A stretch of 64,000 nt of DNA from Cirrosporium novae-zelandiae (lineage: Eukaryota), in the NCBI GenBank assembly GCA_026023565.1, contig JAPETS010000005.1, positions 682,001 through 746,000 of the forward strand, read 5' to 3'. Shown in pieces: positions 1 through 64,000 of this stretch. The notes below the pieces were generated by a model that saw nothing but the letters and a program-made list of their open reading frames with translations, was not told the origin of the DNA and did not search any database. Positions within the stretch are counted from its first letter, which is position 1; the number at the start of each line of letters is the position of its first letter. Position numbers and translations under genes: made by a program.

Positions 1-981
1 TTGAAGCAAGGATCGTAGCAGAAAAAGACATGAGGGCGTCTGCAGGCTGGAAGGTAAATTACCAGCCATTCATGAATGGCTGGACATCCAGTAACCCATG
101 TAAAGAAAAATTCTCCGTTGTCAAGTCAACTAATGTAATTTACACTGAGGCAAGTTAGAACTGGGTTTCACGGAAACCTGCAGAACCCATTTCTTCGGAA
201 GGCCTTCGAAAATTAATTATTCTGGCTGGTGATCAAGCGATGTGTCATATTATAAGAGACCTGAGTAGTTACCATATATCGAGTAAGCAATGGTAGCTAT
301 ACAGGCGAACGATGAGCTGTGAGTCAGTACCGTCGTTGTACTGTACAGTACAATACTAAAAATTCTTGAATTCAAGATGTGGAAGTTTTACTTTTAGAGC
401 GTCAAGTGGAGTCAATCAGAAGCGCTTGTCCTCAAATCGAGTTTGTCAAATATAGTTTAGGTTGGGCGGATATATGCAGCCTCCCGCCCTCTATTTTTAT
501 CTTTTCGTCTATGCTTTCGAGGATCGATCAATCTCAGCCAATCATCCCACTTCATCAGGCTTGTTTTGAGATTCTTCAAAACCCCACTCCAATGATAGTA
601 ACAAGAATCCATGAGCCGCAACGTGTACGACTCGTGAGCTTACAACCTCATGAGGTCTAATCATCAATGCATGACTTGGTGACCTGATTAAATGCTTTTG
701 CCTATATCCTGAAAGGCAATGTTCTCCGTCCCAAGGTATCAGGTACCATGGTGAAGGTTATGCTATACAGTTCAACCATCCAGGATCAATCGGAAGTGCA
801 TCCGGAGATATTCTCCTAGGACAACAAAAATCTCCGGATCAGTTATTTTTGTAAAATTTTGTAGCCCTTGGTAGAGGTAGATAGTAGATAGTAATACACA
901 ACTGATGACAAAGTGCTTGCGTCGCCCGCTCACCTCGGCATGAGGAACAAATCACCTGTGGTTCGCCCCTCCTGCTTTCAA

Positions 982-3468
982 TCACATGCTATCATCACCG
1001 TTAAAGCCTTCTTGATGCCAATCCCCATGGTGTGAATCTGCCCCAGGGTTAGTCCCAATGGAACCTCCCGCTGCTGCCGCAGCTGCCGCCACCTCTCCAA
1101 GGTTACTGGAATGTTTTTCAATATCAACCGATCCCATCCAATATAGCATCCAAAATACTAATATATGCAAGGCCAAGCAGTAACCTGCGAACAAATTTCG
1201 ACTTGTTCTATTTGCTAAAACCATTCGTGTGATGGAGAACACTATCCGTTCTGGTAGACTCATACGTTTATAAGCTCGAGCGGATTCACGACCTCTAAAG
1301 GCTGCGAATGGGGATATATTGGCTTCATATGCAGATCGATAACGATCCATAGATAGTCCTGAAGAGTTGTTGGAAGTGGCATGTATATTACCTGGGTTAG
1401 GATTGTGGGAATAAGCAGATGCAGAGCTCGATGTGCCTGCCTGTCCTCGATTGTACGTCGATACGTATCTAGTCTTTTCATAGAGACTTAGATTATCCTT
1501 CTGTAACGAGGATACCTCTTGCCTCAGGGTTGAAACCGTTTGTACTGATTTGGCAAGTTCTTCTTCTAGTTGTGAATTCTTCTGCTTGAAACGGTCCCTT
1601 TGAGCCTGCACCATTGGTAGGATTCCGGATCCACCACCAACACCCTCAGTGGTTAGGCCTGGGCTTGAAGAATTCCTAGGATCAAACCCAGAGATAATGG
1701 AAGATGTTGGAGACGTACGACCTCTGCGCAAAGAGCCATATCCAAGAGCGGATTGTGGATATCGGGAAGTATAAGTTCCTGCAACCGATGCACCTGATGA
1801 GGGCAATGCATTTGAGGCTTCTTGTTGCACCTTTAGGAGATCATTCTCAAGTGTCGAGGATAGATTTTGAGATTTTTCCAACTCGGCATGTGTCTTTGAA
1901 AGATCTTCTTGCATTGACTCAAGCCGTTGCCTTAACTCTTGATGAGAAACTCTCAGTAGTGTCAACTCATTGCTAAGCTTCTTGTTCCTGGCTAGCAGTA
2001 GCTGCTCCAGAGATTCATTTTTACCCTTTGCAGCGGCCCCATTTACGTTCGTGGACATGTCGATAGAAGAGTTTTGCCCGTCCTCGTCGTCGCTGCTATC
2101 AGCCTCATTACCGGTAGAGAGTTCGATTGCCTATAAATATTTGTTAGCTATATTCAGGAGAACCTCAAGATTCATATATAAATACTTTTAGAACTTCCAG
2201 CTCTCTCTTCACCTCATCATAATCACTTCGTTTTTGGAGTTTACTTCGTAGCTCCTCCCTGTCACTATTTAGCTGGGAAATAGATCGCTCAAGCTGTCGC
2301 ATCCTGCTTTCCCAACCATTTTTCTCGGTATCCTTTTCAAGCCTTAGAGCATCTAGTTTCCTGAGGATAGAAGAATTTTCAGATTGCAGGCGGAGGAACA
2401 ATGGATCATCTTCAACAGAAGCTGATTTATAATCATTCTGCGAATGTGAGGCTGCTTGAGCAAGTTCAAGTCGTAGCTGTTCGTTTCTCGCCTCGACTTC
2501 AGCTAAACGTAGATTAGTCCTCTCGAGATCAGAGTTCAACATGTCTAGTTCGGCAGTAGTAGCCCTGGACACATTCCCATGCTCATCATCCCCGTGATTT
2601 AATCTCTGGGAGACTTCATAACTAGCCTTGATCTCGTTTATAAGCCGGTCTTGATTTTCCACTTTTTCTTCAAGACTCCGTTCCTTGGCTTCCCAATTAT
2701 CCTTTTTCTCCTGAATGACTGCGGTCCATGATGCTTCAACTTCCTTAATTTTGGTTTCCTGGCTATCCTCAAGTTTCTTTCGAGCCGCCCGTTCTTCCTC
2801 TAGTTTCTTCTCTGTGTTTTCTAACTGGGTCGTAAGTCTGTTCACACTCCTCTGTAGTTGGTTTTTTTCGGCTGTAAGCTTGGGTAAAGTATCTTCTGAA
2901 ATAAGGAGCGAGTCAACAGAGGCTTCCAGGAGAGGATATGGGTCTGGAACTTCGGAAAGAGACGAGTAAAGTTGGAAAAAAATAGACGAAGAGGTTTTTC
3001 CATGGTTTGTAATGAGGTCAATAAAGCTCTGGTAAGCTATAATGCTCGTTAGCATATCTCTCAACGCAGGGCTATAAGTGCTACCTTTTAGAAGACCTTT
3101 ATACTCCGAGAGCTTTTCAGCATCCCCAAGTTTTCTAAATTCTTTTGTCTTTTGTGCTAATTCCTTTCTTTGAACCAGGGAGTCTTTCCGATGAGTTTCG
3201 ATTTCGGCAGCAATATCATCTAAGCTTGGGACGAGGTTCGTAAGATCAAGACCTATTCAACAACAACATCAGCATATCATCTCATGCACGTTTGTGGGCC
3301 AAGAAGGCGCCTACTTCTCCATGCCGAAATAGCCCTTTGGAATTTGTTCTCTTCTCCCTTCTTATCCTCCGAGTTTGGTGTGTTCACTTGCTGGTCGCTC
3401 CGTTCGCGAGAGCTATCGCGATTGGCATCGCCGGACAATCGTTCATCCCCTGATATAGCCGCATCCAT
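982..3468 (-). CDS. COY1: CASP/Coy1 Golgi coiled-coil membrane protein; exons ~3468-3315, 3252-3085, 3036-2186, 2130-982
   Basis: GT-AG introns join the frames. N-terminal 'QRKELAQKTKEFRK...YQSFIDLIT', long coiled coil, and C-terminal CASP motifs 'ILPMVQAQRDRFKQKNSQLEEEL', 'DNLSLYEKTRYVSTY' and 'YEANISPFAAFR'. The TM helix contains the typical Y..LH. Confidence 0.9.
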
Positions 3469-3803
3469 TTTCAAATATGGAATGGTAAAGAAGGCATTAA
3501 TCGAGCAGTCCGAAGAAATTATAGATTTATTCGTCTTACGAATGGGTTCGGGGTAGTTCCAAAGCACAAGTCTAAATTAAGATACAAGGGTACGTTGGAA
3601 CCCCCCCCCAATCTTTAGGACACGAGAGCTCCCCTGTATCTTTGCTCCTTCGCTTGTTCCCGACTTCTGCGCCTCGAACCCCAACCCCAGCTCATCTTAG
3701 TTAATCTCCGATCAAATATATAACGATTTCACCGCGCGATCTCATGGCCCAAGCATCCTTATACACAACCTATTAAATTACGAATCCCGCTCGGAGAGCC
3801 ATC

Positions 3804-6800
3804 ATGGCGTCGGGAGAGGCAGTCGGGATTCACAGAAAAAAAAGGCGGAAGAACGATGGCGATACAGGACCCTATGTCATCGAGAGTCTCATCCAAGACG
3901 TACCCTTATCGGCGGAAGGCAATAATTCCAATATATATATAACATGCTTGGAGTTATGGGAAGGCAATCTGTACATCGGAACTTCCGCCGGGGAGATACT
4001 TCACTTCGTTTCCTTACCTCCAGATCCTTCAGATACGGCCACGGGCCCAACCTTTATTCTTGCGTCAAGGCTACAGCCCATATATACTCCATTGAGTAAT
4101 GACATCCCATTACCCGGCGTCCAAAACATTGTCCTCCTTCCAAATGTCAATAGGGCTTGTATTCTTTGCAATAATACCGTCACATTTTATTCTTTGCCAG
4201 AGCTGAGTCCTGCCTTTGGGAATGCGAAAGTTTCGAACTGCTCTTGGATTGGAGGGTTGGATCTGAATCTGGAAGAAGAACAGGGTGGAGATGTTATTAT
4301 GATATGTGCGACAAATCTCATACGGCTCTTGAAAATGGGCGATGAGCGTGAAAAGATACGAAGTCTCAGAAATATTCAATTCCCGGGTTGTCTGACCACC
4401 ACAAGAAGGGAGTCATATGCTTGTGTCGCAGATTCGCATTCATATGCTCTACTCGATGTAGAGCATCAACAAAAGATCCCGCTGTTTCCAATCTCTTCGA
4501 TTGATAAATCAGCAGATCCTAGCTCTGGCCAAATAGAGGATGTTTCCTCAAGAGGCGAGCCTGGTTTATCTAGAAGTGCATCAACCGGAAGACCTTCATC
4601 ATTTCCAAGCTCTATGGATCCCCAGAGTCATACCAGGAGTACTAGTCTCAGCCAACTATTAAGTGGTTCAGCAAGACGACAGCAAAGCCAAGAACGATTT
4701 AGTGGACAGACTCCAGATCCATTTGACCGATCTGCTACGCAAACCCCGGAATCTCCGGTAGGGATTCAACCCGCGGGAGCAACTAGTCCAACTAAACAAA
4801 GCGCCACTGATAAACCTCTCCCTCCTCCACCTGGCGAACCCAAGGCCACCCCAGCAAAACCTAAGCCAGCACCAGGACCTTTAAAGCCTCATGTGCTATC
4901 GCCCACACCAACAGAGTTTCTCTTGACCACGGGAACTGTTGAGTCCGAACCTGGCGTTGGCATATTTGTCAACCTTGACGGCGACGTAGTTCGAGGGACG
5001 ATTGAATTTACAAGGTATCCTCACGCTCTAGCCCTTGACGATGGTGAGGAGGGACCACAAGCGAGCGAATATGGTGTATCTGGAGAAGAAGGCTATGTTC
5101 TTGCTGTTGTTCCCGAAGGTGATCATGCAGATTCTAACCAAGTCATCGAAATTCAAAGGTGGGACCTTGAATCAGGTGAAAGTCCATCGGGAAAAACCTT
5201 TCTCAGAATCCCCTCCCACATATCCGCTAATGGCAATACCGGGGTCCCTGCTAAAGTAGGATTATGCTCTGTTCTTGCTAAGGGGGAAATTCGCCTGCCT
5301 CAAATGGGCGAAATTCTAAGGATGGTTCGCATAAAGCTACCAACAGCTGGACATGAAACTCCAAGATCAACAGATTCTAGGACTCGGGGCTCAATGGAAC
5401 GACTTTCCCGAGAGCGCGAGCTATTTGAACCACCACCAATTGAAGAGGGAACAGGAGACTCGCAACATGAAGAGGTTCTTGACCCTGATTGGGAGGTGAA
5501 GCGAAATCAAGAAGAGGAAGCATTCGCGCAACGGCTCGGGAATCAAAAAGGTCGCTTGGTTGCGTGGTCAGGAAACCAAGTTTGGTGGACTGTTCGAAAC
5601 CCACTCGCACTTAAACTTGATGCTGCCCTCGCTCTTTCAGAAAATTTGAGTAATGAAGTTCATGAATATATCCCTCTCAATCGACAAAAAGTAATACAGG
5701 TTGTGAACAGTATTCGGGGACAGGAGCCAAAGACAGAGACTGAATATATCAGCCTCGGCTACATTAGACAAAAGGCAGGATTAATGCTGCTGGCTGATAT
5801 TCTATTACGGGCCCGTCAGAAGCCGAACTTTTCAGATTCGGAGCGAAAGTTCGTTCAGGAGACCCTTCTTGACAGTGGGATTGACCCTAGGGTTATTTTT
5901 ATGATGGTACCTCTATTAAAAAGTGAGATATTAGAAGGTGAACAAGGTATCTGGGTTCATGGTGGTCTTGTCGATGTTATGGAAGACTACAAACTATTTC
6001 AAAGGCAACAAAACCTTGATGAGTGGAATCTAGAAATTCTGATCATGCTCAAACACTATCTCTCCGCTTGGAGAAAAAGAAAAGGGTTTGCCAGCATTGC
6101 AGATGAGACCAATGTCTTCAAAACCATCGACGCAGCATTATTGCATCTTCTCCTCTACCTTGACCAAAAATCATCTCAAGATAAAACTGCAGCGACTCAA
6201 TTCCGCTCAGAATTATATTATTTGGTTGATCACGGCATAGACTGTTTTGACCGTGCTGTTACCCTGTTGGAAGAATACCGTCAGCTGTATGTCTTAAGTC
6301 GGCTCTATCAAAGCCGGAAATTGTCCAGATATGTTCTTGCCACCTGGAAACGGATCATAGAAGGCGAACCACACAGGGAAGGTGATAAGTTCGAGGGTGA
6401 AAGCGATGTCCGCAGATACCTTATCAACATACGAGATCCAAAGCTGGTCGAGGACTATGGGGCATGGCTATCAAACAGGAACCCCAAACTTGGAGTAACT
6501 GTTTTTGTAGATGATAGTAGAGTTAAATTGGAGCCATCAAGAGTCTTGCAGCTCCTGAAACAACGAGCTCCCCTAGCAGTCAAAGAATACCTTGAGCATC
6601 TGGTTTTCACCAAGAATGTGAGTATATGAGTAGAGGATTCCCATCGATGTTTTGCGCGAAGCTCACAAACTCTAGTATTATCAATATGCGGACGACCTCG
6701 TTGGCTTTTATCTGGATACTGTTATCAGCACTCTCGAGAAATCGGAAGAAGCCCGAACTATCCTCTCGGTTTCTTATGAAACTTACCGTGCCCTTCGAGC

Positions 6801-7476
6801 ACCAAAACCTACATATCGCCAATTCATTAGTGAAAACTCGACCAAAGATGAATGGTGGCAAAATCGCCTTCGACTCTTACAATTACTTGGAGGAAGTTAT
6901 GATTCAGGTTTTTCTTATGATGTTTCAGCAGTCTTGACTCGCATTGCACCCTTTGAAAAAGAGCTTGTCTCAGAGACAATCATTCTAGACGGCCGCCAAG
7001 GTCATCATCAACAAGCATTACGACTACTTACCCATGGGCTTGGTGACTATGATACCGCTATCCGATATTGTCTTCTTGGAGGTTCAAGCATTTTCCACCC
7101 TTCATCCAGAACACTACCAGCCGATGCGATCCCGTCTAGAGAGGAGCAATCTAAGCTCTTCGATTATCTTCTTACCGAGTTCTTGAAAATCGAGGACGTA
7201 AGCGAACAGCTGGATCGAACTAGCATCTTACTCGAACGATTTGCGTCTTGGTTCGATGTTACTCATGTCCTAAGCATAATTCCGAACAGTTGGTCAGTTG
7301 AACTTATAGAAGGGTTCCTAGTTAACTCACTAAGGAGATTGACGAGGGAAAAAAACGAAACCATGATTGTTAAGGCTTTGAGTGGATCTGAGAATCTGCA
7401 GATCAGCGCTGAGCTAATAGAAAAGTGTGAACTACTAGGCCCGAAGATAGAAGCTGTCGAATCTGGAGAGGCCTAG
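3804..7476 (+). CDS. Vps3/Vps39/TGFBRAP1-family tethering subunit (CNH-like N-terminus, helical repeat C-terminus); intron 6618-6675
   Basis: The 941-aa ORF starts with CNH-like 'ITCLELWEGNLYIGTSAGEILHF'. A GTGAGT..CTCAC..TAG intron joins it to a C-terminal exon containing 'LDGRQGHHQQALRLLTHGLGDYDTAIRYC'. Confidence 0.8.
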
Positions 7477-7989
7477 CTTAGTCACAAGCGGCCCGTCTAA
7501 GTATATTTGTAACGATGCTTAGGCAGACCATGTATGAATTTCGATGATGTAGATACCATTCAATGGCATTGAATAGCGGCGTTGACGATTGACTTCCTAG
7601 AATAGGGGTGTCGGGTGGTTTCTTTCCATGGCCTCTACTCATTGTTGACATTATTTCCCTAATGTCATGCAGAGGAACAGTAGCATAATAATCAAATAGA
7701 GCTCATATAATATAATGGAATTATTACCCCAGATGGCTTGGTGTTAATCAAAACCATATATTTCTAAGATCTCCTAATAACGACCCGATAGATAATCACG
7801 CCAGTAAAGAAAATCCCTCGTTATATATTTACCACGGTTTAAAACCTCAGCATGGTGCATATATATATATATCAACGGCGCACACCATCTTCCAACTCTA
7901 TAGATATCGCAACAAATTATATATACTCAATACCCAACACCCCACTCACTCACTCCACAGTATCAATCAACCTACCCACCCACCTACCA

Positions 7990-9414
7990 TCACTTCTCCC
8001 CAATCTTCCCCCAACTCCAAACATTCAACCCAATCTTGACCCCCTCCTTAACCGGCAGCGCCCTATGATACGTCTCCCAATACCCCCTCCCATCAGCATC
8101 CAAATTCTCCCAAAAAACAGCATTCCCCTTGATGGAGCGAAAAACAACCCCATCCATCCCGCTCTCCTTGTCAGGCCCATCCCCCAACCCTTCACCCTCA
8201 CCAACACTCCCCCGCCCGGGCGGACAATAAACCCACTCACACCACCTCCCCTCCTCCCGTCTCGGCACCCTCGGAAAATGCGTACCCCCACCACTCAAAT
8301 TCTTCGCCTCCACATACACCATAAACGTGCTGACGCGATCAGCGCTGAGCGTGCGGCCCGTCCAGTCGTAATGGAACCCGTAGTGGTCGCCCCGGTGCGC
8401 GTACCGCTGGCTGCGTAGCCGCTCGATGTGGATGTTGGGGAGCCAGCCTTGGAAGGACCGGGCGCGGGCTTCCAGACAGCGGATTAGCTCTGTTCGGGGG
8501 AGGAGGGCTACTTCGCTGGAGCGGATGGTGGGATTTCGGACTGCGGAGGTGCCGTCCCAGATTGTGGCGGGGGAGAAGTGGGGGTCGCTGGGTGGTTGGG
8601 GGGGGGAGGTTAGTTTTTTTTTCTTTTTTTCTTGTTTTGGTTGGCTGGGGATGGGGGAATGGGTATAATGGTAAAGGGGGGGGTGGGTAAGAAATGTAAA
8701 ATAAAATGTATATACAAAAAAATGGTTTCGCTAAAGGGTAGAAAAGTTGGACCCCAGCGCCGAAAAAAGGAAAAGTACAGGATAAAAAAAAGAAAGATCA
8801 GACACTTTTTCTACCAGATTTCTGTTTTTAAACAGTTCCCCACTTCTCTTCACACAAAAATCACAAATCTCTATGGCTTTCTCTCTCCCCACCTAGACCT
8901 TATAAAACGTTCTAAAAATAAAAAATAAAAAATAAAAAAAGGAGGCAAAACGATATTAGAACAAAACCAAAACCCACACATACCTCAACTCAATAATCTC
9001 ATCACACTCCCCCTCACTCAAAAACCCCTCCAAATAAATAACCAACGGCTCCACCGAATACACATACACTCCCCTAAACCGATGCTCCGGACACTTTAAA
9101 CCCCCCCCGCCCAACATCAAATCACCATCATCATCATTATCATCCTCAGCGTAGCCCGGGAAAAGCTCGTTTTGACTTTGGCCTTCTACTTCATCTCCGT
9201 TGGAGGTGTGAAGAGAGGAGGAGGATTGGGAGGAGGGGTCTTTAGAGGAGGAGGAGTCTTGAGAGAGGAAGGTGCGGGAGAGGGGGGGGTAGATGAAGAG
9301 GAAGAGGGGGATTAGGAGGATTAGGTAGCCTAGGAGGGAGGTTTGGTTTTGGGGGGGTGGGTGGCGGTGGTTATGGCGGTTGTTGGTGGAGGATGATTGG
9401 TGAGGGGGGGTCAT
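7990..9414 (-). CDS. Membrane-anchored prolyl 4-hydroxylase-like 2OG-Fe(II) dioxygenase; intron 8983-8588
   Basis: N-terminal TM helix and 'EPLVIYLEGFLSEGECDEII'. Exon 2 carries H-Y-D ('FHYDW'), 'RVSTFMVY', 'GGGTHFP', the distal His ('TYHRALPV') and Lys ('KIGLNVW'). Confidence 0.85.
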
Positions 9415-10107
9415 GGTGTTTATATGGTAGTGGTGTTGTCGTCGTCGTTCTCCATGCGAAAAAAAAAGCGTCTATGAGCGGGGTGGATATAATGAAAATA
9501 AATACAAAAAGTGAGATGTGATTTTTTTTATCTACAAGTTCGTACGAATTACCAGAAAAGATAATATAGACAGAATGGATATAATAACAAAGATGAGGTG
9601 GGTTTTATTTATATGTTCTTATGAATGATTTACTTTTTTTTATAATGAACTGGGATGATAACTAGTTAGCGGAGGTTGACGGAGGTGAACGGGATTGGTT
9701 GATGGAACACGCGTCAAGAGGAGCGGTTGGGTCCGAAGGAATGTCATTCGTCCCCCTGAATCTTTATTTACCTTTTCGTATTTCCAAGGCATCATTGATT
9801 TAAACCGTTTTTTGGGGGGGGAAATAAATATATAGTCGATATAGCACTGCTTGGTTGTTGATAACACTTGTATATTAGACATCCGCAGCTACGGTAAACT
9901 TGCTTCATATTTACTACTATTCGTGTCGTAGGAGGCATCAAGCATGACATCCTTATCACTATCACCCATGCTTCCATCTGAATTAACAGGATGGGCCCAA
10001 TGGTAATGACCCCAACGCCTTTGCTCTAAACCTATAATCCAAATCCTAAAGGCCTAGAAAATTAATCCATTTAATCCCGTAGTTCATTGTGACATACCCT
10101 ACCCTAC

Positions 10108-11741
10108 CTAATCTTCTTCACTCTCATCATCCTCGACCTCGATAGTCTCGACGATCAAATTTGCATTTCTTCCAATAACTTTTTCAACCGCTCCTCCTTT
10201 TTGAACGTCGTAAACAGTTCGAGGCATAGGACTCACAAGGCGGAATTTGTATTCATGTTCATAGTCTTCTGGTGGTTTATCTGTCTCTGTATCCCCGATA
10301 ACCGTATTTTTCTCCTCGTCGCTATTTTCCTGTTGCTGGAGAATAGGATAGCACTCCACAAAGGCATAGACCTCCTCGACATCCTGATCGGCGGCAAACT
10401 TTCGTATCACTCGCTGACCATCAGGCATGCGAAGACTAACTCTGACAATGTTCTTGACATCATTCCCAGGTTCTGAAGCCAAGTTCTTCGCCCGCCACCG
10501 TCTCCAATGTTCCCTTTTCATACCCTCTTCCTCTTCTAACCGTTGCTTTTCCAATGCAGCTTTCTCTACCGCAGCTGCCGCTTCCTCGGCCTCACGCTTC
10601 TGGCGTGCCCGTTCTCGATCAATAGCTAGGGATCGTTCATAGGCAGAATTCTGTTCCTCCCGTAACGTGCGCGCAGCTTGCTGTTCGGCACGCTGAGATC
10701 GGATGCGCTCAAGTGCTGGCGTATGCGTGGCCATTGCAGAGCGCAATTTGGCGACGAACGCATCTGGAGAGGTGGGACCTTCGATGCGGCAGACTACTGA
10801 CATGCGGGAGGAGGAGACTTGCGGAGTGTGAACAATGAGTGCCGCAAAGGGAGAGGTGGTCGCTTTAAGGGTGCTGGATATTTGGTAGGCTTCCGAGTCC
10901 TGTAAAGTGCCTGCCCAGGTTATGAGCCCCGGGGAAGGCGGAGAACGGAGAAAATTGGTTACGGTGGGAGATAGGAGAGTGTTGTGTGTGAATGAAGGGG
11001 TGTTATCATGCTCCGGGGAGATGAGGATAACAAGAAGGAATTTAAGGGAGGATTTGGCCGAATCGAGAGCTTGGGCGTATCCATTTTCGTAGAAAGGAGG
11101 TATTGTTTCTGGTGAAGGGTGGTATTCTTCCTCAAATTCGCGAATAAACCGTAGCGCTGTATCTTTAGGGCTGAGGGAACGACGAGTGGGAGTTGGTCTC
11201 GAGCGGGGAACCATGCTAGCCAAAAGCCTTGGTAGGAAAGGGAAGATGTGGGAGAAGACGGTGAATCCCCAGGAGAATATCCTGTAGAGGAGGTTGAAAG
11301 GCGCTAATATTAGGCTGAGGGGGAGTGGAGCTTGTTGATTAACTTGATGGCTCGGCTGGGGGACTATACGCGGGGCTGGAGTGAGATCATTGTGCGGGGA
11401 CAATGGACGGGAGGATGTTGTATATAAATCATCGTGGAGATTCGAAACATGTCTAGAACTAGCAGGTAGAGCATTGTTTGAGAGGGCAGCTCGAGCTTCC
11501 GCAACAGGGTCAGGACGTTCGCCATCGAGAAATTTAGTTATAGCTATCTAGATATAGAATATTAGATAGAGCATTTGGAAAGGAGCTGGTTAGATTGGAA
11601 ACAAACCTGAACATTCCATTGTGAGCGTTCAAGAAGTGGAATTGCTACAGACGGTTCTTGGTCGGTAACAGAAGTATATGTTTGAAGCGCAAGCTGCTGG
11701 CTTTCATCGAGTTGGCTGATATCTACCTGTGGCTCCGACAT
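10108..11741 (-). CDS. UBA-like/UAS/UBX-domain Cdc48 cofactor (FAF2/Ubx2-Ubx3/Dsc5-like); intron 11606-11548
   Basis: Exon 1 reads 'MSEPQVDISQLDESQQLALQTYTSVTDQEPSVAIPLLERSQWNVQ'. It is followed by a hydrophobic hairpin, UAS 'YAQALDSAKSSLKFLLVIL', coiled coil 'LREEQNSAYERSLAIDRER' and UBX 'RVSLRMPDGQRVIRKF...FRLVSPMPR'. Confidence 0.88.
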
Positions 11742-13807
11742 GATGATAGAATTGACATGAAAATGAATGTTGATGAGAGAGAGAATATCAAAGTGATTGT
11801 TAGGATGGCATATCTGTATTGTGCATTCTGTATGAAAATAACAGTCTTCTTTAATTATAGACGAGGATGGAATTCAGAAAATGACGACAAGTTGGTGGTG
11901 TTTTGGACTTTGTCTAAGTTCGGAACGGAAGGCATAGTAAAAAGGCTAATAAGCAACCAAAGGATTAGACAACACCAAATGTTTTCTTTTATAAGTTTAT
12001 CCTCTACTTCTATAAATTTTCTTACTAATTTTTGAAGAATTCTGACATTTCTCTTGAAATGGTTGGAAATGTGGGCAAGTTGTCCATGGCGTATTTTGGA
12101 GTACGATTACGCTCCATCAATACCCTTGCCTTGGTTTTGAGGCCAATATTAATCTTCTGAACCAACATTTTTTAAACCTAAACCATCAATACCTACACCA
12201 GTTACTCGAGTATACACTTAAATAAAAGTCTCACTGAGCCTATATCTTAGGCGTCGTAACAGTTGTTAATGTTTTTTCTACTTGTAGATATTCGGTTTAT
12301 TTTAAATAACTTTCATCTTATAAGCATCGACGATCTAAATATCAAACTTACTGGATAAGGAAGCTCCGAGACACGGGCAGTGGGCGGGGTGGTATACGAG
12401 CAATGAGATATCTTAGACAGTGGTGCCCAAGTAATTTTCTGTTAACGCTGGAAGTATCTCTGATACATGACGTCCGTATGCTTGGGTCAAACTCGGTATA
12501 GATGGTATCTTACTACGGAATAATGCTCCTAATTTTCGAACTGTGATATGCTGAGAACCATTTTCGCCGCTATGTTGACGTTCTTGAGACGGACAAGACT
12601 CTAAAACCTAATATTCTAGGAGTGCTCCCATCTTATAAAGAGAAAAGTCGGAATTTAAAGCAGCTAAAGCAGCTACATTTTCTTGGGAACCTGCGAGTAA
12701 GGCGGTGGTGAATCTGCTGATGGCAGAAGACATGATGATATAATGCGAACTTCCAGTTATTCAGATACTAGGGGGCCTTTAATTTGAAAGATGTCGAGCA
12801 GAGTATGAATATACTAAAATAAAGTAACAATGTTGATATCTATGATGAGGATTTTCGTAGGCACGGCCTAGCAATATCCAAACTCGTGCGGGGAATAGAA
12901 AGGCTATGCAAATCCATGGTGTGGCCGCGTTCACTCACCATTGGCTACCTCTGGCAGTATTGCCTATGACCATCTAAAATGGCGTCTTTTCTATTGCAAA
13001 ACCGGCCCAAATCCATCTACCATAGGGTCAGCCTTATGTCTAAGGACACATAGAGTTAGTGATAGGATTTAGCCAAGACGTCGGATAGATACCTTTGCGA
13101 GTAGGGCAGGTCATTATATATAGCAGCAGGTCCTTCATATCAACATCGTTAAAGAATAACATCTCGGCGTTGGAAAATAGTATCATAAGGAGTTGGGTAT
13201 AGGGAATATGAGTATAAGGTTAACGGTTAATAGAGACGCCATTTGCGAGGAACCACTTGGTCTAAGATGTACAAACTCTAGGTCTAAGGTTTCTCAAACC
13301 CCTTATTAGACCAGATATCAAAGTATCAACTTTTATGTAGAGTAGTTATTGTTATTTTGAGTATGGGCTTCGGGGATGATTAACGAGATATACTAGAAAT
13401 TAAGTTTACGGCATTTAAACGCCATTCGTCCATCATCAATCAGTCTTTGGTGTCCCGCCTCGATAGGCTCAATCGATTCGCCTACAAGACCGCCTTAACG
13501 CCGACTACTTGCTGAGACAACATAGCTCCACTACTTCCTTACTCCATTCCCTCTTTTTCTGCATTCTTTGCTAGTTAATGGTCAGGCTGTTTCTGCGATT
13601 CTATTTCATGATTAATCGGTGTTGGGAGACAGACCACCATGCTATCCTAGTAATGTCCCAGCGATGAGTGCGAAAGAATCCTCGAAACCTTGCAGGTAAT
13701 CAATGCATCCGTTCCATGGTCTTTGTTGGAACTGGAATTACGAGAACTCGAACTGATCGCAAATAGTAACAATGGAGTGGCTGCTTATCTCGACATCCTG
13801 AACAATC

Positions 13808-16800
13808 ATGGCTGCTACTACCAAGTTTACCGCCGATGAAACGCGGCGTACAACTCTGTCTCCCAGACCCAAAGGACGCGGTAGGCGCAATATCCTTCCT
13901 CGATACCCTTCGCATTTCCTTCATTACGTACCTCCTTTAGCTATCACCTATCAAGACATTGCAACAACTGCAAGATCAAAGTAGTGAATATACAAAGAAA
14001 AAAACTGACATAGATTCGGGGATAGAGAACGCAAAGAATACACTTTGTCGAAATATCACAATATATGGCCACTGTCGATGGGAGGACAAAGGTATTATCT
14101 TCTGAATAAACGTATATCTACAGTCAGTTTTGCTGAGCTAGACATAGGGTGTGCTTTTAACCACGATCCTTCTAAGGTGCAGACATCTCAATCTGCTGAT
14201 CGGTATATTCATAATATTCCCATAGGAGAGGCCAACTTGAGATGCTAAAATATATATAGTAACAGAAAGCGGTTAAACGTCGACTCTCCAAGTTTTACCC
14301 CGGCCTTACTCTCATCACCCACCTCGAACACAATCAAGAAAACTACTACTATCTCACCCAAGGCAGCCAGTGCTGCTCCTTTTCAACCGAAGACATCCGG
14401 AGGTAATTCTTATCCAAATACGCCAATCGCGGAAATAGTAACATAAAGGTGACAGAAAATGTAGCGTCAGGACTTACTACACCAAAATCGACCTCGTGGA
14501 GCGTTCATGATGTTACAGAATTCCAACCGCAGGCATTTGAATCCCTCTCTTTGGTAAGATATTTTCATAGATGTTCTCCCTTTTATTCAGATTTCTGTAT
14601 TTTATTCGACTTTCCGGTCCGACGAGTTGGGTAAATACTCCTAAACCTGGACCATGTATTGGCCATAAGGACTTCCAAGCTGGTTAATAGGACCATGGCA
14701 TAGCCTACAATCCCCGGGATCACATACCAGGTGCTTGTTTTAGAATGAAATTGCTATATGGATTGAAGACCAATAAACAACAATATTTCTCGTGGATTCT
14801 AGATGTTCTAATCTGGACTCGATATTTGAATAGATGATCATCGACATGCCTACTCTCAAAACTACGAAATGTACCATTCAAGATAGGGGTTCTTATTTCT
14901 AGAAGCCTATATCATCCATGTTTTATTTGACGCTTCAAACATAAAATGTCAGGATAGGTTGAGACCTAGGCCTATTTTCTTGGATGTATTTTTCCTATGA
15001 CTCGAATGAACTATTTCGGCGTGAGATTGTTATCCCTTGACATTCTGTGCAGTGACAGTTTTCAAGTTTTTGAAAGTCCAACCTATGATCGTCTCTCTAG
15101 AAACATGCCTGGCTATAGTGGGATCGTACTTCTACGTTGGTCAAACTACATTTGCGTCGCGCCCCATCCTCTTACTTTCATATGATTGTCTTGTGCGCAA
15201 ACCTCGATATGTGTACCAGGCTAAGCTTTACTACAGGGAAATGGTCCAAATGCTCTCGCTGTTAACTCATACGACCCTTTTACTACTACACCACTTGCAA
15301 CCCCCTCAAACGGTATTACTCGTCAGACGCAATCAAGTTTAAACTTATATCAAGATGCGTCATCTTTAGCTCCATCTGCTTTCTACTCCAACCCGAACAG
15401 CTACCAAATGCCGGTAGGCTCCCTGATATGAGTTGTCCTGCTAGTCACCCTAATCAAGATAATCTAGGCACAATACCACCTTTACGCCCCGTGGGGCCCA
15501 TACAAAGAAAGATTACAATCATTTCAAAAGCCAGTTCGTGACTTTTTTATCCCGGATAATCTCCGAGAAGAGTTAGAAAAAAAGAACCACGCTGCTCTTC
15601 AAGTTCTTCCTAACCTTACACTTCGAATTGATCCCTATCATACTCTCGTTCCCCTTGACACGAACAATATACGAAATGCCACTTTATTCGGATATCCAAG
15701 CTGGGTCTACAAAGCAATATCAAGCAACGACGGGAAAACATATGCTATACGAAGAATCGAAGGTATTTAATTAAGAAACCTACATTACATTCTCTCCTAA
15801 CAGGCCTAGGTTTTCGTATGACCAATGACAAAGCCATTCGGCCAATGCATACATGGAAACGTATCGTGAACAGCAGCATAGTAACAGTACATGAAGCTTT
15901 CACCACGCGCGCTTTTGGAGACAGTTCTCTATTATTCGTAACCGATTTTCATCCATTAAGCAAGACCCTTACGGAAGCCCATTTCGGCCCTCCTCTCCAC
16001 CGATACCAAGGTCGCAATCTAAGCAGTAATCATGTCCCTGAACAGGTTCTTTGGGCATATATTGTCCAGATGGCTTCTGCTCTATCTGCTATCCATAGCA
16101 ATAACCTAGCCGCAAGAATAATAGACCCTTCAAAGATCCTTTTGTCGGAAAGGAATCGGATTCGACTTAACGCCTGCGCTATTCTGGATGTAGTCCAATA
16201 TGAGACCCAACCAAACATCCAGCAGCTTCAACAACATGACTTTGTGCTCCTGGGAAGATTGATTCTTGCCATAGGAAGTAACAATATTAACCCTATGCAG
16301 AATCTTCAGAAGGCCCAAGAGCAGTTTAGCCGTTACTATACCGCGACACTTACTGCCACGGTGTCTACACTTATGGATGAGAGTCAGCAGAAGGATCCGT
16401 CCACCCTGATTCAACATCTATCAATACATACCCTAAGTAATTTCGACAGTACCCTTCATTTCAACGACCAATTAAACAGTGAACTGAGTCGCGAAATCGA
16501 GAACGGACGGCTCTTACGACTGATGACTAAACTGAATTTCATAAACGAGCGGCCCGAATATGAGCATGATATGCAATGGTCGGAACATGGGACGCGATAT
16601 TTTATAAAACTCTTTCGTGACTACGTTTTTCATCAGGTGGATGCGCAGGGGAACCCATCAGTAGATATGGGCCATGTTCTGCTGTGCATGAATAAACTTG
16701 ATGCGGGAGTGGAAGAAAAGGTAGAATTGGTGAGCCGGGACTCGCAGAGTTCTTTTATCGTCAGCTACCGAGAATTGAAGACGGAGATTGAGAGGGCTTT

Positions 16801-16837
16801 CCAGGAGCTCCTGAAGCCGAGCAGAGCGACACATTAG
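13808..16837 (+). CDS. PAN3: PAN2-PAN3 deadenylase subunit Pan3; about 8 coding exons, including a 683-nt intron at 14554-15236
   Basis: Spliced CCCH finger 'CRNITIYGHCRWEDKGCAFNH', PAM2-like 'LNVDSPSFTP' and pseudokinase 'HEAFTTRAFGDSSLLFVTDFHP'. C-terminal motifs 'ELSREIENGRLLRLMTKLNFINERPE' and 'LFRDYVFHQVD'. Confidence 0.93.
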
Positions 16838-17299
16838 ACTCAACATGTGTCTACATGAGAAGCAGGATAACGTGGAAATTATGTTTAAGTGGTGATGTGG
16901 AAGGCCTAAATACACGGGGATGAGTATATGGAGATAAGAAGATTAAACGCAAAAACGAAAGCTTGACTACACTTGAGCAAGCTTATAATCCAAGAAATTC
17001 GATATAGAATTGATTCATTATCATCATCTCTAACGTACGCTTTTATGCTTATTTCGTTGCAGGAAGGTTGTTTAACCTAGTCCAGCTTCTTCAATTCATA
17101 GTCGGCTGCTAAACTGTGGAGTGCATGACTATGATCAGGTATCCTAGTTTTCCATGTCTCGTGTAAAGCTTGTGATGCTATAGCCCTTTGTTCCATCGTC
17201 AAGCATGTTTTTACTCCACCAAGAGTGGCCTGTTAAGCTTAACTCGACGACAGCGTTAGTATACCGGTCGGAGAGTGTCTGGGGAGAGTAGTATTTCTC

Positions 17300-17828
17300 T
17301 CATTCCTCGGGCGCGACAAAAGGATTTGGTATATCTTCAGTGCCATCAACGGGGGAAATAAGAACGAGGAGGGTACCGCGGGCGACCGTGAGACCCAAAG
17401 GTCGAGAAGACTCATTACCTTCGTCGTCTATAGAAATACCATTAGCACTAGAGATAGTATTAGTAACAAAAATGGAGGTGTTTACCTCTCATAAGCTCCT
17501 TTGCTTCATCAAGAACCAGGTTCATAAGCTGGTCGTAGCCTTTCAAGGTGCCGATAACTGTGAGGAAAGTATTGAGTTTCTCCTCTGGGGCAAAACAAGA
17601 AGGCAGCAGTAGTGAAATAGGCTTACCTTCTCTCCCGCCATTGAACTTGACGTTGATCTCCTTATCCATGTACTTGCTGAGGTCGAGAATATTTTCTTTT
17701 TTTGGTTTCTCATGATGCTGTTGGCCACCGTGGGCCCCTCCTCTGGCGCCTCCGCGGGCATCTCGGTGTGGGCCATCTCCTCGGTTACCACCACCACGAC
17801 CGCCACGAAATGAGGTGCGTTCGGACAT
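17300..17828 (-). CDS. LSM7: Sm-like protein Lsm7; exons ~17828-17627, 17557-17486, 17427-17300
   Basis: RGG-rich N-terminus, then 'KPKKENILDLSKYMDKEINVKFNGGRE|VIGTLKGYDQLMNLVLDE..|..RPLGLTVARGTLLVLISPVDGTEDIPNPF'. Confidence 0.95.
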
Positions 17829-18588
17829 AGGAACTCATGGACGATTGGTAAAAAATAATGGGAAATTCAAGGTCCAAGGGTAAGTGGAGGGTAGGAAACA
17901 GGAAGATGGGGGTGGGGGGGGGATAAATTTTCTTGGGGGGGTTGTGATATTATGATTGGAAGCTCATTGAGTGGGTGGTGGGGGGTGGAGAGGGTAGTTT
18001 TTTGGGCGTTTTCTGAAAAGGGAACAGTTCCCAGGGTAGCGAACAAGCAAGGCGAGCGATAATTCTGCCGTTCTACCACTGCCACTCTGCCTCGACAGCC
18101 GACCGTCCGGCAGCCAAAAAAGTTGGGGGGGGGGGGGAAATATACGCACACCAACCACATACACCACCGGGAATGTAGGTAAGTCAACATAGGAATGTTC
18201 AATTCCTTTTAAGGTGTATTATATTATTCAAGGTTACTTTATACTATCGGTACCTTTCATTAAAATCCAAATTCCCCAATAAAAATATCTCTTTTCTATT
18301 TTATTACAATAATTACCATCGACCATTACAATGCATTACACCTAACCGTTGCTCCTCCTGTGGCGGAGGGGGTGTGGGCGATCGGGCTCCCAACCCATGA
18401 CCGTGAAATCCTCCCGCCGCATTGAGAAACCCACAGACAAAAGAAGGCAGGCCTACTCCGCTGTAGCGGAAAATAGGCCTTCCCCTCAACTTCTTGTCCA
18501 TCCTCACATCCTTTCCCTCCATCTTTGAATCATGCTTCTCTACTTCTGTCTACCATCACCGCTTTGAATTCATCAATATCCATCAAAA

Positions 18589-18697
18589 GTGAGTTAGTCG
18601 ATTATTCCGCTTTCCGCTATTTTCCGCTCTATCCGTTTGCAAGGGACACGACACCCGAAATCATTCCCATCAACTCATTACTGACCTAAATCACCAG
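18589..18697 (+). other. Probable 5'-UTR intron of the downstream Zn-cluster gene
   Basis: GTGAGT donor at 18589, CTGAC branch point, CAG acceptor at 18697, 36 nt before the ATG at 18734. Confidence 0.6.
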
Positions 18698-18733
18698 GTC
18701 GTCCTGAGCGACATTGTTCGCAGCATATCCGCC

Positions 18734-20616
18734 ATGGAATCCAACTCGGTATCAACGCAAGATGCAATAACCATTCCAACCGAGAAGCGCAAACGCTCTC
18801 TCTCGGGTGATCTACCACCTCCACCTCCAAAAGTTGCCAAAACATCCAATCATCCTCCCATCAACTATCTCGCTCGCCAGTATGACCAGATAATTGGTCT
18901 CGTCAATCCAGATCATACCCTTCCCGAGATACTCCGCTACATCGCGGACTATGACGGAGTGCTCCATCGCCATGAAAGCCTCGCCGCGAATCTTGGGGCC
19001 AGGCCTCTGGGGCCTATCTTGGTGACGCGATTCGAGCGGCTTTTCGATGGACCACCAAGGATACTCAAATGCCACGGGAAAGAAGGAACCACCGTCAGCT
19101 GGCTTGACGTGGTTGACTTCGCGAAGAATAAACCTGAACAGTTCAACCTCGAGAAAACGCGAGACTCGGTGCGCGTTTGTCAATTCTATACCAAACAGTG
19201 TCGCGTTGAGATATCAGAAGATGATTTCTATTTGGTCGCATCTGGCATGCCCCAGAGGATAATACCCCCACAGCCTATCGTGGAAGATGAAGAAAAGGAA
19301 TTGGGTATTATCGAGCTCCTTGAACAAAAGCTTTCCCAGATATATCAACTAGCCGATCAAGGTCTGTTTCTCTTAACCTGCATCGTTGCTCACAGAGTCA
19401 CTAACTGTTTCCAGTTTCTGCACGTGCTCGACAGCTAAACCATCGCATCAAGAATCGCAAAGCTGCTATAGCTGCCCGGAGAGAAGCAGAGGCTTATCAA
19501 CAAAGTAAAGAAGCTTCGGTAGCTGCTGCTTCGCCTCAAAATGGAACAAACATGGCTTCAGGGGCAAACGGCACTCCCCAGCAACAGGCGTCCCACTCTC
19601 CTACATCCGGGTTTATCGCAGTCAACGCGCGTCAGCCTCTCAACTCAATCGATCAGCCTACAAATGGTACAAATGGGAACGCCGCTACCAATGGTGCTTC
19701 TCCGCCACTCTCCCGGGCTGAGTGGGCTGCTAAATACTTACCGAAGATTGACCATGCTGCGCTGGAAGAAGAAATTCTACGAACATCTCAGCCATCTAGA
19801 CCCTCGTTCGGAAATAGCTCTGGGATTCGTCCCTCTTCATCTTCTTATCGATCTAATGCTCGCAAGTCCTCAGACTTCAATGACCTTGTTTCCTCTGGTT
19901 CCTCCACCGTCCCCATTCCCCACACGCCTTCCGCGCTCCTTCCCTCTCAACCTTCGAACTATCGCCCTTCCTCCAACTCATCAATACCAGATGACGGCCC
20001 CTTTAAACTTGAGATGGTCCGTCGTATGGACCGCTTGCAGCGCGGTGATCGTGTAATTCCCCCGTGCGATCGCTGCAGACGACTTCACATGGACTGCCTA
20101 AAAAATTTGACAGCTTGCCTAGGATGTACTCGCAAACATGCGAAGTGCTGCTGGAAAGATGTCAAGGAAGATGAACTCCGTGATACTATGCCTCCTCGGC
20201 CTCAGACAAAGCCTGGAGAGGGAGTGACAGACGAGGAGTTACTTGGTGAAGAGCTCGGGGAAGGTGAAGCTGATGGGGATGGAGGTGATGAGAGCGCAGT
20301 GGCAGACTACGCGAGCTCAAAACCAGCGGATGAGGAGCTCTATCGTGATCGCGAAGAAGAGATTGGGAGTGAACGGCCAGTAGCACAGGCTTCTGTCAGT
20401 GGCAGTCGAAGTCGAGAGAGCTCGGTTAAGGGAATTGGAGTTGGTAGCAATGGCCCCGAAAGACTATCACCAAAAGAATTCATGAGAGACGAAACATTAA
20501 GCTCGTCTACTAATTTGCAAATCCAGAGAGCCGCGCAGCTTGAAGAAAGAAAGAGAGATTTTGAGGACGCACAGCCATCAATTGAGAGAAAACAACCTAT
20601 GGCAGAAACTTTATGA
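18734..20616 (+). CDS. Putative Zn(II)2Cys6 protein with an internal/C-terminal zinc cluster; intron 19362-19414
   Basis: Two ORFs joined in frame by a GT..CTAAC..CAG intron. The motif C-x2-C-x6-C-x6-C-x2-C-x6-C (CDRCRRLHMDCLKNLTACLGCTRKHAKC) lies at 20065-20148. NLS-like 'KRKR' near the N-terminus. Confidence 0.8.
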
Positions 20617-21411
20617 TGAATGAAGGTTGGAGAAATGCTGAGACACATGTTCCCGATAATGAGCACATTTACACCTTAGCCGCAAAGGTGTTGCGTAGGA
20701 GGCTTTAATCGTCTTATACGATCCTTTACGTGCGGAATTTGGCAATTCGCATTTTCTTTTGTCATACGAGAGGTGGGCAGGGGGAGTATTAGGTGTTGCA
20801 TGGAGTTTATCTAAGGGTTGGATATGAACTTCCAACTAGGACGGTATATGAGCGTATGGTCTATTCCTGCACAAATCTCGAAAATAGGGTGGCTCGGTAT
20901 GATGATTTCGAGTTTGCTAATTGTGAAGTCCCAAGGACAAGGGGAGTTGTTTCTAGTTATTGACTTTATCTAAACTACTGGACATGTTCATTTCTTTGAT
21001 ATTTTCCGAGGACCTTGTTTGTAGCTACAGTTTAATAATAATCGAAGTCCCGATTCCAAGCATTTACTTTAAAGTGCGTGCAGGTATGAGTGAAGTTATT
21101 TGCATGGTTTTATATTTCCCGATTCCAGTCGATTTCAGTCCTGTTGGTGGTCTTGGAATCGGAACCAGGGGGAAGTTTTTTTATCTTATCAGCAACCGGC
21201 GGAGATTATGGAAATAAGGGGAGAATGTGGGGGCGGGGTGCTCTTTATTCCCTGAAGGAACTTTCTTCTGAATATCGAATAACTTCTCCCAACTTTTCTA
21301 TAGTTACATATATCTACAGCCTTTCTAATTTCTTCTTTCACAATAATCAAGGGTCTAAAATCAGAGGTGTATTTTAAATCACTTGCTGTTTCATACAACT
21401 AATCACCGGCA

Positions 21412-22835
21412 ATGGCTAACATCCCCATTGCCACCGAATGCGGGAACCCCACGGATCTTCTTCCTGTGCACTTCAAGACCCAGATTACAGAATGGCTAGC
21501 TGAGGACACACCATCATTTGATTACGGTGGTTTCGTTGTCGGTGAGACCAAGGAAACTGCGACATTGTGGGGAAAAAGCGATGTGAGTGGAGTCTGAATA
21601 ATTGGGTTGATATTGGTTTGGTTAAAGGGAAAGAGAATGGACTGATTGACTCAGGATGGGCTTGGGATAATAGGGTGTCCTTGCCGGTGTACCTTTTTTT
21701 GATGAGGTATTCAGGCAGTGCGCTTGCGAGTATGGAGTTTCTTTCTCTTTTCTCTCGGTTTTTCTTGCTTTTGCTTTTTACTTCTTCTCCTAGCATCAAC
21801 GTTATATACAGTTCTGACTCATTTTCATAGAGTCGAATGGCACGTCAGAGAAGGGGCATACATTTCAGTTGCTTCGGGCAAAGTTAAGGTTGCTACGGTC
21901 ACCGGTCCCGCACGTAAGATCCTTCTTGGGGAACGAGTCGGTCTAAATACGTTGGCGCGGTGCTCCGGGATCGCCACAAAGTACGCTTCCTATTCATAAA
22001 CCTCCATTGAAGGTCTGGTGGGCCGAACTAATCACGATGCTAGATCCCGCCGCATGCTCGAACTCGTTCGGAAAGCCGACTACAAAGGGATCCTAGCTGG
22101 AACGCGGAAAACAACACCAGGATTTCGACTGGTGGAGAAATACGGAATGCTAATCGGTGGGATCGACGGCCATCGACATGATCTCAGCAGCATGATTATG
22201 CTCAAAGATAACCACATAGAATCAAAAGGTATAGTTAGAAACCTAGATCAGAATCAGAATATCCATACACCCCAATCCACCTATTTTCCCTTTACCTCCA
22301 CACACACACACACATCCATAAATCCACACATCCATTAATCAACCCAACCCAACTTCCAGGTTCCATAACCTCCGCCATCCGCGCCGCCCGCTCCGTCGGC
22401 GGCTTCGCCCTAAAAATCGAAGTCGAAGTCTCCAACGAAACCGACGCAAATGAAGCCATTGCCGCCGGCGCCGACATTATAATGCTTGATAACTTCTCCG
22501 GCCAGGGCCTCCGAGAAGCTGCAAAATCCCTGAAACAGAAATGGAATGCTGCAGCAGTAGAAGCAGAGCGAAGGAGCTTTTTGTTGGAGTGTTCGGGGGG
22601 GTTGACGGAGGAGAATGTGGGGGGGTATGTTTGTAATGGTGAGTGAGTTAGTGAGAGGGTGTTCTTCTCTTTTTTTTTGTTGTTGAACCTAAGGAATCAA
22701 AATTAAAATCAACATATCAAGGCTAACGCATATATATATTAATTATACACCACAGATATCGACATCATATCCACGAGCTCCGTCCACCAGAGTACCCAAC
22801 ACGTTGATTTTTCTTTGAAGATAAATCCTAGGTGA
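21412..22835 (+). CDS. BNA6: Nicotinate-nucleotide pyrophosphorylase (quinolinate phosphoribosyltransferase); exons 21412-21582, 21674-21729, 21831-21980, 22044-22228, 22360-22638, 22756-22835
   Basis: Motifs '[13 protein letters not shown]', '[13 protein letters not shown]', '[20 protein letters not shown]', '[15 protein letters not shown]', '[15 protein letters not shown]', 'KIEVEV', 'IMLDNF' and 'DFSLKI'. Confidence 0.95.
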
Positions 22836-24399
22836 ATCCGATGGATAATTTTCAATCATTTAATTGTTTGTACGTATGTATGTATCTGTTTATGTATTTA
22901 TGTATCCATCTATTCCATATAGAAAAAAAAAGTCTGTCATCAAAAAATGAATGAAAGAATGATATCAAATTCTGGTGAGAATTACCCTACCCTACTCTAT
23001 TCTGCCTTCCCTTACTATATAGCAAATAGCATATGCTCTCATATGCCTTATATATCCTTACTAGAAATACCCAATAGAAGATCCAAGAAAGCCTCCAATA
23101 AACCCCCCAGTGGAATTACCTACAATGATCATCCAGATCCAGACCCAGGCTTATCCAGTGTCCCGTAGAATACTAATTTCTAATTCCTAGCTATCTATGT
23201 AGTAGGCTACATACAACAATAGAAAAATAAAAAATAAAAAAGTAGAATACTATGTTTCCTACATGTTCTACATAAAATAACCCCCCTAAAAAACAACAAC
23301 AATATAATACATACCAACCAAGTCTTGACTACATATGGTGCGTATGCTACATCCATCCTACACTAAACTAACTACATCAACATCACCAATATCAAAAAAA
23401 AAACCCCTTCACTCCCCCTTTCTAATCTACATCTACATCTCTATTCTCAAATTCTCAAGCTTCCAATTTTCAACTTCAAACTTTATATCCATCCATCCTA
23501 TCTAACTCTAAACTAACCCCTATCCATTGTCCATTGTCCATTACATTTCTCAACCCCCCCCCCAAAAAAGAAAAATAATCTAAGCCATCCAACAAGGACC
23601 ATCCCTCCCCCCTCGTCTTCCTTACCTACCCCTTTATTTCCCCCCTATCTCCCTATCTATCTATCCATGCAGTAAGTTATCCAGTTATCCACATATACAA
23701 AAAACTCTTCATCTCTCTTTTTCTTCTTCTGATAATTCATTTTCTTATTGTCCGCATGTCGGACATCAGGTTTTCTTTTCTTTTCAATTATGTTCATATC
23801 TATATACATAATATGCGATGTGTGATAATGTCATATATTGGTATTTCTCTCTACTCTTTTCTACTCTACTCTAAGGGGAGGGAGGAGTGAGTATGAAATG
23901 AACCGAAGCGAAAAAGAAGAAAAAAAGTCTCATGTATTGGCTATTCTTTACTCTACTCTAGGAGAGTGGTAATGAAGCGAACTGAAGCGAAGAAAAAAAA
24001 AGGAATAAGTATAAAGAATAAGCAGAAGAAGAAAAAATGTCCCATGCATGTTATTGTAGTAACCTAACTAACTAGGGGGGGGGGAATCAAATCCAATCAA
24101 TCCAATCCAATCTCCAATCCAATTCGCCATATTGCTTGCATTCACATCATGCAGAATTCGTATTATTGGTTTTTTTTGTTTCGTTTTATGTGTTTGTGTT
24201 GGTTTGGATATGTACATGTATAAAAAGTGGGGAAGAGAAAAAAATTTGGCACGCTGTTCGTTCTATCTATCATTTCTGTTTGGGGGGTGTTTTCCCCTTC
24301 TTTGATCTTTGATTGTGTGGTTTTGTCAAGGTTGGTGGGGGGGAAATAAAGAGGTGATGTGATGTGATAGGGAAGGTCTTTTTTTTCCCTTTCCTTTCC

Positions 24400-27134
24400 T
24401 TACTCGACCTCGAATAGCGCAACTGTGGAGCAGTAAGTATCCTCGTTTGCGCTTTGTTTGACGACGCTGGCCCCGGACATAGTGACCATGTTTGTAGAAG
24501 CCTTGGTGCTGAGACCCCACAGCTCGATGTTGGTATTGTTGCCGTCAATGGCGACGATGTTTTCCTGGCAGCTTTCGGTTTCCAGGCATGTCTGGTCGTA
24601 GTTGTCGAAGAAGCTGTAGAGACCCGCGCCGAAGACATAGACGTCGGAGGAATCCTTGATGCGCAGACCCCATGCCTTCTTGCACGCGTCTGTCGTGCAG
24701 GACGCGAATGTCGGGTCCGAGTATGTGGTATTGGGCGTGAAGGGGGTTAGCGCGTTGGGATTGGATTGGAAATATGGTGTTTCGGTTTGGATGAGCGCCA
24801 TATATACATTCTTGGCGTTGACGATCTGGTAGTTGTACAGGGTTGAGTGTTCGGCGCTGGTTCCGTACATCCAGACGGGGCCTTCGGCCGACTCGATGAG
24901 TACTCCGCGTCCGTTGTAGATGTCGATTTGGTTGTGGTCGGAGAGATCGAGCTCGTGGTCTGCGACCCAGAACCAGTTGTTTTCCAGATAGATGGATGCT
25001 TGTTCCGTGACGTGTAGGAGCATGAATGCACCTTCGCAACTGGCATCGGCAGTGTGCTCCGTCGCGTTATTCATGACGCATGTATCGGATTGCAATTCTG
25101 TTCCTGCGGATCCTCCGATTCGGAAATGAGTGTCCCACATAGCACTTGCACCCTTCTCACTGGCTGGGTCTGCGATGTTCCATTCCATCATGATGGCACC
25201 TGGTTGTGGACCATGGGTCTCAAATATGAGGTCTGAGATCTCGACTGAGCCGGTTTCACCAGGGTCCCCTACTCGGAAGACAGGGTGAGGATCCGAGGCA
25301 TCAGAGAAATAGGTGCCCGAAGCCATGATGAGAGGCCAAATTTCACCTGTAATCTTGATATTTGCTGGCACTTGGATGGTGGAAGTGACGAGGTAGGCAC
25401 CGTGATCAAAGTAAACAATAGAGGAAGTGTTCGCCGCAGAGTTGAAGATTTTCTGGATCGCTGCGGTGTCATCTGTGCTGCCGTCGCCTTTCGCACCATT
25501 TGACTTGACAGAGATGAAGGACGAAGCCGGATAAACTGAATATTGGGGTTTGGAGCGCTCGAAAACTTTGTTGGAAGACGAGAGGAGGGCAGAAGGTTTG
25601 GTGGACGTGGTGAGACTGCCTTGGACGATATTCTTTTGGGAGGTGATTGTCAAGGTAGATCCTACGGTAGATTCTACATCTGAGTTAGTGAATGCATCCA
25701 CGTCTAAGGGAGTCGAGCAGGTGTCGTCATCAATGGGAGTTGAAGTAGTAGATTTGGCCGAATTACCTGACACTGAATACGTATTTCCCTGGGCCCATAA
25801 CTTCACATTCGATCCACCCGCGAGAAGGGTACTTCCAGAAGCATCGGAGACGGCGTTCGTAGATGAAGTAAAGTCGACGTTATCAACAATGAGGGTACCG
25901 TTGGATTCTCCACCATTTCCAGATTTCGAGTATGCGGTGACGATACCGTGAGTCGCGCCGATTGTGCTATCGAGTACGAGTACTGACCCAACGAGTTGAC
26001 CTCCAGAGGTATCTGTGCCCGACATGTTGATTCCAACACCACAGTTGTTGATCTCAAGGGACTTGAAAGTCCACACCCAGTCCCAGTTAACGTACATTGC
26101 GGTTTTGCAGTTATTGAAAGTTAGGTTCCGGGTCGTAAATTGTTGACTTCCAAGGTAGGCGCCATAGTTTCCTCCGTTGAAGACAAGATCAGACATGAAC
26201 CCACCGGAACCATTGTCCATGAAGATACCTTCCTGCTTGTTATCAGTACCACCTTGAATCATCTCAAAGCGGATGTTCTGTAAGCTAGTGGCCTGTGCAA
26301 CCTGCCAATGGATTCCTGCACCAGAGCTCTCTGGCATGGAAGTGAGATCAATGACGAAATTGCGAATTTGACGGAAGAAATTGTTTTGGTTAGTGTACCA
26401 GTTGGAACCATCATCCTCGTAGGGATCTGCGTCGATGACAGCCATACCGGTGAAACTGGCTGCGGCCTTCAAGGTGGGAGGATTAAGAGCATCACCAACG
26501 AGCTGAGTGTAATAGTACTGAATGATGGGTGTAGATACCAAATAAGTGCCCTCGGGGAAGTAGACTAGTGCTGGGGTGAGAGTCGTAGAGTCACAGTTCA
26601 ATCCACAGCGTTGACCAGAGGAAATGGCCAAGTTGATCGCAGTTGTGTCGTCGGTTGTTCCATCGCCTGTCCCAGAAGTAGATTAGCTATTGGAGATGTT
26701 TCAGATACTTTAGAAACCTTCGATCAGAATTTGATGTGGTAGTAATATTCATTTCCCGAATATGAACAAGATATCAGATTCGCGGAGGTAAATAGAATAT
26801 TTTAACACATGCTCAAATTAAAGCCAAGATATGAGAGATTCAACATAAAGCCTAGCTGAAGGAAAAGGTCTTACTTACCAACAGCACCGTAATCCTTGAC
26901 ATTTCGGAAGATTTCATAATCGGTTGAATTTGAATTGAAGGCAACAGTTCCTTGACGATCAATATTTGCAACCCAGTAGCTTGAGCTTGACGCTGAAGAA
27001 GTAGACACCGAAACCGATGCAGATACAGAGAGAGCAGGGCCTGCAATGGGAGCTCCGTGGACAGAAGAAGAGGACCAGCCCAGCAGAAGCAATCTCCAAG
27101 TTAGAAGGAGTGTGATGGTAGAGAATCCTGCCAT
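24400..27134 (-). CDS. Secreted GH55 exo-beta-1,3-glucanase; intron 26878-26667
   Basis: Signal peptide, 'FRNVKDYGAVG|DGTTDDTTAIN', 'WYTNQNNFFRQIRNF', 'HWQVAQATSLQN', a second beta-helix start 'GAKGDGSTDDTAAIQ', 'WVADHELD' and catalytic-region 'IQTETPYFQ'. Confidence 0.93.
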
Positions 27135-28616
27135 GATGAAGATCAGTTGAATAGAGAATGTCGAGGTCAAAGAGAAAAGGTCAAGCTGATATTCTCAGAA
27201 TATGTCAGTGTCCGGCACTGAAGCTTCTCAATGTGACTCGTAGATGTTGAGTTCTTGTTGCAGGCAGTTTGTTGTCGAAAACCCGATGTGGCTGGGAGTT
27301 GAGGAGCAAACAAACAAGAAAAGAGCGTAGAGATGATTGACCCAGACAGCGAATGAATGAATGGTTGTTGTGATAGAATGGAAGACAACCAGGTGGTGTT
27401 GGATCAACCAAAACAAAAAAATGAGAGACTGAACTGAAATGACAGGCTACTGGGAGAGCTATAATGCACACTGTACAGAAGCGCGTAGGGAGAAAAAGAC
27501 CTGAGTTTACGGTGGACGAAGGTTGAAATAAGAAGTTTCTGGGGAAGACTTGATGTTTCATTTCAACAAGATTGCCCTTGCTTCGTGGCCCCTTTTTGGA
27601 AAAATATATAACCTCATCACCAAAGTTCCCATTTTCTTGAATCTGATTCGCGCTAACATGACGAGAGTCATTTGAGCCAATCTCCTGCTCCTGGTTAGTT
27701 TGAAGAAAATCATGTCTATTTTGTTTGACCATGATAGATGATGATAGGTATGAATGGACAAAGGGACAAGGCAGATGAGGGTAAATAGTACTAGTTTGCA
27801 ACTATTTCAGGAATGACTAGAGTCTATTCGTGCTTTTTTATGCTGTGAAACATGGTGTGTTTCTTCTGATTCTGGGGGACCTTTGAATCTTTCGACTTTC
27901 TTTGAAGCTACCGTGTGTCTACCGTTGTCTAACGTCCCATTCGCTTCGATCGCTTGGACATGATAGCCCCACGGAAGCTCCAAGGAACCCCCTTGCCTTA
28001 ATAACAAAAGAAAAGCCCAAGAGCCGAAGAGCCCAAGGGTCCAAAAGGGCCAAGGGGGGCGCTACCGAACAGAAAATTCCGGACCGATGCCTTCCTTCCT
28101 GTACATCATCCACCCATCCCCCCCATCCAAGTACATAATAACTCATCTAGACTCTTCTTGCTCTTCCGTAACAACTTTCTTTTAATTCTATCTCGTCCTG
28201 GTTTAGATCTACAAATAATTATCAGACATCTCATAATTTTCAATTTCAGATAGGACTCTCTCAGACAGTTAAACAGCGAAAAGACCAAGGAAAGGCCCCT
28301 CTCCACCCCTGTCCTAGATTGGAACATCATCACTTTAGAACCAACAACAAAGCTTGGCTAGACATTCCTGAAACCACCATCAACCAACCTCATGCTTATT
28401 TTCTTCTTTTTTAGAGCAGATTGTAACATTGAGAAATTACCCATGGCCACATAGGAAGGCCAATGTGTGCTTTTTTTATAGTGTCTACGTATGCACTCTA
28501 TCCCTTTAATTCTAATCCTCTATGAACCTTAGATCCGTCATCATTGGTTATGATGGTTATAGATAGATATAGCCATCCGAGAGAAAATACTTCTTTCTAC
28601 CTACCTGATGACCACC

Positions 28617-30106
28617 CTATTGATATTGCCCCACATCCCTGTCTTTTCCATCATCAGACGGACCTTGCCATTTCCCCTCCTTCATATGTCGCATGACAGA
28701 CCCTAATCTACGGATTCCCTCTGATAGTTTTTCTTCTTCCTCCCATGAGAAGCAAAGCCGAATGTCTCGATCCAGATTGATCCCTTGCTCGTCACCGACC
28801 ACTGCAAATATTGAACCAGGTGCAACAATAAGGTTTTCCTTCCTCTTCGCTACTTCCGCTAGTTCATCGGCTTGGAGTGGTTCAGGAAGGGATAACCAGA
28901 TGAAATAACCTCCGGCGACGTCCCTTTCTGGTTGTGTCAATGTTACTCCAAGTGGCAGCAATTCTTTTTCAATCGCCTTCATCATAGAATGGTATCGAGA
29001 AGCATATGCTGGTTGGAGGGTATGTAGGATGTGGTTCTCGAGATCTCCAGATTTTAAGACTTCGCTGACAAAGGTGGCGGTGAGATGTGATGGGGCGCCA
29101 CCAGATCGTGATGACCCTCTTAATGGCTTACTTTAGCAGGTATTTCATAACAATCATTTGTCCATACTAACGTTTGTGAAATCCCATAAGCGAGTTTTTC
29201 GGTACCTTCAGCCCAACCTGTTCGACAACCCGGACCAAGTATTTTACTGAAGCTGCCATTGCTAAGAGTATTCCCAAACTGGTCAGAGCTTGCCATCTCG
29301 GAGCCCCCGTCAAGCTCCCGATCCACATCGACCAGTCTAGGGAGGATTGTTTGTCCCATTGAAGACGTTTTGCTGGCATTGGTATCCCATTGCAATTGAT
29401 CATATACATCGTCACTAACGATGAGCGCGTCATGTTCTCTGGCTATTCGGACAAGCTGTTGACGACGAAGTAAGGACATTGTTTTCGAGGATGGATTCGC
29501 AAAGGTGGGGACGGCATAAATCAGATGACGGTATATTTTGCTCCATGGTCTCGCCTTTTTGATCGTCTTCTCGTTGTTATGATTTGTGATTTTATCAGTC
29601 AATACAGGGGAGTACTACTATACCGGATGAGTGGTCCCATGTGCTTTTGCTTCCTGATCACTCTTGCGAAGTTCACGCTCAAGAAATTCAATATTAAGTC
29701 CCTCTTCATCTTCCGGCACAGCTCTAAGCCTCCCAGAAAATCCATTGTCTTCAAAAATCCGGCAGGCAAGGAAGTATGTGGGGGCGATCATCCAGACATT
29801 GGTATAGATTGGATCAGTAAACACTTGAAGTACGCAAGCAAGATTCTGAGAGGCTCCTCCGGTAATACATATCCTATTGAGGCTGATGGGTGAGGAAGGT
29901 CTGTAGAAGTTGGTCAACCACCGTGCCACTTCCTCACGAAGTGGCTCATATCCAGCGTCGGGGCCGTAGAGAAGTCCAGGAGTATAGATCTCCGAGTCGG
30001 ACAAACACGTGTTTGCAGCAGCCTTGATGAATGGAGCCGGAAGGAGTTTAGGGTTAGGCCAACCTCGTAATAGATTGATGAGTGGCTTTGAACAATTGTG
30101 ATTCAT
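28617..30106 (-). CDS. PLP-dependent class I/II aminotransferase (YER152C-like); introns ~29623-29567 and 29171-29119
   Basis: Motifs 'INLLRGWPNP', 'ITGGASQNL', 'PTYFLACRIFED', 'YAVPTFANPS', 'SDDVYD', PLP-Lys 'GSFSKILGPGCRTGW' and 'GGYFIWL'. Confidence 0.9.
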
Positions 30107-30904
30107 GGTTGATACGTAGCACACATGCGGTAGGAAATGGGCCACAATGGGATGGGGTAAATCTGAAAATAGAAGCAGGCACACACACCATACACTCACG
30201 ATAAGCCTGAAACTTTGGGTTTGAGTTGTAAACGTTCTAAAATTCCGATGGTTGTGACTTGGGACGTTTGATCAATTCAATCCAAACTGTTTTGAGGAAG
30301 CGACTATTAGAGTACTATCAGAAGACTATAGAGTTTTGAAAGTACATAAAGTAAGAAATAGAAGGGATGGGATATTGCCTTCATTACCTTTGATTACGGG
30401 GTGGTACTGTATAGGTGTAATTAATTGGCACGAGCACAAAGTGAACAAACATCATATGAAGAGAATAATTATCATGGATGGGTCGGACATGAAAAGACCA
30501 GTGAGAAGGGAGACGGTACCGGTATTACGCAGCGCTTTAAAGTCGTCAGTCTGCTCCGCCCCAATTCCTAATTCCTTATTCCCCAATTCACAATTCACAG
30601 TGCGCATCATTCTTGAATTTAGCTTTTTAACTAGGTTGACAGGGAAACAAAGGCTTTCTCCTCAACACCTAAATATCCTAAATATCCTCCGTTGTCCAAC
30701 AGCATCGAATGTCATTTTGATTTCAATTTCAACACCCCCTCTCCATCTTACTACCATTACCAAAGATCTCGTCGATTAACTTTAGGAGATTCCAACTGTG
30801 GCGCTAAAACCGCGGCCAACTTACCTGAACCAGACTTCCTTCGCTCCCACCCTAGTGTCAATTCAATCTCGCCCCAAAGACCTTCTTGCCCTATCAGTGA
30901 AGCC

Positions 30905-33662
30905 ATGAGTTCAAATCCCACGGGAAGTCCTCCAAGACTACCAGATCCGCCAAGCCATGTCTCATCTCCATCCCTCGGGAATGTAAGCCCTCCCAATTCA
31001 CATATCCGCAATGTTTCCTCCCAGTCAGTATTATCCCAACGCTCTCAACAATCTGCTCGATCCGGACGTTCAGGCCATTCCGTTAGACCATCAATATCCA
31101 CCCAGGCACTCTCCTCAGACATAGACGGTCTCTTTTCTCCTCCACAACCCATTCAAGACTTTGCTATACAGCGACCTTATTCTGCTGGGAGAAGCAGGCC
31201 ACATAGCAGAAATGTTAGCACAGACCTTTCACCCGAGGGGGGCTTGCGAAGCAGATCGGCAAGCAGACCACGTACCAGTGCTGGAACTCGGAATTCTACA
31301 CCACATGGCCTACCACCAAATTCAAATGATAGTGGACCAAATAGCGCGAGTGCAAGCAGAAATTCCACACCATCTGGTATCTTGCGAAAACCTATGCCCT
31401 CGTCTTTAGCCGGTCTCACCCCTCCTCCAATTCCTACAGATGATACATCTACCTCTGAGAGCAGGAGAAGGCGACTAAGTTGGTTTCCTGGAATGTTGCC
31501 CGCAAAGATGCCTGGAAAATTGCATAAAGCGTCTCGTTCTACCTCAGATATCTCGAATTCAAGCAGTGGGCCGAAAGCATGGGTCCTGGGACCTGCAGGA
31601 GGTAATCCATATGATACCTCGCCATTAATTAATGGTCAAAAGGTCCGTTTATAAAATGCATATCAGAATTGTTGACAGGAGTCTAATTTGTGAACAGATA
31701 CCAGAGCTCTGGGATGACAGCGGCGATGCGCTGATTTATCTCTTTCCTAAGGAGAGTGGCAAGGGACCATCATTCAAGATTCATTCCTCCACTTTCACTG
31801 CATCTCGCAATTTGATTTCAATTGCTTTTGGTACTAGTGACCCTGAGAACAACAGATTGAGCTTCGGCTCGGAACCGTTGGAACCTTCGCAGGAGATAGA
31901 GTTGGATCATGCTCCCGTCTTCACTCAGCTGAACGGCGCCACTGACGCCCCAACGCACGATATTCATGTCTATATCCCACTCCCTCTAAAATCAAACCTG
32001 TCTACACCTAATGCCAAATTGCTACCAGAAGACGTTGAAACGCTAATTTCCCACCGGAATCTATTTGCATTCTTAACATCTGGAGCATTGGTCGCAACTC
32101 TCAGACACTCATCACCTTTCGCTACGCTACTCGATGTTTCAGATCTCTTGGCCCATTTTGAATTTTCGAACTACGATGGCTCGACCTACGGTGAGGAGCC
32201 GGAAACTGCTTTCAACCGCTACTGCGAAGAGTTCCTATTAGCAGATGTCAAGCACAGCAGAGAAAAGACGATCGAGGGTGTTGTGCTTGCAGAGAGGATG
32301 CGGTCTGCGGATCTCTACCATCAAACATTTGTTCATGCAGCTGGCAACTGGGAAGAGCTTGTTCGTTTAAAGAGCCCCAAGTTCGACCTGATTTCGAATG
32401 TAACCCGCAATCGCCTTGAGAGGGCTTCCTTGGATTTGGCGACCAGAATCCGAAATGTCGAAATTCGTCTGACTGACTTCGAGTTCCCTTCTCTTTTCAC
32501 TGGTATTGCTAATTCTCAAACTAGCGAAGAAAGTAAACTCGTTGACTTTAAAGCATGGGAGAAATCCTATACCAATATGCGAAAGTTCACTTTGGGTGTA
32601 TACAGAAAGAAATACGGTGATTGGCCTCCAAGGGCCAGCTCCAAAAAGAATAACTTTGAATTGGATGGTCTTAACCGTATGGTCCTAAGAGAGGTCTACC
32701 AAGACTTCTCAGACATTTATGACGTGCTGGTTGACCGTTTGTCTCTCACAACTCGAACAATGAACATGCCCTCCCAGGACACTGAACCCACCGACCAAGA
32801 CGTCACGGGAAAAATCATCCGTCGTATACTAAGTGAATATGATCGTAGCTCCCCGCCCGTCCAACCTCCTGTTCCGTTTGACGTTCCCATTTACCCTACC
32901 CTCGCCTCTATCAAACGTGACTATGAAGCCATGGATCCAATGAGACAATTCAAAGAACGTGGGAAACGTCTCCGTAGCTCTGATATTAGTGTGATGCTAA
33001 TGCAGGCCTGCAACCGGGAAGATATCAAGCCCTCAGCTTTCCTAAAAAGCTTCATAGAATATGAGCGCAAGGAAGCACACGGAAAAAACGTGGAAGAAAT
33101 CAGGGACCTAAGGATCGGACAGTGGATATTCATGTATGTGGTCATTCAGTCTCTTCCACTTCTTATAGTGGATGCTCCAAATCTACACTACACGAATGGT
33201 GTGGAATATTTTCTATGCGAGATCCCCAGAGGCGGTCTACCTTGGGCTAGAGAAGAATCAGGCAGGAAAATGAATTGGTATGGCATTGCTGGCGGCTCAG
33301 GTGTTGTTTCTATGCCTTCGGATGTTGTTGAATCTAGTATCGAAGGCATCTACCAACGCAGCCATTGCTGGGTCATGGCGGATAAATGGACTTCTGGAGC
33401 CGCATTCGCTCAACCCAATACCCCCCTTAGCGATCCTTCGAGTTTGTCTCCAGAACTCCAACCACCAAATTACTCACCCGATGGACTAAGGCCACCGAGT
33501 CAGGGGAGTGAGAGAGGTGGAGGGAGAAGCAGACGAACTTCTTTTCACCTTGGGCTTGAGGCGTTGCCACTTCCTCCTGGGATTGATCCGGGTTCTAATT
33601 CCAGACCTGTATCCGTGCATAATCCGAATCTCAGCTTCAATGATATCTTAGGGAAGAAGTAA
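30905..33662 (+). CDS. Uncharacterised fungal protein (~900 aa): Ser/Pro-rich N-terminus, globular core; intron 31643-31697
   Basis: Two long ORFs joined in frame by a GT..CTAAT..CAG intron. The core contains globular-looking segments 'PELWDDSGDALIYL', 'SPPVQPPVPFDVP' and 'WIFMYVVIQSLP'. Confidence 0.8.
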
Positions 33663-35107
33663 AGAAGTGGGTGATGAAAGAGGAAGTAAGAACATGGTGG
33701 AATAAGACAGTCGAAAAACGAAAACGAAAGTTTATGTCAGAAGCAGCATCAGCATCATCATTCGGCGTTTTCATTTTCTATGGGTTTAACGCATTGCATC
33801 ATTAAAATTTCGAAACCGAAACAGTTCACGAGAGAGGAAAATGGAAGCATTGGTTGGTTGAGCATTAACGAGATACCTGCATCAGGAAAGGAAGGAAGGG
33901 GCATCATAAAGATATACCAAGAGTGTGATCTTTCTTAGGCGTTATTGAAATGGAAATTGTTTTTTCTTTTTTCTTTCCTTATCTTTTTTCCAATTTTTTT
34001 CATATTTCGTGACTTTTAAAAAAAGCTTTTCCCGTTTTTTTTCAATTCTTGCCTTTTTAACATCGTTTTTTTACCATTATCTTTTTTTGTTATGTTTATG
34101 TTTTTTGCTCTAAAGTATAGTTACAAGTAAATCTTAGTGTTTGAGTCTTAATAGAATTTTTACCTCTTTTTTTTTTGGTCTTATTCAAAATAGATACTTG
34201 GCACTCTTGATAGAGAGAAATATTTTTCCAGTGGCCAACAACCTAACCCGAAGGTACATGTACCTACCTTAACTATTCTATCTACAGTATCTGCTGGAGG
34301 AAATGCTAGATAGATAGATGGATTTTTCGGGCCTCATTAAATAAGAACAAGGAGCAAGTAGGGGGAAATGGGAAATTGGGTTCCCTTACGAATTCACACA
34401 TACGCTCAGGGTTATAGATATAAAACCCTGAAGATGAAGATTTAAAAAGAGATATGCGCGATAATCAATCAGGCGTCAGCGTCAGAGGAGGGAGTAAAGT
34501 AGTGTCCTGTACATTACATATGGTAAGGTGTGGGGGGGGGGGGTATAATAAGGATTAGAACCTGGCATAAAAAAAAGATAAAAGAAAAATGCAAAGATGT
34601 GTTAGATAGATAGATTAGATCCGATATCGGGTTTAGATATATTTTATTCAACTTGGTTTTTTTTTTACCGAGAATATTTTTGCTACTTACTTGCCATAAG
34701 TGGCTGGCTGGCTTGTTGTGTGTTCCAGCTCTCAAAAAAAAGGAAAGGAAAGGAGGAAGTCGGCAACTTTTGCTGATTGAGGTAGCCCGAATTGCATTGC
34801 TTGGTTCCTATCTTGGAAGGTGGTTTTGGGAGATGAAGGGCTCAAGGTTCATCAAACATAAAATCATGGTCTTGAATTTGTTGCAACTTCAATTTTTGGA
34901 TATATATTGTGTTGCCCTAACAACAAACCCCTCGCATTGTGTGCTTTAGAAAATAGGATCCTAGGAGAGCGCCTGCACCATTTGATTTGGGTATTCATAT
35001 CGTAAACGAATTAATCATGGGTATGTTCCGACAACTAACCAAACGAGCATGAATATTAGCTACCAGTTATCTTTAAGCAGAACTTCCATAAAGGCCGACT
35101 CACGACC

Positions 35108-35557
35108 CTATTTTTTGCCAATGATTGGTTCCTCCGTTTTTGGGGTTGTCCTCTCTCCTTGTTCCTTGTAGTCGCTGCCATACTTTCGCATAGAGATGCT
35201 CATCCTCTTTGCCCAACCAAAGATGCCGGATCCGCCGGAGCTCGACTTCTTGTGGGAATGATGCGACTGCGAAGGTGTTGTCGCTGTGGTCGCATTTTCA
35301 TGACTTGGCGCCTGTTCATCTGGAGATTTTACATATTTGATTTCATTGGAATCGCCTCGATACATCAGGACGCCGCCGGTGTATCCGCCTTCAATGGTAT
35401 ATCTGCGGCTAAGACCGGCATGCTCGGCCTCTTCATCGCTATCATGATGGTCATGATGGTCATGGTCATGATGATGATGGTGATGGTGACGGTGAGGTGC
35501 TTCAGTAGAGCTGCGATGAGGGAGATGAGTTGGAGGGTCATTAACTTGGTCAGTCAT
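35108..35557 (-). CDS. Small hypothetical His/Asp-rich protein (149 aa)
   Basis: Intronless ORF with coding-like GC content inside AT-rich flanks. ATG in ATCATG context, TATA-like TATAAATA-type AT tract upstream. Confidence 0.6.
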   Translation of the reverse strand: MTDQVNDPPTHLPHRSSTEAPHRHHHHHHHDHDHHDHHDSDEEAEHAGLSRRYTIEGGYTGGVLMYRGDSNEIKYVKSPDEQAPSHENATTATTPSQSHHSHKKSSSGGSGIFGWAKRMSISMRKYGSDYKEQGERTTPKTEEPIIGKK

Positions 35558-37009
35558 GATGGAGATATGCTTGCTGCTTAATATTGATGGTAGTAGAAGC
35601 GGGATAGGAGGTTAACAAGAGGGGGTTTATGAGATGGTATCTATGAATTGACTAGGTAATTTGACAAGGCTGATAAAAAGCTGAAGAGACGGGGAAGCCC
35701 AGTTGATCCAGTTAGACCGGAGGGCCTCCTGGCGTCTCCAGGTGTTGGCATTTGGAGACGGCATGGGGGTACAAAATGGGATAAAATGGGATAAAACAGG
35801 AAGAGAATAGGCATATTTAATCACATGACTGATATTTATGCTGGTTGTGCACTTCATTCTTTTCATTGAAGAAAGTGAAGAAGCCGAAGATCCCAGAATG
35901 ACGGCTAAAGTTATGTGCGACATTCCTTTTGGGTTCCTCGGGTCCTTGGGGTTGCTTTTACGGGTCCAAAGGGCTGTTTAAGGCCTGTAAGGGCTGGAAG
36001 GGCTGGTAAGGACTATCACCGATGATGTATGCCCAGCCATTGACCCCATTGACCCCATTGACCAATATTCAAGACAAAAATGAAAACACCACAAAGATCT
36101 TAAGACCCAGATAAAGATGAAAAAAAAAAGCTTCGAGAACCTTTCGGCGATTAGGAGAAGATGCCGTCTAACCTACCTTCCCTTAAGCCTTTTTTGTGCA
36201 TGTTACTTATCGTTGTTGTAACATGTTGTGGAAAGTAAAAAAGTAACATATAGAAAGTATTAGAATAATGATGATCTACCATATCACAGATTGTTATTAC
36301 TTGAAAATAATAATATTTATATCTTACGGATGTGTGCATAGAATTTTAAATACCACCTTCCTACGAAAGTAACAAAGAGGACGATATTTCATCCACCTTC
36401 CTGTCTAGTCCTTCACGACATGGAAAACGACGATTGAGTGATCTTATTTTAGTAGCAATCCCTCTTGATGGAGAAGGTGATGAGATTTTTTTTGGTGTGT
36501 TTTGGGTCATTGGGCCTGGTATGTCTGGACTGGTTCTTAACTGAACTTGGGGACCCTCGACCGAAGCAGCGGCGGTGGGCTTGGTGGCCGTGGTGGCCCT
36601 TGTTGGTAGACGTGGTTCTTAGGCGAAGCTGAAAAAAGCGGAGAAGATGGATGGATCAGGAAGGTGCACATTCACCATGGCTCCCTCTGGCTCCCTCTGG
36701 CTCCTTTTAGTCCTCTTCAACCAACAGGAAATCACAAGTGGCAACCCCCAAAAAGCTACAATAATGACAGAATTTTGTATTATTGTCGTACTGGACTACT
36801 GGATATTAAGATGCTTTCGAATTATACAAAAAAACTATTATATCCTGACCTTTTTTACTTTACAACCATCATGGATCACCTTGATAATAACTACGTCCTA
36901 CAAATTCTCATCATTTAACATCCTTTAGTCTTCTTCTCATTCTTTCTCTTTGCATTGCTACTTATCATCCTTCTTTTGCTTTGCTTCTGATTTCATCTCA
37001 TCATCTATC

Positions 37010-39122
37010 ATGTCTGAATCTCCCCAAACTGCTTTGTTTGGAACCTGGAAGAGTCCTATCTCAGCCAGCTCATTGGCTGCCCAAAAAATAACCCTGGAAG
37101 AAGTTGAAGTTGATGTAAGGATGACCATAGTCCCTATCAGTTGGTTAGTACAGAACAAGGGAATCATCAGTCTGATGCATACGTCTTTTACTAGGAATCA
37201 ACAGGCAGGATTTACCACTTGGAGGAACGACCCGGCGAAGGTGGTCGAGGCTGCATCGTGGAGGATACAGGGTCTGGTCCTAAAGATGTGCTGCCCAGGG
37301 GTTTCAGTGCTAGGAGCGGAGTCCATGAATATGGAGGAGCCGCAATGAGGATTGGTCCGAATGGCCAAATTGTATTTACTGACTGGGATACCAGAGGGGT
37401 ATATTCCCTTGATCCCGACTCCGGCACCGTCACTCCGCTTTTGAAAGCAGAATCCGAACTTCGATATGCTGATTTTGACGTGCATCCATCATCGAAATGG
37501 ATACTTGCTGTTCAGGAGGATCATCGAACAGGACAGAACCTTATTGTCACCATCGACGTTACCACCAAAACTTACTCTCCGGTTGCCCAAGGTTGTGATT
37601 TTTACATGTTCCCTCAATTTAGCCCTGATGGGAAGAGTATCTGTTGGATTGAATGGAAACATCCGGGTATGCCCTGGACAGGAACCACCTTGAAAGTTGC
37701 GGGTTGGGATGATATCAAAGGCACCGTTGGAGAAGCTCTCAAGATTGCAGGGAATGAACTAACAGAAAGCATAACCCAACCGAGATGGAATAAAGACGGG
37801 AGTCTATTATTCACGAGTGATACTACCGGTTACTGGCAGCTGTATATTCTTCTGAAAGGGGAAACCAGAGCCCGACAAATCAAACTTGAGGGTTTCGATG
37901 ACGCCGAATTTGCAGAGTGTGACTGGCTGCTTGGCAGGTACGTGGAATTTCTTACCGTTAATCAAAGCAGGATATATAAAATTTAGGTGCCTAACTGACT
38001 GATTACTTTAATAGTTGTACTTATGTCCCTCTCAACTTAGAGACAGTAATAGCAGCATACACTAGAAATGCCACCAATGGATTGGTTTTGATCGATTTGA
38101 AATCAGATACATGCACAGAGCTTCACTATCCATATGTCCAGATAGAATGTAAAGCTCTCCGAAGAGTATCTAACACAAAATATGCTCTTATTGGAAGAAC
38201 CACTCTGTCTCCGCAAGAGCTCTGTCTCCTCGACGTTTCCGACCCTTCTTCAAAAGCAATTCTTAAGACGTCCATAAACATTGACTTGCCATCTTCAACA
38301 TATTCCCAGCCAGAGCACATATCTTTCCCCCGGGTCTTCGGCCAAGACCGAGGTGGGTTAAGTCATGCATTTTTCTATCCACCTTGCAACCCTGCTTACC
38401 AGGCTCCATCGTCAACCAAACCTCCCTTGATCATATATGCTCATGGTGGTCCCACGTCTCATGCTACCCCCGGGTTAAGTCTGGAATGCCAGTATTGGAC
38501 CACCCGCGGCTATGCCTATGCCCAAATTAACTATGCTGGGTCTAGTGGCTATGGGCGTGCATATCGAGACCTCCTATATGAAAACTGGGGCATTATTGAT
38601 ATTGCAGATACTGCCAGCCTCGTTGCTTACATCAATTCCACCGGCCGCGTAGACCCTACTCGCGTCGGCATCATAGGAGGTTCCGCAGGCGGATACCAGG
38701 TGCTCGAAAGCTTATGCTCATACCCGCAGTTGTGGGCCGGGGGCGTGAGTCGCTATGGCGTCAGCGCCGTTAAGCCACTTACAGAGCAAACCCACAAATT
38801 TGAAAGCCGATACATCGATTTCCTTCTTTTCGCCAACAAAGCTCTCACACCCGAAGAAAAAGACAAGATCTACAGGGAACGCAGCCCGTGCTTCCAGGCG
38901 GACAAGATCACAGCCCCACTTCTGCTTCTGCAAGGAACGGATGACTGCATCGTTCCCCCAAACCAAGTGTACAAAATGGAGCAAGTCATCAAGGAGAAAG
39001 GGGGCGATGTCAAGGTGGTTATGTTCAAGGGCGAGGGTCACGGATGGAGGATGGGGAGTACGGTACTGAAAGCAACCGAGGAGGAGGAAGCTTTTTTCAA
39101 GAGAACACTTGTCAGAGAATAG
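37010..39122 (+). CDS. S9-family (prolyl oligopeptidase/acylaminoacyl-peptidase-like) serine peptidase; introns 37115-37194 and 37938-38014
   Basis: Motifs 'FGTWKSPIS', 'RSGVHEYGG' and 'HGGPT'; nucleophile 'GGSAGGY'; Asp 'LLQGTDDCIVP'; His 'GEGHGW'. Confidence 0.92.
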
Positions 39123-41861
39123 AATGAAGGATATATATCACAAAATCGGCGTGGGTGGCTTTCTGTCATTTTTTTGGCTTCTACGGATCTCTCAACATGG
39201 ACATGGCTATGGATTAAGGCTGCCTGCTTGCTTGCATTTCTCGGGCTCTATTTTTTTTTTTTTTTTTTCATCCAATCTCAGCCCATATCAACTTCATAAT
39301 ATCATAATTTTGACTGATTGGTTGATCGATTAAATTGAAATCAACTTGATTAAATGGCTGTCTATTTGACTGGAGATGCTTTATCCTCCATTAAATACAG
39401 GTAAATGTAAATGTACACAAGGAGTCGGCTATTTTATACAGAAGGGAAATAAAAGTTAGGGATTTGGGTATATCATTTTTCCACGGTTTAATAAATCAGA
39501 AGAATTTCATTCGTCTAAATCCTTATCTATGGATAAATGTTGTATTTTGATCGAGGGCGGATAGATAAGTAATGCGGCGTTTGATAATACACTCCATGCG
39601 TATACTGTATGTAACGAATATCCTCAAAGGCCTTACCCTGTGTGCTGTCTTACAAATTGCAATGGAGATCATGAAGCGGAAGGGGACTTCAGAGTGGCCG
39701 CGTAGTTTATTATTAAATAGACTTACTTTCTGAGATCCCTTACACAGCTTTCCCGATCCTATACCTTTCATTTGACTCATCACGGTATGTCTAACCATTG
39801 TTTCTGACAGGAATATTTTCTTATTGTTGGGCTTTTTTGAAAACTAGACGGTCTATCCCTACCAAGCATATTTCGGAAACGAGCTACCTAAAAAGGAAAT
39901 GATGCTCGAATTAAAGATGGCGGCTATGTGCAGGGCGCGCATGACGAGAAAAAGATCATGTAAAAGCAGATATAGCCTAAACTATTATGTTTCAGGATAG
40001 TATATTAGACTACCACTATTTTCAAAATATAGGTATCATAGATGGACAGGCAAAGGCAAGAACAGTATTTACAAAGGATACAGTGCTCTGCCATTATCAC
40101 TATCAAAACTTTCATACGTCTCATAGCTTCTATATCAGCTTCTCCGTTGAATAATTTCTAGTCAGCTTGTCATGTCATCGGTTCTCAAATATACCGAGAC
40201 TTGCTATCAGTCTCATAGGGGTCACCGGCACCAAGACTAATAACAATGTTAACAGTAATGTCTAATAGGCGAGACTATTTTTCAATATTGAATAAATCAT
40301 AACTCATTAACTGATGTTAGTAGATTAAATATACTTTACTGGCGAAGGAAACGGTGGAGAACAAGGAGAAGTGAGAAACCGCTATTTATCCATCATGACT
40401 TAGCCAACTTAACCGAGCATAGCACATGAGTCTATCTTGACCTTGACGATTTATAACGGTTGTACTCTTCATCTCTCCCCGAATCGGACCCCCCATAAAA
40501 GATAGTGTATTCTCAACATCTATATAGGTTATCCGCCACTTTCAAGCTATACTTGGTTATAAAGAAGAAAAGATATATTCGACCAGACATTCGGCCTGGC
40601 TGTATAAAACCACCACAAAAGACTTTTATCAAAGGAGAACTGCCCAGTAACGCATGCCTATTAAAAAACTAAGGAGGTAGTTAAAGAAGGAAAATAGGTG
40701 AATGTCCCCACAAGTACACCATAGCCTAACGGATCGCTAGCAAGACTGAAAAGTGACAGCGTATAAACAGCCTATGAAAAACATATAGAAACCATCGGTT
40801 CATGTGGATGAGCTATAACGAGAGATTGAGAAACTAGATATTATTATAGGGCTTGAGAATGCTAATTTCAGGGAGCAGGAGGATGAACCAGAGCAGAGAT
40901 TAGTAGGCTTTTGAAATGGGTAGGTCTCCGGGATACCGGCCCTCCATTGCTTGCGCGTTAGGGAAGTATTTCGGCTGAAGTATCGTATGTTGCTTTGAAG
41001 CCAAATAAGTTATCAATTAATCAGTTAGATATCTGGAGATTTCTTATAAAACAGGTAATTGACGTGTTTCATCGGCGTCTCCGAATCTTACAAGTTCGGC
41101 GTATATTTGGTATTCCCGATCTCGATCTATACAATACATACATAATTACAATACGCCTCACTCAACACTAAAAGCACTTAAAGATTTAGATCAAAGAACG
41201 TTGAGTATGTTTTAATTATATGTAATAACGTTCTTATTAAGCTTACGTCCCGAGTATGTGTCGAATGTTATTTATTACTTTATTGGAGAATTCGATTATA
41301 ATATCTGTCTTGCAGCGGGACGGCGCGAAGCGGTACTGTACCTACATCACTTGGGGTGTCCACAGCAAATTTTCCATGATCCTTCAGGAATCCTTTGATA
41401 GTCTAACACAATGAATGCGCCTTGCCAACTGCTAACTAACTTGCAGCACGTGGTGGACAGTCAGTTATTCACATTAGGAAATCATGAAATTGCATTCTGT
41501 CTTTAGCTACCTAACTGATGGAGTTATGGAGGATAATGACTTGATTCTACAACAATGCTATCATTTACTACCATCGGTTCTAAACATGCATGGCAATGCT
41601 ATCCCATAGCTTCCTGTTTATGCCCAGTTTGGTATTATTTACGGGGCCTAACAATGAGATGCCCATTTCTACAGCGCTTTGAAGCTACATGGGGTCTCCC
41701 CTCTTCTAAAAAATCATCTATGTTGTGTTCATATCCCCAATCTGAAAGGCAGACAATCCTATTAGGAGTCCCGGGGGGGATATATAATGTGGGCTGTACT
41801 GTTAAATGTCTACTTGCTCTTCAGCTTTACCTATCATTACCTTCCTTGATTTTTGTTTGAG

Positions 41862-44800
41862 ATGAAGCTTTCCGTTCATTACTTGAGATTTTCTCTTACC
41901 CTTCTTACTTTCTGTCATATAGGATGGGCAGGTAGCGATGGTACATGCAGCGACGACTCTCCATGCGACACAGGATGTTGTAGCATCTAGTAAGTCATGG
42001 GCGTCCCTATTGCACAGGGTAAGGGATATTTTAGCTAACATGAGCACAGTGGTTATTGTGGATTTGGTATGGTTGCTTGATTCGAGTAGGCTAAGAACCG
42101 ACCTAATTTCTTGATTTCAGGTTCCGATTATTGCTCGGATGATTACTGTTTATCCGATTGCGATCGCAAGAGTGAATGCGACGCAGGATGGGGCTCAGAA
42201 TGGTCAGAGTCCGAAGACTGTCCATTGAACGTCTGCTGTTCGACATATGGCTTTTGCGGTAGGTCTGGAATGTGCGCGTTTATTATGAATTATATTTGAC
42301 TGTTATCTAGGAACTACCTCTGATTTTTGCGGGACTACAACCGTTACTGAACCTTGTTCGGGAACCTCCTCTAATAACCGTACTATTGGCTACTTCGAAG
42401 GATGGAACAGCGAGCGATCTTGTGGTGGTACGTGATGGCGAAATCCCTACATGATTTATTTTTGCAAATCATGAAATGAAAGAATCATCCTTCTAATTGC
42501 GTGTTTCAGTCATGGTACCAAGTGACATCCCAATCGCAGATTATACCCATATATTTTTTGCTTTTGCTTATATCGATCCCGATACGTATGAGATGGCAGA
42601 CATGGCCTCTGATGTAGGAGCTTTGTACGATGATGTTACTGCCCTGAAAGATGACAAGCCATCGCTTGAAGTCTGGATCAGCATTGGAGGTTGGACATTC
42701 AATGACAATGACACAACAACGCAACCCGTATTCTCCGATTTGGCCGCTTCTACGGATTATCAATCATCATTTTTCAGCTCTTTGACTAGTTTCATGGAAG
42801 ATCACGACTTTGATGGTGTCGATATCGATTGGGAATATCCCGTCGCCGGCGATAGGAGCGGGTCCGATGAAGATTTGGACAACTATCCAACATTTCTTCA
42901 AAACCTCCGCAGCGCTTTTGATGATGCTGGTCACGAAGGATATGGCCTGTCCATTACCCTTCCATCATCATATTATTACATGCAGAACTTCGATATTGTC
43001 AGTATTTCATCGGCCGTTGATTTCTTCAATGTCATGACATATGATCTCCATGGTATGAGACCCCCAGTCCTTCCCTCTCACCCCGAAAAATCACCAAACC
43101 ACAGAAACGTTCCGATATATGACTAATAACATTTAGGGACATGGGACGCAACGGACGGACTTGGTAGTATTGTTCAAAGCCATACGAATCTGTCGGAGAT
43201 AAAGGACGCTATGGATCTCCTGTGACGTAATGACATCGAACCCTCCCAGGTCAATATGGGTCTTGGCTTTTATGGTCGAAGTAAGAGAAATTTGTAATGA
43301 TTAAATGCAAAAACATAGCTGACGCGTTGCCCAAGGCTTTACTCTCAGTGATTCGTCATGCACTGCACCCGGTTGTGGATTCTCTTCAAGGGAGACTGCT
43401 GGATCTTGAACGGCAACCTCTGGATTTCTGTCAATTGGCGAAATTGAGGACGCTATCGCTTCTGGAGCGACCACCACATTCGATTCTGATGCTGCTGCCA
43501 TGTACGCTGTATTTGACACCGACCAGTGGGTTTCGTATGATAACAATGAAACATTGTCCCTGAAAACCGATTATGCAAATTCACTTTGTCTTGGCGGGTG
43601 AGTATCATGTTTATCATGATTTATATATTGCTGATGATAGCGCAGCACCTTAGTGTGGGCCGTCAGCTTGGATGATAGTACTACTTCGCTATCTAACACC
43701 CTTGGTAATCTCACTGGTCAATCCGCCGACGGTGGCGGTCTTGTCGACAAGGAGCCAACTGGCGATGGAGGCAGCCTGACATCAACATCCAGCTGTGAAG
43801 ATCTCGAATGTTCGTGACTGGCTCTATATTCTAAAGGAGTTACACTGACGAATCCAGCATACCAAACAAAGTGGGATGTAGACTTGAACTCAGCCATGTG
43901 GGATCTAGTAGATGCAGCCACCTACTTCCAAAGTCAGTCCTCTCCCCCCTGATTAGGATATTGCGTTGAAACCGCTTTTGCCTCTTGGAATAAGTGACTC
44001 CTGCATTAAAGTCCCTTCTAACGGTGTTTCAGGCTGGCTTTCCGACAATGCAGATGATGCGTCATCCGACATGGCATCAGCCTTTGCAAAGCCATGGGGG
44101 ATGAAGCAAAACTTCATATGCGATGCAGTGACGAACTCCTGCGACAGGCCCGACTGCAGCGACATGGAAGACCCAAGTGCAGATTATTCCGGTGCAGCTT
44201 ATATGATTATGGTTTCTATCACAAATCTCAGCCAGTATTGGGCCAAGATGTACTCGGCGCTCTCGATGTCGCAGTCTCAGTTTGCCACGTTACAACAATC
44301 CCTCCTGACCTTATTCTACCCAAATAATACTCCCGACGACACCACCTTTGACGAAATCATGAACGGTCTTACCACAGCCATGGGCATCATACCGAAATTC
44401 GGTGGGGACGCTGGGTCCGTAGCGAACACGCTCATTAGCGGTGCATCGACAGGCATGCAGAAAATTCTGACATCGGTGGATGAGACCTTGGAAAAATTGG
44501 CAGAACTCGAAGCGTAAGAGACAGCTTTTTTTTCTGGGGTCAAAATGCTTTTTATTGAACGCTAACACCTCCCCCCCTTTGTTAATCTCGTAGGGCCGAA
44601 AACACTTATTACGTAGCAGCGTTATCGCAAATTGACTATGCAAACATCGGGCTAATCGACGAATCCACGTACAACGGCACCGACATTGACGACCTGTTCG
44701 ACGAGGGCGAGTGGGTCGACTATACAGCTCTTCCCGTCCTGAACGACGATACCAGCAAGACCAAGATTACCACCACAGAGCTAAACGCATATTATTTCGA

Positions 44801-45688
44801 AATCATGGTCGCGGGAGTCGCAAACTGGTCGTGGAAGAAGCAGAATTGTTATGTCATTTCTCTCGCTATGACAAAAGATGAGTGTAAGCGCCAATCTCCC
44901 GAGATACCACTCTCCTCAACACCTTTTTTTTGCCTGCCCCCCCCTATATCATGTGAAGTTGAAACTGATGATGGATACGTTGCACCTATGCAGTCAACGA
45001 TTTAGATTCGGGTGTAGCCGAGGACGACAATTTGAAGTTATATCGTGACGGACGGGGATTATACTTCCAGTGGTACAGAACACATCCGCGTTCATCTTCA
45101 ACGTAATTCGCATCCATGATCCGTTTACGCTAACAACCCCTATTCCAGTATCAACCCACCCTCCACCGACCCAGGTTGGGAACTCTTTTACCCACCAGGC
45201 TATGATGTAAGTCCTCTCTCCCCCATTCCACCCCCACATCCACAACCGCACTCACCAAACTAACCGCCCACCTTTCCCCACCCCAGGACGTCAACGACGG
45301 CACCTACAGCTTCACAATGCAAGACGTTCTAAAATCTGTCACCGGCGGGTACAACTACACGCCCGACGCCCACCTAAGCACCTACCTCGCCGACACCGCC
45401 ACAGAGCAACTCTCCCTCTTCGACCTCGGCGTCTTCAACATGCCCCACTGCAGGCTCGGAGACTCGTTCGAGCTCTCGGCTTTTAAAACGCTGATTAAGC
45501 AGGATGTGGGCACCGAGTATACGGGTACGACTTCTGATCGGAGTAGCGCGTGCTATTGTATGGATTTGGAGGATGGGAATGGGGTGTCGTTTTCGGATAT
45601 GGTGGATATGGAGGCGTTGGAAGAGATTAATTGTGGGTCGGATTGTACGTATATTTGTACGGCGTTGAATGTTTGTACTTGTGAGTGA
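41862..45688 (+). pseudogene. Subgroup-C (killer-toxin-alpha-like) GH18 chitinase with hevein/CBM18-type Cys modules and a long C-terminal domain; 14 exons, two in-frame TGA codons (43223-43225, 43407-43409)
   Basis: Signal peptide, Cys modules 'CDTGCCSIYGYCGFGSDYC' and 'CPLNVCCSTYGFCGTTSDFC', 'SIGGW', intact catalytic 'FDGVDIDWEYP', 'MTYDLHG', 'MGLGFYGRSF', 'QWVSYD' and 'LVWAVSLD'. Stops occur in 'MDLL*RNDIEP' and 'AGS*TATSG'. Confidence 0.82.
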
Positions 45689-46936
45689 GTGAGTGGGTGA
45701 TGGGTGAGTGGGTGGGTGAGTGTGCTACTGACTGACTGATTTGTCATGTGATTCAAATGTATATATATACATACTTTATATACCCAACCAACCAACCAAC
45801 CCCAAACTTATTTAATTTTTGTATATACTTATACATACATACATACATACAACCAATCCCAAATCCAAACTAATTATCTATCCCACAAATCCCACCAAAA
45901 CCAAATCTATATATAGATATATCAAAAAGAAAAAAAAAGAGAAAAAAACAAATCCTCTCCCCCCCCAATTCAATTCTTAACTTCTTAAATAAAACATAAA
46001 ACACAATCCCTTCCTTTCTTTTAGTTTACAATAGATAGGGGATTGAGAGTGTTGTGTTGGATACCACATGTAAATACCATAAATATCAGGTTCGGGTTTG
46101 GGGTTCGGGTTCGAGTTCAATTCCCAAGAGCCAAGATGCGCTCAGCGCTCGTTAGTGATTAATTGGTTTAATCGGTCACAATGGTAATTATCTGGTATTA
46201 GTGTGTGTTCTTCTCTATGTAGGTACTAGGTGGGGGAGACCGACCGCATGGCATGGTATGGGAGAGATACCTAAAGCTCTAAATAATGAATAAGGACGAT
46301 AACCAAATTTTTTTGTTTTTTAGATATGCATTGTACTGTACATGTACACATGACAATAGAAAGAAAGATAGACATAACCTCGGCGGAGAGAGAGAGAGAG
46401 AACACATAGACTATGCATATTCATTCATTCCATTTCCATTTCCATTTTTCTATTATCCCCCTTTAAAATGTGTTTTTTTTGGTTTCTAAATTCCAAAATA
46501 AAAAGAAAAGAAGAAAGAGACGAGAATACATTCAAAAAGGCTAAGTAAGGCAACGCTCGCTCGCTCGCTTGCTTGTTTGTATAACTGCACTCATTGTCCC
46601 TGTTGCATAAAAAGCCAAAAAGGGAATAGAGGCAAAGGGGGGAAAAGACATTTGAAAAACTCGTAATTCACATCCCCTCTTGACTAAGAATATCCACGTT
46701 AAAAGGTTTTTTTCGTTCAACAGTAAGCAGCCAAGTAAAAGTCAATCATTCGCAGAACGCTTCTCACCTCCCAAAGTATTCACGACATTGTGCCCGAAAC
46801 TTTTGTATGTTCGATTGCTCGACGGCAGTTTTGTATTGCACATCCATTTCCATCCAGTCCCAAGTCAACTGGCCCGTCGGGCAGATGCCAACCCCTCTTC
46901 CCCGTTAAACCAAACCCATCATCCAAGATTGGTCAT

Positions 46937-49900
46937 TCAAAAGATTTCTTCACAACATTCCCAATTGTGCTGTTCTCTCCTTTTCCAGTATTCGCCATTA
47001 AAGGCCCAGTAATCCTCTCCTGTAACAGGATGCTTGCTCTTGCAAAACCACCTCGGGATAAATTCTTCACCCATCGCCTCTCTCACGCGTCGGGTTGCAC
47101 GCTGCTTCTCTTCCAATCGGTTCTTCTCCTCGGCAGCAAGATCGTATTCCCCATTTTCCATAGCGCGCTGGTCAGGTCGGTGGCGTGTATCCGTAGGTGC
47201 GAGGTGGGGGCGGAGGGCATCGGGGAAAGCGTTGAGCGTAAGAACGAAAGGAGTGAGATTGAAAGGGACACCCGTGGGTCGTTCATGAACTTCCCATACG
47301 AGGAAGGCTTGCGTTGAACCTGGTTGATAGCCATTACTCGAACCTTGTGGTGGCGGAGTTAGAGATCCCTCATACCCGGGGGTTAGACGAGCGTAGATCT
47401 TGTCGTTCCAGCGGCCACCCATACTCCATCGTGTGTTGCCGTCTTTATCCATAACCTTTCCGGAAACGTGGTAAGCAGAGCTGGCTTTCCAGCCACGAGG
47501 CTTGAAGTCAAGCATACAGACTTCGCCAGTATTCCAGTTCTTAATTTCCATAGGACCATAGTTGTCAATGGTGGGATTGCCGGTGATGATACCAATCACA
47601 GAGGATGTAACCTTCTTCCATGTATATATTTCCTCGCCGCCAGTTGATGGGCGCAAATGCAAGAACCAAGTACCGAGAGGATTGACGTCAAAAGATTTGC
47701 CATAGAATTTAGACTTCACCGCAGATTCTCCATAGTAATCCCATTTTGGTGATTCCGCATAAGCTGCGCCAATGGGAGGATGATGGCTGACTTGCTCAAT
47801 GAAGAATCTAAAGCCTCTATCTGGTCTGGCATATTCATAGGTCTCTCCAAGGAGGGGATTGAAGGGTTTTGCGACTCGATCAATTGTGGAAGCATATTCG
47901 CTCGCGGCAAATGCAGCAACATAGACCAAACGTTCAGTTGAGTCGGTTCTCTCGGCTGCAAGATCGAGAAGCTCGGTATATTCCATATCTTCTGCCACCC
48001 GTTGCAGGAAAGATGTTGGTTCGTTGAAAGATACTGGGAGAGTCATCTTGGTCATGTCCTTGCCAATCATGGATTTCAGAATACCCTAAATATAATTAGT
48101 AATCACATCTAGACAAGGTTGTAATTCAGCTTACCCAAAGTGAAACTTTTGGTCGATTGTCCGCATCCAAATTAAGTCGGTCACGTGGAGGGTCCTCGTA
48201 ACCATTGAAGCCGGGTTTTATCATTAATTCTTTAGTTGCCCAGGGATGTTCCAAGAGTGACTGTTCTTGCTCATTTCCATTTGGACTTGCCACCGTTGGC
48301 GGCATCTCCATGACCGTTATTTCTCCTGCATCAACGGCATCAAAGAATTCATCATCCTGTTCGGACTCGGAATCGGATATATTCGTTAGTTGTGCGAGAG
48401 TCGACTTTCTTCTATTTCCAGCATCTCGAACTGTCAAAGATCTGCGACGAGCGGATAGCAGAGCAGTTCCATCTTCATGAATCGGTATTTGTTCCAATGC
48501 TTCTGCGAACTGCTCTTCTACGTGAACTGAGGGAATGTTTGCACTCATCGGACGGCTCTCAGACTCAAGAACTTCACGTAAAACGCGTTTTGTACGCCTC
48601 CTCTTGTCTTCCGAGACTCCCATCCGGTTTTGCAATTCTTCCTGTTCTCTTGCAACGCGAGCCATACTTTCTTCCCACATCTTACGAACATCAATCTCTC
48701 GATCGAGTCTATATTGCCAATATGCATCGCGGTCGCGAGATATCTTGAGCAGATCGGTGACTAGCCCATGAAGGCTACTAACTGCCGACTCATATGCAGT
48801 AAGCGCTTGAACAATCGTTGGATCAGATATTCTTGTGTGCGGATGTGCAGCGCGTTCGGCTGATAGTGCAGCGGAAACCTGCCCAAGCAGATCTAGTTGC
48901 AGTCGTGCAGACTGGGCAGTGATATTAAATGCATCTTTATTGGCAGGCTGAATTTCATCCCTACTCGTGTCATCGCCATAATCGTCATCATCATCATCAA
49001 GATCGTCAACCATGGGTGCGCTTGGTAGTCCGGCATGGCTTGTAGTTCTGCGGTGTTCATGGGCTGGGAGACTTGCTTCGTACCCTGAAATTCTGTCGTC
49101 ACCATTGATACTTCCAGCAGCACTCTGAAAACTTTGTTTGACGCTAGTTCCCTGGTAACTAGCAGTTGTTGTTGAAGGAACGAAACCTTTACCATTGATG
49201 TTGCTGCTCTTGAGACTAGAAACATCCTGTGTTTCTTGATTAGACTGAGTTCGGTCGACTTGTTCCATGCGCGCTTGTCGTAACATATCTGCTTCTCTCA
49301 CTTTTCGTTTCTCCTCCTCTTTAGCTTCATCCTTAGCCCACTGTATAGCATTATTCAAAGCCCAATACCACCTTTTAGCTTCCACTACGTGATTTGCTTT
49401 CAAATGGTATTTAACTGAAGACTTTCCATGGATCTCAAATCTTGTCTTGTCTTGAGGATCCATGTGTAACCTGGCTATTCGCATGTTGATTGCGCCTCTA
49501 CAAGCCGAGTTTGCATCATCTGTATTGGTTAGACGCTGTTTACATATATCAAGAGCAAGTAATTACCTTGATGTTTATAATAGCTCAGGACTCCATCTTC
49601 AAGTACAAACCATCTCAGCTTATACCCGCTCGTATAATTGGTCCATTTTTTCAAGTAGCCTTTCATTTCGCGGCCTTCTCGACCTCCAGGAGCACCACCC
49701 TCAGATACTCCGGTGGACGCAGAAAGATTATAAACGTTTCCCATAACAGCCTTTTCTTGTATACCATTTCGAGCTACCGCTGCAGCCGGTGACCGTTTGA
49801 GAATGCCACGGGTTTTGTCGTCTTTAGTGACATCTTGAGGTAGTTTTCCTTTTCGATCACGACGAAATGGATCTGCACCATGCATCAAAAGGAGCTGTAT

Positions 49901-51128
49901 GAGGCGCAAATCTTTCTTTCTCGCAGCCTCATGCAGTAACGTACCCCCAGTAGAGGTGGTGGATGGGTCTGTAGCTAGCTCGGGTCCATTTATGTCCAAT
50001 ATGCCCGTCACCCGTGGCTCAGTTACTAATTTCTCTAGGGCATCATAATCGCATTGCGCAACAAGATCTTGTATATCGCGAATCTTTTGATCAATAAAGA
50101 GAGAACGGGTAAGCTGTAACTGCTGAAAGATCTCAGGTGTCCGTGCTAGATCAAGCGGTGTGCGCCCTTGATAGTTTGCGGCAGCATCATTGATATTTGG
50201 TTGATCCAACAGCAGACGGACGACAGGCGCCCTGCCCAGCATCGATGCGATATGTAGAGGAGTATTGCCATCTTTGTCACGTGCGTTGATATCAATATTA
50301 TTTGGTGAACCACTAGTGAATGACAGGACGTATTCAATTACCTGCGGCTCAGCACACTGAACAGCAAGATGTAGAATAGTAGTGCCCCCAATTGTCGAAG
50401 ACGTGCTATCAGAGCTAGATGGGGGGCCAGATGCAGGAGATGTTGACCCTCTTCGTTCAGAACCATTCGATGAGGATGACGTCTCGCGAATAATCTTTGA
50501 TATTGCAGATGTGTCTCCCCCTCTGAGGGCTTCAAAAACTCTGAACTTCTTCACGGAATGCTCAATGGATACGTTGTTGTTACTCAAGACCGAGCCAGCC
50601 ATGTCAGCAGCTATACTGTCGGCAGCTTTACTCGCCTTTCGAGTGTGAGGGGCTGTACCGTTCGTCGACATGTTGGCGGCAGAGACATCTGGAAAGGTCT
50701 CAAACTTGGTCCTCGAATTGCGGAATCGACGAGTCGATGATTGTGGAGATGGAATTGCTGGAGAAGTGGGAGCCGCTGATTCTGCAGGACTGACGGGTTC
50801 TGACAACGCAGCTTCTTCGTGTGGTTCTTCGCCCTTGGATTTGTCACGGTGCAGGAGACTTAGGGCAAGGGAGCTCTTGGATCTCGTGTGACTGGAGCGC
50901 GAAGACATTTGAGTTAGCAGTGGGTTGCCATATATCAGGGTTATGAGAGGAAGAAAAAATGGGGGGGATGTTGTGAAAGCCAGCCAAGGCTCACAAGAGC
51001 TGCCAGGATGTAATTGAATTGCGGTGGATAGAAATGGGCACAGTTGAAGGTGAAGTTTATACGTAATTGGACGGAATGATTAGAATTAGGATTGGCGTCA
51101 CATACTTATCTCTAGGTTTATCCGCCAT
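46937..51128 (-). CDS. OSH1: Osh1/Osh2-type oxysterol-binding protein (ankyrin-PH-FFAT-ORD); exons ~51128-51106, 50891-49567, 49519-48135, 48085-46937
   Basis: Ankyrin 'GNTPLHIA', PH '[22 protein letters not shown]', FFAT 'EFFDAVD', and ORD motifs '[12 protein letters not shown]' and 'EQVSHHPP'. Confidence 0.92.
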
Positions 51129-52486
51129 TGCCAGGTCAACAGAGCGATGGCAGAAACACGGGTGAGGAGACGGCGCAGAAAATATCAGATAGTTGTGTGG
51201 TTGTAAATTAGTATGGTTGGTTGATAGGAACAGAAATCAGGTGGTTGCTGTAAAAGTATGCGCAAGTATGGTGCGAGAATGGAAGAGGTGGTCCAGTATG
51301 GTCCAGTCTGGTCCAGTGTGTGAATGGGGATATCGATGTTTGATGACTGGTTTAGGGAGGATTAAGAATACTCTATTGAGCTAAGGAATGAAAAAAAAAA
51401 AAAAAAAAAAGTAGGCACGGGTAGGAAAGGATTTCAAATTGGGGCTAAAAAATGAATAGAATGAATAGATACTGGACCATTTACAGTAATTTTAGTTGCT
51501 GGGGGGGGGGGGTCAACGCAACTGGACTGATACGACGACTGGGCTCATCAGTTACGGTGAAGAAAGTACGAATATGGGGGTTGGGTGGTGTGGGTGGCTA
51601 ACCAAATGCCAAAAGGGACCCCGAGTCCCCGATCAAAGCCAAGACCAAGGACCATCTAGGCTCGGTAGGTACCTAGCCCTCCTAGTCCGTCAAGCCTGTG
51701 ATAGTCTTTGACTCTTTGACCTTTTTGTAACCTTGCACCAAACTTTCTTCTTGAATTTCTCTTCTTTAATTCCTTTTCTTATTTTCTTTCTTGCCTCACT
51801 TAATTATTATCCAATGATCCAATGATCCAATAACCCCCGAATCGATTCCATGCATCTATCAATATGATAGAGATTATTTCAATCTCTAAGTCTCTACTTT
51901 TCTCGCTGACCATCTATCTACCTACCATGCTACCAAGAGAAAAATTACATGGAACAATACTAAATTATTATTATTGTTATTATTAAAGTACAGTCCTTGT
52001 AGTTATAGTTAATAAATTAACCCCGCATCTTCATCTCCAATGAATAATCTCTAAGATAAAGTGCCGCTGACGTTAATTTTGATGCCACCTGTGTGTGATC
52101 GACAGTAACTTACATTGTACAGCCCCGAATCCAGTTTGAAAAATCACAATGCATGAATATCATATCAACGAATCCTCTAGATATATCTACGACCTTGTCA
52201 TCCGGACGATAATGTAAGCTCCTTGTTCCGCACAAGTACCATTAGCAAAATTCGCATCATCGTCGTCATCTTCATCTTCATCATCAATAAATTCATGCAG
52301 CTGCACGTGAACTGTTAGATCAGGAAATAGTTTTCTCAACGCCATAAGCAGGGCCAATTAGCTGCAGCTAATATGGTATCGCAGAAAGAAAAGGGGTGAC
52401 AAATAGGATTAGTACGGGATGATAAGAAGTCGACAAATCTCGTACATGGTCACAACTTATTCTATTTATATATATAGTGATGCGGT

Positions 52487-53593
52487 TTAACTACCCTGTC
52501 CGCTCACCAGTAGCACAACACTGCCCAGTTGCCGCCTTAGATCTTCTTTGTCAACATCATGGGTATCTTCCACCTCTCCCCACATACCTGTCTGCCACCG
52601 CACTTCCAAACTGGATGCTTCTGCAGCTTCCTCGACTCCAAATATTTCTGTGTTCTTGGATAGATGTTGGAATTCTTCACTCCATTCAACTAGTAGCCTT
52701 ACTGCAACAAGAAAGCTTTTCCCCGCCAAAACTCCCCTTTCTAATGCTGCCAGCTCATATGCCGGTAATCCGGATACCCAACCCCTAATCACATCTTTTG
52801 TAGGTTGGGATTGAGGTGTGGGCATAATGTTATTGGAATCCAGCACTGGTTTGATCTCAACCCCAGGCCAGATATGGGTTGTAAGGTAGCCGATAATCGG
52901 TTGAGCAATACGAATCTGCATCTGCCTTAGACTCTCTTTCTCTTCTCCTTGCTCTTCTAGATGAGCCTGATCGCTAGCACTTCGTTCAGGGGCCCAGCAT
53001 AATAATGTATCCGTATCCAGGTACCGCATCACCATCTTCACAATCTCATCACGGGTTTTAGTAGCTCCCTTAGTATCTTGCAATCGGATATCATCTGCCC
53101 GGCAAGTTAAAGATGTCAACGGAATTAGATGTTGCTTCAATGCTTGCTGCGCCGAGACCAAGAGGTCCCATTCAAGGGCGATAGCTGAGGCAAGCTGTGG
53201 CTTCGTCGGAGGAATTGTGAGTATTTCTTTTGAGGGAGTTCGAACGGGGCGAGAATCAAGGAAGACCTGTATGCCTTCTCCAGGAATTTCCTTGGTGTAG
53301 ACTTCCTTCCAAAAACGCTTCCTCAATGGACTTGATTTTGTTTTTGAATTTGCTCGAATAGCTTGACTTTGCTGTAAAAGGGCAGCTTGCTTCCTTCGTC
53401 GCTCAAGACGTTCCTCATGTTGTGAAGGCGCCGGGGTAGGAGGACATGGAGGAGGTCCATGGGCAGTAATGGGAAAAGGTGTAGCAGGGGATGGTGGACT
53501 TGTACGTAGAGTCCGACATAGTGAGGGGATAGTCGGATTGCGAACTACACGGTGGGCAAAGTTCATAAAGGTAGGAGGGGAGATTAATTTCAT
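52487..53593 (-). CDS. ATP12: Mitochondrial F1-ATPase assembly chaperone Atp12
   Basis: Presequence-like N-terminus; motifs 'RKRFWKEV', 'VFLDSRPVRTP', 'AIALEWD', 'YLDTDTLLCWAP' and 'WQTGMWGEVEDTHDVD'. Confidence 0.95.
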   Translation of the reverse strand: MKLISPPTFMNFAHRVVRNPTIPSLCRTLRTSPPSPATPFPITAHGPPPCPPTPAPSQHEERLERRRKQAALLQQSQAIRANSKTKSSPLRKRFWKEVYTKEIPGEGIQVFLDSRPVRTPSKEILTIPPTKPQLASAIALEWDLLVSAQQALKQHLIPLTSLTCRADDIRLQDTKGATKTRDEIVKMVMRYLDTDTLLCWAPERSASDQAHLEEQGEEKESLRQMQIRIAQPIIGYLTTHIWPGVEIKPVLDSNNIMPTPQSQPTKDVIRGWVSGLPAYELAALERGVLAGKSFLVAVRLLVEWSEEFQHLSKNTEIFGVEEAAEASSLEVRWQTGMWGEVEDTHDVDKEDLRRQLGSVVLLVSGQGS

Positions 53594-54482
53594 GATGTTG
53601 ACAAGCGGCTATATAAAAAATGGTGGTTCGGTCATTGGAAACTGAGATAGGATAGTCTATCAGTTTGCTATGTTGGATTGGTTCGAATGCAGTACAAGAA
53701 TTGATTACCTGAGTATCGTGAGTATGTACTGCATTGGGTGGACAGGTACGGCATAACGGCACAACGGCACGAGGAACAAGGAACGGGAATGAGATTGAGC
53801 TGCATATCGCTTAATACTCTCTCTGAGACTTTTGAGCCTTAAATCTGAGCTCAGACTTGGCTATTTGCTTTCCCCGCTGTGTCCTTGTCTTCCAACGTCT
53901 TTTCTTTTCTTCTGTTTCCTGCAAGAAGTGATGGGTAGTTACCTACCTAGTTACCTAGTTAATTAAGGGACAATGGGCATTGACCATTAAATATCTCTAA
54001 TTACCCAGGTACGGTATTAATAATCCGTCAGTAATGATGGGTAACAGCGACGATAGATATAGGCATTGAATGGGTATGCTATAGAAATATATATATATCA
54101 AACATAGGAAGTTTTATAGGTACATGTACATTCTATATAAATGGTTTCCTTGCTGATACCAAAGCAAGGGACGGTTTGTTGTGGCTGGGCCAAGAGAAAT
54201 GGCCAAGAAAAGTAACCTTAGATCTACTCGTATTGCTCTGCTTTGGTTAGTACTTTTGGATCAGAACCTCCATGCTGTTTCGTCTCAGCTGGAACAACGA
54301 ATCCACCTTTTACTTATCTCTCTAACCAGCAAACGTCAATGGCCTTTTGAGCGATTGACAGGCTTTGGGATCCCTTACTTTCTTTCTTTTGCATTTTATG
54401 TCTGCTTGCTTCATTCTTTTGCATATCCATCTTTGGTCCCCACAATCGCCTACAACTCCTTTGGGCATGCCACTCGAAAAGT

Positions 54483-56200
54483 ATGCCTTCCTTTCGCATA
54501 AGACGCAACAATGCTATTGCAGCTATCCTTATTTTTCTCGTGATTCTCGCATTTCTCAACTATGAACCTTCAAACTCCATTCCCGCTAGACAGGGGCATT
54601 TTCGAATCAGCGATGTTCGCAGCGGGATCCAGTATAATTTTCCATCACAACGATCGTCAAACCGAGTATCTAAGACCATTGAACGGCGACTAGCCGTGAA
54701 AAGGGAATTTGTGCGTGCATGGGAGGGATACAAGAGCCACGCCTGGATGAAAGATGAATTGCAGCCAGTGACTGGAAATCATACCAAAAAGTTTTGTGGA
54801 TGGGCGGCTACCTTGGTGGACTCTTTGGACACACTTTGGATTATGGATCTTTACGAAGATTTTAACAATGCAGTGATTGCGGTCAATTCGCTCAACTTCT
54901 CGGATACTAAATCGTGCAATGTCAACTTATTTGAGACCACAATCAGGCATTTAGGAGGAATATTGGCAGCATATGACTTAAGTGGAGGACATGATGATCG
55001 GCTGCTGAACAAAGCTCGCGAAGTAGGGGAAATGCTATACGGTGCTTTTGAGACTCCAAACCAAATGCCCGCCCCTTTCTTTGTATGGCCAAAGTAAGCC
55101 CTTGGATTAGAACCACTGTGTATGATCTCTTGCTGATGTCGACTAGAAAGCCATCTACCCCGTATTCGGCTAGTCGTTCAACTGTTATAGCTATGATAGG
55201 CTCACTGAATCTTGAATTCACTCGACTTTCCCAAGTCACAGGGGATCCGAAATACTTTTTGGCAACTGAACGGGTCATGGACGAATTTTTGGAATGGCAA
55301 ACTATGACGAGCCTCCCTGGCATATGGCCGATAATGGTGGATTCTACGGGCGAGGATGGCTTCGACCATTTCCCAAATAACCTATATACCCTTGGCGCTC
55401 TCTCCGATTCTCTATACGAATATCTGCCAAAACAATACCTCTTGCTCGGGACGAAGTCTGGTAAATATCACAGCCTTTGGGAACAAGCTGTCGATGTAAT
55501 CGACAAGAACCTTCTCTTCCGACCCATGACTCCTGACGAACAAGACATCCTCTTCTCGGGTGACTACGATATTTCAAGCATAACCAAACCTTATCTAAGG
55601 ACCCAACCCCAGCACCTAGCCTGCTTCCAAGGTGGTATGTTTGCCCTCAGCGCAAAGCTCTTTGATCGCAGCCAGGACCTGGAAACTGCGGCCAAACTCA
55701 CCAACGGGTGTATCTGGGCGTACCAACAGACGCCGACAGGTATTATGCCAGAGATCATGGAAGTAGTTGCCTGTTCAAACCGCAAGGCGTGTCCCTGGAT
55801 TGAAAGCCTCTGGACATCGAAACTTAAAGAAGAGAATCTCCCCAAAGGTATCACCAAGGTAACAGACCGGCGCTATATCCTCCGGCCCGAGGCCATCGAG
55901 TCGATCTTCATCATGTACCGCCTAACAGGCAAGCAAGAGTGGCGAGAAAAAGGCTGGAAGATGTTCCAAGCCATTGTCAACCACACGCGCACGGACATAG
56001 CCAACTCGGCCATTGACGACGTAATGAACCCAAACCCCAAACACATGAACGAGATGGAGAGTTTCTGGCTGGCTGAAACTCTCAAGTACTTTTATTTGCT
56101 ATTTAGCGATCCGGATTTGATTAATCTGGATGAGTTTGTGTTAAATACGGAGGCGCATCCTTTCAGGCTAACAAAGAACCCGGTCGAGTTCTTATCGTAG
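54483..56200 (+). CDS. GH47 class I alpha-1,2-mannosidase (type II membrane anchor); intron 55094-55146
   Basis: N-terminal TM helix; motifs 'AWMKDELQPV', 'WAATLVDSLDTLWIM', 'FETTIRHLGG', 'DSLYEYLPK', 'HLACFQGGM', 'LRPEAIES', 'MESFWLAETLKY' and 'NTEAHP'. Confidence 0.95.
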
Positions 56201-58236
56201 GAGAACTTTGGATCGGATTCGGATCTTAGGTATAAACAAACAACAACCCTTTTGGCATCAATTGTAAGGAATTGGGATTATGTTCCAAGGTTTTTGGTGT
56301 TACGAAAAAAAGACTTGTTTATTTTGGTATTGAAGTCAACAGCAGAGAAAGGGCGTTGATGATGATTCATTTTATTGTCCGCATGTCGCTTTCGGGCTTA
56401 TGGCGGACATTAAAAGGGCGTTTAAGACTTTGTGGATTTGGATTAATTAAACCAGCCTTGCTGTGGTAGTGTTATTATTTAGTATAGTTAGTAAGTATAT
56501 TCGGATACCGGTCTCTCGGAGAGACTTGAATAAATATACAGAAAGAAGAAGATGAATATACATATTTCTTCGTCATTGGTTTCGTGCGCTGTAAGGGGGG
56601 GGGGTCAAACCCAATTCCCTTGAGCATTGCATGGATTAATCTAACTATCGATAATTATCGATAATTATCGATAATTACAACATTCACAATCCACATGCAT
56701 ATTCGCCATCACCCATGAATATTTACTTAGTCTAGTAAAACCCAAACCCAATTACCTAACCCACATGCAAAAAAAAAACTCCAAATAAAACAAACCCAAT
56801 CAATCAATCATTTCCCAATTCCCACAATCAATTAATCTATCTATCTATCAATCTATCTATCTATCTATCTTATCCCTCCTATCTGTTCAGGTACCCATCC
56901 AATCAACCCCCTCCTCCGAAAAAAAAAAGTTTCATGCGCAATATACCTCATAATCACAATCACATGCCAAAATAAAAGATATAAAAATGTTTAAATATTG
57001 GAATTTGAGTTTCGGAGGCTAGCTGGCTAGGTATTTTTGAAGTTAAGTGGGCAAACGGGGGGGGCTAGTTTTATTACCTGCCTAGGTATCTACTATCTAG
57101 ATTAGTGGTGGTTTAATTGATGATTAATGGCTTTGAGGATCAGGATGATCGTGTTGCTTATTTATTTGTTACTTTGCTAAGGTGTGCACGGTTGTTCCTT
57201 GTTTATGTTGGATGGTGTGTCGTTGCTTGGTTATATTGGTGGGGTGGGAGGATTGTAGGTTATCAGTTACAGGTTATATATATACATATCTATATATAAA
57301 ATTCAACCCTTGGTTTTTTCCCCCCGTCAGGGATATCAGTCGTTTCAGTAATTTAACTACCTACTCCCTACCTAGGTAAGTACCTAGGTAAATAGTTCGT
57401 ATAACAAAAGCAACGAAAGAAAGTACAAAGAAAGTACTGCACTGTACAATCAACATCAATAGCAAGTAAATATCTATATCTATATCTATATCCATACACT
57501 CACTACACAAAACATTAATCAACATCAACACACAAAAAAAGAAAAAAAGCCCTGGGGAATTCATTCATTACCCAGCCCCTCCCCTCATAGAGACTTATAG
57601 AAATCCCATAGCACTCATCCCTCATCCCTCCCTCTTGCTAAATACCACCACCACTATAAGAAAAAAACACACCTCCTTAATCTCCCAAACTTCTCCAAAC
57701 TCCTCACTACTATTGTAAGCAAGGCATTTGGAGATGATTCGAAATAATGCGAGGGGGGGGGGGTTATCTGAGGTTTTATTTATTTATTCTGGTGGTAGTG
57801 GGAAGTTGGGAAGTGAGGTGACTTGTACATGTATATGTATATGGATGGGGATAGAAAGAAAGAAAGAAGAAAGTGGGAGCGTGCTTGTTATAGCGATAAG
57901 CTAGAAGCTTACCTCTACGCCAAAAGGACGTGATTACCCGCTTGTTACTAAGTGAGTAATCTATCTAGTCATATAACGTACCGTAACATTGCTTGTATCT
58001 ACATCTAATTACATCTACCTCTGGGGTCTTTACTTAGAAGGAGAGGAGAGGTTAGAGCGTTACCACTACCATACCATCATAAATAACTAAATACAGATAA
58101 AATACATTATCGTATCCTACAAACAAACAAACACAACTTATTCTCCCCTCCCCTCTCCTCTCCCCCCTCCTCCAACCTTGATCAAAAGAGGCTAAAAACC
58201 TAGATATGTGAAGGATTATGTTTTAGGTTGGTTTAC

Positions 58237-58316
58237 TATGTATGTATGTATGTATGTATGTATGTATGTATGTATGTATGTATGTATGTATGTATGTATG
58301 TATGTATGTATGTATG
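58237..58316. repeat. (TATG)20 microsatellite
   Basis: Perfect 80-nt tetranucleotide repeat read directly. Confidence 0.95.
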
Positions 58317-59046
58317 GTCTTTTTTGTTATTTTATTTTATTTTTTATTGGTTTGAGCTTGACTTGGCTTGGGGGTTGGGAGTTTGTTGGTTTCTGATGGG
58401 GTTTTTTTTGCTTGTGGATTTGTGGATTGTGGATGGGTGCAATGGTATGATAGAATAGAATAGAATAGTGCGAGAGGGGGAGAAGAAGGTTGGGTGTTGG
58501 TGGTGGCTGTGAGGAGAGGAGAGATGCCGGGAGTGTTGTTGTTGTCGAGGGTAAGCTTTTTTTTCTTTTCTTTTCTTTTTTTCTTGCATGTTGTCTATTC
58601 ACTAGCGAAGGAGGAGGAGGGTGTTGATTATTGCTGTTGATATAGTAAGAATGTGGTAGAGAAAATGGGAAATTTTGAGAATTTTACTTGGATCCGAACA
58701 TATTGAGACAGTATTTAGTATTTGTACTATATTTGTATTGTATTTGTTGGTATGCTGAGCCAACCCTATTATGTCTAAGAAAACGAGGAACCCTTTGGTT
58801 CTGTCAAAGTTCTTGTACATCAATCATCGTTAACATCTTCATATGTCTGATATAATAAGCTCGCACATAGAACTGTGCTTTGCCCTCAGCCTTCCCTTTA
58901 AAAACTTTTCTCTCGGCCCAGCATCATTGACCATAGGACCACATACAGTCATATATGTCGTTGTTCATAGGCATTAAAAGCTAACGTCAACCGTAACATC
59001 CACTTCATGAGCATGCCTAGATAAGCATTATGTTAATTACCATCTT

Positions 59047-60361
59047 TTATTGATGATGATGGTGACCCGCAGGCACAATCTCATCAAAGTCTTGTTTGAA
59101 CCAAGGATGTTCAAGGACCTTTTTGACCGATATACGCTTGTCCGGGTCCATCTCAAGCATCTGGAGTAGCAAATCTGAAAAGACTTCTATCTCTTCTGGC
59201 GATATTATGATGACCTCCTCCTCAGGTTTTTGCCGTGCAGCACCTTGGCGAGGGAATCGTTGAGCAGGTTCGCGCATCAAATCCTTGAGCGTAAAGGCTT
59301 TCGAGATGATGGGCTTTCCGTCTTCCTCTGTGGGCTTGGGGACACCATTCTCGTCGTAAGCACTACTTCGTCCACCCCAGAGACTCCACAATCGATCCGG
59401 CAGCTTTCCGAGCAGCCCGACAATCTGCTCCAAGACTTGATTCTCATCTCCGAAAAATCCTTCAAATAATGATCGGCTCGTTCGTATAGAGAAAAGAGTG
59501 CAGCCTAGAGCCCACACATCAGAGGCCTTGCTTGCTTTATCCTCGAGCAGAAGTTCAGGAGAACAGTATTCCATCACTGTTCCAACTCCACCAGGAGCAT
59601 CATCAAGGTCGAATGCTTCCCCAAAGTCTATAACCATTATCTGATCTGACAAATGGCTGAAATCCATTGCAGTCATATCTATAGTCGCTACCGCATATGT
59701 CGGCCTGCCTGGCCCTCCATACAACTCTGCATTGGTGATTGGGTATGTCTTCGGTTTACCAAAACGGGTATAGATATCGTCCTCAGACCAACTATCAATA
59801 TCTGCAAGTTGGAGCAAGACATTTGGGGAATCCATATCTGAGCAACCATTCATAAGCATCATATCCAAATGGTGGGGAGCAGTATCAATACATACCACCA
59901 TGACCGACCCCATTTTCATGAAGAAAGTCCAATACCTGGCACGTCTGATATGCAATTTTTCGTGTGAATGCCCCAGTCAAGGTATTACAAATCCAGGCGT
60001 CTGTTACACGAGGACCAACAAAAGGCATCACGAGACAGAAATGAGTGCCATTATAAGTCTTAAACCAGAAATGGTCCAATGCCCAGGCAATGTGTTTGTA
60101 TCCAGGATGCTCGGTCTTGATCCCCTTTAGCTTCTCAAGCATCCCTAACTCGAGACAGTCTTCTGATGACTCTTCACCCTTCATGATCTTGATGGCAACA
60201 TAGCGTTCGGCCTTGGTATCTCTAGCCAGCCAAACAGTTGCACATCCACCATATCCCAACTTGTGAACTATACGGTAACGCTTATCATCTCCGAGAATAT
60301 CTCCTATATAAACGACGGCGAGCCCACCAACCCTATAATCTCCCCAATCTTCATAAGGCAT
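59047..60361 (-). CDS. SRPK-like (CMGC) Ser/Thr protein kinase; intron 59895-59838
   Basis: Motifs 'RYRIVHKLGYGGCATVWLARD', 'VAIKI', spliced catalytic loop 'HG|DMDSPNVL', an SRPK-type insert, 'IDFGEA', 'YCSPE', 'SDVWALGC' and 'DPDKRISVKKVLEHPWF'. The start codon is uncertain. Confidence 0.88.
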
Positions 60362-62878
60362 GATAAAACTCCACGTCTAATATAGATTTTTAGTTATAGT
60401 CTGGTATAAGATGTTTATTTTTGTGTTCCCCCTGGTTGAATTGTCCCAGCTCAGTGATGCCTTAGGATATGATGCCGAGTGGCTGCTCTTGAGACTTCGG
60501 AGTTTACTTTCATGGGTTGGAAAGAAACATGGTCAAGTTCGTTTGGAGAGTGGGGGTAGTACTAAAAAAGATAAAGATGGACCGGGAAGGATCGAAGTGG
60601 ATAAGACAAGCCTGAAACTTTCGGGCGGTTTTCGGGTCTGACAGGTGTTAGGTCAAGGAAATGGACGTAAGATATGTTGGCAGGTTCGCAGGGTTGAGGT
60701 CCAAGCAATTGTCAGTGGAACTGGATCGTGATATGAAAAGCGATTGAAGATAGTAGAAGAAATACATTTTTTAGAAGTCGAGAGATGTCAATGAGGGACC
60801 ATTTACCCGAAAGCTCACCGCCCTGGAACACATGGCGTAAATTAGTGGGGTGGCCGAAGTTGACAGTCGAACTATATGAACTAGGAACAAACAAACCAAA
60901 CAGATCAAACAGGGGAAAAAAACCAAATTCTGCACGAGAAAGTGCCCACTTTTTCTCTTTGGGTAATTTTACGTGGCTTGAACAAGGTTGTATGGATGAA
61001 TGGATGTTTGAGAAAACCTTATAACCATGACTTTGAGCAAAATTGCCTTTATAAATATATCCCAAGTCTCATGGAGAAATTCTTTGGTGAGGATAGATTT
61101 CGAAATCAATGAACCCGTCGACCAACCATATATGGAAAAGCCCCCGATATCATAGTTTTTTGATTGTTGGCGATCCCTTAGGCTGACGGGTTGGGCCTTA
61201 TGTCACAAGGTGGACTAAAGTCAAGGAAGACCTAATACCCAAATAGGATAGATATCACACAGTACAGTACTGTAACAATGCAAGATGAGAAACCCCTCTG
61301 GCAGTCACATAGATTCAATGACACACTGACACACGGGTAGATCCTTATTTTCCGCTGCATCTAAGTACGCAAGACTACGGAATTCTTCCGAATCGAATAT
61401 CATTCTTTCCATCGTCAGCTCTGTCGCTCATTATACCTTAAAACCCCCTAGTTTTTTTCATATGCAAAAGCTAATGATTCTGATGAAAATGGATTTGAAT
61501 CAGAACCCCACATTAGATTGAATGTCTTAGGTGGTCAGGTATGTGAGGGGTAATAACGATACTACTTTCAATGGCCTATTTTCTACTTGTACAACGTTGC
61601 ACTGGACTAAAATATTGGTGTCGGGAGGTCTAGGGCGAGCCGAAACGGCAAAGAGTGCTGAACCTCCGTCTTCTCCTTTCTCATTGAGCCCATCTGCCAT
61701 GAGTCACCTGTACAAACAACGAAATAATCATCCAATGGTTGTTAGCACATGCTCCGCTTTTGGTGTGCCCAATACTACTTTCCAACAGTCTATGCGTGTT
61801 GACTGGAGCAGGCTGGTTATCATTGTCGAATGAGATGTCTCAGAACCTACTATTACAAGAGATCTGTCATCTTTTATGTCACCAAAAATCATCCAATCCA
61901 GTGCCAAGACTTCAGGTTCAATCGCCCACTACACATACTTAGAGATAATCGAAATAAAAGCTCCCATATAGTCATATCAGCTAAATCTGATATTGTCAAT
62001 AATTTTTGTCCATCGTAGATGTTTGTGATCAGTTATATAATGATGTTGGTTGAATGTGCTTATACATTACACGGATTCCTATAGCTACGAAGATTTAATG
62101 GAAAATTATTGCCAAGTAATAGCTATACTCTACGTACCTAGGTAGATAATAATGTATTGGAGAAATAATTATATAGGTTTGGCTAATGAATGATAATGAT
62201 AAAGTGTTAACCAAAGAGAGCGCCCGACTTCTTCCGAATTGACCTCGGTGAAGAGAGTGAAGCGGGTAGGGTTTTGAGAGAATATCTTAAATAGACTGTA
62301 CTTCCCCAAGTTTTGACTCCCAACTCACTCACCTTTCTGACTTATCTCGAATAACCAGTTGAGGATCTCGCATGTTTTTTCTTCTTTTTTTTCGAGATTT
62401 TATCCTCCCTATTAATGAGTTTTTATCACAACCATGATTCGAAACAGAACCAAAGCAATTCGCCCCTTTAGTGGGGGAAGTAATGAGAGCCAAGAAAATG
62501 CCAAGACTTGTTTTTGCTGTACAGAGCTACGCCTGACTCAGCCATCCCTGTGGCAATGGCACTGCCGAAATTCAAGGCAGCCTTTCGGGCCTTTGGGCCT
62601 TTGGGCACTGACATCCAAGTTCTGAGTTACTGTCTGAACACCTAATCGCCTTCATCCTTCATCATCCTTCATCGACCGTGCCGCACAATGAATGGCAAAT
62701 AACCAAAGATTTTCACAGCTCTCTTCTAAATCTATTATAAAATAGATTCTCTTTATTTTTACATTTCCATTCATTCAGCAAACAGCTACTTAATCTACTG
62801 TCAGTAGCGGTGAAATCTCAGCACACATAGAAATCATTTCCCTTTACCCGACCAGAGATCAGGAATCTCCATTTTGCC

Positions 62879-63971
62879 ATGGGTCCAAGAATCAACTCTA
62901 GCGACAGCATCTCCCTTAGGGATTTCGCCGCAAGCATTCCTCAGACTACCGCTACCCCACAATATCCGAATAGTACCGCCTACGAATCAGTGACCCTTCC
63001 TCGAGAAGAAAACGACCCCTTACCGCGACGTCCAATTACTCGCAACTCTGACCCTGAAAGTCAGCTGCCTCCTCAATATACCGTCGAAAATGATCCTTAT
63101 CAACTCGCATCAAAGTTGAAAACCGACGAGGAGATTAAACTGATGCGCGCCAATGTTTCTCGCAAGCGTGATGGTTGTACGCCGGCTATCCTTCGCAAAG
63201 AGGATGCGAGGGCAAAGAAACTGCAAGAATTCTACACAAAGCAGAACGGGAACATTCAAAGGATGCTGAGACCAGTGGATGAACACGTGCAAAACGCAAA
63301 GGACGCCAATACTGAGAACCAGCTCAAGGTTAAGATTGCTGTCATGGGAAGTTTTGCCGCCAACATTTTACTTTGTATACTGCAGTTGTACGGTGCTATA
63401 TCGTCTGGTTCTTTGTCTCTCTTCACCACCATGGCTGATGCAATCTTCGATCCCATGTCCAACATCACCCTCATCATTTGCAATCGGGCCGTGAACCGTG
63501 TCGATTCCCATAAGTTTCCTTCTGGAAAAGCAAGGATTGAGACGACAGGAAACATTGTTTTTTCCTTCCTGATGACATCCGTATCTTTCATTCTTATTGT
63601 TATATCGGCTCGAGATCTGGCCGCCGGCAGCACCGATGAGACCACAGACTTTCATCTGCCTTCAGTTGTAGCTGTGTCTATTGCCTTCCTTGTCAAGCTG
63701 CTCTTATTTTTCTATTGCTGGTCATTACGTAACACCTATTCTCAAATACGCATTTTATGGGAAGATCATCGCAACGATCTATTCATTAATGGATTTGGTA
63801 TCTTAACCTCCGTTGGTGGTAGTAAACTGAGATGGTGGATCGATCCCGCGGGAGCTATTGTCCTCTCTTGCTTGATTTCCACATTGTGGTTGACTACAGC
63901 GTATAAAGAATTTCAACTGCTCATCGGAGTATCAGCGGATACTGAGGAATTGCAAATGTTTACTTATATCG
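62879..63971 (+). CDS. Cation diffusion facilitator, Mn-CDF (MTP-like) clade; first exon only, the gene continues past the window end
   Basis: TM2 'SLSLFTTMADAIFDP' and TM5 'DHRND' are both DxxxD. Also 'FPSGKARIET' and 'WWIDPAGAI'. GTCAGT donor at 63972. Confidence 0.9.
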
Positions 63972-64000
63972 GTCAGTTCTTTCAATCAATCCCTTAAAGG

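Follow-up and report, generated by a model that had tools for sequence, protein, structure and literature searches.

Among the described systems closest to the interrupted chitinase gene considered here are the zymocin-like toxin clusters, which have been tied to LysM-bearing chitinases of GH18 subgroup C-II, whereas subgroup C-I is without LysM (bioRxiv 10.1101/2024.10.25.620242). In what Heneghan, Salzberg & Wolfe report of their distribution, these clusters are found in four classes only, and Xylobotryomycetes is not named among them (bioRxiv 10.1101/2024.10.25.620242). Genes whose premature stops are mended in the mRNA offer another point of comparison. Restorative A-to-I editing of premature stops has been documented in Sordariomycetes (PMC10776026; PMC11156358), as in the premature-stop-corrected (PSC) pseudogenes in Fusarium graminearum and in Neurospora crassa. 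Premature stops can also be read through by the ribosome. In yeast, readthrough of UGA inserts Trp, Cys or Arg (PMC4150775), and the yeast data presented in PMC4748822 indicate that C at the +4 position makes stops exceptionally leaky, that UGA-A favors the Trp-tRNA, and that UGA-C and UGA-G favor the Cys-tRNA. Incorporation at a stop is described as far below 0.1% for most genes (PMC5133446).

The gene examined here lies in a 64,000-nucleotide stretch of DNA (the window) that was assigned to a metagenome-assembled genome (MAG) of Cirrosporium novae-zelandiae (Xylobotryomycetes, Pezizomycotina) by its match to a public protein. The exon 5 translation is 100% identical to this protein (P0001, 809 aa), a hypothetical protein from the same MAG. 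Splicing by coordinates and homology places the whole GH18 chitinase gene at 41862-45688 on the + strand, which also carries all gene features given below, with 14 exons and 13 introns. By coordinates, exons 1 through 5 occupy 41862-41989, 42050-42066 (a 17-nt microexon), 42121-42258, 42311-42427 and 42510-43052. Exon 6 (43137-43280, 144 nt) holds the first premature TGA, and exon 7 (43336-43597, 262 nt) holds the second. Exons 8 through 14 follow at 43646-43809, 43858-43932, 44033-44513, 44594-44883, 44994-45102, 45149-45206 and 45287-45688. All 13 introns are of the GT-AG type, and each measures 46-110 nt. This separate splicing reproduces the exon count, the 13 GT-AG introns and the microexon that had been proposed in an earlier note on this DNA, and it confirms the claim that the two TGA codons are the only breaks in a frame without frameshifts. 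The codon numbers given there as approximately 344 and 387 prove to be exact, and the totals of 2919 nt and about 972 aa were slightly off. The spliced frame measures 2928 nt with its terminal TGA (975 codons), and its internal stops fall only at codons 344 and 387.

Comparison with homologs provides a further means of judging this gene model. BLASTP alignments of 66 of the 119 homologs cross the microexon without a break, and the first 135 residues align with 94 of the 119. For the C-terminal part, 33 remote non-self homologs were found, 31 of which align at E<=1e-3, and 12 of which span exons 8-14 collinearly over >400 residues. The gene model is thus sound at both ends, given the alignments across the microexon and the collinear C-terminal alignments. 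Exons 5-14 also agree with the public model P0001 outside a stretch that the latter reads out of frame. No frameshift appears to be concealed within any of the inferred introns.

The domains encoded by this frame are those of a secreted chitinase. Two Cys-rich repeats that resemble CBM18 chitin-binding modules occupy residues 28-97 (41943-42318), as indicated by a weak Pfam match and by homolog N-termini. Exon 3 matches Pfam Chitin_bind_1 (PF00187) below threshold (E 1.8e-4, 22.1 bits versus a cut-off of 27.8), and the N-terminus is 54-66% identical to the N-termini of homologs that are listed with PF00187. CBM18-type N-terminal modules are a subgroup C trait, which the model thus displays. 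The GH18 catalytic domain (residues 118-470; 42379-43706), which is defined by Pfam and by a collinear alignment with 102 homologs, is broken by both TGA codons. Its Pfam Glyco_hydro_18 (PF00704) matches come from exon 5 (E 3e-41, profile positions 18-187) and exon 7 (E 4.2e-6, profile positions 244-304). The catalytic motif DxxDxDxE, which had been described as unbroken, is indeed intact as DGVDIDWE (residues 235-242; 42812-42835). Profile and motif therefore both identify a GH18 protein, and the uninterrupted frame of a functional member is missing due to the TGA codons at positions 344 and 387.

Several of these features recur in the GH18 chitinases that make up subgroup C (class V) in Pezizomycotina, including the DxxDxDxE motif, the N-terminal CBM18-type repeats, a length close to 1000 aa, and the subgroup C insertion FYGRSF...C..GC.FS.GG..G.C. 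The best non-self matches include proteins named 'class V chitinase' by their source, and most carry PF00704 and PF00187 together. Unlike its subgroup C relatives, the gene has two premature TGA codons, no LysM and a different C-terminal half. The label of a killer-toxin-type chitinase, which had been applied to this locus, is harder to sustain. Like zymocin alpha/beta-like chitinases and those of C-II toxin clusters, the encoded protein appears to be a secreted subgroup C GH18 enzyme. A quick IQ-TREE analysis of 103 rows, a tree without labelled C-I or C-II references, places it on a long branch within a clade of 21 rows (SH-aLRT 94, not starred), to which the three LysM-bearing matches all belong. 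Unlike the genes of C-II toxin clusters, it has no LysM, and no candidate toxin or immunity ORF was seen next to it. LysM (PF01476, CBM50) was absent from the exon translations, from P0001 and from all window ORFs of at least 90 aa. Likewise, no plausible secretion-like ATG ORF of at least 45 aa was found in 39120-41860 or 45690-46950, in a search that used no toxin profile and was directed at proteins that are very divergent and may have introns. There are no Pfam matches in the 2.7 kb upstream or the 1.2 kb downstream of the gene, and the adjoining genes are housekeeping genes. Overall, the subgroup C assignment holds, and the killer-toxin-type label is unproven from the sequence features at hand.

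The first premature stop is at 43223-43225 (codon 344) in the context ATG GAT CTC CTG TGA CGT AAT GAC (MDLL*RND), with C as the +4 base, at an invariant Trp site (LLWRN). The second is at 43407-43409 (codon 387) in the context GCT GGA TCT TGA ACG GCA (AGS*TA), with A as the +4 base, at an invariant Cys site (G-x-C-T/S). Both can be read in the window exactly where they had been noted. It is possible to imagine that these stops are absent from the genome, and that they arose through sequencing or consensus error or through fixation of a minority variant by the assembler. The window does derive from a metagenome-assembled genome, and its DNA occurs in only one public run (X1), which may be the assembly's own source. 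The other runs of that study (X2 and X3) contain next to none of the window's words. Logan contigs of X1 cover 41800-42482 (word depth 351.5) and 42453-45674 (352.7), and they show 0 differing letters, 0 gaps and no joints relative to the window. Both TGA codons are located in a single 8958-nt Logan contig with a mean word depth of 352.7, and the Logan assembly of X1 contains no alternative contig, indel or loose end at either site. Because a different assembler gives identical letters at about 350x, the assembly artefact that had previously been kept as an option is now unlikely. Logan contigs drop rare variants and X1 is one data set rather than an independent specimen, and so a minority intact allele could have been lost from this comparison. 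Two errors plus two odd adjacent codons within 190 bp would be improbable at about 350x. Both stops are real in the DNA data, and an origin by error is very unlikely.

What stood at these sites before can be judged from a conservation alignment of the 102 homologs, out of 119, that cover GH18 nearly end to end; the other 17 were left out due to partial coverage. Column 344 is W in 101 of the 102 homologs, with a gap in the remaining one. At column 387, C is equally common (101 of 102), and the one exception has V. The residues that had been expected at these positions (LLWRN and AGxCT) are therefore the residues found in homologs. A nearby AGG GAG (43389-43394) encodes R381 and E382 where homologs have G followed by G or A. 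Neither residue occurs at its column in any of the 102 homologs, and G is present in 78 and 73 of them, respectively, in agreement with the observation that RE sits where GG is expected. The accompanying suggestion of a G-to-A process stands only in part. A single G>A change separates three of these odd codons from the consensus (TGG>TGA, GGG>AGG and GGG>GAG), but the fourth, TGY>TGA, is a transversion, and no RIP signature was found. No close orthologue is present among public proteins, and the nearest homolog other than P0001 itself shares 65% identity in exon 5. Since the next best match reaches only this value, the Cirrosporium lineage is without a close relative in the database.

These data argue for a recently inactivated, subgroup-C-type secreted GH18 chitinase, which may be either a unitary pseudogene of young age or, in the sequenced individual, a null allele, and we place the probability of this reading at roughly 0.8. 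Disabling changes are present at columns that are conserved in functional relatives. From these lesions, we infer both a loss of function and a young age. On this reading, two independent point mutations produced the stops, one in the codon of an invariant Trp (TGG>TGA) and the other in that of an invariant Cys (TGY>TGA). Translation would then end at codon 344. The product would comprise the signal peptide and both chitin-binding repeats, followed by a (beta/alpha)8 barrel that is only about two thirds complete and would be unable to close. A stop that lies far upstream of exon junctions and is followed by a long 3' region typically leads to NMD. The chitinase mRNA is expected to be an NMD substrate because codon 344 is followed by eight exon junctions and the 3' region beyond it would be very long. 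The remainder of the gene is proposed to be intact because there has been too little time for further decay. The earlier ranking, which put pseudogenisation (or else an allele or artefact) ahead of recoding, is supported, in that the testable features of recoding sites are all either absent here or contrary to expectation.

The occurrence of TGA at a Trp and a Cys codon requires no special explanation. When every single-base change of the chitinase CDS was enumerated, 3.5-4.3% of the changes create a stop, TGA accounts for 27-29% of these, and Trp or Cys codons are the source in 51-63% of the changes to TGA. TGA at one Trp and one Cys codon is therefore the default mutational outcome, and both stops are indeed one base from the invariant W and C codons. 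The two TGA codons are separated by 129 nt of CDS, for which a hand estimate gives a chance of ~0.09. The presence of nonsense changes without a frameshift was considered as a mark of constraint and rejected. With this share of stop-creating substitutions and with indel-to-substitution ratios of about 1:10 to 1:30, a hand estimate gives a probability of roughly 0.1-0.3 for two stops before any indel. Thus, a lack of frameshifts does not speak for selection.

Two other routes to, or around, these stops were rejected. RIP prefers a CpA context. The gene has a TpA/ApT index of 0.65 and a (CpA+TpG)/(ApC+GpT) index of 1.21, like the values of 0.75 and 1.26 for the whole window. Moreover, TGG>TGA occurred in a CpC context, TGY>TGA is a transversion, and blastn and tblastn revealed no second copy of the gene in the window. 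Exon skipping past the stops would require omission of exons 6 (144 nt) and 7 (262 nt), which shifts the frame and would also delete the conserved LGFYGR strand.

It might be argued that the truncated 343-residue product is itself functional, perhaps as a chitin binder without enzymatic activity, and that the downstream part is decaying. The N-terminal chitin-binding repeats and a signal-like N-terminus are intact. Against this, the downstream 630 codons are fully open with intact splice sites, which is unexpected if enough time had passed for the truncated form to gain a function. A stop located eight exon junctions before the last exon should also trigger NMD, and a barrel left open at two thirds of its length would probably not fold. 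A functional truncated form is thus very unlikely.

Signs of decay elsewhere in the gene are weak. The model deviates at 8 of 115 columns that are at least 90% conserved (6 if the stops are not counted). The homologs have a median of 3 such deviations, and in 91% of them the number stays below 8. Its terminal branch is 0.62 versus a median of 0.15, in a clade that is generally long-branched. Both the excess deviations, which are modest, and the long branch could be lineage effects of an isolated lineage. Within GH18, the ratio of identity downstream to that upstream of the first stop is 0.932, compared with 0.959 +/- 0.049 in homologs, 26% of which have a lower ratio. Hence the part of GH18 past the first stop is not detectably more diverged than the part before it. 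These indications weakly suggest a very young pseudogene or null allele, fit an isolated lineage equally well, and are compatible with continued constraint. As a separate observation that weighs against a pseudogene, nothing is broken beyond the two stops, including the frame, 13 of 13 GT-AG introns, the catalytic motif and a collinear 480-aa C-terminal module.

If the stops did not end translation, some form of recoding would be needed. General reassignment of TGA was rejected because the 20 stop-to-stop ORFs of at least 250 aa in the window, with 8758 codons, contain 121 TGG and 0 TGA codons. TGA directly follows 6 of these 20 long ORFs, and the chitinase gene's own terminator is TGA. Pfam domains in neighboring genes, among them CASP, UBX, Pan3, oxysterol-binding protein, GH47 and ATP12, match their profiles over the full length. 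In this region of the genome, TGA thus acts as an ordinary stop. A selenoprotein was also rejected, since the whole window has 0 matches to SECIS or any other Rfam family at the gathering score, and since Trp is the expected residue at one of the sites. A search for tRNA genes in the window found none.

Ribosomal readthrough deserves closer consideration. Both UGA codons might be decoded by near-cognate tRNAs carrying Trp, Cys or Arg to yield a small, regulated amount of a possibly harmful full-length chitinase. The premises put forward for this possibility, that UGA-C is leaky and that UGA readthrough yields Trp, Cys or Arg, agree with the yeast data in PMC4748822 and PMC4150775, respectively. 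The first stop is a UGA-C, which the yeast +4 rule marks as leaky (PMC4748822), the residues known to be inserted at yeast UGA codons include the two that are needed (PMC4150775), and the remainder of the gene is intact. The distribution of the +4 bases is nevertheless the opposite of what would be needed, in that UGA-C stands at the Trp site and UGA-A at the Cys site (PMC4748822). Furthermore, with two stops in series, the yield would be the product of two small probabilities. Programmed readthrough combines a leaky tetranucleotide with a stimulatory downstream element, and this combination is not seen here, where the second stop is UGA-A. In the 90 nt of spliced mRNA downstream, there is no excess RNA structure relative to shuffles after either stop (z of +0.57 for stop 1 and -0.20 for stop 2, where the background along the CDS is 0.14 +/- 0.72). 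The match between the lost residues and those inserted by readthrough is explained by mutation, because near-cognate residues are by definition the one-base neighbors of UGA. Readthrough of both codons is therefore highly unlikely.

Even less probable is stage-specific restorative A-to-I editing of UGA to UGG in the mRNA, as in the PSC pseudogenes of Fusarium and Neurospora. The general claim that some ascomycetes mend premature stops in this manner agrees with PMC10776026 and PMC11156358, which describe the rescue of genes with premature stops in Pezizomycotina, and PMC11156358 treats as an open question which classes have editing beyond Sordariomycetes and some of the Pezizomycetes. Like those pseudogenes, the chitinase gene is otherwise intact and has a stop at a position where relatives have Trp. 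The resemblance does not extend much further. The corrected premature stops that are described in these accounts are UAG (TAG in the DNA), which are edited to UGG with U at -1 (PMC10776026; PMC11156358), and UGA or TGA appears nowhere in the main text of PMC10776026. The fungal machinery strongly prefers U at -1 (PMC11156358), but both chitinase stops are UGA codons in which the edited A would have G at -1. Neither stop thus has the UAG or the U at -1 of a corrected site. Editing would not restore codon 387 in any event, because UGG gives Trp at a site where 101 of 102 homologs have Cys, and a stop at a Cys position is itself a departure from the PSC pseudogenes. Lastly, the lineage is not known to edit, and according to PMC11156358, genome-wide editing was not found in either of two fungi from other classes, an Aspergillus of the Eurotiomycetes and a Botrytis of the Leotiomycetes. 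Restorative editing at this locus is barely credible.

A more elaborate proposal would be a locked toxin-type chitinase, which would be made at full length only if both UGA codons were bypassed by stress- or stage-dependent readthrough or by non-canonical editing. The two stops would then serve as a double safety catch on a cell-wall enzyme that is harmful to its own producer. Such an arrangement is extremely unlikely. Were recoding true, conditional stop bypass would be extended to a new fungal class and to UGA, which is unsupported here. There is a more general lesson to be learned from this example, which is that stops at Trp and Cys positions are no evidence for UGA recoding, as the near-cognate residues are the mutational neighbors of this codon.

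Inactivation by nonsense mutation in the recent past is most likely an ordinary outcome, and its recognition is mostly of housekeeping value. The chitinase gene merits annotation as a pseudogene or null allele. The public model P0001 evades the stops through a stretch of about 40 residues in the wrong frame, and it drops the secretion signal and the chitin-binding repeats. It is a gene-finder artefact and the wrong protein model for this gene.

The C-terminal half of the gene encodes a module of ~480 aa (residues 486-965; 43752-45655, exons 8-14) that is open throughout. It matches no Pfam family at E<=0.01, and when the last 465 aa of P0001 were used in a word-index search, only this protein itself was recovered among 8000 scored candidates. 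The ESM Atlas connects the module with DUF7872-type clusters, a match that can serve only as a lead.

The C-terminal half of the chitinase model (residues 486-965; 43752-45655) forms a module, some 480 aa long, for which no Pfam family was found. A full HMMER scan, in which the 160-aa exon of this module served as the query, returned 33 non-self relatives, all of them fungal and at most 40% identical, and those that carry names include proteins of Microdochium, Cadophora, Aspergillus, and Verticillium. When 17 relatives were scanned against Pfam, the module was found to be preceded by a GH71 domain in two and by a GDSL-lipase with FG-GAP repeats in three. The other 12 had no family above the curated cut-off, with one of these giving a sub-threshold match to DUF7872. 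Clusters of the DUF7872 type were also indicated for the module by the ESM Atlas, which can be taken as a lead only, and sub-threshold matches to this family occur in only two of 14 relatives. Overall, the module appears to have been swapped among secreted cell-wall hydrolases. In Aspergillus flavus, a putative toxin gene is described as adjoining a GH71 gene (Heneghan et al., bioRxiv 10.1101/2024.10.25.620242).

At the other end of the gene, a microexon of 17 nt (42050-42066), flanked by GT-AG introns of 60 nt and 54 nt, codes for GYCGF, the core of the first chitin-binding repeat. Homologs align without gaps over this exon, which supports it. The public protein record for the gene, P0001 (809 aa; 42512-45685), begins at the Met of exon 5, so that the signal-like N-terminus and the two chitin-binding repeats are missing from it. 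Furthermore, this model sidesteps both TGA codons by means of invented introns. Its residues 201-240 map to 43254-43280 and 43336-43428, in frames that differ from the GH18 frame. P0001 should be re-annotated.

Elsewhere in the window, the most RIP-like composition is found at 12001-16000 (TpA/ApT 0.93, substrate index 1.08, GC 0.416), although the composite RIP index of this stretch is nevertheless negative. From about 12030 to 15025, no ORF reaches 90 aa.

Upstream of the chitinase gene, 2.7 kb (39120-41860) contain no convincing ORF, and the GC content of 0.396 for 40001-42000 is the second-lowest in the window. This stretch is long compared to the otherwise compact gene spacing. For the Logan comparison, the contigs, an independent assembly, reach 45674, and the repeats at 45675-45750 were left out. 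Directly past the chitinase stop, the 3' flank (45690-45990) consists of successive short repeats of low complexity, with GTGAGTGAGTGGGTGA-type, ACCA(A)CC, TACATACA, and poly-A units.
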